NCBI GenBank assembly: GCA_001766815.1
Contig: LYOS01000002.1
Span: 202,377-234,376, forward strand
DNA length: 32,000 nucleotides
Source of the DNA: Candidatus Syntropharchaeum caldarium
Lineage (GTDB): Archaea; Halobacteriota; Syntropharchaeia; Syntropharchaeales; Syntropharchaeaceae
Reading direction: 5' to 3'
Part shown: piece by piece, positions 1-32,000 of the stretch
Layout: each line of letters starts with the position of its first letter
Numbering within the stretch: the stretch's first letter is position 1
Notes under the pieces: generated by a model
What the model was told of the DNA's origin: nothing
What the model saw: the letters and a program-made list of their open reading frames with translations, nothing else
Database searches by the model: none
Program-made: the position numbers and the translations under genes

Positions 1-1442
1 CCAATGACCGCAGCCTCAACAACAAGTGGATGCTCAACAAGCCTGCTTTCAACCTCAAATGGACCAACCCGCTCACCAGCGGTGTTTATTACATCATCGA
101 CTCTCCCGTGAAAGTGGAAGTATCCATCCTCATCGACATACGCAGCATCCCCTGACGTGAACCATGGATCATGCCTGAAGTATTCACGGTACTTCTCATC
201 ACGTTTCCATATCGATTTCATCATCGATGGCCATCCTTTCTTCAGGGCAAGATTTCCAACCTCATTCACGCCAAGTTCAACCCCTTCATCATCGATGATC
301 GCGGCCTCGACACCAGGAAAAGGTTTTCCCATCGAGCCCGGTTTTATCGGCATAGATGGGTAATTTGAGATCATGATCATCCCTGTCTCTGTCATCCACC
401 ATGTATCATGGATTGGCTGTTTGTATGCCTTCAGTGCCCAGTGGATCACCTCAGGATTTAAAGGCTCGCCCACGCTCAGAATAAGCCGCAGACTTGAGAG
501 GTCAAATTCAGATATAAGCTCCTCACCTTTTCCCATTAGAAGCCTCAGTGCGGTAGGTGCAGTGTACCAGACTGTAACCCCAGCACGCTCAATCGTCCTG
601 TACCAGCGCTTTGCTGTGAACCTGCCCCGTATTATGGTTGTTCCAACACCGTTTAGAAGCGGTGCAAATATCCCGTACGATGTGCCTGTAACCCACCCTG
701 GATCTGCGGTGCACCAGTAGACGTCATCTTTCTTTAGATCGAGAATCCACTTTCCGGTCTGGTAATGCCCGATTATCGCCCTCTGTGCGTGTAAAACCCC
801 TTTTGGTTTTCCTGTTGAGCCAGATGTGTAGTGAATCAGGAGTGGATCATCAAGACCGAGCCATACTGGCTCAAACGTACCTTTTCTGGTCCTGTTTTCA
901 TCAAAACTTATCTCATCCCCTTCTGCACCATCTGCAACGATCAGAGTTTTGAGACTTGGAACTTCATCACGTGGAATTCGATCTTTAAGGCTATTGTGGG
1001 TTACAACCGCAACAGGATCGCAATCTGACATACGATCGAGAAGCCCCGCACGCATGAACGCCTCGAAGAGTGGTACAGGGATTGCAGCTATCTTCAGTAT
1101 CCCGAAGAATGCGACGTAAAGCTCTATTGAGCGGGGCATGAAGATGAAAACCCGATCACCCTGTTTTATACCAAGTTCCAGCAGAAGATTTGCAAACCTG
1201 TTTGATGCAACCGAGAGTTCCCTGAATGTGTATGTCACCTCTTTCTCATCATCGAGAAACCTGAGCGCAATTTTATCTCCCAGTTCCTCCACATGTCGAT
1301 CCACAGCCTCATAGGCAGCGTTTACCTTTCCAGTAACTGAGAACTCAAAGTTTTTTGCCACATCTTCCCACCTGAACGTGCTTCTGGCTTTATCGTAGTC
1401 ACCCATATTTGATTCAGGGTTATGTGCAGCGAGCTTATCCAT
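1..1442 (-). CDS. AMP-forming acetyl/acyl-CoA synthetase (adenylate-forming enzyme); C-terminus lies beyond the window edge
   Basis: The minus-strand frame is open from the window edge to ATG 1442-1440, with GGAGG about 6 nt upstream. The translation contains HYTSGSTGKPKGV and YWCTADPGWVTG, typical of ACS-type adenylate-forming enzymes. It is absent from the ORF track because no stop codon lies within the window. Confidence 0.85.
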   Translation of the reverse strand, partial: MDKLAAHNPESNMGDYDKARSTFRWEDVAKNFEFSVTGKVNAAYEAVDRHVEELGDKIALRFLDDEKEVTYTFRELSVASNRFANLLLELGIKQGDRVFIFMPRSIELYVAFFGILKIAAIPVPLFEAFMRAGLLDRMSDCDPVAVVTHNSLKDRIPRDEVPSLKTLIVADGAEGDEISFDENRTRKGTFEPVWLGLDDPLLIHYTSGSTGKPKGVLHAQRAIIGHYQTGKWILDLKKDDVYWCTADPGWVTGTSYGIFAPLLNGVGTTIIRGRFTAKRWYRTIERAGVTVWYTAPTALRLLMGKGEELISEFDLSSLRLILSVGEPLNPEVIHWALKAYKQPIHDTWWMTETGMIMISNYPSMPIKPGSMGKPFPGVEAAIIDDEGVELGVNEVGNLALKKGWPSMMKSIWKRDEKYREYFRHDPWFTSGDAAYVDEDGYFHFHGRVDDVINTAGERVGPFEVESRLVEHPLVVEAAVI

Positions 1443-1507
1443 AAAATTCCTCCCACGATGGGGTTTGATCTTACACTTATTTAAACCCTCTCAACAATTA
1501 GCGAATA

Positions 1508-2101
1508 ATGAACTTTGACCTTGTAGCATTCGGGATTAGAGATGGGATATGGGAGGTTGTGGCAACAACTCGTTCTGAGAATGGAGTGACAAATGCATCC
1601 CCCATTGGCCTGCGATGCACTCAGGAAAACCTTACAGTTTCGCTCTATTCCCCATCAAGGACGCTTGAGAATGTGCTTGAGACCGGGTACATCGGCGTGA
1701 ATATCCTGCATGATCCGCTCATATTTGTTCATGCTGCGATGGGTGACCTCGACAGCTCGTACTTTGGGATGCTCGATGGTTTTCCTGTAATACGCAGTGC
1801 TCAGGGCTGGATCATATTTGAAACCAGGTTTTTAGAGCATACCGATACATACAGGTTTGAACTCACACCCATCGCCATGCATAAGAATCTTGATATGATT
1901 CACCCCGTTAACAGAGGATTTAACGCACTGATAGAGGCATTGATTATCGCAACACGCTACCGAATTACCCCAGAATCAAAAAGGGAAGCTTTACAGAAAG
2001 ATATTGATTTTTATGCGGCAATAGTTCAAAAATGTGGTGGTGAGAAGGAACGTGAAGCGATGGAACTACTGAATGCGTATCTGATGGAGATTGAAGGGTA
2101 A
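1508..2101 (+). CDS. DUF447-family protein (flavin-reductase-like split barrel; family associated with tetrahydromethanopterin-dependent organisms)
   Basis: A 197-aa ORF divergent from the acyl-CoA synthetase gene. Size and sequence fit my recollection of DUF447. No diagnostic motif was verified. Confidence 0.45.
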   Translation: MNFDLVAFGIRDGIWEVVATTRSENGVTNASPIGLRCTQENLTVSLYSPSRTLENVLETGYIGVNILHDPLIFVHAAMGDLDSSYFGMLDGFPVIRSAQGWIIFETRFLEHTDTYRFELTPIAMHKNLDMIHPVNRGFNALIEALIIATRYRITPESKREALQKDIDFYAAIVQKCGGEKEREAMELLNAYLMEIEG

Positions 2102-2114
2102 AGAATGCAGAGAC

Positions 2115-3014
2115 TCAGAGTGCCTCGGCTTCGTACAGCAGCTGTTCGACCTCGTCGTAAGCCACCCTATCGACCCGCTCCAGATCCTCCACAAGGATAT
2201 ATCGTCCAACCTCTCGCCCGCTGGCAACGTAGTATCTCCCGATCAGCACATCCTCGACCCGCTTGAGTACATCGATGCCCTCTCTAAGTATCTGATCAAG
2301 ATCTGCTCCTGCAAGTTTCTCGGTCATCTCACGGCGAATCAAAACATCCTGCACTGAATTTCCATCGTCCATTACGGATTTTATCCTGAGATCGGGATTT
2401 GTCTCAACAAATCCGTGTTCCTGACATTCGCCATCAATAACACTGCGATTGCATTTAGCGCAACGATAAATTAGCCCACTTCCTTCGTGTATCTTGACAA
2501 ATATACCTTTGTAGCTGACCTTCTCTGACATCACCTCGATATCTTCCTCAAGCTCGGTGATCTGTGTATTACGGTTCAGTTTTATATTGTATCTGCCCTG
2601 CCAGACATCGGTTATCGCATTCTCAATCATATAGACTTTATCTATCTCAAGATCGGGCAGGTTAGCACTCTTCCATTTGGTAAATTTTATAACAGCACTC
2701 TCATCCCCGATCAAACCTATCTGTGATATTGCCTCGTGGCGACTCTCCCATAGTGTCAGCACCTTTCCTTTGATCGTTACGCAGCTTCCTTCTGTATTTA
2801 TCTCCTTTATTTTCAGTTTCCGGGGTTTTTCACTCCCAGTATCAGTATTCGCATCTCTTAAAAAGTAGTTTGTAACGCTTCGCTTTGCTTCATCGTCTGG
2901 AACGCCATATTCTTCGATCAATAACCTCAATCGACTCTCGATCTCGAACGTCTCTGCTCCAACTCCCCTCTCCTCAAGCTTATGTTTTATCTCATCAACC
3001 ATCTCTTCGATCAT
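2115..3014 (-). CDS. Replication protein A (archaeal single-stranded DNA-binding protein, OB fold plus zinc knuckle)
   Basis: A 299-aa ORF with an OB-fold-like central region and a C-x2-C-x8-C-x2-H zinc motif (CAKCNRSVIDGECQEH), as in euryarchaeal RPA/RFA proteins. Confidence 0.7.
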   Translation of the reverse strand: MIEEMVDEIKHKLEERGVGAETFEIESRLRLLIEEYGVPDDEAKRSVTNYFLRDANTDTGSEKPRKLKIKEINTEGSCVTIKGKVLTLWESRHEAISQIGLIGDESAVIKFTKWKSANLPDLEIDKVYMIENAITDVWQGRYNIKLNRNTQITELEEDIEVMSEKVSYKGIFVKIHEGSGLIYRCAKCNRSVIDGECQEHGFVETNPDLRIKSVMDDGNSVQDVLIRREMTEKLAGADLDQILREGIDVLKRVEDVLIGRYYVASGREVGRYILVEDLERVDRVAYDEVEQLLYEAEAL

Positions 3015-3028
3015 AGATTTCTCCTCGC

Positions 3029-4723
3029 TTACATCTCTTCAAGTGGTTCAATCCCAAGTGTTTCAAGTGTTTCGGATAATATGACTTTTGTTGCTTCAAT
3101 CAGTGCAAGTCTCGCACCTTTGAGTCTGGATTCACTGTTCAGGACAGGACAATCCCTGTAGAATATATTGAAGCTTTCAACAAGGTTTTTTGCGTACGTT
3201 GCAACCATATTCGGCTTGAGTGAGATTGCAGCCTCCTCGATGGTGTATGCAAACTTTGATAGCATCCTGATAAGCGCCACTTCCTGCTCGTGCTTCAGCA
3301 GTTCTATCGACTCCAATTCAAGATCGTATCCGAGTTCAGAAGCCCGTTTCAGGATGCTGCAGCAGCGGGCATGTGCATACTGGAGATATGGTGCACCCTG
3401 CTTCTCAAAGTCAAGTGCCTGTTCCCAGTCAAAGACGGTGGGCTTCTCGGCTGCCACCCTGACAATATCAAACCTTATAGCACCCCTTGCAACAGCCCGT
3501 GCAATCTCAGCGCGTTTCTCATCTGGAAGATCCTCCCGCCGTTGATTAACCTCGATGCGCGCCCTGGCCTCAACCTCATCGATCAATTCATCCGCACTGA
3601 TGAACTTCCCCTCCCTTGTGCTCATCGAGCCTTCGGGGAGTGATACAAACTCAAAGATAACGATCTCAGGCTTTGTAATCCCAAGTTTTTCAAGTATATA
3701 TGATAGCTGGCTTGATATGAGCTTATGATCTGCGCCAAAGACATCGATCACCCGATCTCCACGTTCTGCTTTGAAACGGTGATACGCAAGATCGCGCGTG
3801 GCGTATATCGATGTTCCATCGGCACGAGAGATGACAAACTCCTTATCAAATCCCGCATCCCGCAGATCAATCATCAGCGCCCCTTCTTTCTCAAAAACCT
3901 TGATCGAAGGACACGCAACAATCTCAGATATGATCTGTGCAACATCACCGGATCTTACAAAATCGCTTTCCCATACAAAGAGATCGTGAACAACGCCAAG
4001 GCGTGCGAGTGTTTCGCGTGCACCATCAAGCGACAAGGTCACAGCCTGCCTGAATCTTGATACAACATCCTCATCACCCGATTCGTTTCGTTTTATAAGC
4101 TCATCAACCTTTGATTTAAGTTCTGGCTCACGTTCGAGCAGTCTGTTGGCATTAATATAAACATCTGCTATCGCATGGTCGATCTTCTTAGATCTATCAA
4201 GCTCAAAGTGATCTAGTCCAAAGACGACCATCGCAGCCTGCCTGCCCATATCGTTCACATAGTACTCAACCTCTACCTCCCAGCCTGCACGACGGAGAAT
4301 TCTCGCAAGTGTATCCCCGATCACCGTATTCCTGATGTGCCCGATATGAAGCGGACCATCTGGATTTGCAGATGTGTGTTCAAGGATTACAAGTCCTGTT
4401 TTTTTATTGAATCCCAGATCACCCTCGATAATGGAGCGAACTGTTGCTGCAAAAAAGTAACTGGATGCATAGAAGTTTATGTAAGGACCTGAAGCCCTGA
4501 CCTCTGATATAAAAAGTTCACTTTCATAGTCCATATTTTGAACGATATTTTCAGCTGCTTTATCTGGTGAAATTTTGTAAGCAGATGCAATCCTGTAGCA
4601 GATAGTTGATGCAAGATCTGCAAAAGGAGAGGGTTCAAGCTCGAGTTTATCAACAGCGTAACCTGCATCCTTAATTGCATTTTTTAGCACTGCTTTTACT
4701 ATATCTCTAAATTGCAGAAACAT
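3029..4723 (-). CDS. argS: Arginine--tRNA ligase
   Basis: 564 aa with a class I HIGH motif (PDGPLHIGHIRN). Length and overall sequence are typical of ArgRS, including the C-terminal anticodon-binding (DALR-type) region. Confidence 0.95.
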   Translation of the reverse strand: MFLQFRDIVKAVLKNAIKDAGYAVDKLELEPSPFADLASTICYRIASAYKISPDKAAENIVQNMDYESELFISEVRASGPYINFYASSYFFAATVRSIIEGDLGFNKKTGLVILEHTSANPDGPLHIGHIRNTVIGDTLARILRRAGWEVEVEYYVNDMGRQAAMVVFGLDHFELDRSKKIDHAIADVYINANRLLEREPELKSKVDELIKRNESGDEDVVSRFRQAVTLSLDGARETLARLGVVHDLFVWESDFVRSGDVAQIISEIVACPSIKVFEKEGALMIDLRDAGFDKEFVISRADGTSIYATRDLAYHRFKAERGDRVIDVFGADHKLISSQLSYILEKLGITKPEIVIFEFVSLPEGSMSTREGKFISADELIDEVEARARIEVNQRREDLPDEKRAEIARAVARGAIRFDIVRVAAEKPTVFDWEQALDFEKQGAPYLQYAHARCCSILKRASELGYDLELESIELLKHEQEVALIRMLSKFAYTIEEAAISLKPNMVATYAKNLVESFNIFYRDCPVLNSESRLKGARLALIEATKVILSETLETLGIEPLEEM

Positions 4724-5276
4724 CCTTATTCTCCAGAAGCCACCTTATTAACCCGTCAAATGCAGCTCTTCGGTGGGATATGCTATTCTTCATCTCGGTC
4801 GTTATCTCGGCGAATGTCCTTCCGTTATACATGAAGATAGGATCGAATCCGAATCCTCCTTTCCCCTTTGCTTTTTCTGCGATCGTTCCCTCAACACTTC
4901 CTGTAAATAACACAGGCTGCATGGATGGTTCACAGAATGCGATTACAGATTTGAATGTGGCTTTTCTATCTCTGACACGTGACATGAGTTTTAATATCCC
5001 CCTATTTCCAATTTTTTTATAGACATAAGCAGAATATGGACCTGGAAAACCGCCGAAGCGCTCTATAAATAAACCTGAGTCCTCGACGATTAGCGGACGA
5101 GCGAAGAGACGAGATACATGAAATGCGCCCTTTCTTGCAACCTCTTCGAGCGTGTCTGCCTGAATTTCGGGGTAATCGTACCCAACCTGCTCTATCACAA
5201 TATCATAATTTGCTGCAAGTGCTTCAAGTTCACGCACCTTTCCCTCGTTCTTTGTTACAAATAAAAGCTTTATCAC
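4707..5276 (-). CDS. rdgB: Non-canonical purine NTP pyrophosphatase (XTP/dITP diphosphatase, HAM1/RdgB family)
   Basis: Motifs FVTKNEGKV, EDSGL, PGPYSA, GFGFDP and SHR match the HAM1 family. The track ORF extends to 5351 and overlaps aRF1. GTG at 5276-5274, 1 nt after the aRF1 stop (5280-5278), gives the canonical N-terminus (V)IKLLFVT, so that start is preferred. Confidence 0.85.
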   Translation of the reverse strand: MIKLLFVTKNEGKVRELEALAANYDIVIEQVGYDYPEIQADTLEEVARKGAFHVSRLFARPLIVEDSGLFIERFGGFPGPYSAYVYKKIGNRGILKLMSRVRDRKATFKSVIAFCEPSMQPVLFTGSVEGTIAEKAKGKGGFGFDPIFMYNGRTFAEITTEMKNSISHRRAAFDGLIRWLLENKDVSAI

Positions 5277-5277
5277 A

Positions 5278-6528
5278 CTAAAACCCACTTTTATATCGTA
5301 GTATCGCAGCAATTCCGCCAAACGCTCGTCGAAGCTGTCCCCCTTCTTCAAAATCCGATGAGATGATCACAACCTCCGTGCCACGCTCTTCTGCAATTCT
5401 GGATAGCTCAACAACAATATCTATCATATCTGTGAGCTTCAGATTGCTGTTGCATGCCGGACACTTGAGTTCACTCCCAATCTTATTTGTATCCATACCT
5501 GGAAGCAAGTTATAACTCTTCACAAGTGTATATCCGCAATTATCACAGACAAATGATGCTCTGATCTTATTCAACTCCTCTGAGATTATCAGTGTCTCGC
5601 ATGCACCAATCTCAAGGGCTTTTCTGACCTCATCTTCCCCATACGCCACCATTTTTTCATCGTTGACAAGGAGTTTCATGAACCGATCCATCACCTTCTT
5701 CTCCTTCATCAGCTCAAGATCTTCGAGCACACCACTTGCTGCATCAACAAGTTCGTAGAGACCTGACTCATCTGTATAAGAGACATCAAAGATATCCACT
5801 ATTTTCTGGCGCAATTCATGATGCAAAAATTCACCCTTGACAAACTCCTCCTTTGTTGGGCTTGGTCCGCCGATCAGGATACCAAGAAGCTCTTCCCTTG
5901 GCACCGCAAGAAAAACCTCGTTTGCATGTTCTCCGACCCGTGTGTAGAATTCATGCACAGCTATTTCTCGCAAACGACTGAAACGCTGTGCAGACTGTCC
6001 ACCCCGTCTTGTCTTCCCGGGAACGGTTGAAGATGTGTGTTTGAGTGCGTGTATCGTCTTTCCTTTGAGCAGCCCGATTGTTGCCTCGCGCTTATCGAGC
6101 ACCAGAAGTCCATAGGTCTTTTTGTCATGGAGAATCTCTTCCAGTGGTTCTAAAAGAAAAGTGGAGTCACAGTGATAGCGGTAGGATCTTATTGGCTCAG
6201 GAGGTACGACCATTACCGTATCCAGATTGGTCTTATCTCCCCCGACATCGATCGCACCACAGAATATTGCGATACCTGTCTCTGGCGGTTTCTTTATGTA
6301 CTTCAGGCGCGACAGAATCGAGTCGAGCGCACTCTGGACATTTGTGCGGGTTGATTTGCTTTTAATATTTGATGCCTGCCCATGCTCATCTCTCAACTGC
6401 GAGGTAACATCAGATATTTGCTTATCGGGTGGGATATAAACAGTTACAAGCTCTGTACCCCTCCCTGATTTTTCCCTCAGTTCTTCGAGTTTTTTCTTAA
6501 ACTCATACCGATCAAATTCTTCAGTCAT
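5278..6528 (-). CDS. prf1: Peptide chain release factor aRF1
   Basis: 416 aa with the NIKS motif (ASNIKSKS) and GGQ motif (RRGGQSAQRF). Confidence 0.95.
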   Translation of the reverse strand: MTEEFDRYEFKKKLEELREKSGRGTELVTVYIPPDKQISDVTSQLRDEHGQASNIKSKSTRTNVQSALDSILSRLKYIKKPPETGIAIFCGAIDVGGDKTNLDTVMVVPPEPIRSYRYHCDSTFLLEPLEEILHDKKTYGLLVLDKREATIGLLKGKTIHALKHTSSTVPGKTRRGGQSAQRFSRLREIAVHEFYTRVGEHANEVFLAVPREELLGILIGGPSPTKEEFVKGEFLHHELRQKIVDIFDVSYTDESGLYELVDAASGVLEDLELMKEKKVMDRFMKLLVNDEKMVAYGEDEVRKALEIGACETLIISEELNKIRASFVCDNCGYTLVKSYNLLPGMDTNKIGSELKCPACNSNLKLTDMIDIVVELSRIAEERGTEVVIISSDFEEGGQLRRAFGGIAAILRYKSGF

Positions 6529-6552
6529 TATTTACCATCGACGTCGCGTTTA

Positions 6553-6882
6553 TTATATTCTTCGGATTTTTATATCTCGTTTTTTTGGTGTAAGTTGCGC
6601 AAGAACAGCTTTGAGTTGTTCATCAGTCACAGGAGACTTTATACGCCCTGATTGCGCCAGAGTAATCAGCTGAAGTTCAACCTGTTCAACAAACTCTGGT
6701 TTAGCCATCTTTAAACTATTCAGACGTTTTCGTGCTTCAGGGGTTAAGATTTGCCGCAATATCGCCTGTTTTTGTGCTTCAATCTCCTGTCTTGCCTCTT
6801 CTTCACGCATCCCTGCTGCCTGCTGCTGCGCAAGCTCCTGCATCCTTTTCTGTCTTAAAAGTTCTAACTCATCGTCAACCAT
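6553..6882 (-). CDS. PDCD5/TFAR19-like DNA-binding protein
   Basis: 109 aa with a charged Q/E-rich N-terminus followed by [14 protein letters not shown], typical of the archaeal PDCD5 homologue family. It sits next to rps19e. Confidence 0.8.
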
Positions 6883-6900
6883 TATAATCCCTCTCAGGAC

Positions 6901-7326
6901 TCAAAATTCAATTTCTTTTTTAAGCTCAAACGCAGTATTATCAAGCAATGATTTGCCTTTTGGTGTAATTTGCCTGCCCTTACTCGCCTTTGTGACGTAT
7001 CCTGCTCTTTCAAGCTGTTGAAGTGCTTTTCTGATAACAGAACCACTTCCTTTCTTCAGATGTTCTGTCTTGACGCCACGTCGGTGTCGCCCCCCATAAA
7101 ATGTGGCAAGGCGTTCTACCCCAACAGGTCCATCGATATAAATTCGTCTCAATATCGATGAACACCTTATAAACCACCAGTCCTCGTCCACAGGTGGTAT
7201 CTCGCGGCTTACACCTGTTTTTACGTAATTTGCCCATGAAGGAATGGCTATAGCTTTGTTCTGTTTCAGCTTCTCTGCAAGCGTTTTGATTAGCGCATCG
7301 GGTGGTACATCATATACGGTCGTCAT
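6901..7326 (-). CDS. rps19e: 30S ribosomal protein S19e (eS19)
   Basis: 141 aa. VYDVPPDALI, WANYVKTG, DWWFIRCSSILRRIY and GGRHRRG are characteristic of eS19. GGAGGT lies 5-10 nt upstream of the ATG. Confidence 0.9.
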   Translation of the reverse strand: MTTVYDVPPDALIKTLAEKLKQNKAIAIPSWANYVKTGVSREIPPVDEDWWFIRCSSILRRIYIDGPVGVERLATFYGGRHRRGVKTEHLKKGSGSVIRKALQQLERAGYVTKASKGRQITPKGKSLLDNTAFELKKEIEF

Positions 7327-7363
7327 CTTTTACCTCCAATCACTCCCTTTACCTCCTGATTCA

Positions 7364-7413
7364 ATATATAATTAACGATCCAGAAGAGCTGTAAATGATT
7401 ACTTTTATATATC
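7364..7413. promoter_or_regulatory. Divergent promoter region with two TATA-like boxes (rps19e leftward, tgtA rightward)
   Basis: ATATATAATTA at 7364-7374 and TTTTATATAT at 7404-7413 lie in the 126-nt divergent intergenic region. Each is about 40 nt from its ATG and each gene has a Shine-Dalgarno-like element. Confidence 0.4.
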
Positions 7414-7452
7414 GTTGAGGGATCTAATTTGTTCAAGTTTAAGAGGTAGGAT

Positions 7453-8901
7453 ATGGCTGCTATTTTTGAACTCAGCGACAAAGATGTGATGGGAAGAATA
7501 GGTAAGCTCAGAACTGCTCATGGTGTGATCGAGACACCGACGGTCATGCCCGTTATTCGACCAGGTGTCGATGCATCGAGGATGAAAAAATTTGGTACAG
7601 AGATCATCATCACAAATGCATATATCACCTATCGTTCAGAGGAGCTGAAGGCGCAGGCGATCGCCGACGGCATCCACGCGCTTACAAACTGGGACGGCCC
7701 GATCATGACCGATTCTGGTTCATACCAGCTATATGAATACAGTGATATCGAGCTTGAGAATAGCGAGATCGTTACCTTTCAGCAGGAGATCGGGAGTGAC
7801 ATAGGTGTTCCACTCGATATACCATCTGCGATCGATACTGGATATGAGGAGGTTAAAAGGGAACTTGAGATAACGCTTGAGCGGCTCAGAGAGGCTCGTT
7901 TGATTGTGGATGATGAAGAAGAGGGTATGATACTTGCAGGGACAATTCAGGGCTCAATCTATCCTGATCTAAGGGAATACAGTGCCAGAAAAGCATCAGA
8001 GATTGGCTTTGAGATCTATCCGATAGGTGGTGTTGTACCACTCATGGAACGATACCGCTACAGTGATCTTGTGCGGGTCATCCTTCACTCAAAGATGAAC
8101 CTTGAGCCATCTGCCCCGATCCACCTCTTTGGAGCAGGACATCCAATGGTTTTTGCCCTCGCAGTTGCACTGGGGTGTGATCTCTTCGATTCTGCGGCCT
8201 ACGCGCTCTATGCACAGGGAGGAAGGTATCTCTCACCCATGGGTACATACTTCATTGAGGAGATGGCGTACCTCCCCTGTTCATGTCCTGTCTGTTCAAC
8301 AAGTTCTGCCAGTGAGCTCCAGAAAGATGTTGATCTTCTTGCAGACCATAATCTTTACATAAGTTTTGAGGAGATCAGACGAATAAAGGAAGCGATACGC
8401 GAGAAACGACTCTGGGAACTTGTTCAGATGCGTGTACAGGCACATCCAAGACTCCTTGATGGTTTAAAAACTGCTGTTGGCTTTGCAGAATTTATAGAAC
8501 AATTTGATCCTGTTTCAAAGACCTCTTTCTTTTATACATCCCCTGAATCAGCAGGAAGAAGTGAAGTTGTGAGATATATCAATCGCCTCGATCGGTTTGA
8601 ACTTGATGGAACGGTTCTGATAACAACAGAGAAGAGGTCTGATCTTGACTACGATCATCTCTTTATCCTGAAGGCGCCATTTGGCCCATGTCCTATTGAG
8701 CTATCTGAGACATATCCAGTGGGGCATGCCGAGACCCCTGAGAATCCTGACGCTGAGGCGATGGTCAGGGCAGCATCTGGCACACGGCGTCTGATTGAGT
8801 TGAACCCACAGGCACACTTCGTTCTGGTGTGTGAACGTCGGTGGGAGGGCTACCTCGCGGATCTTGCAGCAGATGGGGTTGAGATTCACTGGAGGGAATG
8901 A
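7453..8901 (+). CDS. tgtA: tRNA-guanine(15) transglycosylase (archaeosine TGT)
   Basis: 482 aa with a TGT TIM-barrel signature (TDSGSYQ), the zinc motif CSCPVC and the N-terminal RIGKLRTAHGVIETPTVMPV. It is shorter than the 580-aa PUA-containing forms, so it probably lacks a PUA domain. Confidence 0.9.
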   Translation: MAAIFELSDKDVMGRIGKLRTAHGVIETPTVMPVIRPGVDASRMKKFGTEIIITNAYITYRSEELKAQAIADGIHALTNWDGPIMTDSGSYQLYEYSDIELENSEIVTFQQEIGSDIGVPLDIPSAIDTGYEEVKRELEITLERLREARLIVDDEEEGMILAGTIQGSIYPDLREYSARKASEIGFEIYPIGGVVPLMERYRYSDLVRVILHSKMNLEPSAPIHLFGAGHPMVFALAVALGCDLFDSAAYALYAQGGRYLSPMGTYFIEEMAYLPCSCPVCSTSSASELQKDVDLLADHNLYISFEEIRRIKEAIREKRLWELVQMRVQAHPRLLDGLKTAVGFAEFIEQFDPVSKTSFFYTSPESAGRSEVVRYINRLDRFELDGTVLITTEKRSDLDYDHLFILKAPFGPCPIELSETYPVGHAETPENPDAEAMVRAASGTRRLIELNPQAHFVLVCERRWEGYLADLAADGVEIHWRE

Positions 8902-9540
8902 GTGCCCAAAATCTATGACATCTCGATCTCGCTTGAAGAAGGGATGCTTGCATACCCAGGCGATCCGCCATTCAGGGCAACGTCTGTTATGAAACACGAA
9001 TGGGGGGATCCTGCAGAGCTTACAAGCTACACATTGGGATCGCATACAGGAACTCACCTTGATCTACCCTCACACATAATTGAATGTGGAAAAGAACTCA
9101 AAGACATCCCTCTCGATTTACTGCTTGGAGATGCGTTTGTTATCGATCTATCGGATGGCAGAGGTTTGATAAATGCCGATGAGATCAGACCACACCTCTT
9201 ACCTGGAGCAAAACGCATCCTTATCAGGAGTTCAAACTCATCCAGTGAATATATTGGGAGCAGGGAATTTAAGGATGACTATAGATCGCTCAGTATGGAT
9301 GGTGCAGAGCTGCTTGTCGAGGCGGGTATATCCCTTGTTGGAATCGACTATCTCTCGATAGAGCAGTTTGAGAGCAGAGAACTTGAAGTTCACCGTTATC
9401 TACTCGGGCATGACCTCCTCATCCTCGAAGGCATTGATCTTCGTGGGGTCCCACCGGGTAAATATGAGATGATCTGTCTCCCACTGAAAATCCAGAACGC
9501 GAGTGGTGCCCCAGCAAGGGTGATACTCAGGCAAAAGTAA
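8902..9540 (+). CDS. Cyclase-family protein (kynurenine formamidase-like metal hydrolase)
   Basis: 212 aa with a GTG start immediately after the tgtA stop. It carries the HxGTHxDxPxH motif (GSHTGTHLDLPSH). Confidence 0.8.
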   Translation: MPKIYDISISLEEGMLAYPGDPPFRATSVMKHEWGDPAELTSYTLGSHTGTHLDLPSHIIECGKELKDIPLDLLLGDAFVIDLSDGRGLINADEIRPHLLPGAKRILIRSSNSSSEYIGSREFKDDYRSLSMDGAELLVEAGISLVGIDYLSIEQFESRELEVHRYLLGHDLLILEGIDLRGVPPGKYEMICLPLKIQNASGAPARVILRQK

Positions 9541-9573
9541 CGCTTAAAATACCCCAAAACAGATACATAACCA

Positions 9574-10395
9574 ATGAAGGACTTCAATAAGTTTCTTGGA
9601 ACAGCAAAATACATTGCATCAGAACCCTTACAAAATGCGGTAAATGTGGCGATCGCGCTTGGAAGACCACTGCTTGTAAAGGGAGAACCTGGCACAGGTA
9701 AGACCTTGCTCGCACACAACATCGCTCGTGGACTGGGTAAGAAACTCATCGTCTGGAATATAAAATCTACAACAAAAGCAAAGGATGGACTGTACATCTA
9801 TGACACAGTTCAACGACTGAATGATAGCAGGTTTGGAGATAGAGATGTATCCGATATCAGGCAGTACATCAAATATGGAAAACTCGGTGAGGCATTTGCA
9901 TCAGATGAACAGGTTGTTCTCCTGATTGATGAGATCGACAAGGCGGATCTTGAGTTTCCCAATGATCTTCTCAATGAGCTTGATGAGATGTCCTTCCACA
10001 TCCCGGAGACCGGGGAGACGATTCGCGCAAAACACCGCCCGATCGTTATTATAACCAGCAACTCCGAGAAAGAACTTCCAGATGCGTTCCTGCGTCGTTG
10101 CATCTTCCACTACATCGAATTTCCTGACCGGCAGATGATGGAAGAGATCGTCAAAGTTCACTACCCAGATATCGATAAGCGACTCCTCCATGAGGCGCTG
10201 AAGAAGTTCTATCACCTCAGGAAGATCGAATCACTCAAGAAAAAACCGTCAACGAGCGAACTTCTCGACTGGCTGCAGGCACTCATTGCAGGAGGGATAT
10301 CGTACAGAAAACTCAGGTCAGAACTGGTCTTTGCCGGTGCACTGCTGAAGAATGAGGCGGATTTCATGCATTTACCGCGCAATGAAGCAGTTTAA
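9574..10395 (+). CDS. AAA+ ATPase, MoxR/CbbQ/CoxD-like
   Basis: 273 aa with Walker A GEPGTGKT and Walker B LLIDEIDKA. The size fits the CbbQ/NorQ/CoxD subgroup, and a VWA partner follows. Confidence 0.85.
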   Translation: MKDFNKFLGTAKYIASEPLQNAVNVAIALGRPLLVKGEPGTGKTLLAHNIARGLGKKLIVWNIKSTTKAKDGLYIYDTVQRLNDSRFGDRDVSDIRQYIKYGKLGEAFASDEQVVLLIDEIDKADLEFPNDLLNELDEMSFHIPETGETIRAKHRPIVIITSNSEKELPDAFLRRCIFHYIEFPDRQMMEEIVKVHYPDIDKRLLHEALKKFYHLRKIESLKKKPSTSELLDWLQALIAGGISYRKLRSELVFAGALLKNEADFMHLPRNEAV

Positions 10396-10411
10396 GGTTT
10401 AAACTACTTTT

Positions 10412-11626
10412 ATGTTCATCGATTTTTTCTATATCCTGCGAAAAAATGGTGTCCCCGTCTCGATCACCGAGTGGATGGCCTTGACAGAGGCATTATCAAA
10501 AGGTCTTGCAGATTCAAGCATTGAAACATTCTACTATCTTGCAAGATCGATTCTCGTCAAGAGTGAGTCTTACTATGATCACTACGACCTCTCGTTTGAA
10601 GAGTATTTCGGTGGATTGAATGATGAGGGGATGATGCAGAAAAAGCTTTCGAGCGTCTGCGAAGAATTTCCCGAGATCAGGGATGAACTTCTGAAGTGGC
10701 TGAACGATCCGATAAACCGCATGAGTTTGAGTGAAGAAGAGGTCAGAAGACTTTCTGAGATGGAACTTGAGGAGCTGATCGAACTTTTTCTTGAACGGCT
10801 TGCCGAGCAGCGCGAGAGACATGATGGCGGAGATAGATGGATTGGAACCGGTGGCAGATCGCCGTTTGGAAATGCAGGAATAAATCCCGCGGGTATCAGG
10901 GTTGGTGGCGTGGGAGGTAGGAGGTCTGCACTTAAAGTTGCACACCAGCGGAAATACCGTAACCTACGAAACGATCTGACGCTTGATGTGCGGCAGATAA
11001 AAGTCGCACTGAAACGCCTGCGTCTTCTATCACGTAGTGGACCAGAGGAGGAGCTTGACCTTGATGCAACAATAGATAAGACCTGTAAGAACGCGGGTGA
11101 GATCGATCTTGTATTCAGTAAGGGGCGTAAGAACATCATAAAATTGCTGCTGTTGATGGATGTTGGCGGATCAATGAACCCCTATGCACTCCTTTCAAGC
11201 CGATTGTTCTCAGCAGCAAACAGTTCAGGTCATTTCAAGGACTTTAAATATTTTTATTTCCACAACTGCATCTATGATCACGTCTACACCGATATCGCAA
11301 GACGTGAGCGATTTAAGACCGACGAACTTCTGCGAAGGTTTGGTCGAGAGTATCGGGTGATCATCGTTGGCGATGCATGGATGGCACCAAGTGAACTTCT
11401 AAACAGGTATGGTGCCATCGATTACGATGACGTCTGTGAGACCACGGGGATCGAACGCCTGCTTCAGTTCAGAGAGCACTTTGATCACATCGTCTGGCTG
11501 AACCCTGAGAAGCAGAATATCTGGGATCGAACAACGATCAGAATGATTCGTGATATTTTTCCCATGTTTGAACTGACGATAGATGGTCTTGAAGGTGCGG
11601 TGCGTGAACTTGTTGGAAGACGATGA
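10412..11626 (+). CDS. VWA domain protein (CoxE-like), partner of the preceding AAA+ ATPase
   Basis: 404 aa. The C-terminal half has a degenerate MIDAS-like LLLLMDVGGSM followed by VIIVGDAWM, as in CoxE-type VWA proteins. It starts 16 nt downstream of the ATPase gene. Confidence 0.7.
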   Translation: MFIDFFYILRKNGVPVSITEWMALTEALSKGLADSSIETFYYLARSILVKSESYYDHYDLSFEEYFGGLNDEGMMQKKLSSVCEEFPEIRDELLKWLNDPINRMSLSEEEVRRLSEMELEELIELFLERLAEQRERHDGGDRWIGTGGRSPFGNAGINPAGIRVGGVGGRRSALKVAHQRKYRNLRNDLTLDVRQIKVALKRLRLLSRSGPEEELDLDATIDKTCKNAGEIDLVFSKGRKNIIKLLLLMDVGGSMNPYALLSSRLFSAANSSGHFKDFKYFYFHNCIYDHVYTDIARRERFKTDELLRRFGREYRVIIVGDAWMAPSELLNRYGAIDYDDVCETTGIERLLQFREHFDHIVWLNPEKQNIWDRTTIRMIRDIFPMFELTIDGLEGAVRELVGRR

Positions 11627-11706
11627 AACCATATTCTGGAAATTTCATTGAGAAAACTCATATACCACTATAACGATATTAGCAGATATAAACAGAAGGA
11701 ATAGAT

Positions 11707-12219
11707 ATGTCGTATCGTGAAGCACTGATAGAAGTCGGAAAGGATCTTGCTTTTGCGCTGGTGGTTGTTGGGATTATAGCAGCGATGGCATACGCATTCG
11801 CAGGTACATGGCCTGTTGCGGTTGCGGTTGAGTCTGGAAGCATGGAGCCCAACATTCACCAGGGAGATATTGTTTTTATAAAAAGCCCTGAGCGAATGGG
11901 TATTAAGACTTATGAGGATGCGATACGCTCGAATTATACCCAGTTCAATGGCTACGGCGATGTGATAGTATATATGCCAGATGGAAACTCGGATGCAACC
12001 CCAATAATACATAGAGCAATTGAATGGGTCGATGCCGGGGAAGTGATGCCAAACGGTCGCATTGCTCCACATGAAGGCTATGTCACAAAGGGCGATCACA
12101 ACACCGGTTATGACCAGCCAGGACTATCATCACCGGTAAAACCCGAATGGATCATAGGGGTGGCATACTACAGAATTGGATGGATTGGAAATCTCAGACT
12201 CCTCTTCAATCGACTCTGA
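11707..12219 (+). CDS. Signal peptidase I, archaeal/Sec11 type (S26B)
   Basis: 170 aa with an N-terminal TM helix, catalytic Ser box ESGSMEP, His box IIHRA and GDHN. Confidence 0.85.
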   Translation: MSYREALIEVGKDLAFALVVVGIIAAMAYAFAGTWPVAVAVESGSMEPNIHQGDIVFIKSPERMGIKTYEDAIRSNYTQFNGYGDVIVYMPDGNSDATPIIHRAIEWVDAGEVMPNGRIAPHEGYVTKGDHNTGYDQPGLSSPVKPEWIIGVAYYRIGWIGNLRLLFNRL

Positions 12220-12225
12220 ATCGGT

Positions 12226-12690
12226 TTATGCAATCTCAAAGTACTCCCTGAACTTCTTTGTTGTTCTCAACATCTTTGTATGCCCATACGGCCTGGATTC
12301 AACAAACCCACGCTTTTCAAACTCCTTCACATGCTGGTATGCAACCTTTCCGCGCACCTTGACAAGCTCGGATTGCGTGATCGGCTGGCGATAGGCAATT
12401 ACAGCAAGTGTTCGCAGGATGGGACCATCAAACTCACGTTGCGCGATACCACTGAGCATTCCTGCAAACTCGCGCCTCACCTCCATCGCCCATTTACCTT
12501 CTGATTCTTCGATTGTTATCGCAGACTGGCGCGAGGCATACTCGTCTTTCAGTTTTTCAATGATCTTTTTCACCTCATCCCGACTGCAACCCGCGAGCTT
12601 TGCAAGCCTTGCTGCACTCAGCGATGAACCAGATATAAACAGCGATGCCTCAATCACCTGTTTGATCCTGACTTCGTCCTTTTCCTTCAT
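12226..12690 (-). CDS. scpB: Segregation and condensation protein B
   Basis: 154 aa. IEASLFISGSSLS at the N-terminus and winged-helix repeats match ScpB. It overlaps the 3' end of scpA. Confidence 0.85.
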   Translation of the reverse strand: MKEKDEVRIKQVIEASLFISGSSLSAARLAKLAGCSRDEVKKIIEKLKDEYASRQSAITIEESEGKWAMEVRREFAGMLSGIAQREFDGPILRTLAVIAYRQPITQSELVKVRGKVAYQHVKEFEKRGFVESRPYGHTKMLRTTKKFREYFEIA

Positions 12691-13390
12691 CTATCCCCTC
12701 TCGAAGATCGATATAAAGCTCACCAAATAGTTCATCCTGTTTCAGCCGTACCTCCTTCCTTGACGCAAGAAAGAGGAGTGGTATGTAGGTATCAATCACA
12801 TCTCTAACCTCCATTCCCGATGTGAGCTCAGAAAAAGAGATTCTCTTTTCCTTCTCTCTTTTTTTAAGGATTTCTCTGAGCTTTGAGATCTTACTCTCGA
12901 TATCTTCTTCGTGCGGACACTCACGCACGTTTTTAGTCAGGGCATCATCACACTCAACCCGTGCTTTCTGCCGACGTTGCCGATTGATCTCAACCTTCTC
13001 AGCCTTTTTAAGCTCTGTTATGAGGTCGTCAAGAGTTATTGGGCGCTTTCTCTTCCGTCTGAGCTTTGGATAGACCCGTATAGAATCTGGGGCAGTAAAA
13101 ACCTCACCTTCCATATCTTCTTCAATCTCCAGAAGGTCAGGCTCGAGATCTTCGTCGAGATCTTCCTCCTCCTCTATAAAGAGTGCTTCTGATTTCATCC
13201 GCAGAAGGATTGCAGCGTAAAATAGCGTGCGTCCAGATAGGCGAAGATCAGGCACTTCAACACTCTCAATCCGCTCGAGAAACTTATCCGCCACCTTTAC
13301 GACATCGATCTTCCATGGATCAAACTCGCCCTGCTTTGCAAGATCCACAAGGATCTCTATTGGCTCATCAATGTGAGCGATCTGATCCAT
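12650..13390 (-). CDS. scpA: Segregation and condensation protein A (kleisin)
   Basis: EFDPWKIDVVKVADKFL and RTLFYAAILLRMKSE are typical ScpA N-terminal motifs. The track ORF starts at 13444, but ATG 13390 (MDQIAHID, preceded by GGGAGG..GAGGGG) is the more plausible start. Confidence 0.8.
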   Translation of the reverse strand: MDQIAHIDEPIEILVDLAKQGEFDPWKIDVVKVADKFLERIESVEVPDLRLSGRTLFYAAILLRMKSEALFIEEEEDLDEDLEPDLLEIEEDMEGEVFTAPDSIRVYPKLRRKRKRPITLDDLITELKKAEKVEINRQRRQKARVECDDALTKNVRECPHEEDIESKISKLREILKKREKEKRISFSELTSGMEVRDVIDTYIPLLFLASRKEVRLKQDELFGELYIDLREGIDEGKGRSQDQTGD

Positions 13391-14307
13391 TCGCCCCTCG
13401 CCTCCCGTGTTGTCCCGATGACAAGCCGTCTTATCCCGTTCCATTCTTCAAGCACACCCTGAGCTTCCATCACCTCTCCTTCCAGAACCTGTCCTGCATA
13501 GGTATGCGTGAATGAGAGCACCTCATCAACCTCCTCGTGCTCAACCACAAAGACTGCTGGGCTGTCAAAGGCATGTGATGCATCGGTTACGGTTGCTTCA
13601 ATTCTCCGACGCCCGATTACCCTGCCACGCTCATAGCGGGTATGGTTTTCAGCATCATCCACATAGAGGAGGTCAAAGTATCTCTCTGCGATCATCCCCC
13701 TATTTCCTTTTCGCATTTCATGCTTTAAAAACTCATCGAATGAGATCTCGGGCACACGCTTATTGTATATCTGTTTCCAGAGGTCAGGATCAATATCTGA
13801 GAGTTCGCCATCATGCACAGCGCGATTCAAAACCTCAATTGCATCAAAGAAGCTTTTGCCATAGACGATAAAATCAATATCAGATGAAGGTGTCGCAAGA
13901 TCACAGAGCCACGAGCCCGTAACTCCCATTTTTGAGAGCGGTATGCCACCCTTTCTGAATATATCAACGATCAACCCGATCTCAGGGTTATCAAGCAGGG
14001 TCTGGATCTTGACATCCGGTCTCAAAACCGTCTTTATATCATCAAGCGGGATGCTGTGAATATCTCCACGTATGTATTCAGGCTTTTTTAGCCGCAAAAA
14101 CTCAAATGACTCATCAAAATCAAGTTTATGAAATCTAACGCCATCGAATCGCCTCCTTTCTCCATTATCATGGGGTACGTATCGAAGGAGCCCTTCTATC
14201 GCTGTATCAGATCTGTTGCTATAGCTTACCACCGAAAAGATCCATCCCTCGTTGGTCACAACAAAATCTCGTATTCGAAGATTCAATCTATGCACCTCTG
14301 CAAACAT
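13357..14307 (-). CDS. Pol-beta superfamily nucleotidyltransferase domain protein (COG1665-like), function unknown
   Basis: It carries the NTase motif [23 protein letters not shown] (G[SG]-x-D-x-D). The track ORF extends to 14397 and overlaps the divergent NMNAT gene. ATG 14307 (MFAEVHRL) with TATATAG about 25 nt upstream is preferred. Confidence 0.6.
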
Positions 14308-14345
14308 ACTTTTTAGGTGTTGGTTACTATATAGATAGCGATAGT

Positions 14346-14876
14346 ATGGAGAAGACCAAAGAGCATCGAGGATTGTACATCGGCAGATTTCAGCCATACC
14401 ACCTTGGACACCACATGATACTGACGCAGATTGCCAGAGAGGTTGAGGAGCTTGTAATCTGCATCGGGAGTGCCCAGGTGAGCCATGAACTGAAAAACCC
14501 CTTTACAGGCGGTGAACGAGTTCTTATGGTAAAATCTGCAATCGAAGAGCTGCCGATAAAGTGTTACGTCATCCCGATCATGGATGTGATGCGAAATGCG
14601 ATATGGGTTGCACATGTAGTCTCACTCACACCTGGATTTGAGATTGTTTACTCAAACAATCCCCTCAACAAGCGACTTTTTGATGAAGCAGGGTTTAAGG
14701 TGCGATCTACGGCATTTTACGAGCGTGATGTTTATTCCGGTACAGAGATTCGGCGCAGGATGATAGCTGGTGAAGAATGGGAGAATCTTGTACCTGATGC
14801 GGTATGTAAGGTCATACATGAGTGTGATGGAGTTTCAAGGGTGCAGGATCTCGCCCGATATGATACGGGAAAATAG
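14346..14876 (+). CDS. nadM: Nicotinamide-nucleotide adenylyltransferase (archaeal NMNAT)
   Basis: 176 aa with [10 protein letters not shown] (an (H/T)xGH-type nucleotidyltransferase motif) and SGTEIRRRM (ISSTxxR-like). Confidence 0.9.
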
Positions 14877-15731
14877 ATGAAACTACTTCTTGCTGAGTAT
14901 GCAGTTGGCATGCGTCTGGAAGATGGAATTATCAGAGAAGGCAGAGCGATGCTTGAAACCTTAAGCAGGAGTTTTAAAAGGAGTGGGTGTGAGGTCATGA
15001 CCCCGGAACCCGGCAGGTTTGAGACAGATCTTGAGATGCTTGCAGCAAATTCTGATTATGGACTGGTTATCGCCCCAGATGAACACCTTACGCATTATAC
15101 AGAGATAATTGAGAGTAGAACTGTTAACCTTGGATCCCCATCAAATGTGGTTGATGCGTGCGCTGACAAATTAAAAACAACGAGGATACTACGTGATGCT
15201 GGGATTGCGGTTGCGGAGGATGTGGATTCAGACCGGTATGTGATAAAACCGCGCTGGGGGTGTGGATCAGAGGAGATCATTGTGACAGATGAGAATCTGC
15301 TGCCAGACGGCTTCATCAGAACGCGTTTTATCGAGGGAGAACATATCAGTGCGAGTCTTATAAGATCTAAAAACGGGTTTGTGCTCCCGTTAACCATAAA
15401 CAAACAGCTTGTCGAGATTACAGATGAGAAAATCAGGTATAAAGGAGGAATTACGCCATATTTTACGCCACGAGCAGATGAAATCATCGATGCGTGCAGG
15501 CGGGCAGGCGAAATTCTTGGATGCAGAGGGTACTTTGGAGTGGATCTCGTACTCTCAGATAAACCATATATCGTGGATGTTAATCCGCGTCCCACCACTT
15601 CAATCATCGGAATAAGCCGTGTAATTGATAAGGAGATTGGAGGCTTGATTCTTGATGCGTACAGAAACAGGCTTCCAGAATCGGTCAATATAATCTCAGA
15701 AGAGGTTATCTATAAACTGGATGAACTATAA
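14877..15731 (+). CDS. ATP-grasp family ligase (COG1821-like; possibly tyramine--L-glutamate ligase MfnD)
   Basis: 284 aa, starting directly after the NMNAT stop. The ATP-grasp layout includes KPRWGCGSEEI and YFGVDLVL..PYIVDVNPRP. The MfnD assignment comes from recollection of family size and N-terminus only. Confidence 0.55.
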   Translation: MKLLLAEYAVGMRLEDGIIREGRAMLETLSRSFKRSGCEVMTPEPGRFETDLEMLAANSDYGLVIAPDEHLTHYTEIIESRTVNLGSPSNVVDACADKLKTTRILRDAGIAVAEDVDSDRYVIKPRWGCGSEEIIVTDENLLPDGFIRTRFIEGEHISASLIRSKNGFVLPLTINKQLVEITDEKIRYKGGITPYFTPRADEIIDACRRAGEILGCRGYFGVDLVLSDKPYIVDVNPRPTTSIIGISRVIDKEIGGLILDAYRNRLPESVNIISEEVIYKLDEL

Positions 15732-15735
15732 ATTT

Positions 15736-16209
15736 TCATTTCATTCCAGATAAGACCTCGTATAGCATTTTAAGTGCAGTTTCAGCAGTCATTTCTCTGT
15801 TACTTTTTCTATCGCCTGTAAAATGATACGTTTTTACTATTCTTTGATCTTCTGTTACGATTGCGATATATACCAGCCCAACAGGTTTTACAGGCGTTGC
15901 TCCACCCGGGCCTGCTATTCCCGTTACTCCTATACTCACATCTGCCTCGCTCACTGCTTTTGCACCTTCTGCCATTTCAAGGGCACATTCAGAACTCACC
16001 GCCCCATACCGCTCCAGAGTCGTATCCTTTACACCAATAATCTTCTTTTTCAGCTCATTTGAGTATGTCACGTACGCGCCCAGAAAATAATCTGAACTGC
16101 CCGGAACGCTGGTTATCCTGTATGAAATAAGTCCGCCTGTGCATGATTCTGCAACTGTAAGTTTGAGTTTCTTTTCGCTGAGTAAATCACCTATCGCTTC
16201 CTCTATCAT
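15736..16209 (-). CDS. pncC: CinA C-terminal domain protein / nicotinamide-nucleotide amidohydrolase PncC
   Basis: 157 aa with AESCTGGL, GVTGIAGPGGA and GLVYIA, which are hallmark CinA-C/PncC motifs. Confidence 0.85.
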   Translation of the reverse strand: MIEEAIGDLLSEKKLKLTVAESCTGGLISYRITSVPGSSDYFLGAYVTYSNELKKKIIGVKDTTLERYGAVSSECALEMAEGAKAVSEADVSIGVTGIAGPGGATPVKPVGLVYIAIVTEDQRIVKTYHFTGDRKSNREMTAETALKMLYEVLSGMK

Positions 16210-16232
16210 CTAAAACAGCTCACATCATTTTT

Positions 16233-16240
16233 CTATATAG
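16233..16240 (-). promoter_or_regulatory. TATA-like box for the pncC-like gene
   Basis: CTATATAG lies 24-31 nt upstream of ATG 16209 on the minus strand, consistent with a leaderless or short-leader archaeal transcript. Confidence 0.35.
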
Positions 16241-16321
16241 AACCGTTAGCTATATTGTTAAAAAAAGTTTGGGGGATATTTTGATTTTACCAGCTTGATG
16301 GGTCGATATTGATTGGAATAA

Positions 16322-16423
16322 CGTTTATATGGTGGGGTTGAGAGAAGGGTTTATGATCCGTATGGGTTGAACGAGGAAGAGATTAGGGTGGTGGAGGGAA
16401 AGTATGATAAAAGATATGCCTGA
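16322..16423 (+). pseudogene. Remnant resembling the C-terminal tail of a restriction-modification / type IIG-like methyltransferase
   Basis: A short open frame with no start codon reads RLYGGVEERVYDPYGLNEEEIRVVEGKYDKRYA*. The VY-x-x-YGL-x-EEEI-x-x-VEG pattern recalls the conserved C-terminal tail of many RM/BREX-type N6-adenine methyltransferases. It overlaps the helicase start. Confidence 0.25.
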
Positions 16424-19211
16424 AGAGCTACCAATTGAAGTATTAGAGACTCGATATGGATTGTGGAATTCTTACGTCATGACCCTTAAGAATAAGGGGT
16501 ACAAAGAAATTTGGTATCCACAAATCCAAGCATTTGAAAATGGAGCTTTAGATAACGATAATTTTATATTTATATCCTCTCCAGGCTCGGGAAAAACACT
16601 TGTTGCAGAAGTCATATTAATACACTCATTTTTGAAGTCTACTAAAGCTGGTGCGTACTTGGTCCCTCTTAACGAACTTGCTAATGAGATATATGATGAT
16701 TTTAAAGAAAGAATGGAATATCCGGAAATAGGCATTCACGTTACCAAATCTACGATGGATGATGAAAATTTATCAGAACTTCAGAGATCAAACATCATGA
16801 TAATGACCTATGAGAAGTTTGATTACCATCTTCGCAACCATCCAGAGCTTATTTCAGATTTGGGGGCTGTGGTAATTGACGAGTTTCACATGATCTCAAA
16901 TAAAGATCGTGGAGCAAAACTTGAGCTTATACTTGCACAGTTGATGCACAGGTTTCCTAATATCCGCATCGTTGGTTTATCTGCTGTAGTACCGAATGGA
17001 GACGAGATTAGTGATTGGCTACACGCCAAGCTCTGTGATACCAGTGATTGGAGAAAGAACCCATTATATGAGGGAGTTTATGACCATCGAAACAAAGTGA
17101 TACGATTTTACGATCACCCTGAAAGACTATCCAGTGAAGAAACTATAGGAGATTATGAGCGTAATCCAACACATAATCTAACCATAGATTTTATTATGAA
17201 AGAAATTAGTCGAGAGGGGCTACCCCAAACGCTAATTTTTGTACCTAAAAGAAAAGATGCGAGAGATTTTGCAGCGGAAATCCAAAGATGTCTTACAGAA
17301 GAAATAAAAGAGAGGGTAGATTCATATAAGCTCGATAAGATTGCCACTGACCTTGGAAATTTGGAGGGAAGTGATACAAAGACATTAAAAGGACTTATAG
17401 AAGCGGTGAAAAACGGGATTGCTTTTCATCACGCTGGACTTGGATCTGAGATAAAAAGAGTTGTGATGGATGCATTCAGGAATCAAGATCTTTTGGTCAT
17501 GATCTCAACTACTACACTTTCTGCGGGCGTGAATCTTCCGGCAAAGAGGGTTATTATTTCCGAACCAAGAATCGGAGGAAGGGGTAATTCTGGGAGGGAC
17601 TTAACCGTAGCAGAGTACAAAAATCTTGCTGGAAGGGCTGGGAGACCCAAATACACAGATGAACATGGGGAGTGTGTTATTATCTCTAAAACACCGATAT
17701 TTGCCGAATCATACAAAAATAGGTACATTTTAGCAGAACCAGAGGAGATAGAAAGCAGGATAGATCTTTCTGAAGATTATGGTAGTTTATTAAACTTACT
17801 TCGAGATTATCCATCGGTAGATAAACTTGTAAAGATTATGGAGAAGACATTTTATGGGTACAAAGGTCTCAACCATGAGGATCTTCGATTGAGTGTCGAG
17901 ATAGGAGTGGAAAAGTTAGAAAATTGGGACTTTGTGGAAAGAGATGGAGAACTATTTAATTTAACGGAACTTGGTAAAAGTGTATCAAAACAGATAATAA
18001 ATCCGTTTAGCGCACATATTATACTAAGAAGCTTGCGAAATTACTTAGATAGAGATATCGACCAGGGATTGATACAGGACATTTTACTAACGGTATGTAG
18101 CACTCCAGAATTTGATGAAAGTAACAGATTTTGGAGACCAGGATATTATCCAAACCGAGAAGAGGTGAAAAAGAAATTTGGGTTAGATCCTCTTGATTTA
18201 AAAGAAGTGGATCGGGTCATTTTAACAACCGAAATAATTAAGAAATACATCTCGGAGGAGAGTTACTCTGAAATTTTCAAGATAGAGGGGCTGGATGCTG
18301 AATATTGGGCACCCTCTGACATAAAAGAACGGATCGCCCCGAGGTTTTCCACTACGATTAGAGCGATGCAGCAAATAATAGAAGAGAGCGAGACTGAACT
18401 GCATAATAAATTTGGTGAACTGCTCGATAAACTTGGAATAATGACGTTATATGGAATAAAAGAAGAGCATGTTGATTTTGTCAGGAAAGGTATCACGTCA
18501 GATAGAAATATGATAATATTTCTTGATAAGATTGGTATTGCCGATCCATCAAAACTTTTAAATGTAGATATCAGGTGGTTAAGCGCACAACTGGCTGAAA
18601 AAGCATTAAAGCTTAAACGGCGTGCAGTTTACAATTTGCTTGAAGATCCTGAAAGAGAAAAGGAATTAATACTGTTAGAAGCTTATGAGAAGGGTATTGA
18701 ACTAAGTTTGTTTGAGAACCTCTTTACTTCAAGTGAAAATCAATTTTGGTTCGCTGTTAAGAATATACTAAGCCATATGGATGATATCTTTGAGGTACAC
18801 GATCATCACGTAGGATCAGATTCAATACCAGAGGCAGATGTATATCTCAAAAATGAAGATGGGAGTCTGTTAAAGGGCAGTGATGGGAACCCGATAAAGG
18901 TATGTCTCGAATGTAAATCAACTAGATCACTGGATAAACCTGTAAAAACCAGCACCGCTCTTGAAGTTTTGAAGAAATGCCCGGAAGGGAAATATACTTC
19001 TCGTGTTGTTATTGGGACTCCAAGTTTTGAGGGGGATGCTGGAAGAAGGGCTAAAGAACACGGGATTCTTTTGGTTCCGGTTACGGTCTTCGCTAGGCTC
19101 TTTTTACTTAAGGAAGCGAGTAAAATAGATGCTAAAATTATTGAGACGACCCTACAAAAAACAGGAGAGCTGACAATTGAGAAATTAAACGAGAACTTAA
19201 AAGGTGGTTGA
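16404..19211 (+). CDS. Hel308/Ski2-type SF2 (DExH) helicase fused to a C-terminal PD-(D/E)xK (Mrr-cat-like) nuclease domain
   Basis: 935 aa. Helicase motifs: I SSPGSGKT, II VVIDEFH, III GLSAV, V TTTLSAGVNLPA, VI YKNLAGRAGRP. A WH/ratchet-like middle region follows. The C-terminal roughly 165 aa carry IPEAD(812)VYL ... KVCLE(836)CK(838) ... TPSFEGDAGRRAKEHGILLV. GGTGGAGGG precedes the ATG. The coding sequence is AT-rich relative to the flanks. Confidence 0.85.
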   Translation: MIKDMPEELPIEVLETRYGLWNSYVMTLKNKGYKEIWYPQIQAFENGALDNDNFIFISSPGSGKTLVAEVILIHSFLKSTKAGAYLVPLNELANEIYDDFKERMEYPEIGIHVTKSTMDDENLSELQRSNIMIMTYEKFDYHLRNHPELISDLGAVVIDEFHMISNKDRGAKLELILAQLMHRFPNIRIVGLSAVVPNGDEISDWLHAKLCDTSDWRKNPLYEGVYDHRNKVIRFYDHPERLSSEETIGDYERNPTHNLTIDFIMKEISREGLPQTLIFVPKRKDARDFAAEIQRCLTEEIKERVDSYKLDKIATDLGNLEGSDTKTLKGLIEAVKNGIAFHHAGLGSEIKRVVMDAFRNQDLLVMISTTTLSAGVNLPAKRVIISEPRIGGRGNSGRDLTVAEYKNLAGRAGRPKYTDEHGECVIISKTPIFAESYKNRYILAEPEEIESRIDLSEDYGSLLNLLRDYPSVDKLVKIMEKTFYGYKGLNHEDLRLSVEIGVEKLENWDFVERDGELFNLTELGKSVSKQIINPFSAHIILRSLRNYLDRDIDQGLIQDILLTVCSTPEFDESNRFWRPGYYPNREEVKKKFGLDPLDLKEVDRVILTTEIIKKYISEESYSEIFKIEGLDAEYWAPSDIKERIAPRFSTTIRAMQQIIEESETELHNKFGELLDKLGIMTLYGIKEEHVDFVRKGITSDRNMIIFLDKIGIADPSKLLNVDIRWLSAQLAEKALKLKRRAVYNLLEDPEREKELILLEAYEKGIELSLFENLFTSSENQFWFAVKNILSHMDDIFEVHDHHVGSDSIPEADVYLKNEDGSLLKGSDGNPIKVCLECKSTRSLDKPVKTSTALEVLKKCPEGKYTSRVVIGTPSFEGDAGRRAKEHGILLVPVTVFARLFLLKEASKIDAKIIETTLQKTGELTIEKLNENLKGG

Positions 19212-19233
19212 ATGTTACGCCAATAGCCCTTGA

Positions 19234-19644
19234 ATGAGGTTTAGTATGAAAACATCTGATAAAATTGCAGAAGATTGCCGTGAAAAACGGGAGCGACACA
19301 GTTCTTTTAGAAATTTAGATTCACAATTATCGGTAGTCGAAAAATTAAAAGATGAAGCAGATAAAGAATTGGCGAATTATTCAGAAGAGCTGATTTCAGA
19401 CTGGATACCTATTTATTATTATAACTTAGCATTGAATAGCATTGTTTCCAGAAATCGAAAACAGAATTACTACAATAGCAACACTGGAAATTTCGAAAGA
19501 AGAGTGATAAAAATGGACCCCTTAGAAATAGAATGGTTAAAATTTCTGATACAGATAAGACACATACAAATCCATAATGGGGGTATAGTTGATAAAAAAA
19601 TTTATGGGAGCGATGCGATCATTCTCACATCTAAAAGTCTCTGA
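19234..19644 (+). CDS. Small helical protein with an R-x4-H (HEPN-like) motif; putative effector/partner of the helicase-nuclease
   Basis: 136 aa, or 132 aa from ATG 19246, which has GAGGT 5 nt upstream. It lies 22 nt downstream of the helicase stop on the same strand and shares its AT-rich composition. The motif LIQIR(109)HIQIH(114)NGG resembles the RNxxxHG-type HEPN active-site motif. No other family was recognised. Confidence 0.4.
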   Translation: MRFSMKTSDKIAEDCREKRERHSSFRNLDSQLSVVEKLKDEADKELANYSEELISDWIPIYYYNLALNSIVSRNRKQNYYNSNTGNFERRVIKMDPLEIEWLKFLIQIRHIQIHNGGIVDKKIYGSDAIILTSKSL

Positions 19645-19796
19645 ATATTCAATAGGTTCCTAGTGGACAGCAGATTCGACGATGATCGAGGTAGCGAAAA
19701 AGATTGTTCTGAAAATGAAAACAATAGTAGAAAAAGAAGTAACGAAATCAGATAAATCTGAAATTGAAATATTATTTAAGCCTTAAGGATCCTAAA

Positions 19797-20612
19797 ATGC
19801 CATCAAATCCACTGAACCCCATCAAAAAACCGAAAGGAGGAACTCTATTTCTCCTATTCACAGCCCTGGGTCTCGTTCTCGTCCTTTTTATCTCCATCAC
19901 ACTTTTTGATATGTTCTACAGGCAGGCAGAAGACCTCCCTCGTCTTTTCAGTGCTGCAAGGGATCCTGTTGTTCTGACCGCGATCGGGGTGAGTATCGCT
20001 GCCACGACGTGTTCCACGCTCATTGCATTCACGTTCGGTGTTCCGCTGGCTTATCTTCTTGCAAGAAAGAACTTCCCAGGGAAGAGCCTTGTAGAGGGGA
20101 TAATTGATATTCCCATGATGATACCGCATGTTGTTGCCGGGATCGCACTCTATGGGGTTTTGATGCGCTCTGGGGTGATCGGTGCACCGTTTGATATGCT
20201 TGGTGTTACGCTTGTCGATGCGTTCTCTGGGATTGTGCTTGCGATGCTCTTCATGAGCCTGCCGTATCTTGTCGATACTGCGAGGGAGGGGTTCAGGAGT
20301 GTGGATGAGCGGTTGGAGAATGTCTCGCGCTCGCTTGGGGCGTCTCCCTGGCAGACATTCAGGAGGGTCTCGTTCCCGCTCGCATTCTCATCGATCTACA
20401 ATGGCTGCATCCTTGCCTGGGCGCGGGGGATAAGTGAGTTCTCAGCGGTCCTCATCGTCGCGTACTTCCCGCGGTCTGCCCCTATCCTGATATACGAACG
20501 CTTCACCTCGTATGGCTTATCGAGTTCAAGGCCGATTGCGATCCTCTTTGTCGTGATCTGTCTCGTACTCTTCACACTCCTCAGACTCCCTGAATGGAGG
20601 AGGAGGCGATGA
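19797..20612 (+). CDS. ABC transporter permease, molybdate/tungstate/sulfate (ModB/WtpB/CysT) type
   Basis: It has multiple TM helices and an EAA-loop region (ERLENVSRSLGASPWQTFRRVSFPL). The track start is TTG 19764, but ATG 19797 (MPSNPL) is preferred. ATGA overlap with the ATPase gene. Confidence 0.85.
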   Translation: MPSNPLNPIKKPKGGTLFLLFTALGLVLVLFISITLFDMFYRQAEDLPRLFSAARDPVVLTAIGVSIAATTCSTLIAFTFGVPLAYLLARKNFPGKSLVEGIIDIPMMIPHVVAGIALYGVLMRSGVIGAPFDMLGVTLVDAFSGIVLAMLFMSLPYLVDTAREGFRSVDERLENVSRSLGASPWQTFRRVSFPLAFSSIYNGCILAWARGISEFSAVLIVAYFPRSAPILIYERFTSYGLSSSRPIAILFVVICLVLFTLLRLPEWRRRR

Positions 20613-21670
20613 TCAGGATAAGAGACCTTGAGCGAAGCTGGAGAGAGTTCAGGATAGAGGATATCAACCTCGCGATCGATCGGGGCGAGTACTTTGTGAT
20701 TCTTGGACCGACCGGTGCTGGAAAGACGCTTCTTCTCGAGCTCATAGCAGGATTCTATCTACCGGATGGGGGTGAGATCTGGATCGATGGGGTGAATGTG
20801 ACAGATCTTGCGCCTGAAGAGCGGGGGGTTGGGTTTGTATATCAGGATTACGCGCTCTTTCCACATCTCACCGTGAAGGAGAACATAGAGTTTGGATTGC
20901 GAGTTAAAAAACTTCCAGAACCCGAGATCAGAAGATCTGTATCGGAGATGATGGAGCTACTTGGAATTGAAGACCTCAAAGATCGCTATCCAGATACCCT
21001 TTCAGGTGGCGAGCGTCAGAAGACCGCGATCGCAAGAGCACTCATCCTGAAACCCGATCTCCTACTCATGGATGAGCCGTTCAGCGCGCTCGATCTACGG
21101 ACAAAGCAGAGGATGCAGGATGAGCTGAAGAAGATCCACAGAGAGTCAGGCGTAACGATGGTACATGTGACCCATGATCAGACAGAGGCAATGGTGATGG
21201 CAGATCGGATCGGCGTCATGATGGAGGGGAGGATCGTTCAGGTTGGAGGGGTTCGTGAAGTCTTCAATAAGCCCTTAAACGAGAGGATTGCAGAGTTTCT
21301 TGGGGTTGAGAATGTACTTGAAGGTGTCATTTCAGAGGTAGATGATGGGCTTTCGATCATAGACATTGGAGGTATCGAGATATCTGCTGTCACTGATCTG
21401 GAGGTTGGCTCCAGAGTCAACGCTTTTCTGCGACCCGAGGAGATCACGATATCAAAAGTCTCACAGAAGACGAGTGCGAGAAACAATATAGAGGCAAAAA
21501 TAGAGAAGATCGTGAATCTCGGGGCAGTGGTCAGAATAGAGCTTGATTCTGGACTTGTTGCACTGACAAGCAGGCGATCGGCAGAAGAACTTGGACTTGA
21601 GAGAGGTGTGGAGGTTTATGCCTCCTTCAAGGCGACAGCGGTTCATGTTGTGAGGCGGGGCTCAAAATAA
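20609..21670 (+). CDS. ABC transporter ATP-binding protein with C-terminal TOBE/Mop-like domain (ModC/WtpC type)
   Basis: Walker A GPTGAGKT, signature LSGGERQK, Walker B LLLMDEPFSALD and an H-loop VTHD, followed by a roughly 110-aa C-terminal TOBE-like extension. ATG 20609 overlaps the permease stop (ATGA) and is preferred over ATG 20594. Confidence 0.9.
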   Translation: MIRIRDLERSWREFRIEDINLAIDRGEYFVILGPTGAGKTLLLELIAGFYLPDGGEIWIDGVNVTDLAPEERGVGFVYQDYALFPHLTVKENIEFGLRVKKLPEPEIRRSVSEMMELLGIEDLKDRYPDTLSGGERQKTAIARALILKPDLLLMDEPFSALDLRTKQRMQDELKKIHRESGVTMVHVTHDQTEAMVMADRIGVMMEGRIVQVGGVREVFNKPLNERIAEFLGVENVLEGVISEVDDGLSIIDIGGIEISAVTDLEVGSRVNAFLRPEEITISKVSQKTSARNNIEAKIEKIVNLGAVVRIELDSGLVALTSRRSAEELGLERGVEVYASFKATAVHVVRRGSK

Positions 21671-23085
21671 GTCCGCAAAAAGACTTTAAAATCCTCTTCT
21701 TCAAGAAGATCAAAGATCTTTTTTCCTTCAATAATTGCAAAATCTGCATTTTTGAGGTTCTTACCGAGTGTACCCTTTCTCAAATTCGCACCCAAAAAAT
21801 CTTTTGCATCTGTGTACTTTCTCTCAATATCAACGAGATACCTGCCATCTTTGATATGGATTCCGTAGGTTGCCCCCTCGTGTTTTGATCTAAACTTTGC
21901 TGCATGTCTTCTCTTCCAGACGGGTGGTCCCCAGTGTTTTTTTATGGCTGGTAGCGTTGCAACCTCGAGTTCAAGAAGTATCACGGCATGGTGACGACCT
22001 GCCCAGACGGCGTCCCGATAAACCCTGAAGCCCTCGCGATGGAGTAACTCGGTTGCACCGGTTGCAGAGCGCCTGAGCTGCGGATAGAGTATATCCTCAA
22101 CAACTGGTGGTCTATCAAACGCAATGAAAATAAATCGTGTTCCGCGCCTGGATGCGATCTCGTCAAATTCATCGATTTCAACTGGTGCAGGTTCTTTCGG
22201 AAAGAAGAGATCGATCGATGGCGATTCAAGAAAACGGTGTGCACCATCGATGAACCTGCCAAAATTCTCGATAGAGAGTGCTGCTGCCACATTTCGCATC
22301 GGATCAACAGGATCGATCACAATGAGTGGGTCAGCCCCTTCATACTTTCCGTGCGATTCGATATCGATCCGCATACCCGCTTTCCATGAGTTTGCAGCCT
22401 CTTTTAAAACCTTTAGAAATGAGCCATAGTGTATGACCAGAAGCTCTGTCAGATATCCAGAGAAGCCCTGGCGCTTCAATTCAGAGCCATAAACCCCAAT
22501 ACCCCGCATGAACTGTTTAAGCAGGAGTACCTCATCCTCAAGTCCAGCGATTTTTGAGAGGACGTACTGGTTGTGAAAGGGCGTGCGGTCAACGGCAGAC
22601 TCAATCTTCGCTGGATCGGTGACTGCAAAGCACGGCACAATATCAACCTCGTACTTTCCCCCCATCCTGTCCCCAAATACCGCCTTTATGTATGGGTGCT
22701 CTGCATACTCCTTCTCATAAGATATACAGTAAAACTCCTCGTCACTGTAGTCCTGTTTCACAACGTACTTCCCAATCTCAATCCCGTTAAGCTCAAGCTC
22801 AGCCCTCGTCTGGTTGGCTTCAAAGAGCATGAATAGATCAAGGTCATGCTCACCAGAAACCCACGTGCCGCGGGCAGCAGATCCAACAAGCATCACTTCA
22901 ATCTCAATAAAAAGTGATGCGGCTGCGCTGTATATTTTATCTGTGATAAAACGTGCAAAACGCTCAAGACGTTCTACCTCTGCCTGATCAGGCTTAACCT
23001 TCTTCAGGACTTCTTTGAGAATCTGATGGGCCCGCTGAGATTCGAACTCAGGATCCCCGCCGTGTGAAGGCGATGTCATAACCAA
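21643..23085 (-). CDS. cca: CCA-adding enzyme (archaeal class I tRNA nucleotidyltransferase); start codon unresolved
   Basis: It has the catalytic motif LVGSAARGTW..DLDLF, and length and sequence are typical of archaeal Cca. The first roughly 20 codons of the track ORF (TTG 23085 / ATG 23079) lie inside the tRNA-Val gene. The homologous N-terminus starts near ILKEVL (ATT 23022), and no ATG/GTG/TTG is in frame there. Confidence 0.85.
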   Translation of the reverse strand: MVMTSPSHGGDPEFESQRAHQILKEVLKKVKPDQAEVERLERFARFITDKIYSAAASLFIEIEVMLVGSAARGTWVSGEHDLDLFMLFEANQTRAELELNGIEIGKYVVKQDYSDEEFYCISYEKEYAEHPYIKAVFGDRMGGKYEVDIVPCFAVTDPAKIESAVDRTPFHNQYVLSKIAGLEDEVLLLKQFMRGIGVYGSELKRQGFSGYLTELLVIHYGSFLKVLKEAANSWKAGMRIDIESHGKYEGADPLIVIDPVDPMRNVAAALSIENFGRFIDGAHRFLESPSIDLFFPKEPAPVEIDEFDEIASRRGTRFIFIAFDRPPVVEDILYPQLRRSATGATELLHREGFRVYRDAVWAGRHHAVILLELEVATLPAIKKHWGPPVWKRRHAAKFRSKHEGATYGIHIKDGRYLVDIERKYTDAKDFLGANLRKGTLGKNLKNADFAIIEGKKIFDLLEEEDFKVFLRTYFEPRLTT

Positions 23086-23100
23086 CTAGACCACGGGCCC
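23027..23100 (-). tRNA. tRNA-Val: tRNA-Val (anticodon CAC), no genomically encoded CCA
   Basis: The 74-nt reverse complement reads GGGCCCG-TG-GTCT..GAC-A-TCGCC-TTCACAC-GGCGG-GGATC-CTGAG-TTCGAAT-CTCAG-CGGGCCC-A. This gives a perfect 7-bp acceptor stem, 5-bp anticodon and T stems, and a TTCGAAT T-loop. The anticodon loop TTCACAC gives CAC. The discriminator A is followed by TCA. Confidence 0.9.
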
Positions 23101-23118
23101 AAAAAATTGACAACCACC

Positions 23119-24111
23119 TCAGAGGCTGTCCAGCATATCAACGACCCTGCATGAGTATCCCCACTCGTTGTCATACCAGGAGATCACCTTCACAAGATCG
23201 CCGTCGATCACATTCGTAAGCGAGGAATCAACGATTGAGGAATGTTTATTGTCAAGGTAGTCGATCGATACAAGTGGCTCATCACAGACGTCAAGTATCC
23301 CTGCCATACTGTCTCCTGCTGCAGCTTTAAAGGCATTGTTAACCTCTTCTATCGTCGTCTGCTTCTTGACCTTTGCAACAAAATCCACAACAGAGACGTT
23401 TGTGACGGGGACACGCATCGCCATACCATCAAGCTTCCCTTTGAGTTCTGGGAGTACGAGCGTAACTGCAATAGCTGCTCCTGTGGTGGTGGGTATGATC
23501 GAGGCGGCAGCAGCTCGTGCACGTCTTAAATCCTTATGTGGAAAATCAAGAAGCTGTTGATCATTTGTGTATGAGTGAACAGTTGTCATAAGCCCTTTCT
23601 CGATCTCAAATGAGTCGTTTAGAACCTTTGCTACGGGTGCAAGGCAGTTTGTGGTACATGATGCAAGCGAGATGATATGGTGTTTATCTGGATCATACTG
23701 GTCATCGTTCACTCCAATAACCAGCGTAATATCAGCGTTTTTTCCAGGGGCCGAGATGATGACCTTCTCTGCACCAGCTTCAATATGCTTTGATGCGCCC
23801 TCACGCGCTGTGAAGAAACCAGTTGATTCAACCACCGCATCTATACCCATTTCTTTCCATGGCAGCTTCGCAGGGTCTCGTTCAGATAGGATATTAACAA
23901 ACTTCCCATCGACCGAGATGCCATCATCTTCAGCTTTAACTTCGGATTCAAGTATACCATGAACAGAGTCGTACTTCAGGAGATGTGCAAGTGTCGCAGG
24001 ATTGGTTAAATCATTTATTGCCAGGATCTCAATCGCAGAGTTTCCCATAGCAGCCCTGAAAACGTTTCGCCCGATTCTCCCAAAACCATTGATCGCAACT
24101 TTGACAGACAT
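23119..24111 (-). CDS. gap: Glyceraldehyde-3-phosphate dehydrogenase, type I (bacterial/eukaryal class)
   Basis: [17 protein letters not shown] is the NAD-binding motif and SCTTNCLAP is the catalytic Cys motif; WYDNEWGYS is also present. ATG 24111 (MSVKV, GAGGG about 8 nt upstream) is preferred over the track start 24132. Confidence 0.92.
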
Positions 24112-24144
24112 AATTAACCCTCGCTTACTCATTGCTATTCGGGC

Positions 24145-24157
24145 ATATATATTTTTT
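24145..24157 (-). promoter_or_regulatory. TATA-like box upstream of gap
   Basis: The minus strand reads AAAAAATATATAT in the 27-nt gap between the nfi stop and the gap ORF, about 35-45 nt upstream of ATG 24111. Confidence 0.4.
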
Positions 24158-24159
24158 GA

Positions 24160-24828
24160 TCAGTCTTCCTTTGCTTCTCTCATGCATTCACGTTTCACCC
24201 TGTTTGCAAAGAGATGTGCGATTCTTGTGGGTTCAGGAAGCTTATATCCTTTTATGCATGATTTTATCAGCTTTAAAGCGCTTTCAGGCGAGATCATATG
24301 TCCTGGTGCCACAATGAGTGGGTTGCATCCCCTCTTGCTCTTGAAGTAATATCCAACCACTCTATCCTGAAAGATGATAACCTCTGCATCACCCACTTCT
24401 GAAGGTACCTCACCTTTACCACATAGTATCTTCTTTGCAACACCAATCGTCGGAATATCGAGCATCACACCGATATGGGTTGCCAGCCCAGCAAATCTCG
24501 GGTGATTGATCCCGCATCCATCCACAACGAGAAGATCTGGTGTAACATCAAGTAAATTGAATGCTTCAATCACGGATGGCGCCTCTCTGAATGACAATAG
24601 CCCTGGAATGTAGGGGAAATTCACGCTCAAGATCACATGCGAAGAATCGACAATATTCAGCGCGGGAAATTCAAGCACAACGATCGCAGATATGATCTTA
24701 TCCTCAAAGAACGCCTGATCTGCTCCTGCTATATATTTAATCGCATCAAGGTTGAGTCGATCATCGATGATTGTGCGTGATGCAACCGCTGCCTGTATCC
24801 TGTAAAGTGCTTCACGATTGACCATCAC
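24160..24828 (-). CDS. nfi: Endonuclease V (deoxyinosine 3' endonuclease)
   Basis: 222 aa with IAGADQAF, PYIPGLLSFREAP and VVDGCGINHPRFAGLATHIGV, which are Nfi hallmarks. Confidence 0.9.
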   Translation of the reverse strand: MMVNREALYRIQAAVASRTIIDDRLNLDAIKYIAGADQAFFEDKIISAIVVLEFPALNIVDSSHVILSVNFPYIPGLLSFREAPSVIEAFNLLDVTPDLLVVDGCGINHPRFAGLATHIGVMLDIPTIGVAKKILCGKGEVPSEVGDAEVIIFQDRVVGYYFKSKRGCNPLIVAPGHMISPESALKLIKSCIKGYKLPEPTRIAHLFANRVKRECMREAKED

Positions 24829-25916
24829 ACTTCCTCAACCCCCAGGATCTCTGTTAGCGCCTCCACAAGCTCAACATTATCCTCATGCTTCCTGATACCG
24901 ATTCGTACAAAGTCTGGTAGGTGAAACGATGCACAGTCACGAAGATAAATCCCTCTTTCAAGGAGTTTTTCATTTATGGATGCTGCACTCCTTCCCTTAA
25001 GATCCACAAGTATGAAATTTGCATCGCTCTGAATCGCATAAACCGGGAGTTTACCAAGGGCATGCAGGAGATATGCCTTCTCACGCTCAACAAGCTCAAC
25101 CCCTTTTTTCAGGTATTCAAGCTCATCGATGAGTGCGAGTGCAACCTTTTGTCCGAGAATGGTGACATTCCATGGGATTTTAACCGCCTTTAGTGCAGAT
25201 ATTATCTTCTTATCTGATACAAGGTATCCAATCCTGATTCCTGCACATGAAAACGATTTTGTGAGCGATCTAACAATAATTAAGTTTCCATTTTGAATCA
25301 GATCATCTGAATACCATTTTTTGGGTGAAAGATCAACATACGCCTCATCGATGACGAGAATTGTATCCCTCTTTCTGCATGCCTCAAGAATATCTAAAAC
25401 CGCACTCCGATCGAGATACTCACCTGTGGGGTTGTTGGGATTGCAGAGAAAGACAAGTTTTGGCATGATCTCATCGATCGTCTCTGTGAATGAATCGATC
25501 TGCAGCCTGAAGTCATCTTCCCGAAGAAGCGGGTAGTAGGAGATGTTTCCGCCCATCATCAGAACTGCCCTGGAATATTCGCCATAAGTAGGACTTGGAA
25601 TGAGTGCAATATCACCTTTTTCAATTGCAATAAGTGGGATCATGAATAAAAGCTCGGATGCGCCATTTCCAAGCAGAACCTCATCGGGTGCAAGCTTTTG
25701 AGAGTTTGCTATGCTGTAACATACCGACCGTGAGTCTGACTCAGGGTATAAACTTAGATCTGATATGGAAAGTGATCTTACAGTTTCAGCAATTGATGGT
25801 GGCGGACCCAGTGGGTTCAGTGAAGTACTGAAGTCAAGTCTCACCTTATCGATGCTTCCGCCGTGATAACAGGCTTCAAGCCCTTTCAACGCATCTCTGA
25901 AGATTTTATCCATCAA
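24825..25916 (-). CDS. Class I/II PLP-dependent aminotransferase family (histidinol-phosphate aminotransferase / threonine-phosphate decarboxylase CobD-like)
   Basis: 363 aa with the PLP-lysine motif RSLTKSFSCAGIRIGY, NPNNPTG and IDEAY. The SLTK form suggests CobD-like, but HisC cannot be excluded. 4-nt overlap with nfi. Confidence 0.75.
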   Translation of the reverse strand: MMDKIFRDALKGLEACYHGGSIDKVRLDFSTSLNPLGPPPSIAETVRSLSISDLSLYPESDSRSVCYSIANSQKLAPDEVLLGNGASELLFMIPLIAIEKGDIALIPSPTYGEYSRAVLMMGGNISYYPLLREDDFRLQIDSFTETIDEIMPKLVFLCNPNNPTGEYLDRSAVLDILEACRKRDTILVIDEAYVDLSPKKWYSDDLIQNGNLIIVRSLTKSFSCAGIRIGYLVSDKKIISALKAVKIPWNVTILGQKVALALIDELEYLKKGVELVEREKAYLLHALGKLPVYAIQSDANFILVDLKGRSAASINEKLLERGIYLRDCASFHLPDFVRIGIRKHEDNVELVEALTEILGVEEV

Positions 25917-25998
25917 GAATCACACCTTTAAATAAGTCTTAAATGATAAATCTATAACGGTCGATAACTTAATAAGGGGCATGGAGAAGTTATGATAG

Positions 25999-26814
25999 AT
26001 GCCAGAGAAGATCCATAATCTTGGTTTTATCGGTGGTGGCAGGATCGCAGGGGCGATAATACAGGGCGTTCTAAGACGGGGGTTGCTCGATCCAGATGAT
26101 ATTCTTGTGAGTGATATCTCAAGATCAAGGCTCGACCATCTCAGATCAGAGTTCGGGGTCGAGGTCACAGATGATAACCTCACCGTGCCAAAAGAGCGGG
26201 ATATTCTTGTAATCGCTGTAAAACCGCAGATGATCGAAGCTGTTCTTACCGGGATCTTATCAGAGATTGCAGAAGGTCATCTCCTCATCTCGGTTGCTGC
26301 TGGTGTTAAAACATCACAGATTGAGGCTATAACAGAAAATATTCCACGAGTTATCAGGGTTATGCCAAATATCGCAGCGATTGTTGGTGAAGCTGCAAGT
26401 GCAATCTGTAAAGGTTCTAATTCAGGTGATTCAGACCTTGAAGTTGCAAAGATGATATTTGAAGCGGTTGGAAGTGTTGTGATCGTTGATGAAGCCAGCA
26501 TGGATGCAGTTACGGGTTTGAGTGGTAGCGGGCCCGGGTTTATAATGCCGATAATCGAGGCGCTTGCCGATGGTGGAGTTCATGAGGGACTTGATCGGAA
26601 TACCGCGCTCACGCTTGCAGCACAGACCGTTCTTGGAGCTGGCAAACTCGTTCTTGAGTCCAATGCACACCCAGGGGCACTGAAAGATATGGTGACATCT
26701 CCCGGAGGTACAACAATCACAGGACTGAAAGCACTCGAGGAAGCAGGAGTCAGGGATGCCATGATGGAGGCTGTTATCAGGGCAACCGCAAAAAGCAGAG
26801 GACTTGGCGATTGA
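25999..26814 (+). CDS. proC: Pyrroline-5-carboxylate reductase
   Basis: 271 aa with the Rossmann motif LGFIGGGRIAGAI, RVMPN, and the C-terminal VTSPGGTTITGL signature. Confidence 0.92.
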   Translation: MPEKIHNLGFIGGGRIAGAIIQGVLRRGLLDPDDILVSDISRSRLDHLRSEFGVEVTDDNLTVPKERDILVIAVKPQMIEAVLTGILSEIAEGHLLISVAAGVKTSQIEAITENIPRVIRVMPNIAAIVGEAASAICKGSNSGDSDLEVAKMIFEAVGSVVIVDEASMDAVTGLSGSGPGFIMPIIEALADGGVHEGLDRNTALTLAAQTVLGAGKLVLESNAHPGALKDMVTSPGGTTITGLKALEEAGVRDAMMEAVIRATAKSRGLGD

Positions 26815-26879
26815 ATGATTGGGTCAAAACCTGTGAAGGATAAACTTTATTGAGTAGTACGACGAATTTTATAAATAAA

Positions 26880-27596
26880 ATGTTAATAAATATCCTCACA
26901 GAAGCGGAGTTTGAGCTGCTTGGAAAGTTTCTGATAGCCCTCGTCATCGCATTTGTTCTGCTTCTTCTACTGATCTTTGTGGCACTTGTTCGATTTATGA
27001 AAGAGAAGAAGACTATCCATCCAAATCTTCTTTTAACACTTATACAGATTTTTTACAATCCACTCACCCTTGTAGCAGAGGTCTTCAGTATAGAGCCTGA
27101 TGTAATCGATCGGGTTTTTCTCAGACTCAACAACAGCGTGACCTACGATGATTTTGCAAAGACTGACCTCGATAAACGTGTTATCATCCTTCCCCAGTGT
27201 ATGCGAGATTTGAATTGCCCGGCCAAGCTCAGCGCGTTCGATGGTTTTCATTGTAAAGCCTGCGGAATGTGTCAGATTGGGGCAATAAAGAACCTTGCAG
27301 AGGGATTGGGTATGAAACTATTCATCGTACCAGGTGGAAGTTTTGCAAAGCGAATTCTCAAGAGAGAAAGACCTGAAGCTGTGATCGGGGTTGCATGCTT
27401 CAACGAACTCTATGAAGGACTGTTAAACGCCAGTTTATTCGACATTCAATCACAGGGAGTCCCACTCGTAAGACAGGGTTGTGTTGCAACAGCACTTGAC
27501 TACAACGCGCTCCTTGATGTGGTGCTTGCAGGGGTTGATGATTGGCGAAAGATACAGATTTATGAGGAGGCTGGATGTCACTATATGCAATCTTAG
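26880..27596 (+). CDS. DUF116-family membrane protein (Cys-rich), paralog 1
   Basis: It has an N-terminal TM segment, then LPQCMRDLNCPAKLSAFDGFHCKACGMCQIG and VPGGSFAKRILKRERPEAVIGVAC. ATG 26880 is preferred to track TTG 26850. Confidence 0.7.
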   Translation: MLINILTEAEFELLGKFLIALVIAFVLLLLLIFVALVRFMKEKKTIHPNLLLTLIQIFYNPLTLVAEVFSIEPDVIDRVFLRLNNSVTYDDFAKTDLDKRVIILPQCMRDLNCPAKLSAFDGFHCKACGMCQIGAIKNLAEGLGMKLFIVPGGSFAKRILKRERPEAVIGVACFNELYEGLLNASLFDIQSQGVPLVRQGCVATALDYNALLDVVLAGVDDWRKIQIYEEAGCHYMQS

Positions 27597-28207
27597 GCGA
27601 ATTATTCCTCATCCTGATTATAGCGGTTCCGATACTGCTCCTTCTCGCGATGATATTTGGGTTGATGCTCACAATTACAAAGAGGAAGTTTTTTCCGATG
27701 TTCACATATACCATCCTCACAACCTTCTCACAACCTGCAAAGTTTCTATTGAATATCCTTGATATCGACCCACTCATTCTGAATGAGATCATAATTGCAC
27801 TGATCAACTCGTTCACGGTGGATGATTACAGATCTTCTGCAAAAGATGGGCGTATGCTCTTTCTGCCACAGTGCCTGAGATCGATCGAGTGCCCTGCAAA
27901 GACAGATGCTGAAGAAGGGATTGTCTGTCTTGAATGTGGAAAGTGCGAGATCGCAGAGATCATCCCTTTTGCACAGAAAGAGGGGGTTGAAGTGTATATT
28001 GTGCCTGGAGGGGGTTTTGTTAAACGTATAATCAGGAAGAGAAAGCCAGAAGCAGTTGCAGGAGTTGCATGTCAGATCGAACTTTATGAGATGATGCAAA
28101 ACCTTGTCAGAAAGGGTGTACCCGCTCAAGGAGTGATTCTTGCAAAATCGGGCTGTATTGAAACGATCGTTGATTGGGAGAAGGTCAGGCAGATTTTGAA
28201 CGCGTAA
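27575..28207 (+). CDS. DUF116-family membrane protein (Cys-rich), paralog 2
   Basis: 210 aa with the same layout as paralog 1: LPQCLRSIECPAKTDAEEGIVCLECGKCEIA and VPGGGFVKRIIRKRKPEAVAGVAC. It overlaps paralog 1 by 22 nt. Confidence 0.7.
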   Translation: MSLYAILGELFLILIIAVPILLLLAMIFGLMLTITKRKFFPMFTYTILTTFSQPAKFLLNILDIDPLILNEIIIALINSFTVDDYRSSAKDGRMLFLPQCLRSIECPAKTDAEEGIVCLECGKCEIAEIIPFAQKEGVEVYIVPGGGFVKRIIRKRKPEAVAGVACQIELYEMMQNLVRKGVPAQGVILAKSGCIETIVDWEKVRQILNA

Positions 28208-28261
28208 TCAAAAGAACTATTAAATAGAATGTTGAGGTAGTAGATAGAAGGTGATGGATAT

Positions 28262-29014
28262 ATGGCACTTGACTTGTTAATTGGGATTATAGTAATACTT
28301 CTGATCATTCTCTCATCTGCGATACGTGTGGTGAAAGAATATGAGCGGGGTGTAATATTCAGACTTGGACGGCTCGTTGGTGCAAGGGGGCCTGGACTTT
28401 TCTTCATCATACCGATCTTTGAGATGATGGTGAAGATTGATCTTCGGACCGTGACCTTTGATGTGCCACCGCAGGAAGTTATAACAAAGGACAACGTGAC
28501 GACGAAGGTCAACGCAGTTGTCTACTACCGTGTGATGGATCCAGAGAAGGCGGTGACACAGGTTGAGCACTATGCGCTTGCAACATCTCAGATGGCGGTG
28601 ACAACGCTTCGTGGTGTGATCGGGCAGAGTGAGCTTGATGAACTGCTATCTGAGCGAGAGAAGATCAACAAGAAGATACAACACATCGTTGATGAGGCGA
28701 CCGATCCATGGGGAATCAAAGTCTCTGCTATTGAGATAAAAGATGTTGAGCTTCCAAAGGAGATGCAGCGGGCGATGGCATCACAGGCAGAGGCAGAGCG
28801 CAACCGAAGAGCGCGTGTTATAAATGCAGAGGGTGAGTTCCAGGCAGCACAGAAGCTTTCAGAAGCGGCAGAAGTACTGAATAAAACCAAGGGTGGTATG
28901 TTTATCAGGACACTTGAGATGATACGAGATGCAACCGAGGAGAAAGCAACAACAGTCGTAATCCCGATACCTGTCAACTGGATGGAAGCTTTTGGAGGAG
29001 GGAAGAAAGATTGA
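28262..29014 (+). CDS. SPFH/Band 7 family protein (stomatin-like)
   Basis: 250 aa with an N-terminal hydrophobic hairpin, then [14 protein letters not shown] and a PHB-domain core, followed by a coiled-coil [17 protein letters not shown]. Confidence 0.9.
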
Positions 29015-29442
29015 AGGTCAAAATAGGATTTCTGGCGGTTCTTGTTGTAGTTGCGATGGCGTCATGTGGGTGTGTAAATGAGAGTAAACCACCCGCCCTA
29101 ACGCTTGCATCGTTTACAACCGATCAAGATCTTTATCACTCCAAAGATCCGATGGTTGTAACCGTAACACTCAACGCAACCGGTGATATGCAGGACGTTT
29201 ATCTAAACATCTCAGGCATCATCAACGAGCGTGGCAAGATCATGGTCTATAACGAGACGGTTACGAACCTGACAGCGGGGGTAAACAGGATCATCTTCAA
29301 GGAGAGAATGCCAAGCTGTAACAGATGTTCCAAGCTCTCTGAAGGCACATACTACCTCAACCTGACGGTTGTTTACCAGAATACGACTCTCATAAACGCA
29401 ACAACACCTGGAGCATCGATACCTGTTGAGTTGAGGCAGTAA
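29011..29442 (+). CDS. Small secreted/lipobox protein, N-glycosylation-sequon-rich, unknown function
   Basis: 143 aa with a TTG start overlapping the stomatin stop by 4 nt. The signal peptide has a lipobox-like VAMASCGC. There are eight N-x-S/T sequons (NES, NAT, NIS, NET, NLT, NLT, NTT, NAT). Confidence 0.6.
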
Positions 29443-29559
29443 GGTCTATAATCCCAGATGATGGTGGGGACAACAGGTAAATTAGAGAACTACAATAGCC
29501 TGAAAGATAGCGTCACGAAGAACCATCGCCTGGAATCATTGCAAATGGAAAAAAGTTGA

Positions 29560-29802
29560 TCAGAAATAAATAATAAATGTTGTACCGATAAGTGCAGAGG
29601 TGATGCCGATTATCTCACACAGGACTGTACTGTCTGTCACAAGCCGCACACATTCATGATGGTTGCGTCAGCGATAACATCAACACCCACAGCAACGCCA
29701 ACTGCTGCTACTCCGAGACACGCGACCCCCGGGTTTGGTGTATTATTCGCAGCTGGTGGAATTGGTATTGCAACCGTGATATGTATGAAGCGAAGGAGGT
29801 AA
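29560..29802 (+). pseudogene. Orphan fragment: CxxCH haem-c motif plus PGF-CTERM archaeosortase sorting signal (probable remnant of a cell-surface c-type cytochrome)
   Basis: The open frame reads SEINNKCCTDKCRGDADYLTQDCTVCHKPHTFMMVASAITSTPTATPTAATPRHATPGFGVLFAAGGIGIATVICMKRRR*. It has a Thr/Pro linker, PGF, a TM helix and a basic tail. There is no signal peptide, and the only in-frame ATG before the tail is at 29656. An in-frame TGA at 29557 separates it from an ATG at 29458. Confidence 0.45.
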
Positions 29803-29817
29803 AGCTCCTTTGTTAAA

Positions 29818-29838
29818 TTTTTCTATCCCTTTCTTTTT
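29818..29838 (+). terminator. Oligo-T tracts (archaeal terminator-like)
   Basis: TTTTT occurs at 29818-29822 and again at 29834-29838, just downstream of the PGF-CTERM frame stop. Confidence 0.3.
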
Positions 29839-29922
29839 CGAGACCGTAACCTTTCAGTCCATGCCTATTCGTGTCGTGGATTAAGATTGGAAAGATAAAA
29901 ATAGTTTTTAGCTGAAAAGTCT

Positions 29923-30240
29923 TTGATGCATGATGCGATAATCCAGATACGGGCAGATCGAGGGATCACAGAGGACGAGATGCGATCACTCCACAACATC
30001 ATCGAGAGATACAGAGGTGGAAGCGTGTATGAGATATGTGACGCCAGGAATGGTTTTGATGTCTATGTCTCATCGGTGAATACTGCAAGGCATATCGCAT
30101 CAAAGATATTGAAGGTGCTTGGCGGATCGAAGAAGGAGAGCACGAGGTATCTGAGGGTAGAGAACGGAAGGGCTGTTTACAGGTTCACGCTGCGAATAAA
30201 GCTACCAGAAACAGCATCGAAGGCAAAATATGGGTTTTAA
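29923..30240 (+). CDS. Hypothetical small protein; weak resemblance to the central region of NMD3-family proteins
   Basis: 105 aa with a TTG/ATG start. IQIRADRGITEDE, GFDVYVSS...ARHIASKI and GRAVYRFTLRIKLP recall archaeal NMD3-like proteins, but the N-terminal Zn clusters and C-terminal domains are absent. A stop lies 18 nt upstream in frame. Confidence 0.35.
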   Translation: MMHDAIIQIRADRGITEDEMRSLHNIIERYRGGSVYEICDARNGFDVYVSSVNTARHIASKILKVLGGSKKESTRYLRVENGRAVYRFTLRIKLPETASKAKYGF

Positions 30241-30452
30241 ATAATTTAATCCAAATCATTTTATACCTTGCACGAATAACTCTTTCTGAAAGGGGATATC
30301 ATGAATAACTGGCTCTGCATTTATGAAGATAAAAAGAAGATTTTTCCAAGCCAGATAACGGAGGATGAGGTTTATCCGTATCGGGTTAAGGTTATGAGGG
30401 GGGTGGGTGGAAGGGGAAAGCTTTTAAAATCATTCAATTCCATTCATACCAT

Positions 30453-30548
30453 ATGGTAGGAATAAAAAGTGTCGGCAAAAAAGGACAGGTTACAATACCC
30501 AAGGAAATTAGAGAGAAGTTTGGGTTAAAAGAAGGCTCACAAGGATGA
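30453..30548 (+). pseudogene. Truncated AbrB/SpoVT/MazE-type antitoxin N-terminal fragment
   Basis: The 31-aa frame MVGIKSVGKKGQVTIPKEIREKFGLKEGSQG* contains the GQVTIPKEIREKFGLKEG looped-hinge-helix core typical of AbrB-family antitoxins. It stops about halfway through a normal domain, at the border of an AT-rich segment. Confidence 0.45.
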
Positions 30549-30802
30549 GATATCTTAACTTCATGGCTCAAAATCTTGTAAGCCTATGAATTTACATCCT
30601 TCCACTCTGAGGGTATTATCATTAACATTTAAAATAACAACCACATACTCAGAAATGCTAACTTCTGGTAAAATTTTTATCGAGATTTCTTCGAAATGTT
30701 TGCAACGTATCTGTTTAGCTCCCCTAATCATCCTACTGAATCCATCTGAATAGAAAAGCTTATTTTTGATGTGCAACGATCTCCTTATCGAAGGGGATGA
30801 AA

Positions 30803-31315
30803 GGTGCGCAATGATGAGGTTAAAATCTTCAAAGCCCGCATAGAAGAACTTGAAAAGCGATTCGCCGTCTACGAAAATGCACACACTCCTCCAGGCCTGA
30901 AACGTGGCGGTTACCACACCGGAAGATCCAGAATGTCTTGAAACGGCAGTACGGACTGGATATGAGCCCTGCCACGATCCTTGATCTCACACGTCGTGCC
31001 TCCGATGCGATTCGATCGGAATATGAAGAAATTCTGGACAGAATCCGCGGTGCTAAAGTGCTGTATGTGGATGAGACCTCAATCAAGGTTCAGGGAAAGA
31101 AATACTGGATCTGGGCATTCACCACGCCAGTAGAGACCTTTATCGCAATACGAAATAGTAAATAGTCGTGGTATGAAAGTGCTCATGGAAGTTCTGACGA
31201 GGCGGTTCAAAGGAACAACCATTCACGAAAGGATCATGACCGTACTGACAGCGTGGACGCAGCAAGGGCTCAACAGCTTTCAGATGTTGAGGGCGAAGTT
31301 GAGGATGGGTGAGTA
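30803..31315 (+). mobile_element. IS66-family transposase pseudogene (frame-broken and internally deleted)
   Basis: Three fragments lie in different frames. The first is VRNDEVKIFKARIEELEKRFAVYENAHTPP. The second is LDMSPATILDLTRRASDAIRSEYEEILDRIRGAKVLYVDETSIKVQGKKYWIWAFTT (IS66 DET...W.W signature). The third is SRGMKVLMEVL..FKG joined directly to a C-terminal tail. The DDE core is missing. Confidence 0.75.
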
Positions 31316-31365
31316 AATACATACCAGGATTTTAATGTTTCATGTGCAAAGGTTTTGGGACAAAA

Positions 31366-32000
31366 TTACCTCACCCTGATTGCAAACACATTGTGCCAGA
31401 GCCCGATAGCAAATAAAGCCATCTCTCTCCTATCTTCTCTCTTCTGCCTGATCAACCAACCAAACCTTCTCTTATCTGCTGAAAAACCTGATTCACTCAA
31501 ATTCCTCTTGAAGTACCTCTTCAAAAACTTATAGGGAGCCTCAATAATCCTTCCTATAACCCTCAACCAGTCAAATCCTATTCTCGCCAGATTCTTCTTT
31601 GGAATCACATAGACAGCAGTTTCCTTACCAAACACCTTTAAAGTCTTTCTTGTGCTGTAATACTTATCCAGGGAAATAGAATTCATCTTCACTCCCATTT
31701 CCTTGAGCATCTTCATTGCTTTGTTGAATGCATCCTTCTCTGATCTGTTTGAGTAACCAAATCCAACATACATTCCCGTATCAATATCTATTATCCTGAA
31801 AACATATCTGAAGTCCTTACCCTTCTTTTTAGGGTTGGTTCTGTAGTGCTTTGTAACAGTTAAGCTGTATCCAGTTCCATCTCCTGCAAACTCACCTGAG
31901 ATGCCTTCCTCCCTCAACAACAAAATAAAGAGGTTGTGCAGAGCAAGCTTAACTTCTTCATCTGAATACAGTCTTTCTATCGTTTTGTAGCTGACTTTGA
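31366..32000 (-). mobile_element. DDE transposase of an IS4/IS5-like archaeal insertion sequence; 5' end beyond the window
   Basis: The frame stays open upstream of the track start to the window edge (..KVSYKTIERLYSDEEVKLALHNLFILLLREEG..). Candidate DDE residues are in GDGTGYS, SLDKYYS and SESGFSADKRRFG. Confidence 0.7.

What the first reader, a model, noticed from the sequence alone, without database searches (positions are those of the whole stretch)
16210..19796. AT-rich 3.5 kb island with a two-gene helicase-nuclease + HEPN-like module: candidate undescribed archaeal defence system
Composition drops sharply inside this interval. Hand counts give 20/60 GC for line 16561-16620 and 21/60 for 18001-18060. 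The flanks give 33/60 (15901-15960) and 32/60 (20161-20220). The island sits between a housekeeping pncC-like gene and an ABC permease. It holds exactly two co-oriented genes, 22 nt apart: a 935-aa SF2 helicase with a C-terminal PD-(D/E)xK nuclease, and a 132-136-aa protein with an R-x4-H motif. Helicase plus nuclease is the logic of known anti-virus systems: Hachiman (HamA nuclease + HamB Hel308-like helicase, as I recall), Hna and Nhi. I do not recognise a single-polypeptide Hel308-Mrr fusion paired with a small HEPN-like protein as a described system. I saw no integrase, flanking tRNA or direct repeats, so the acquisition mechanism is unknown.
Basis: partly seen in the sequence, partly recalled or inferred. 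Interest (0 to 1): 0.85.

Follow-up and report, generated by a model that had tools for sequence, protein, structure and literature searches.

The report
Mobile Hel308-nuclease gene plus dead neighbour
The AT-rich island is real and carries an intact, horizontally mobile gene for a complete Hel308 DNA helicase fused to a restriction-enzyme-type nuclease, probably a stand-alone anti-virus/anti-plasmid enzyme, but the small "HEPN-like" neighbour is a broken gene that does not travel with the helicase, so this is not a two-gene system.

Summary
GC is 0.372 in 16210-19796 against 0.459 elsewhere (z = -7.5), and both ORFs exist. The window is from Candidatus Syntrophoarchaeum caldarius.

The 935-aa protein is a complete five-domain Hel308 helicase (residues 19-745) with an added C-terminal FokI/Mrr-like PD-(D/E)xK nuclease (746-935). 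The conserved catalytic residues are E810, E836 and K838, not D812.

It belongs to a rare archaeal family:
- 34 clusters among 5.8 billion proteins, and about 7 of 185,579 species representatives.
- Members occur in Syntrophoarchaeum, Methanoperedenaceae and haloarchaea, including two plasmids.
- They lie beside restriction-modification genes, toxin-antitoxin pairs, integrases and transposases.
- A 91.6% identical DNA copy sits in an unrelated context, and the homology stops at the ORF ends.
- No adjacent gene is conserved.

The small ORF is a decayed member of a very rare HEPN-like family of 215-218 aa. Here it has two internal deletions, a frameshift in an A7 run and an in-frame TAG. The sister genome keeps an intact 183-aa version. 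Intact relatives elsewhere lie without any helicase.

Verdict: a single-gene nuclease-helicase that is a candidate defence gene, resembling Hachiman with the nuclease fused in cis, or Hna. The defence function is inferred, not shown. The two-gene module is not supported.

The parts
16210..16403 (+). Upstream non-coding region of the helicase gene. The left edge of the block shared with the sister Syntrophoarchaeum genome is at 16250. A TATA-like TTTATAT lies at about 16325-16331.
   Evidence: 96.3% nt identity to L014 starts at 16250, and a transposase lies upstream in L014. Homology to the L004-L008 copies starts only at 16429. Sequence read. The promoter assignment is inference only.
16404..19211 (+). 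Intact 935-aa gene for the Hel308-Mrr nuclease-helicase (NCBI name: ski2-like helicase, Ca. Syntrophoarchaeum caldarius).
   Evidence: ORF. 100% identical to P0001. dN/dS is 0.27 against P0002 and 0.26 against L014, so it is under purifying selection.
16458..17723 (+). RecA1 and RecA2 motor domains (residues about 19-440). They contain Q40, Walker A G61-x-G63-K64-T65 (K64 = 16593-16595), DEFH D159/E160 (16878-16883) and motif VI G410-R411-x-G413-R414-P415.
   Evidence: Pfam DEAD 6e-29 and Helicase_C 1e-8. Motif residues are invariant in the 34-member alignment. PDB Hel308 matches 9b15 and 2p6r at E 8e-69 and 5e-66.
17724..18638 (+). Hel308 domains 3-5 (winged helix, ratchet and the helix-hairpin-helix-like domain 5; residues about 441-745).
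   Evidence: The profile-profile alignment of the family with canonical Hel308 covers residues 19-745 against 11-720 (hhalign probability 100%, E 2e-126), including the domain-5 YG(V/L)-x-EE...GI...DL region. NCBIfam PRK02362 covers residues 26-733.
18639..19208 (+). C-terminal Mrr/FokI-like PD-(D/E)xK nuclease domain (residues 746-935). The catalytic candidates are E810 (18831-18833) and E836-C-K838 (18909-18917).
   Evidence: 11 of 23 family C-termini hit Pfam Mrr_cat, best 2.6e-5. AlphaFold model pLDDT 93.6. Foldseek top hits are the FokI cleavage domain (E 4e-4, TM 0.58), MspJI, AF1548, AspBHI and EcoT38I. E836 and K838 are invariant, E810 at least 90% conserved, D812 not conserved.
19234..19786 (+). 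Pseudogene of a rare HEPN-like protein. Frame 1 runs 19246-19593 (R-x4-H at 19558-19575). The frameshift is in the A7 run 19594-19600. The frame-2 continuation runs 19601-19783 with an in-frame TAG at 19661-19663, and the ancestral stop is at 19784-19786. Two in-frame internal deletions (17 and 22 aa) separate it from the 215-218-aa relatives.
   Evidence: Alignment to P0122-P0124. tblastn finds the C-terminus in the other frame. Sequence. The sister genome L014 has A6 and TGG, giving an intact 183-aa ORF. Motif conservation. Fold matches to HEPN toxins.
19797..21670 (+). ABC permease (likely true start ATG 19797) and TOBE-type ABC ATPase. These are host-like in composition and not part of the AT-rich island, but they are linked to it in both Syntrophoarchaeum genomes. 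The right edge of the shared block is at 21651.
   Evidence: Pfam BPD_transp_1, ABC_tran and TOBE. GC 0.53 and 0.50. Extent of L014 homology. dN/dS 0.11-0.14.

Best explanation
The island is a horizontally acquired segment that holds two unrelated accessory genes.

(1) An intact, selectively maintained gene encodes a stand-alone nuclease-helicase. It is a complete five-domain Hel308-type DNA helicase with a FokI/Mrr-like PD-(D/E)xK nuclease added after domain 5. Canonical Hel308 translocates 3'-to-5' (established knowledge). This is a member of a rare, patchily distributed archaeal family. The gene moves as a single unit among variable regions and plasmids rich in restriction-modification, toxin-antitoxin, integrase and transposase genes.

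The most likely function, which is inferred, is single-gene defence against viruses or plasmids. The Hel308 motor would load on 3' single-stranded tails, forks or damaged and replicating foreign DNA and translocate using ATP. The tethered nuclease would cut the DNA it is tracking. This follows the logic of Hachiman (HamB helicase plus HamA nuclease) with the nuclease in cis, and of the single-protein Hna system.

(2) A decaying copy of a very rare HEPN-like gene. It is already shortened in this lineage and freshly inactivated in this genome by a frameshift and a nonsense codon. It is neither required by nor associated with the helicase.

Shown: the architecture, the conserved catalytic residues, purifying selection, the sparse distribution, mobility as a single ORF, the lack of a conserved partner, and the pseudogene state of the small gene. 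Inferred: the defence role, the DNA substrate, and coupling between motor and nuclease.
For: Architecture:
- hhalign against canonical Hel308 covers all five domains.
- The best PDB and NCBIfam matches are Hel308.
- The nuclease domain matches Pfam Mrr_cat in 11 of 23 members.
- Its model (pLDDT 93.6) matches FokI, MspJI, AF1548 and AspBHI.
- K64, D159/E160, E836 and K838 are invariant, and E810 is near-invariant.

It is not the housekeeping orthologue:
- It scores 365 bits against a cut-off of 887.
- Scores drop sharply from 464 to 288 bits between family members and canonical Hel308.
- Only about 7 species representatives of 185,579 carry it, one of them as a pseudogene.
- Two copies are on haloarchaeal plasmids.

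Mobility:
- 91.6% nt identity to L004-L008 is confined to 16429-19214.
- GC is 0.37 against 0.46.
- Transposases abut the gene in L014, L009 and L018.

Defence or mobile-element neighbourhoods, from a census of 115 neighbour ORFs at 9 loci:
- N6_Mtase 6 times, type I S subunit 3 times, PDC-S11 3 times, and mad2/mad5.
- Integrase 3 times, PLD-SNF2 with an Eco57I-type methylase twice, SLFN_AlbA_2 twice, plus HepT, a resolvase and a transposase.

Selection: dN/dS is 0.26-0.27, so the gene is functional but less constrained than the neighbouring ABC genes at 0.11-0.14.

No conserved neighbour.

Small gene: the lesions are documented. The family has only 8 representatives at E <= 1e-10 among 1.84 billion proteins. 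An intact homologue lies without a helicase.

Precedents: Hachiman as a Hel308-like sensor helicase plus nuclease (PMC12278908); Hna as a single protein with an SF2 helicase and a C-terminal PD-(D/E)XK nuclease (PMC13381803).
Against: - There is no experimental evidence for any member.
- The neighbourhood enrichment is qualitative. No background expectation was computed.
- In this window and in the Methanoperedenaceae locus the immediate neighbours are housekeeping genes.
- PADLOC recognises only the helicase core, as HamB-like, and nothing in the nuclease domain, so no named-system membership supports a defence role.
- No member was found on viral contigs or phage records, which neither supports nor refutes defence.
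- I could not verify that S. caldarius has a separate canonical Hel308.
- A complete Hel308 with a nuclease could equally serve fork or repair processing.
Confidence: 0.55

Rival explanations
1. Two-gene defence module. The helicase-nuclease and the small HEPN-like protein work together as sensor and effector, in the manner of Hachiman- or toxin-type systems.
For: The two genes are co-oriented and 22 nt apart, and both are AT-rich. Both are intact and adjacent in the sister genome L014. The small protein's family has a conserved R-x4-H-N motif and HEPN-like fold matches. Distant relatives hit the PADLOC candidate PDC-M14A.
Against: In this genome the small gene is broken by a frameshift, a TAG and two deletions, while the helicase stays under purifying selection. 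The pairing is seen only in two genomes that are 96% identical over the shared 5.4-kb block, so it reflects shared ancestry. The 87%-identical helicase has a different downstream gene, and DNA homology ends at the helicase stop codon. Downstream genes at the 10 other loci are mutually unrelated. The intact homologue P0124 and two distant relatives have no helicase nearby.
Confidence: 0.06
2. Accessory DNA-repair or replication-restart paralogue. This would be a Hel308 with a built-in structure-specific nuclease, following the logic of Hef or Dna2. It would process stalled forks or recombination intermediates for the host or for the plasmids and integrated elements that carry it, with no immune role.
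For: It retains all five Hel308 domains, including domain 5. Canonical Hel308 is a fork-processing repair helicase (established knowledge; PMC12278908 discussion). In the window and in L017 it lies beside housekeeping genes. Plasmid-borne copies could serve plasmid replication.
Against: The distribution is extremely sparse and patchy, with a pseudogenised copy in L044. The gene is transferred as a single unit between unrelated contexts. It recurs next to restriction-modification, toxin-antitoxin and integrase genes. The nuclease is of the restriction-enzyme type (Mrr/FokI/MspJI) rather than the XPF/Mus81 or RecB type usual in repair fusions.
Confidence: 0.2
3. Motor-driven type IV (modification-dependent) restriction enzyme. 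The Mrr-type domain would cut foreign DNA that carries a modification, and the helicase would act as a translocase, as in McrBC- or SauUSI-like enzymes. This would explain a lone gene with no cognate methylase.
For: Mrr_cat hits, and fold matches to the modification-dependent enzymes MspJI and AspBHI. The copy in this window stands alone with no methylase in the flanks examined.
Against: No recognisable modified-base reader domain is present, such as Mrr_N, SRA or DUF3427; the whole N-terminal 745 residues align to Hel308. Many other copies lie next to methyltransferases. That fits defence-island clustering but gives no specific support. FokI, which is not modification-dependent, is the best fold match.
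Confidence: 0.15

Closest known systems
Archaeal Hel308/Hjm DNA repair helicase
   Same: It has all five domains: RecA1, RecA2, winged helix, ratchet and the helix-hairpin-helix domain. It is about 31% identical at profile level across residues 19-745. The best PDB and NCBIfam matches are Hel308.
   Different: It has an extra 190-residue Mrr/FokI-like nuclease. It scores far below the equivalog cut-offs (365 against 887). It carries family-specific motif variants (MTYEKFD, YKNLAGRAG). It is rare, mobile and sometimes plasmid-borne rather than near-universal and vertically inherited.
Hachiman (HamB helicase + HamA nuclease)
   Same: It combines a Ski2/Hel308-like helicase with a PD-(D/E)xK nuclease. 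PADLOC's best hits are HamB models at up to 148 bits. Neighbourhoods are of the defence-island type. The published mechanism, a helicase that senses DNA damage or ends and licenses a nuclease, is the natural model (PMC12278908).
   Different: The nuclease is fused in cis at the C-terminus and is Mrr/FokI-like. HamA was not among the top 50 fold matches. Precomputed Pfam annotation showed no DUF1837/HamA gene next to members at the five loci that had it. The helicase is much closer to archaeal Hel308 (236 bits) than to HamB (83 bits) in the PDB. HamB's N-terminal domain is absent.
Hna single-protein defence system
   Same: The overall plan is the same: one polypeptide with an N-terminal SF2 helicase and a C-terminal PD-(D/E)XK nuclease, acting alone (PMC13381803).
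   Different: No sequence link was found. No protein named Hna appeared among the 60 PDB sequence matches, and the nuclease domain had no PADLOC hit. Hna is bacterial, whereas this family is archaeal and derived from Hel308. The resemblance is convergent architecture, not membership.
Mrr / MspJI / FokI restriction nuclease domains
   Same: The fold and catalytic motif are shared. There are Pfam Mrr_cat hits and Foldseek matches to FokI, MspJI, AF1548 and AspBHI.
   Different: The domain is attached to a helicase rather than to a DNA-recognition or modified-base reader domain. The first acidic residue is E within a P-E motif, and the core motif is E-C-K.
HepT/DUF86-type HEPN toxins (for the small gene)
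   Same: The family shares an R-x4-H motif followed by N, and a helical bundle. Top Foldseek hits are YutE and HepT toxins, with probability up to 0.98.
   Different: No Pfam HEPN model reaches threshold (best E 0.013 on single distant members). Foldseek E-values are weak (0.04-0.5) with TM 0.35-0.56. No MNT antitoxin partner is present. The full-length family is 215-218 aa with extra helices. The window copy is a pseudogene.

Membership tests
Hel308/Hjm orthologue (housekeeping) | Five-domain Hel308 architecture | tested here: met
   hhalign of the family against a canonical Hel308 profile: probability 100%, E 2e-126, residues 19-745 against 11-720.
Hel308/Hjm orthologue (housekeeping) | Score above the curated equivalog cut-off | tested here: not met
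   NCBIfam PRK02362 365.6 bits against cut-off 887; helicase_Hel308 274.6 bits against 1200.
Hel308/Hjm orthologue (housekeeping) | Conserved across the lineage at a syntenic position | tested here: not met
   Full-length members occur in only about 7 of 185,579 species representatives. Flanks differ even between two genomes that are 96% identical over the shared block. Two copies are on plasmids.
Hel308/Hjm orthologue (housekeeping) | It is the genome's only Hel308 | not tested
   The rest of the S. caldarius assembly could not be searched with these tools.
Hachiman (HamAB) | HamB-family helicase | tested here: inconclusive
   PADLOC HamB models hit at up to 148 bits, but only over the RecA core. 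PDB HamB scores 83 bits against 236 bits for Hel308.
Hachiman (HamAB) | Adjacent HamA (DUF1837) nuclease gene | tested here: not met
   No DUF1837 appears among the precomputed Pfam annotations of neighbours or in the window flanks. The neighbour census lists only the top 25 families, so a single hit at the other loci cannot be fully excluded.
Hna | Single polypeptide with an N-terminal SF2 helicase and a C-terminal PD-(D/E)XK nuclease | tested here: met
   The Hna architecture is taken from PMC13381803.
Hna | Sequence homology to the Hna family | tested here: inconclusive
   The nuclease domain has no PADLOC hit. No Hna appears among the top 25 PADLOC hits or the 60 PDB hits. I could not confirm that either library contains an Hna model.
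Mrr-type (type IV) restriction enzymes | Mrr_cat PD-(D/E)xK catalytic domain | tested here: met
   Pfam Mrr_cat in 11 of 23 members. Foldseek matches to FokI, MspJI, AF1548 and AspBHI. E810, E836 and K838 are conserved.
Mrr-type (type IV) restriction enzymes | Modified-DNA reader domain and modification dependence | tested here: not met
   There is no reader domain; residues 1-745 are Hel308. Modification dependence itself cannot be tested here.
Type I restriction HsdR | Encoded together with hsdM and hsdS | tested here: not met
   M and S genes lie nearby in only 2 of 11 contexts (L004, L044) and not in the window.
HEPN superfamily (small gene) | R-x4-6-H motif | tested here: met
   R144, H149 and N150 of P0124 are at least 90% conserved over 16 to 28 relatives. 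They equal R109/H114 of the window ORF.
HEPN superfamily (small gene) | HEPN helical-bundle fold or a significant profile match | tested here: inconclusive
   The model has pLDDT 89.8. The top Foldseek hits are HEPN proteins (probability 0.98-0.87), but with E 0.04-0.5 and TM 0.35-0.56. Pfam HEPN hits are only at E of about 0.013.
HEPN superfamily (small gene) | Intact coding sequence in this window | tested here: not met
   A frameshift at 19594-19600, a TAG at 19661-19663 and two internal deletions.

The most novel reading that the evidence does not exclude
Hel308-derived helicases may be a modular immune chassis with interchangeable effectors. Three forms would fit this: an Mrr-type nuclease fused in cis in this archaeal family, a caspase-like domain fused at the N-terminus in a widespread bacterial family seen in passing, and HamA acting in trans in Hachiman. 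The window's gene keeps all five Hel308 domains at about 31% profile identity. It could therefore be a near-ancestral stage showing how a housekeeping repair helicase was recruited to antiviral defence in archaea.
Probability: 0.3. Interest if true: 0.7.

Novelty: new variant of a known kind. Interest (0 to 1): 0.48.

Why it matters
Nuclease-helicase proteins are a recurring solution in prokaryotic immunity: Cas3, Hachiman, Hna, Nhi and Gabija. Archaeal examples are poorly charted.

This family is a clean case of a full Hel308 repair helicase that has gained a restriction-type nuclease and become a mobile single-gene cassette. If it is shown to be protective, it would add an archaeal single-gene system. 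It would also give a concrete evolutionary link between Hel308 and the Hachiman helicase, a relationship so far only suggested (PMC12278908).

As a working lesson, a neat two-gene "module" in one genome dissolved once relatives were examined.

Tried and rejected
- PADLOC, Pfam and NCBIfam on the small ORF gave only noise-level hits: PDC-M10A at E 0.006, Aromatic_hydrox, and haemagglutinin in the PDB.
- PADLOC on the nuclease domain alone found nothing.
- The viral-contig scan and phage-record tblastn for the family found nothing.
It was rerun with the full alignment.
- A search for flanking direct or inverted repeats that could mark insertion found only short chance-level matches.
- An Rfam scan found only the tRNA-Val.
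- I tested whether downstream genes at other loci are cryptic homologues of the small protein. blastp all-against-all found nothing. Pfam found nothing relevant. hhalign against two L011 neighbours bearing R-x4-H aligns at the motif but is not significant.
- I tested whether the bacterial helicases sharing the family's motifs are its closest relatives. They are not; they score higher against canonical Hel308 (440 against 374).
- I considered HsdR replacement in type I systems because of the hsdM/hsdS neighbours in L004 and L044. I rejected it because it is neither general nor true of the window.
- I considered that the frameshift might be an assembly error. The neighbouring TGG-to-TAG change argues for real decay, but no reads were available to check.
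- I ran no further search on finding the organism's canonical Hel308, because no suitably close query was available.

Full report
**Observation.** The composition dip is real and sharp. GC is 0.372 over 16210-19796 and 0.459 in the rest of the window. The interval holds a 935-aa ORF (16404..19211, +) and, 22 nt later, a 136-aa ORF (19234..19644, +). They lie between a CinA/PncC-family gene on the minus strand and an ABC permease with a TOBE-type ATPase. The 935-aa protein is 100% identical to a "ski2-like helicase" of Candidatus Syntrophoarchaeum caldarius.

**The large protein.** Pfam finds only the DEAD and Helicase_C domains. The best NCBIfam and PDB matches are archaeal Hel308: PRK02362 at 365 bits over residues 26-733, and 9b15 and 2p6r at E 8e-69 and 5e-66.

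- A profile-profile comparison of the 34-member family with 29 canonical Hel308 proteins aligns residues 19-745 to positions 11-720 (probability 100%, E 2e-126). This includes the helix-hairpin-helix domain 5. The nuclease is therefore an addition to a complete Hel308, not a replacement of its last domain.
- Of the C-terminal 190 residues, 11 of 23 family members hit Pfam Mrr_cat, best 2.6e-5.
- A model of this domain (pLDDT 93.6) matches the FokI cleavage domain (E 4e-4, TM 0.58), MspJI, AF1548, AspBHI and EcoT38I.
- Across the family K64, D159/E160, E836 and K838 are invariant and E810 is at least 90% conserved.

**The family is an accessory, mobile gene.**

- Scores fall far below the Hel308 equivalog cut-offs (365 against 887).
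- In a search of 5.8 billion clustered proteins there are 34 full-length relatives of 911-947 aa at 30-87% identity. Scores then drop from 464 to 288 bits at ordinary Hel308 proteins of 700-750 aa.
- A scan of one genome per species (185,579 species) with family-specific motifs found full-length members in one other Syntrophoarchaeum genome, four haloarchaea (one fragmented into a pseudogene) and a partial Methanoperedenaceae copy. Halorarum salinum was found through the protein search.
- Two copies are on haloarchaeal plasmids.
- A copy 87% identical in protein and 91.6% in DNA occurs on metagenomic contigs. There the DNA homology covers only 16429-19214, which is the ORF, and the flanks are unrelated.
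- dN/dS is 0.26-0.27, against 0.11-0.14 for the adjacent ABC genes. The gene is maintained by selection but is less constrained than its neighbours.

**Neighbourhoods.** The 11 independent contexts are as follows.

| Locus | Neighbours |
|---|---|
| L004-L008 | Type I M and S subunits, MNT-HepT and DUF4258/DUF2283 toxin-antitoxin pairs |
| L009 | Mutator transposase, YhcG nuclease, integrase |
| L012, L016 | Integrases, a PLD-SNF2 plus Eco57I/MmeI-type methylase pair, DUF4268, PDDEXK_4, AAA_15 |
| L013 | DpdA, Mom, a methylase, SLFN_AlbA_2 (plasmid) |
| L018 | IS240 transposase |
| L044 | Type I M and S subunits, integrase fragments |
| L094 | A methylase and a restriction endonuclease (plasmid) |
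| L014 | Two transposases directly upstream |
| Window, L017 | Housekeeping genes |

This is the signature of defence islands and mobile elements. I did not compute a background expectation, so the enrichment is qualitative.

**No conserved partner.** The genes immediately downstream are 95, 373, 229 plus 512, 395, 161 and 125 aa, an integrase and a transposase. None resembles another by blastp, and none has a relevant Pfam hit.

**The small ORF.**

- Its only close relatives are 215-218 aa.
- A profile search of 1.84 billion representatives finds just 8 at E <= 1e-10.
- Against them the window copy lacks 17 and 22 internal residues, including a conserved N-F-Q-N segment.
- tblastn shows that the missing C-terminus is still encoded at 19601-19783 in the next frame.
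- The shift lies in an A7 run at 19594-19600, and the continuation contains an in-frame TAG at 19661-19663.
- The sister Syntrophoarchaeum genome has A6 and TGG at these two sites, giving an intact 183-aa ORF.
- So the 136-aa ORF is the stump of a gene freshly inactivated in this genome.

The family does look HEPN-like. R-x4-H-N is near-invariant. A model of the 217-aa homologue (pLDDT 89.8) has HEPN proteins as its top fold matches, namely YutE/DUF86 and HepT toxins, but with weak E-values of 0.04-0.5. No Pfam HEPN model reaches threshold.

The intact homologue on the only contig long enough to read lies between NosD-like and DUF2099 genes with no helicase. Two distant relatives from metagenomes are zinc-ribbon fusions beside toxin-antitoxin genes, again with no helicase.

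**The shared block in the sister genome.** The sister genome shares 96.3% identity with the window only over 16250-21651, which covers the helicase, the small gene and the two ABC genes. Upstream it has transposases, and downstream it has fructose-1,6-bisphosphatase and CDC48. The AT-rich pair therefore sat next to the GC-rich ABC genes before the two genomes diverged, and the surroundings have since been rearranged.

**Interpretation.** The conserved, selected, mobile unit is the helicase-nuclease alone. Three things make a single-gene defence enzyme the best-supported reading:

- its restriction-type nuclease;
- its distribution;
- its neighbourhoods.

The proposed mechanism is inferred. The Hel308 motor would load on 3' tails, forks or damaged DNA of an invader and translocate, and the tethered nuclease would cut. 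This is Hachiman's logic with the nuclease in cis (PMC12278908) and the plan of Hna (PMC13381803).

Three rivals remain. An accessory repair or replication role has a probability of about 0.2. A motor-driven modification-dependent restriction enzyme has about 0.15.

**Comparison with known systems and novelty.**

- It is not a Hel308 orthologue, because both the cut-off and the distribution tests failed.
- It is not Hachiman. No HamA was found, the nuclease is of a different type, and the helicase is closer to Hel308.
- There is no demonstrable sequence link to Hna.
- My searches of the held literature found no description of a Hel308-Mrr fusion family. That library is incomplete.

I rate it a new variant of a known kind: nuclease-helicase defence candidates. 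Interest is moderate.

**Limits.**

- No experiments exist for any member.
- There are no statistics on neighbourhood enrichment.
- The presence of a canonical Hel308 elsewhere in the genome was not checked.
- The whole-protein structure was not predicted.
- The pseudogene lesions have not been verified against reads.

Noticed in passing
L045:9128-12223, L035:8999-12235, L053:9113-12262, L062:9128-12223 (about 60 bacterial loci): Bacterial proteins of 1031-1078 aa share the family's motifs MTYEKFD and YKNxAGRAG. Each has an N-terminal caspase-like domain (PADLOC 'caspase', E 1e-9 to 1e-16) fused to a helicase that aligns over all five Hel308 domains (hhalign E 3e-56 against canonical Hel308). 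HamB scores are only core-level, and no HamA hit appeared among the neighbours scanned. This is a second 'Hel308 plus effector' architecture, in bacteria, which are usually said to lack Hel308.
   Followed up: partly
window 16250-21651 vs L014:2450-7852: The sister Syntrophoarchaeum genome shares only this 5.4-kb block (96.3% nt). It has two transposases upstream, and FBPase and CDC48 downstream, in place of CinA and the CCA-adding enzyme. This indicates rearrangement around the block, possibly IS-mediated; MAG misassembly was not excluded.
   Followed up: partly
window 19764-19797: The mechanical TTG start of the ABC permease ORF (19764) overlaps the tail of the pseudogene, whose ancestral stop is at 19784-19786. 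The real permease start is probably ATG 19797.
   Followed up: partly
window 23025-23101 (-): A tRNA-Val (CAC) overlaps the 5' end of the long ORF call for the CCA-adding enzyme (21643..23085), so that gene must start further downstream. The tRNA is 3.2 kb from the island and not at its boundary.
   Followed up: partly
L011:7109-7912 and L011:11606-13144: Both genes flanking the helicase at this locus carry R-x4-H-like motifs visible by eye: RIRHALFH in a CBS-domain protein and YRNKVVHDD in a 512-aa protein. hhalign places the small-protein profile on these motifs but without significance (E 0.08 and 0.3).
   Followed up: partly
L044:9983-12423: The Natrialbaceae copy of the helicase-nuclease is split into three ORFs of 322, 180 and 237 aa, so it is apparently a pseudogene. 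It lies next to type I M and S genes and integrase fragments.
   Followed up: no
L012:682-7429 and L016:513-7933: Two haloarchaeal loci share a homologous pair next to the helicase: a PLD-SNF2 helicase and a roughly 1100-aa Eco57I/MmeI-type methylase, at 30-38% identity. An integrase is also shared. This is probably a co-resident restriction-like system.
   Followed up: no
L004:6010-6297: The 95-aa ORF that starts right at the helicase stop codon in the 87%-identical copy contains a GSYGRGE motif. It looks like a truncated minimal nucleotidyltransferase (MNT antitoxin) fragment.
   Followed up: no
P0132, P0135, P0149; L096:1426-2916: The RHILxHNGGxVD domain of the small-protein family also occurs in zinc-ribbon fusions, two of which hit the PADLOC candidate PDC-M14A at 4e-15. 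It also occurs at the C-terminus of a 1007-aa DUF1156/N6_N4 methylase, and next to VapC-type toxin-antitoxin genes. This suggests a conflict-system effector domain with no Pfam model.
   Followed up: partly

What the first reader, a model, noticed from the sequence alone, without database searches (positions are those of the whole stretch)
16404..19211. Hel308/Ski2-type helicase with an extra C-terminal Mrr-cat-like PD-(D/E)xK nuclease domain
Residues 1-450 carry the full ordered SF2 DExH motif set. These are the Q-like YPQIQAF, motif I SSPGSGKT (K64, nt 16581-16598), Ia LVPLNELA, Ib TYEKFD, II VVIDEFH (D159/E160, nt 16878-16889), III GLSAV, IV LIFVP, V TTTLSAGVNLPA and VI YKNLAGRAGRP. Residues 450-760 resemble the winged-helix/ratchet/HhH tail of Hel308 (for example NLTELGKSVSKQIINPFSA). 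The last roughly 165 aa have no counterpart in canonical Hel308. They read as a restriction-endonuclease core: the helix FWFAVKNIL, then IPEAD812VYL, then 23 residues, then KVCLE836-C-K838, then TPSFEGDAGRRAKEHGILLVPV. This layout matches the FE...D...(E/Q)xK...T.sF...A pattern of Mrr_cat domains. Unwinding and cutting would therefore be coupled in one polypeptide.
Basis: partly seen in the sequence, partly recalled or inferred. Interest (0 to 1): 0.7.

Follow-up and report, generated by a model that had tools for sequence, protein, structure and literature searches.

The report
Hel308-type helicase fused to Mrr-like nuclease
This archaeal gene encodes a complete Hel308-type DNA helicase with a restriction-enzyme-like (Mrr/FokI-type) nuclease domain fused to its end; it belongs to a rare, undescribed family that sits in defence islands and mobile elements, so it is most likely a one-protein "unwind and cut" weapon against foreign DNA, not a housekeeping repair helicase.

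Summary
ORF 16404-19211 (+), 935 aa, is 100% identical to a protein annotated only as "ski2-like helicase" from Ca. Syntrophoarchaeum caldarius.

Helicase part: residues ~25-745 form a full five-domain Hel308/Hjm helicase. Foldseek gives TM 0.85-0.89 normalised to Hel308/Hjm structures, and all ATPase motifs are invariant in the family.

Tail: the last ~190 aa are absent from canonical Hel308. They fold with pLDDT 94 into a PD-(D/E)xK nuclease. Every hit of probability 0.9 or more is a restriction-type nuclease: FokI, AF1548, EcoT38I, MspJI and AspBHI in the PDB, and Mrr-type "restriction endonucleases" among viral models. 13 of 28 family tails hit Pfam Mrr_cat.

One correction: the conserved first acid is E810 (33 E and 1 D of 34), not D812 (7 of 34). 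E836-C837-K838 is invariant.

The tail-bearing proteins form a monophyletic clade (50/50 NJ bootstraps) apart from canonical Hel308. They appear in about 6 of 185,579 species genomes, all Halobacteriota. No neighbouring gene is conserved. They lie next to R-M, toxin-antitoxin, BREX/DISARM-like genes, integrases and transposases. In the window the gene lies in a 3.5-kb low-GC insert between housekeeping genes.

The architecture is well supported. The defence role and the coupling of unwinding to cutting are inferred. I rate it a new variant of a known kind.

The parts
16404..19211 (+). Whole gene: Hel308-type helicase with a C-terminal Mrr-like nuclease (935 aa plus stop)
   Evidence: ORF list. 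100% identical to P0001, 'ski2-like helicase', Ca. Syntrophoarchaeum caldarius. Full-length AF2 model has pLDDT 90 and pTM 0.84.
16476..17048 (+). RecA1 domain (about residues 25-215), with motif I GSGKT (nt 16584-16598) and motif II DEFH (nt 16878-16889)
   Evidence: Pfam DEAD 40-197, E 6e-29. G61, G63, K64, T65, D159 and E160 are invariant in 34 homologues.
17049..17753 (+). RecA2 domain (about residues 216-450), with motifs IV-VI (LIFVP, TTTLSAGVNLPA, YKNLAGRAGRP)
   Evidence: Pfam Helicase_C 336-415. T369, G375, P379, R382, R411 and R414 are invariant.
17766..18473 (+). Winged-helix and ratchet domains (about residues 455-690; boundaries approximate)
   Evidence: NCBIfam PRK02362 aligns over 26-733. 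Foldseek: Hjm 2zj8 TMt 0.88 over 760 columns; Hel308 2va8 and 2p6r TMt 0.85-0.87.
18474..18638 (+). Hel308 domain 5, helix-hairpin-helix (about residues 691-745; ...LDKIGIADPSKLL...LKRRAVYNLL)
   Evidence: Covered by the NCBIfam Hel308 model up to residue 733 and by the whole-chain Foldseek matches to Hel308/Hjm. R701 and I712 are nearly invariant.
18639..18737 (+). Helical linker between domain 5 and the nuclease (residues 746-778)
   Evidence: AF2 helices 750-762 and 767-775. No counterpart in canonical Hel308.
18738..19118 (+). PD-(D/E)xK (Mrr_cat-like) nuclease core, residues 779-905. Elements in order: helix a1 with F781; strand b2 preceded by E810 (nt 18831-18833); strand b3 with E836-C837-K838 (nt 18909-18917); K858; G871-x-P873-x-F875; A883
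   Evidence: AF2 of the tail, pLDDT 94.4, topology a-b-b-b-a-b-a-b. Foldseek against PDB and BFVD. Pfam Mrr_cat in 13 of 28 family tails. hhalign against Mrr. Residue conservation.
19119..19208 (+). Short C-terminal helical extension (residues 906-935), function unknown
   Evidence: AF2 helices 910-917 and 925-934. G921 is invariant.
19234..19786 (+). Downstream small gene. It is disrupted in the window: an ORF of 136 aa, 19234-19644, remains. It belongs to the same low-GC insert. Its membership of the system is uncertain.
   Evidence: The intact 183-aa version lies in Ca. Syntrophoarchaeum sp. at L013 5436-5987. The window has an extra A in the A-run at 19594-19600, and TAG at 19661-19663 where L013 has TGG. 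There is no significant family hit. It is not conserved next to other family members.
16210..19763 (.). Low-GC (about 0.38) two-gene insert between cinA (15736-16209, minus strand) and an ABC-transporter operon (19764-21670, plus strand)
   Evidence: GC is 0.375-0.387 for 16001-20000, against 0.41-0.52 (mean about 0.46) elsewhere. Flanking genes are housekeeping by Pfam.

Best explanation
The gene encodes a single-polypeptide helicase-nuclease.

Shown: a complete, ATPase-competent Hel308/Hjm-type ring is present (RecA1, RecA2, winged helix, ratchet and HhH domain 5). A short helical linker joins it to a Mrr/FokI-type PD-(D/E)xK nuclease. The conserved active-site residues of that nuclease are E810, E836 and K838.

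Also shown: it belongs to a small, monophyletic, patchily distributed family of Halobacteriota. The family behaves as accessory DNA. Members lie in defence islands, plasmids and IS- or integrase-flanked regions, and no partner gene is conserved.

Inferred mechanism: by analogy with Hel308, the helicase loads on 3' single-stranded tails, forks or nicked and replicating DNA of an invader, and translocates 3'->5' using ATP. In Hel308 the translocated strand leaves the ring past domain 5. The nuclease is tethered directly after domain 5, so it is placed to cut the strand or the duplex the motor is working on. This would be a guide-free, Cas3- or Hachiman-like "unwind and shred" effector.

Unknown: how it tells self from non-self. 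Candidates are DNA ends or replication intermediates, or DNA modification.
For: Architecture:
- Pfam and NCBIfam Hel308 matches over 26-733.
- PDB Hel308 is the best sequence match, at 236 bits, against HamB at 83 bits.
- Full-length AF2 model has pLDDT 90. Foldseek gives TMt 0.84-0.89 to Hjm and Hel308 over whole chains.
- All helicase motifs are invariant.

Nuclease:
- Tail model has pLDDT 94.4.
- Foldseek hits: FokI (E 9e-4, probability 1.0), AF1548, EcoT38I, MspJI, AspBHI, Hjc, Cap4, Cdn1. Viral Mrr-type endonucleases hit at probability 1.0, TMq 0.48-0.59.
- Pfam Mrr_cat in 13 of 28 family tails, and precomputed PF04471 on P0026.
- hhalign against Mrr, E 0.0012.
- E810 is conserved in 33 of 34 (1 D). 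E836, C837 and K838 are invariant in 34 of 34.
- dN/dS against an 87%-identical homologue is 0.27 overall and 0.33-0.36 in the tail, so the tail is not decaying.

Accessory or defence character:
- Separate clade, 50/50 bootstraps.
- Only about 6 tail-bearing hits in 185,579 species genomes. Only 15 cluster representatives among 1.84 billion proteins.
- Neighbours include type I R-M, a specificity (S) subunit, MNT/HepT and DUF4258/DUF2283 toxin-antitoxin pairs, Eco57I-type methylase with a PLD-SNF2 helicase, SLFN_AlbA_2, YhcG, PDDEXK_4, RHS toxin, DpdA, Mom, integrases and transposases.
- A 91.6%-identical gene copy (L006) shares only the gene itself with the window; the flanks are unrelated.
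- Low-GC insert between housekeeping genes.
Against: - There is no experimental evidence for any family member, and no paper describing it was found.
- The window protein's own tail does not reach Pfam Mrr_cat at E<=1. PDB sequence search with the tail profile finds nothing.
- Foldseek E-values are modest (about 1e-3 to 1e-4).
- The first catalytic acid is Glu rather than the canonical Asp, and a hairpin is inserted between b2 and b3.
- The window protein has W782 where many relatives have the Mrr-like FE glutamate.
- Defence is inferred from neighbourhood only. In the window itself the neighbours are housekeeping genes.
- I could not inspect model coordinates, so the geometry of E810, E836 and K838 and the position of the nuclease relative to the DNA exit were not measured.
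- Hel308 is known to work with the PD-(D/E)xK resolvase Hjc in repair (PMC10946056), so a repair role is not excluded.
Confidence: 0.6

Rival explanations
1. It is a DNA-repair or replication-fork-processing enzyme. On this reading it is a fused version of the Hel308/Hjm helicase plus a structure-specific PD-(D/E)xK nuclease. That would be functionally like Hjm working with the Hjc resolvase, or like archaeal Hef (helicase plus XPF-type nuclease). It would unwind stalled forks and cleave branched DNA.
For: The helicase is closest to the repair helicase Hel308 in sequence and fold. Hel308/Hjm physically interacts with Hjc (PMC10946056). Foldseek of the tail also lists Hjc (1ob9) and Mus81-Eme1 among weaker hits. 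In the window the gene sits among housekeeping genes, next to cinA, a 'competence/damage-inducible' family gene.
Against: - The distribution is extremely sparse and patchy.
- The family forms a separate, divergent clade.
- Members are plasmid-, IS- or integrase-flanked and lie next to R-M and TA genes in nearly all other loci.
- The gene alone moves between unrelated flanks, and its GC content is anomalous.
- One copy is broken into several ORFs (L043).
- The best structural matches are restriction-type nucleases, not resolvases.
Confidence: 0.2
2. It is a mobile-element gene serving the element itself. It could be a plasmid or provirus replication, recombination or counter-defence helicase-nuclease, for example one that degrades host or competitor DNA. 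On this reading it is not a host immune gene.
For: The Halorarius halobius copy is on a 167-kb plasmid among DpdA, Mom-like, methyltransferase and phage zinc-binding genes. Other copies lie next to integrases, transposases and runs of small unknown ORFs.
Against: No tail-bearing member was found in 2.9 million IMG/VR viral contigs. There is no conserved co-occurrence with replication or packaging genes. Mobile elements commonly carry defence cargo, so this context does not separate the two readings.
Confidence: 0.12
3. The tail has the nuclease fold but is catalytically inert. It would serve as a DNA-binding or regulatory module of a specialised Hel308 paralogue, as with inactivated PD-(D/E)xK domains such as the RPB5 N-terminal domain or the inactive HamA-like domain of AbpA.
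For: The first acid is Glu rather than Asp. The window protein lacks the a1 glutamate (W782). RPB5 domains appear among weaker structural hits. The Hachiman paper notes inactive nuclease folds in related systems.
Against: Invariance of E836-C-K838 and near-invariance of E810 across sequences down to about 23% tail identity is what an active site shows. Selection on the tail is purifying.
Confidence: 0.08

Closest known systems
Archaeal Hel308/Hjm (Ski2-like SF2 DNA helicase; PDB 2p6r, 2va8, 2zj8)
   Same: It has the same five-domain ring (RecA1, RecA2, WH, ratchet, HhH domain 5) and the same motif set. This is the best sequence and fold match.
   Different: - About 190 extra C-terminal residues form a nuclease.
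- It scores far below the NCBIfam equivalog cut-offs (365 against 887; 275 against 1200).
- It is a separate clade.
- It is rare and island-borne, whereas Hel308 is near-universal and vertically inherited.
Mrr / Mrr_cat (PF04471) type IV restriction nuclease domain, and the FokI cleavage domain
   Same: Same fold and the same order of elements: FE helix, acidic residue at b2, (E/Q)xK in b3, T/S-x-F, A.
   Different: - Glu (E810) replaces the canonical Asp.
- There are about 25 residues, with an inserted hairpin, between the acid and ExK.
- The Cys in ExK is invariant.
- No modification-reading N-terminal domain is present; the nuclease is fused to a helicase instead.
- The tail family is not detectable from the window sequence by Pfam.
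Hachiman (HamA nuclease plus HamB Ski2-like helicase)
   Same: A Ski2-like/Hel308-like DNA helicase is paired with a PD-(D/E)xK nuclease in defence islands. PADLOC HamB models hit the helicase core at E 7e-44. HamB is described as functionally Hel308-like (PMC12278908).
   Different: - This is one polypeptide with the nuclease at the C-terminus, not two proteins.
- The tail is Mrr-like, not HamA/DUF1837. There is no PADLOC HamA hit, and HamA is absent from the top 50 Foldseek hits.
- The helicase is much closer to Hel308 (236 bits) than to HamB (83 bits).
Motor-nuclease restriction subunits (type III Res, type I HsdR) and single-protein helicase-nuclease defences (for example the Snf2-nuclease fusion of Halomonas, PMC11232893; DruE of Druantia III, PMC13192584)
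   Same: An SF2 ATP motor is covalently linked to a PD-(D/E)xK nuclease. They are found in defence contexts.
   Different: The motor here is a Ski2/Hel308 ring with WH, ratchet and HhH domains. No conserved methyltransferase or sensor partner is present.
Cas3 (SF2 3'->5' helicase plus HD nuclease)
   Same: The proposed logic is the same: one protein threads single-stranded DNA 3'->5' and degrades it.
   Different: The nuclease fold differs (HD against PD-(D/E)xK). There is no Cascade or crRNA recruitment, and no cas genes lie nearby.
Archaeal Hef (helicase plus XPF/Mus81-type nuclease plus HhH)
   Same: It is an archaeal helicase-nuclease fusion with an HhH element. Mus81 appears among weak fold hits.
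   Different: The Hef helicase is FANCM-like, not Ski2-like. The nuclease is ERCC4-type. Hef is a conserved repair gene.

Membership tests
Hel308 (NCBIfam equivalogs NF040935, PRK02362, PRK00254, PRK01172) | Score at or above the curated equivalog cut-off | tested here: not met
   365.6 bits against a cut-off of 887; 280.7 against 1216; 274.6 against 1200; 226.2 against 891.
Hel308 (structural family) | Five-domain ring: RecA1, RecA2, winged helix, ratchet, HhH domain 5 | tested here: met
   Foldseek of the full-length model: 2zj8 TMt 0.88; 2va8 0.85-0.86; 2p6r 0.87, over 750-767 columns. The NCBIfam alignment reaches residue 733.
Hel308 (housekeeping orthologue) | Near-universal, mainly vertical inheritance; branches among canonical Hel308 | tested here: not met
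   Separate clade with 50/50 bootstraps. About 6 tail-bearing hits in 185,579 species genomes. Located in variable islands. Whether the host also has a canonical Hel308 was not tested.
SF2 helicase, ATPase-competent | Intact motifs I, II, III, V and VI | tested here: met
   GSGKT, DEFH, SA(V/T), T369...G375 and R411/R414 are invariant in 34 homologues.
Mrr_cat (PF04471) | Significant match to the Pfam model | tested here: inconclusive
   The window tail has no hit at E<=1. 13 of 28 family tails hit, best E 2e-5. P0026 carries a precomputed PF04471 hit. hhalign of the family against an E. coli Mrr profile gives E 0.0012 but probability only 19%.
PD-(D/E)xK nuclease superfamily | a-b-b-b-a-b core fold | tested here: met
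   AF2 model with pLDDT 94.4 and that topology. Foldseek hits of probability >=0.9 are all restriction-type PD-(D/E)xK enzymes.
PD-(D/E)xK nuclease superfamily | Conserved acid at the start of b2 plus (D/E)xK in b3 | tested here: met
   E810 (33 E, 1 D) immediately precedes strand 811-816. E836-C-K838 is invariant within strand 832-839. The acid is Glu, not Asp.
PD-(D/E)xK nuclease superfamily | Metal-dependent nuclease activity | not testable with these tools
   Needs biochemistry.
Hachiman (HamAB) | HamA (DUF1837) nuclease encoded with HamB | tested here: not met
   No PADLOC or Pfam HamA/DUF1837 hit on the tail or on the downstream ORF. The other window neighbours tested have housekeeping Pfam domains or, for one ORF, none. 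HamA is not among the top 50 Foldseek PDB hits.
Hachiman (HamAB) | HamB-type helicase | tested here: inconclusive
   PADLOC HamB models hit at 7e-44, but mainly the RecA core (18-424). PDB HamB scores 83 bits against 236 bits for Hel308.
Type III / type I restriction-modification motor subunit | Cognate methyltransferase (Mod/HsdM) in the same operon | tested here: not met
   None in the window. R-M genes occur near some homologues, but their type, strand and distance are not consistent.
NERD (PF08378) | Match to the NERD model | tested here: not met
   No Pfam hit for the tail or any family tail at E<=1.

The most novel reading that the evidence does not exclude
This family is a stand-alone archaeal immune effector in which a bona fide Hel308 ring was captured from the repair machinery and wired directly to a restriction-type nuclease. 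It would sense replication intermediates or free 3' ends of invading DNA and shred them without any partner or guide. It would also be a living intermediate linking housekeeping Hel308 to Hachiman-type (HamB) defence helicases.
Probability: 0.4. Interest if true: 0.7.

Novelty: new variant of a known kind. Interest (0 to 1): 0.55.

Why it matters
Few antiviral systems beyond CRISPR and R-M have been detected in archaea (PMC12988326), so any candidate adds to a sparse catalogue.

A one-gene helicase-nuclease built on the well-studied Hel308 scaffold would be an experimentally tractable new candidate. High-confidence models and clear point mutants are available: K64; D159/E160; E810, E836 and K838.

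It also bears on how Ski2-like helicases were recruited into immunity. The Hachiman authors noted the unexplained resemblance of HamB to Hel308. Here a true Hel308-type ring is physically fused to a nuclease.

A compact, ATP-driven, sequence-independent DNA shredder from thermophilic and halophilic archaea could also interest tool builders.

The current public annotation ("ski2-like helicase", "DEAD/DEAH box helicase") misses the nuclease entirely.

Tried and rejected
- D812 as the catalytic acid: rejected, because it is not conserved. D826, the 'DG' that hhalign placed opposite Mrr's GIDG, is also not conserved.
- A conserved partner gene: up- and downstream proteins from 7 loci were compared all-against-all by BLASTP. 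No significant similarity was found. The system therefore appears to be a single gene.
- The downstream ORF as a HEPN-type partner: it has an Rx4H-like string (IRHIQIH), but only faint PADLOC PDC-M10A hits (E about 0.006-0.017) and no Pfam, NCBIfam or PDB support. It is left open.
- Sequence-profile search of the tail against the PDB: no hit even at E 10.
- Profile search of the tail in the 5.8-billion-protein set: only one extra fragment.
- The search for related loci with the tail alignment failed for lack of a conserved 7-10-residue stretch.
- Viral origin: no tail-bearing relative in IMG/VR.
- Flanking repeats, att-like sites or a tRNA at the insert borders: nothing convincing. A 14-nt, 86% repeat at 16202 and 19623 is probably chance. 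The only tRNA is 3.3 kb away.
- The sigma-70 promoter and terminator scan is uninformative for an archaeon and found no excess.
- Brr2-Ski2 (Sec63) group membership: no Sec63 Pfam hit on the protein.


Full report
**1. Observation**

The ORF is real and sits exactly where stated. It spans 16404..19211 on the + strand, has an ATG start and encodes 935 aa. A GGAGG-type ribosome-binding sequence lies 8 nt upstream.

The protein is 100% identical to a database entry named only "ski2-like helicase [Candidatus Syntrophoarchaeum caldarius]".

**2. The helicase part**

- Pfam finds DEAD (40-197, E 6e-29) and Helicase_C (336-415).
- NCBIfam's Hel308 equivalog models align over residues 26-733. They score well below their curated cut-offs: 365.6 against 887, and 274.6 against 1200.
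- In the PDB the best sequence matches are Hel308/Hjm (9b15, 2p6r, 2zj2, 2va8; up to 236 bits, residues 23-663/696). ASCC3, Brr2 and Pol-theta follow. HamB of Hachiman is far behind at 83 bits.
- An AlphaFold2 model of the whole protein, built on the 34-sequence family alignment, has mean pLDDT 90 and pTM 0.84.
- Foldseek superposes that model on Hjm and Hel308 with TM 0.84-0.89, normalised to the roughly 700-residue targets, over about 720-770 columns.
- All five Hel308 domains are therefore present, including the C-terminal HhH domain 5.
- Motifs I, II, III, V and VI are invariant in all 34 family members, so the motor should be active.

**3. The tail**

Canonical Hel308 proteins are about 700 aa and cover only 54-78% of the query. 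Nothing in the PDB aligns beyond residue ~696. The extra residues therefore have no counterpart in canonical Hel308.

I modelled residues 762-935 with a 28-sequence alignment of the tails. The model has pLDDT 94.4 and pTM 0.91. Its element order is helix-helix-strand-strand-strand-helix-strand-helix-strand. This is the PD-(D/E)xK core.

Structural matches:
- Foldseek against the PDB returns, with probability 0.9 or more, only restriction-type nucleases. They are FokI (E 9e-4, probability 1.00, TMq 0.54), AF1548, EcoT38I, MspJI and AspBHI. Hjc, Cdn1, Cap4, PspGI, HindIII and Mus81 follow as weaker hits among a few unrelated folds.
- Against predicted viral structures, the named hits among the top nine are all "Restriction endonuclease". 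A Mrr-domain protein also appears. Probabilities are about 1.0, TMq 0.41-0.59, and rmsd 3.4-4.4 Å for the better ones.

Sequence matches:
- The window's own tail does not hit Pfam Mrr_cat.
- 13 of 28 family tails do, best E 2e-5. One member carries a precomputed PF04471 hit.
- hhalign of the tail family against a profile built from E. coli Mrr and relatives gives E 0.0012 over 122 columns. The register is consistent: FE helix with FE helix, E-C-K with Q-A-K, (I/V)GTPxF..A with ITTSGxTxQA, and vLL with vLV.
- The tail does not match HamA/DUF1837 or NERD.

**4. Active site: one correction**

- In the 34-sequence alignment E836, C837 and K838 are invariant. So are F781, K858, G871, P873, F875 and A883.
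- The conserved acid is E810 (33 E, 1 D), in a "P-E" dipeptide immediately before strand 811-816.
- That is the position of the "PD" aspartate. ExK lies in the following long strand, 832-839.
- The motif is therefore E-x25-E-x-K. An inserted hairpin sits between the two strands.
- I could not access model coordinates, so the spatial clustering of the three residues is inferred from the strand pairing and was not measured.
- Against an 87%-identical homologue, dN/dS is 0.27 for the whole gene and 0.33-0.36 for the tail. Counts are small, but the direction is purifying selection.

**5. A distinct, rare, mobile family**

- The full-length search found 34 clusters of 911-947 aa that cover 93-100% of the query at 30-87% identity. 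Scores then drop sharply, from 464 to 288 bits, where ordinary Hel308 begins.
- In a neighbour-joining tree of the RecA core, the 34 tail-bearing proteins form one clade in 50 of 50 bootstrap replicates. The tree has 128 sequences and 405 columns. Mean distance to canonical Hel308 is 1.39, against 0.82 within canonical Hel308.
- phmmer of the tail against 1.84 billion cluster representatives found only 15 proteins. Nearly all are helicases of about 900 aa.
- Among 185,579 species-representative genomes, tail-bearing hits occur in only six. They are a Ca. Syntrophoarchaeum sp., a Methanoperedenaceae MAG (cut by the contig end), a Halorarius halobius plasmid, Halorussus sp., a Halobacteriales isolate and a Natrialbaceae MAG.
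- None was found in IMG/VR.

**6. Genomic context**

In the window, the gene and a small downstream ORF form a stretch of about 3.5 kb with GC about 0.38. The rest of the window averages about 0.46.

This stretch lies between cinA and an ABC-transporter operon. ScpA/B, NMN-adenylyltransferase-like, CCA-adding enzyme and GAPDH genes lie around it.

A 91.6%-identical copy in other metagenomes shares only the gene itself with the window. There the flanks are a type I specificity subunit, MNT/HepT and DUF4258/DUF2283 toxin-antitoxin pairs.

Other members sit in these settings:
- next to a full type I R-M system and a C5 methylase;
- next to an Eco57I-type methylase with a PLD-SNF2 helicase, integrases, PDDEXK_4 and an AAA_15 ATPase, and again with the same methylase/PLD-SNF2 pair plus a transposase-integrase in Halorussus;
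- next to a Mutator transposase, an RHS toxin, YhcG and an integrase;
- next to SLFN_AlbA_2;
- between IS elements;
- on a plasmid among DpdA, Mom and methyltransferase genes.

No flanking protein is shared between loci. The unit is the single gene.

**7. Mechanism**

Shown: an ATPase-competent Hel308-type ring is covalently followed by a Mrr/FokI-type nuclease with a conserved active-site signature. The gene behaves as accessory and defence-island-associated.

Inferred from what is known of Hel308: that enzyme is a 3'->5' DNA translocase that prefers forks and 3' tails, and its translocated strand passes the ratchet and leaves beside domain 5. I cite this from memory of the 2p6r work and from the statements in PMC12278908 and PMC10946056. 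On that basis:
- the enzyme loads on single-stranded regions of invading or replicating foreign DNA;
- it tracks 3'->5';
- the nuclease, tethered just after domain 5, cuts the DNA that the motor engages.

FokI-type and Mrr-type domains have one active site each. A double-strand break would therefore need dimerisation or repeated nicking. This too is inference.

The trigger and the basis of self/non-self discrimination are unknown.

**8. Comparison with known systems**

- The logic resembles Hachiman (a Ski2-like helicase plus a PD-(D/E)xK nuclease that senses DNA ends or damage; PMC12278908). It also resembles Cas3, type III Res, and single-protein helicase-nuclease defences such as the Snf2-nuclease fusion in PMC11232893 and DruE in PMC13192584.
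- It is not a member of Hachiman. No HamA is present, and the helicase is much closer to Hel308 than to HamB.
- It is not a Hel308 equivalog. It scores below the cut-offs, forms a separate clade, and is not vertically inherited.
- By sequence it is only marginally a Pfam Mrr_cat member, though it is clearly one by fold.
- The recent survey of archaeal Ski2-like helicases recognises the Hel308, ASH-Ski2 and Brr2-Ski2 groups and mentions no nuclease fusion (PMC10946056).
- Five literature searches found no description of this architecture. The library is incomplete, so this shows absence of evidence only.

**9. Verdict**

- Architecture confidence is about 0.9. The defence-effector reading is about 0.6. 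A repair role (about 0.2), a function serving a mobile element (about 0.12) and an inert fold (about 0.08) are the rivals.
- I classify it as a new variant of a known kind: a helicase-nuclease defence-type protein built on a genuine Hel308 scaffold. It is of moderate-to-good interest, mainly because it is compact, testable and currently mis-annotated.

Noticed in passing
window 19234-19786 (+); L013 5436-5987: The small ORF just downstream of the helicase is disrupted in the window, relative to an intact 183-aa ORF in a 96%-identical Ca. Syntrophoarchaeum sp. contig. There is an extra A in the A-run at 19594-19600. TAG at 19661-19663 stands where the relative has TGG. The first ~121 aa are kept and include an Rx4H-like string (IRHIQIH) reminiscent of HEPN motifs. 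Only faint PADLOC PDC-M10A hits (E about 0.006-0.017) were found, with no Pfam, NCBIfam or PDB support.
   Followed up: partly
window 16210-19763: A low-GC (about 0.38) 3.5-kb two-gene insert lies between cinA and an ABC-transporter operon. The rest of the window has GC of about 0.46. Synteny with the related Syntrophoarchaeum contig L013 covers only 16250-21651, so both outer flanks differ between the two genomes. No flanking direct repeats or adjacent tRNA were found.
   Followed up: partly
L043 7983-10423 (Natrialbaceae MAG JAXHMI010000004.1): The family member in this genome is split into at least three consecutive ORFs (322, 180 and 237 aa). It is either a pseudogene or a product of long-read assembly errors.
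   Followed up: no
L012 682-7399 and L015 16-5933: In two different haloarchaea (Halorarum salinum and Halorussus sp.), the helicase-nuclease gene lies within a few kb of the same pair of genes. The pair is an Eco57I/MmeI-type methylase and a large PLD-SNF2 helicase, which looks BREX- or DISARM-like. This could be a recurrent island or a functional association.
   Followed up: no
window 18909-18917 (E836-C837-K838): The middle residue of the ExK motif is an invariant cysteine in all 34 family members. That is unusual for the normally variable hydrophobic 'x' position, and its significance is unknown.
   Followed up: no
window 23025-23101 (-) and ORF 21643-23085 (-): tRNA-Val(CAC) overlaps the 5' end of the mechanically called CCA-adding-enzyme ORF (TTG start at 23085). 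The true start of that gene must lie further downstream.
   Followed up: no
BFVD hits A0A1V0SJ58 (Klosneuvirus, 1115 aa), A0A3G5A8T3 (Hyperionvirus, 976 aa), A0A481Z4U3 (Pithovirus, 1365 aa): Giant-virus proteins annotated as 'Superfamily II helicase' or 'type III restriction enzyme, res subunit' contain a domain that structurally resembles the tail (probability 0.57-0.82). SF2 helicase plus Mrr-like nuclease fusions may therefore have arisen independently in giant viruses.
   Followed up: no
window 13357-14397 (-): A 346-aa ORF between ScpA and the NMN-adenylyltransferase-like gene has no Pfam hit at E<=1e-5. It does contain a nucleotidyltransferase-like string ([20 protein letters not shown]).
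   Followed up: no
L006 6010-6297: In the closest metagenomic relatives, the ORF that starts at the helicase stop codon is a 95-aa fragment with an MNT-type nucleotidyltransferase motif (GIFGSYGRGE). This is another toxin-antitoxin remnant, and it is unrelated to the window's downstream ORF.
   Followed up: partly
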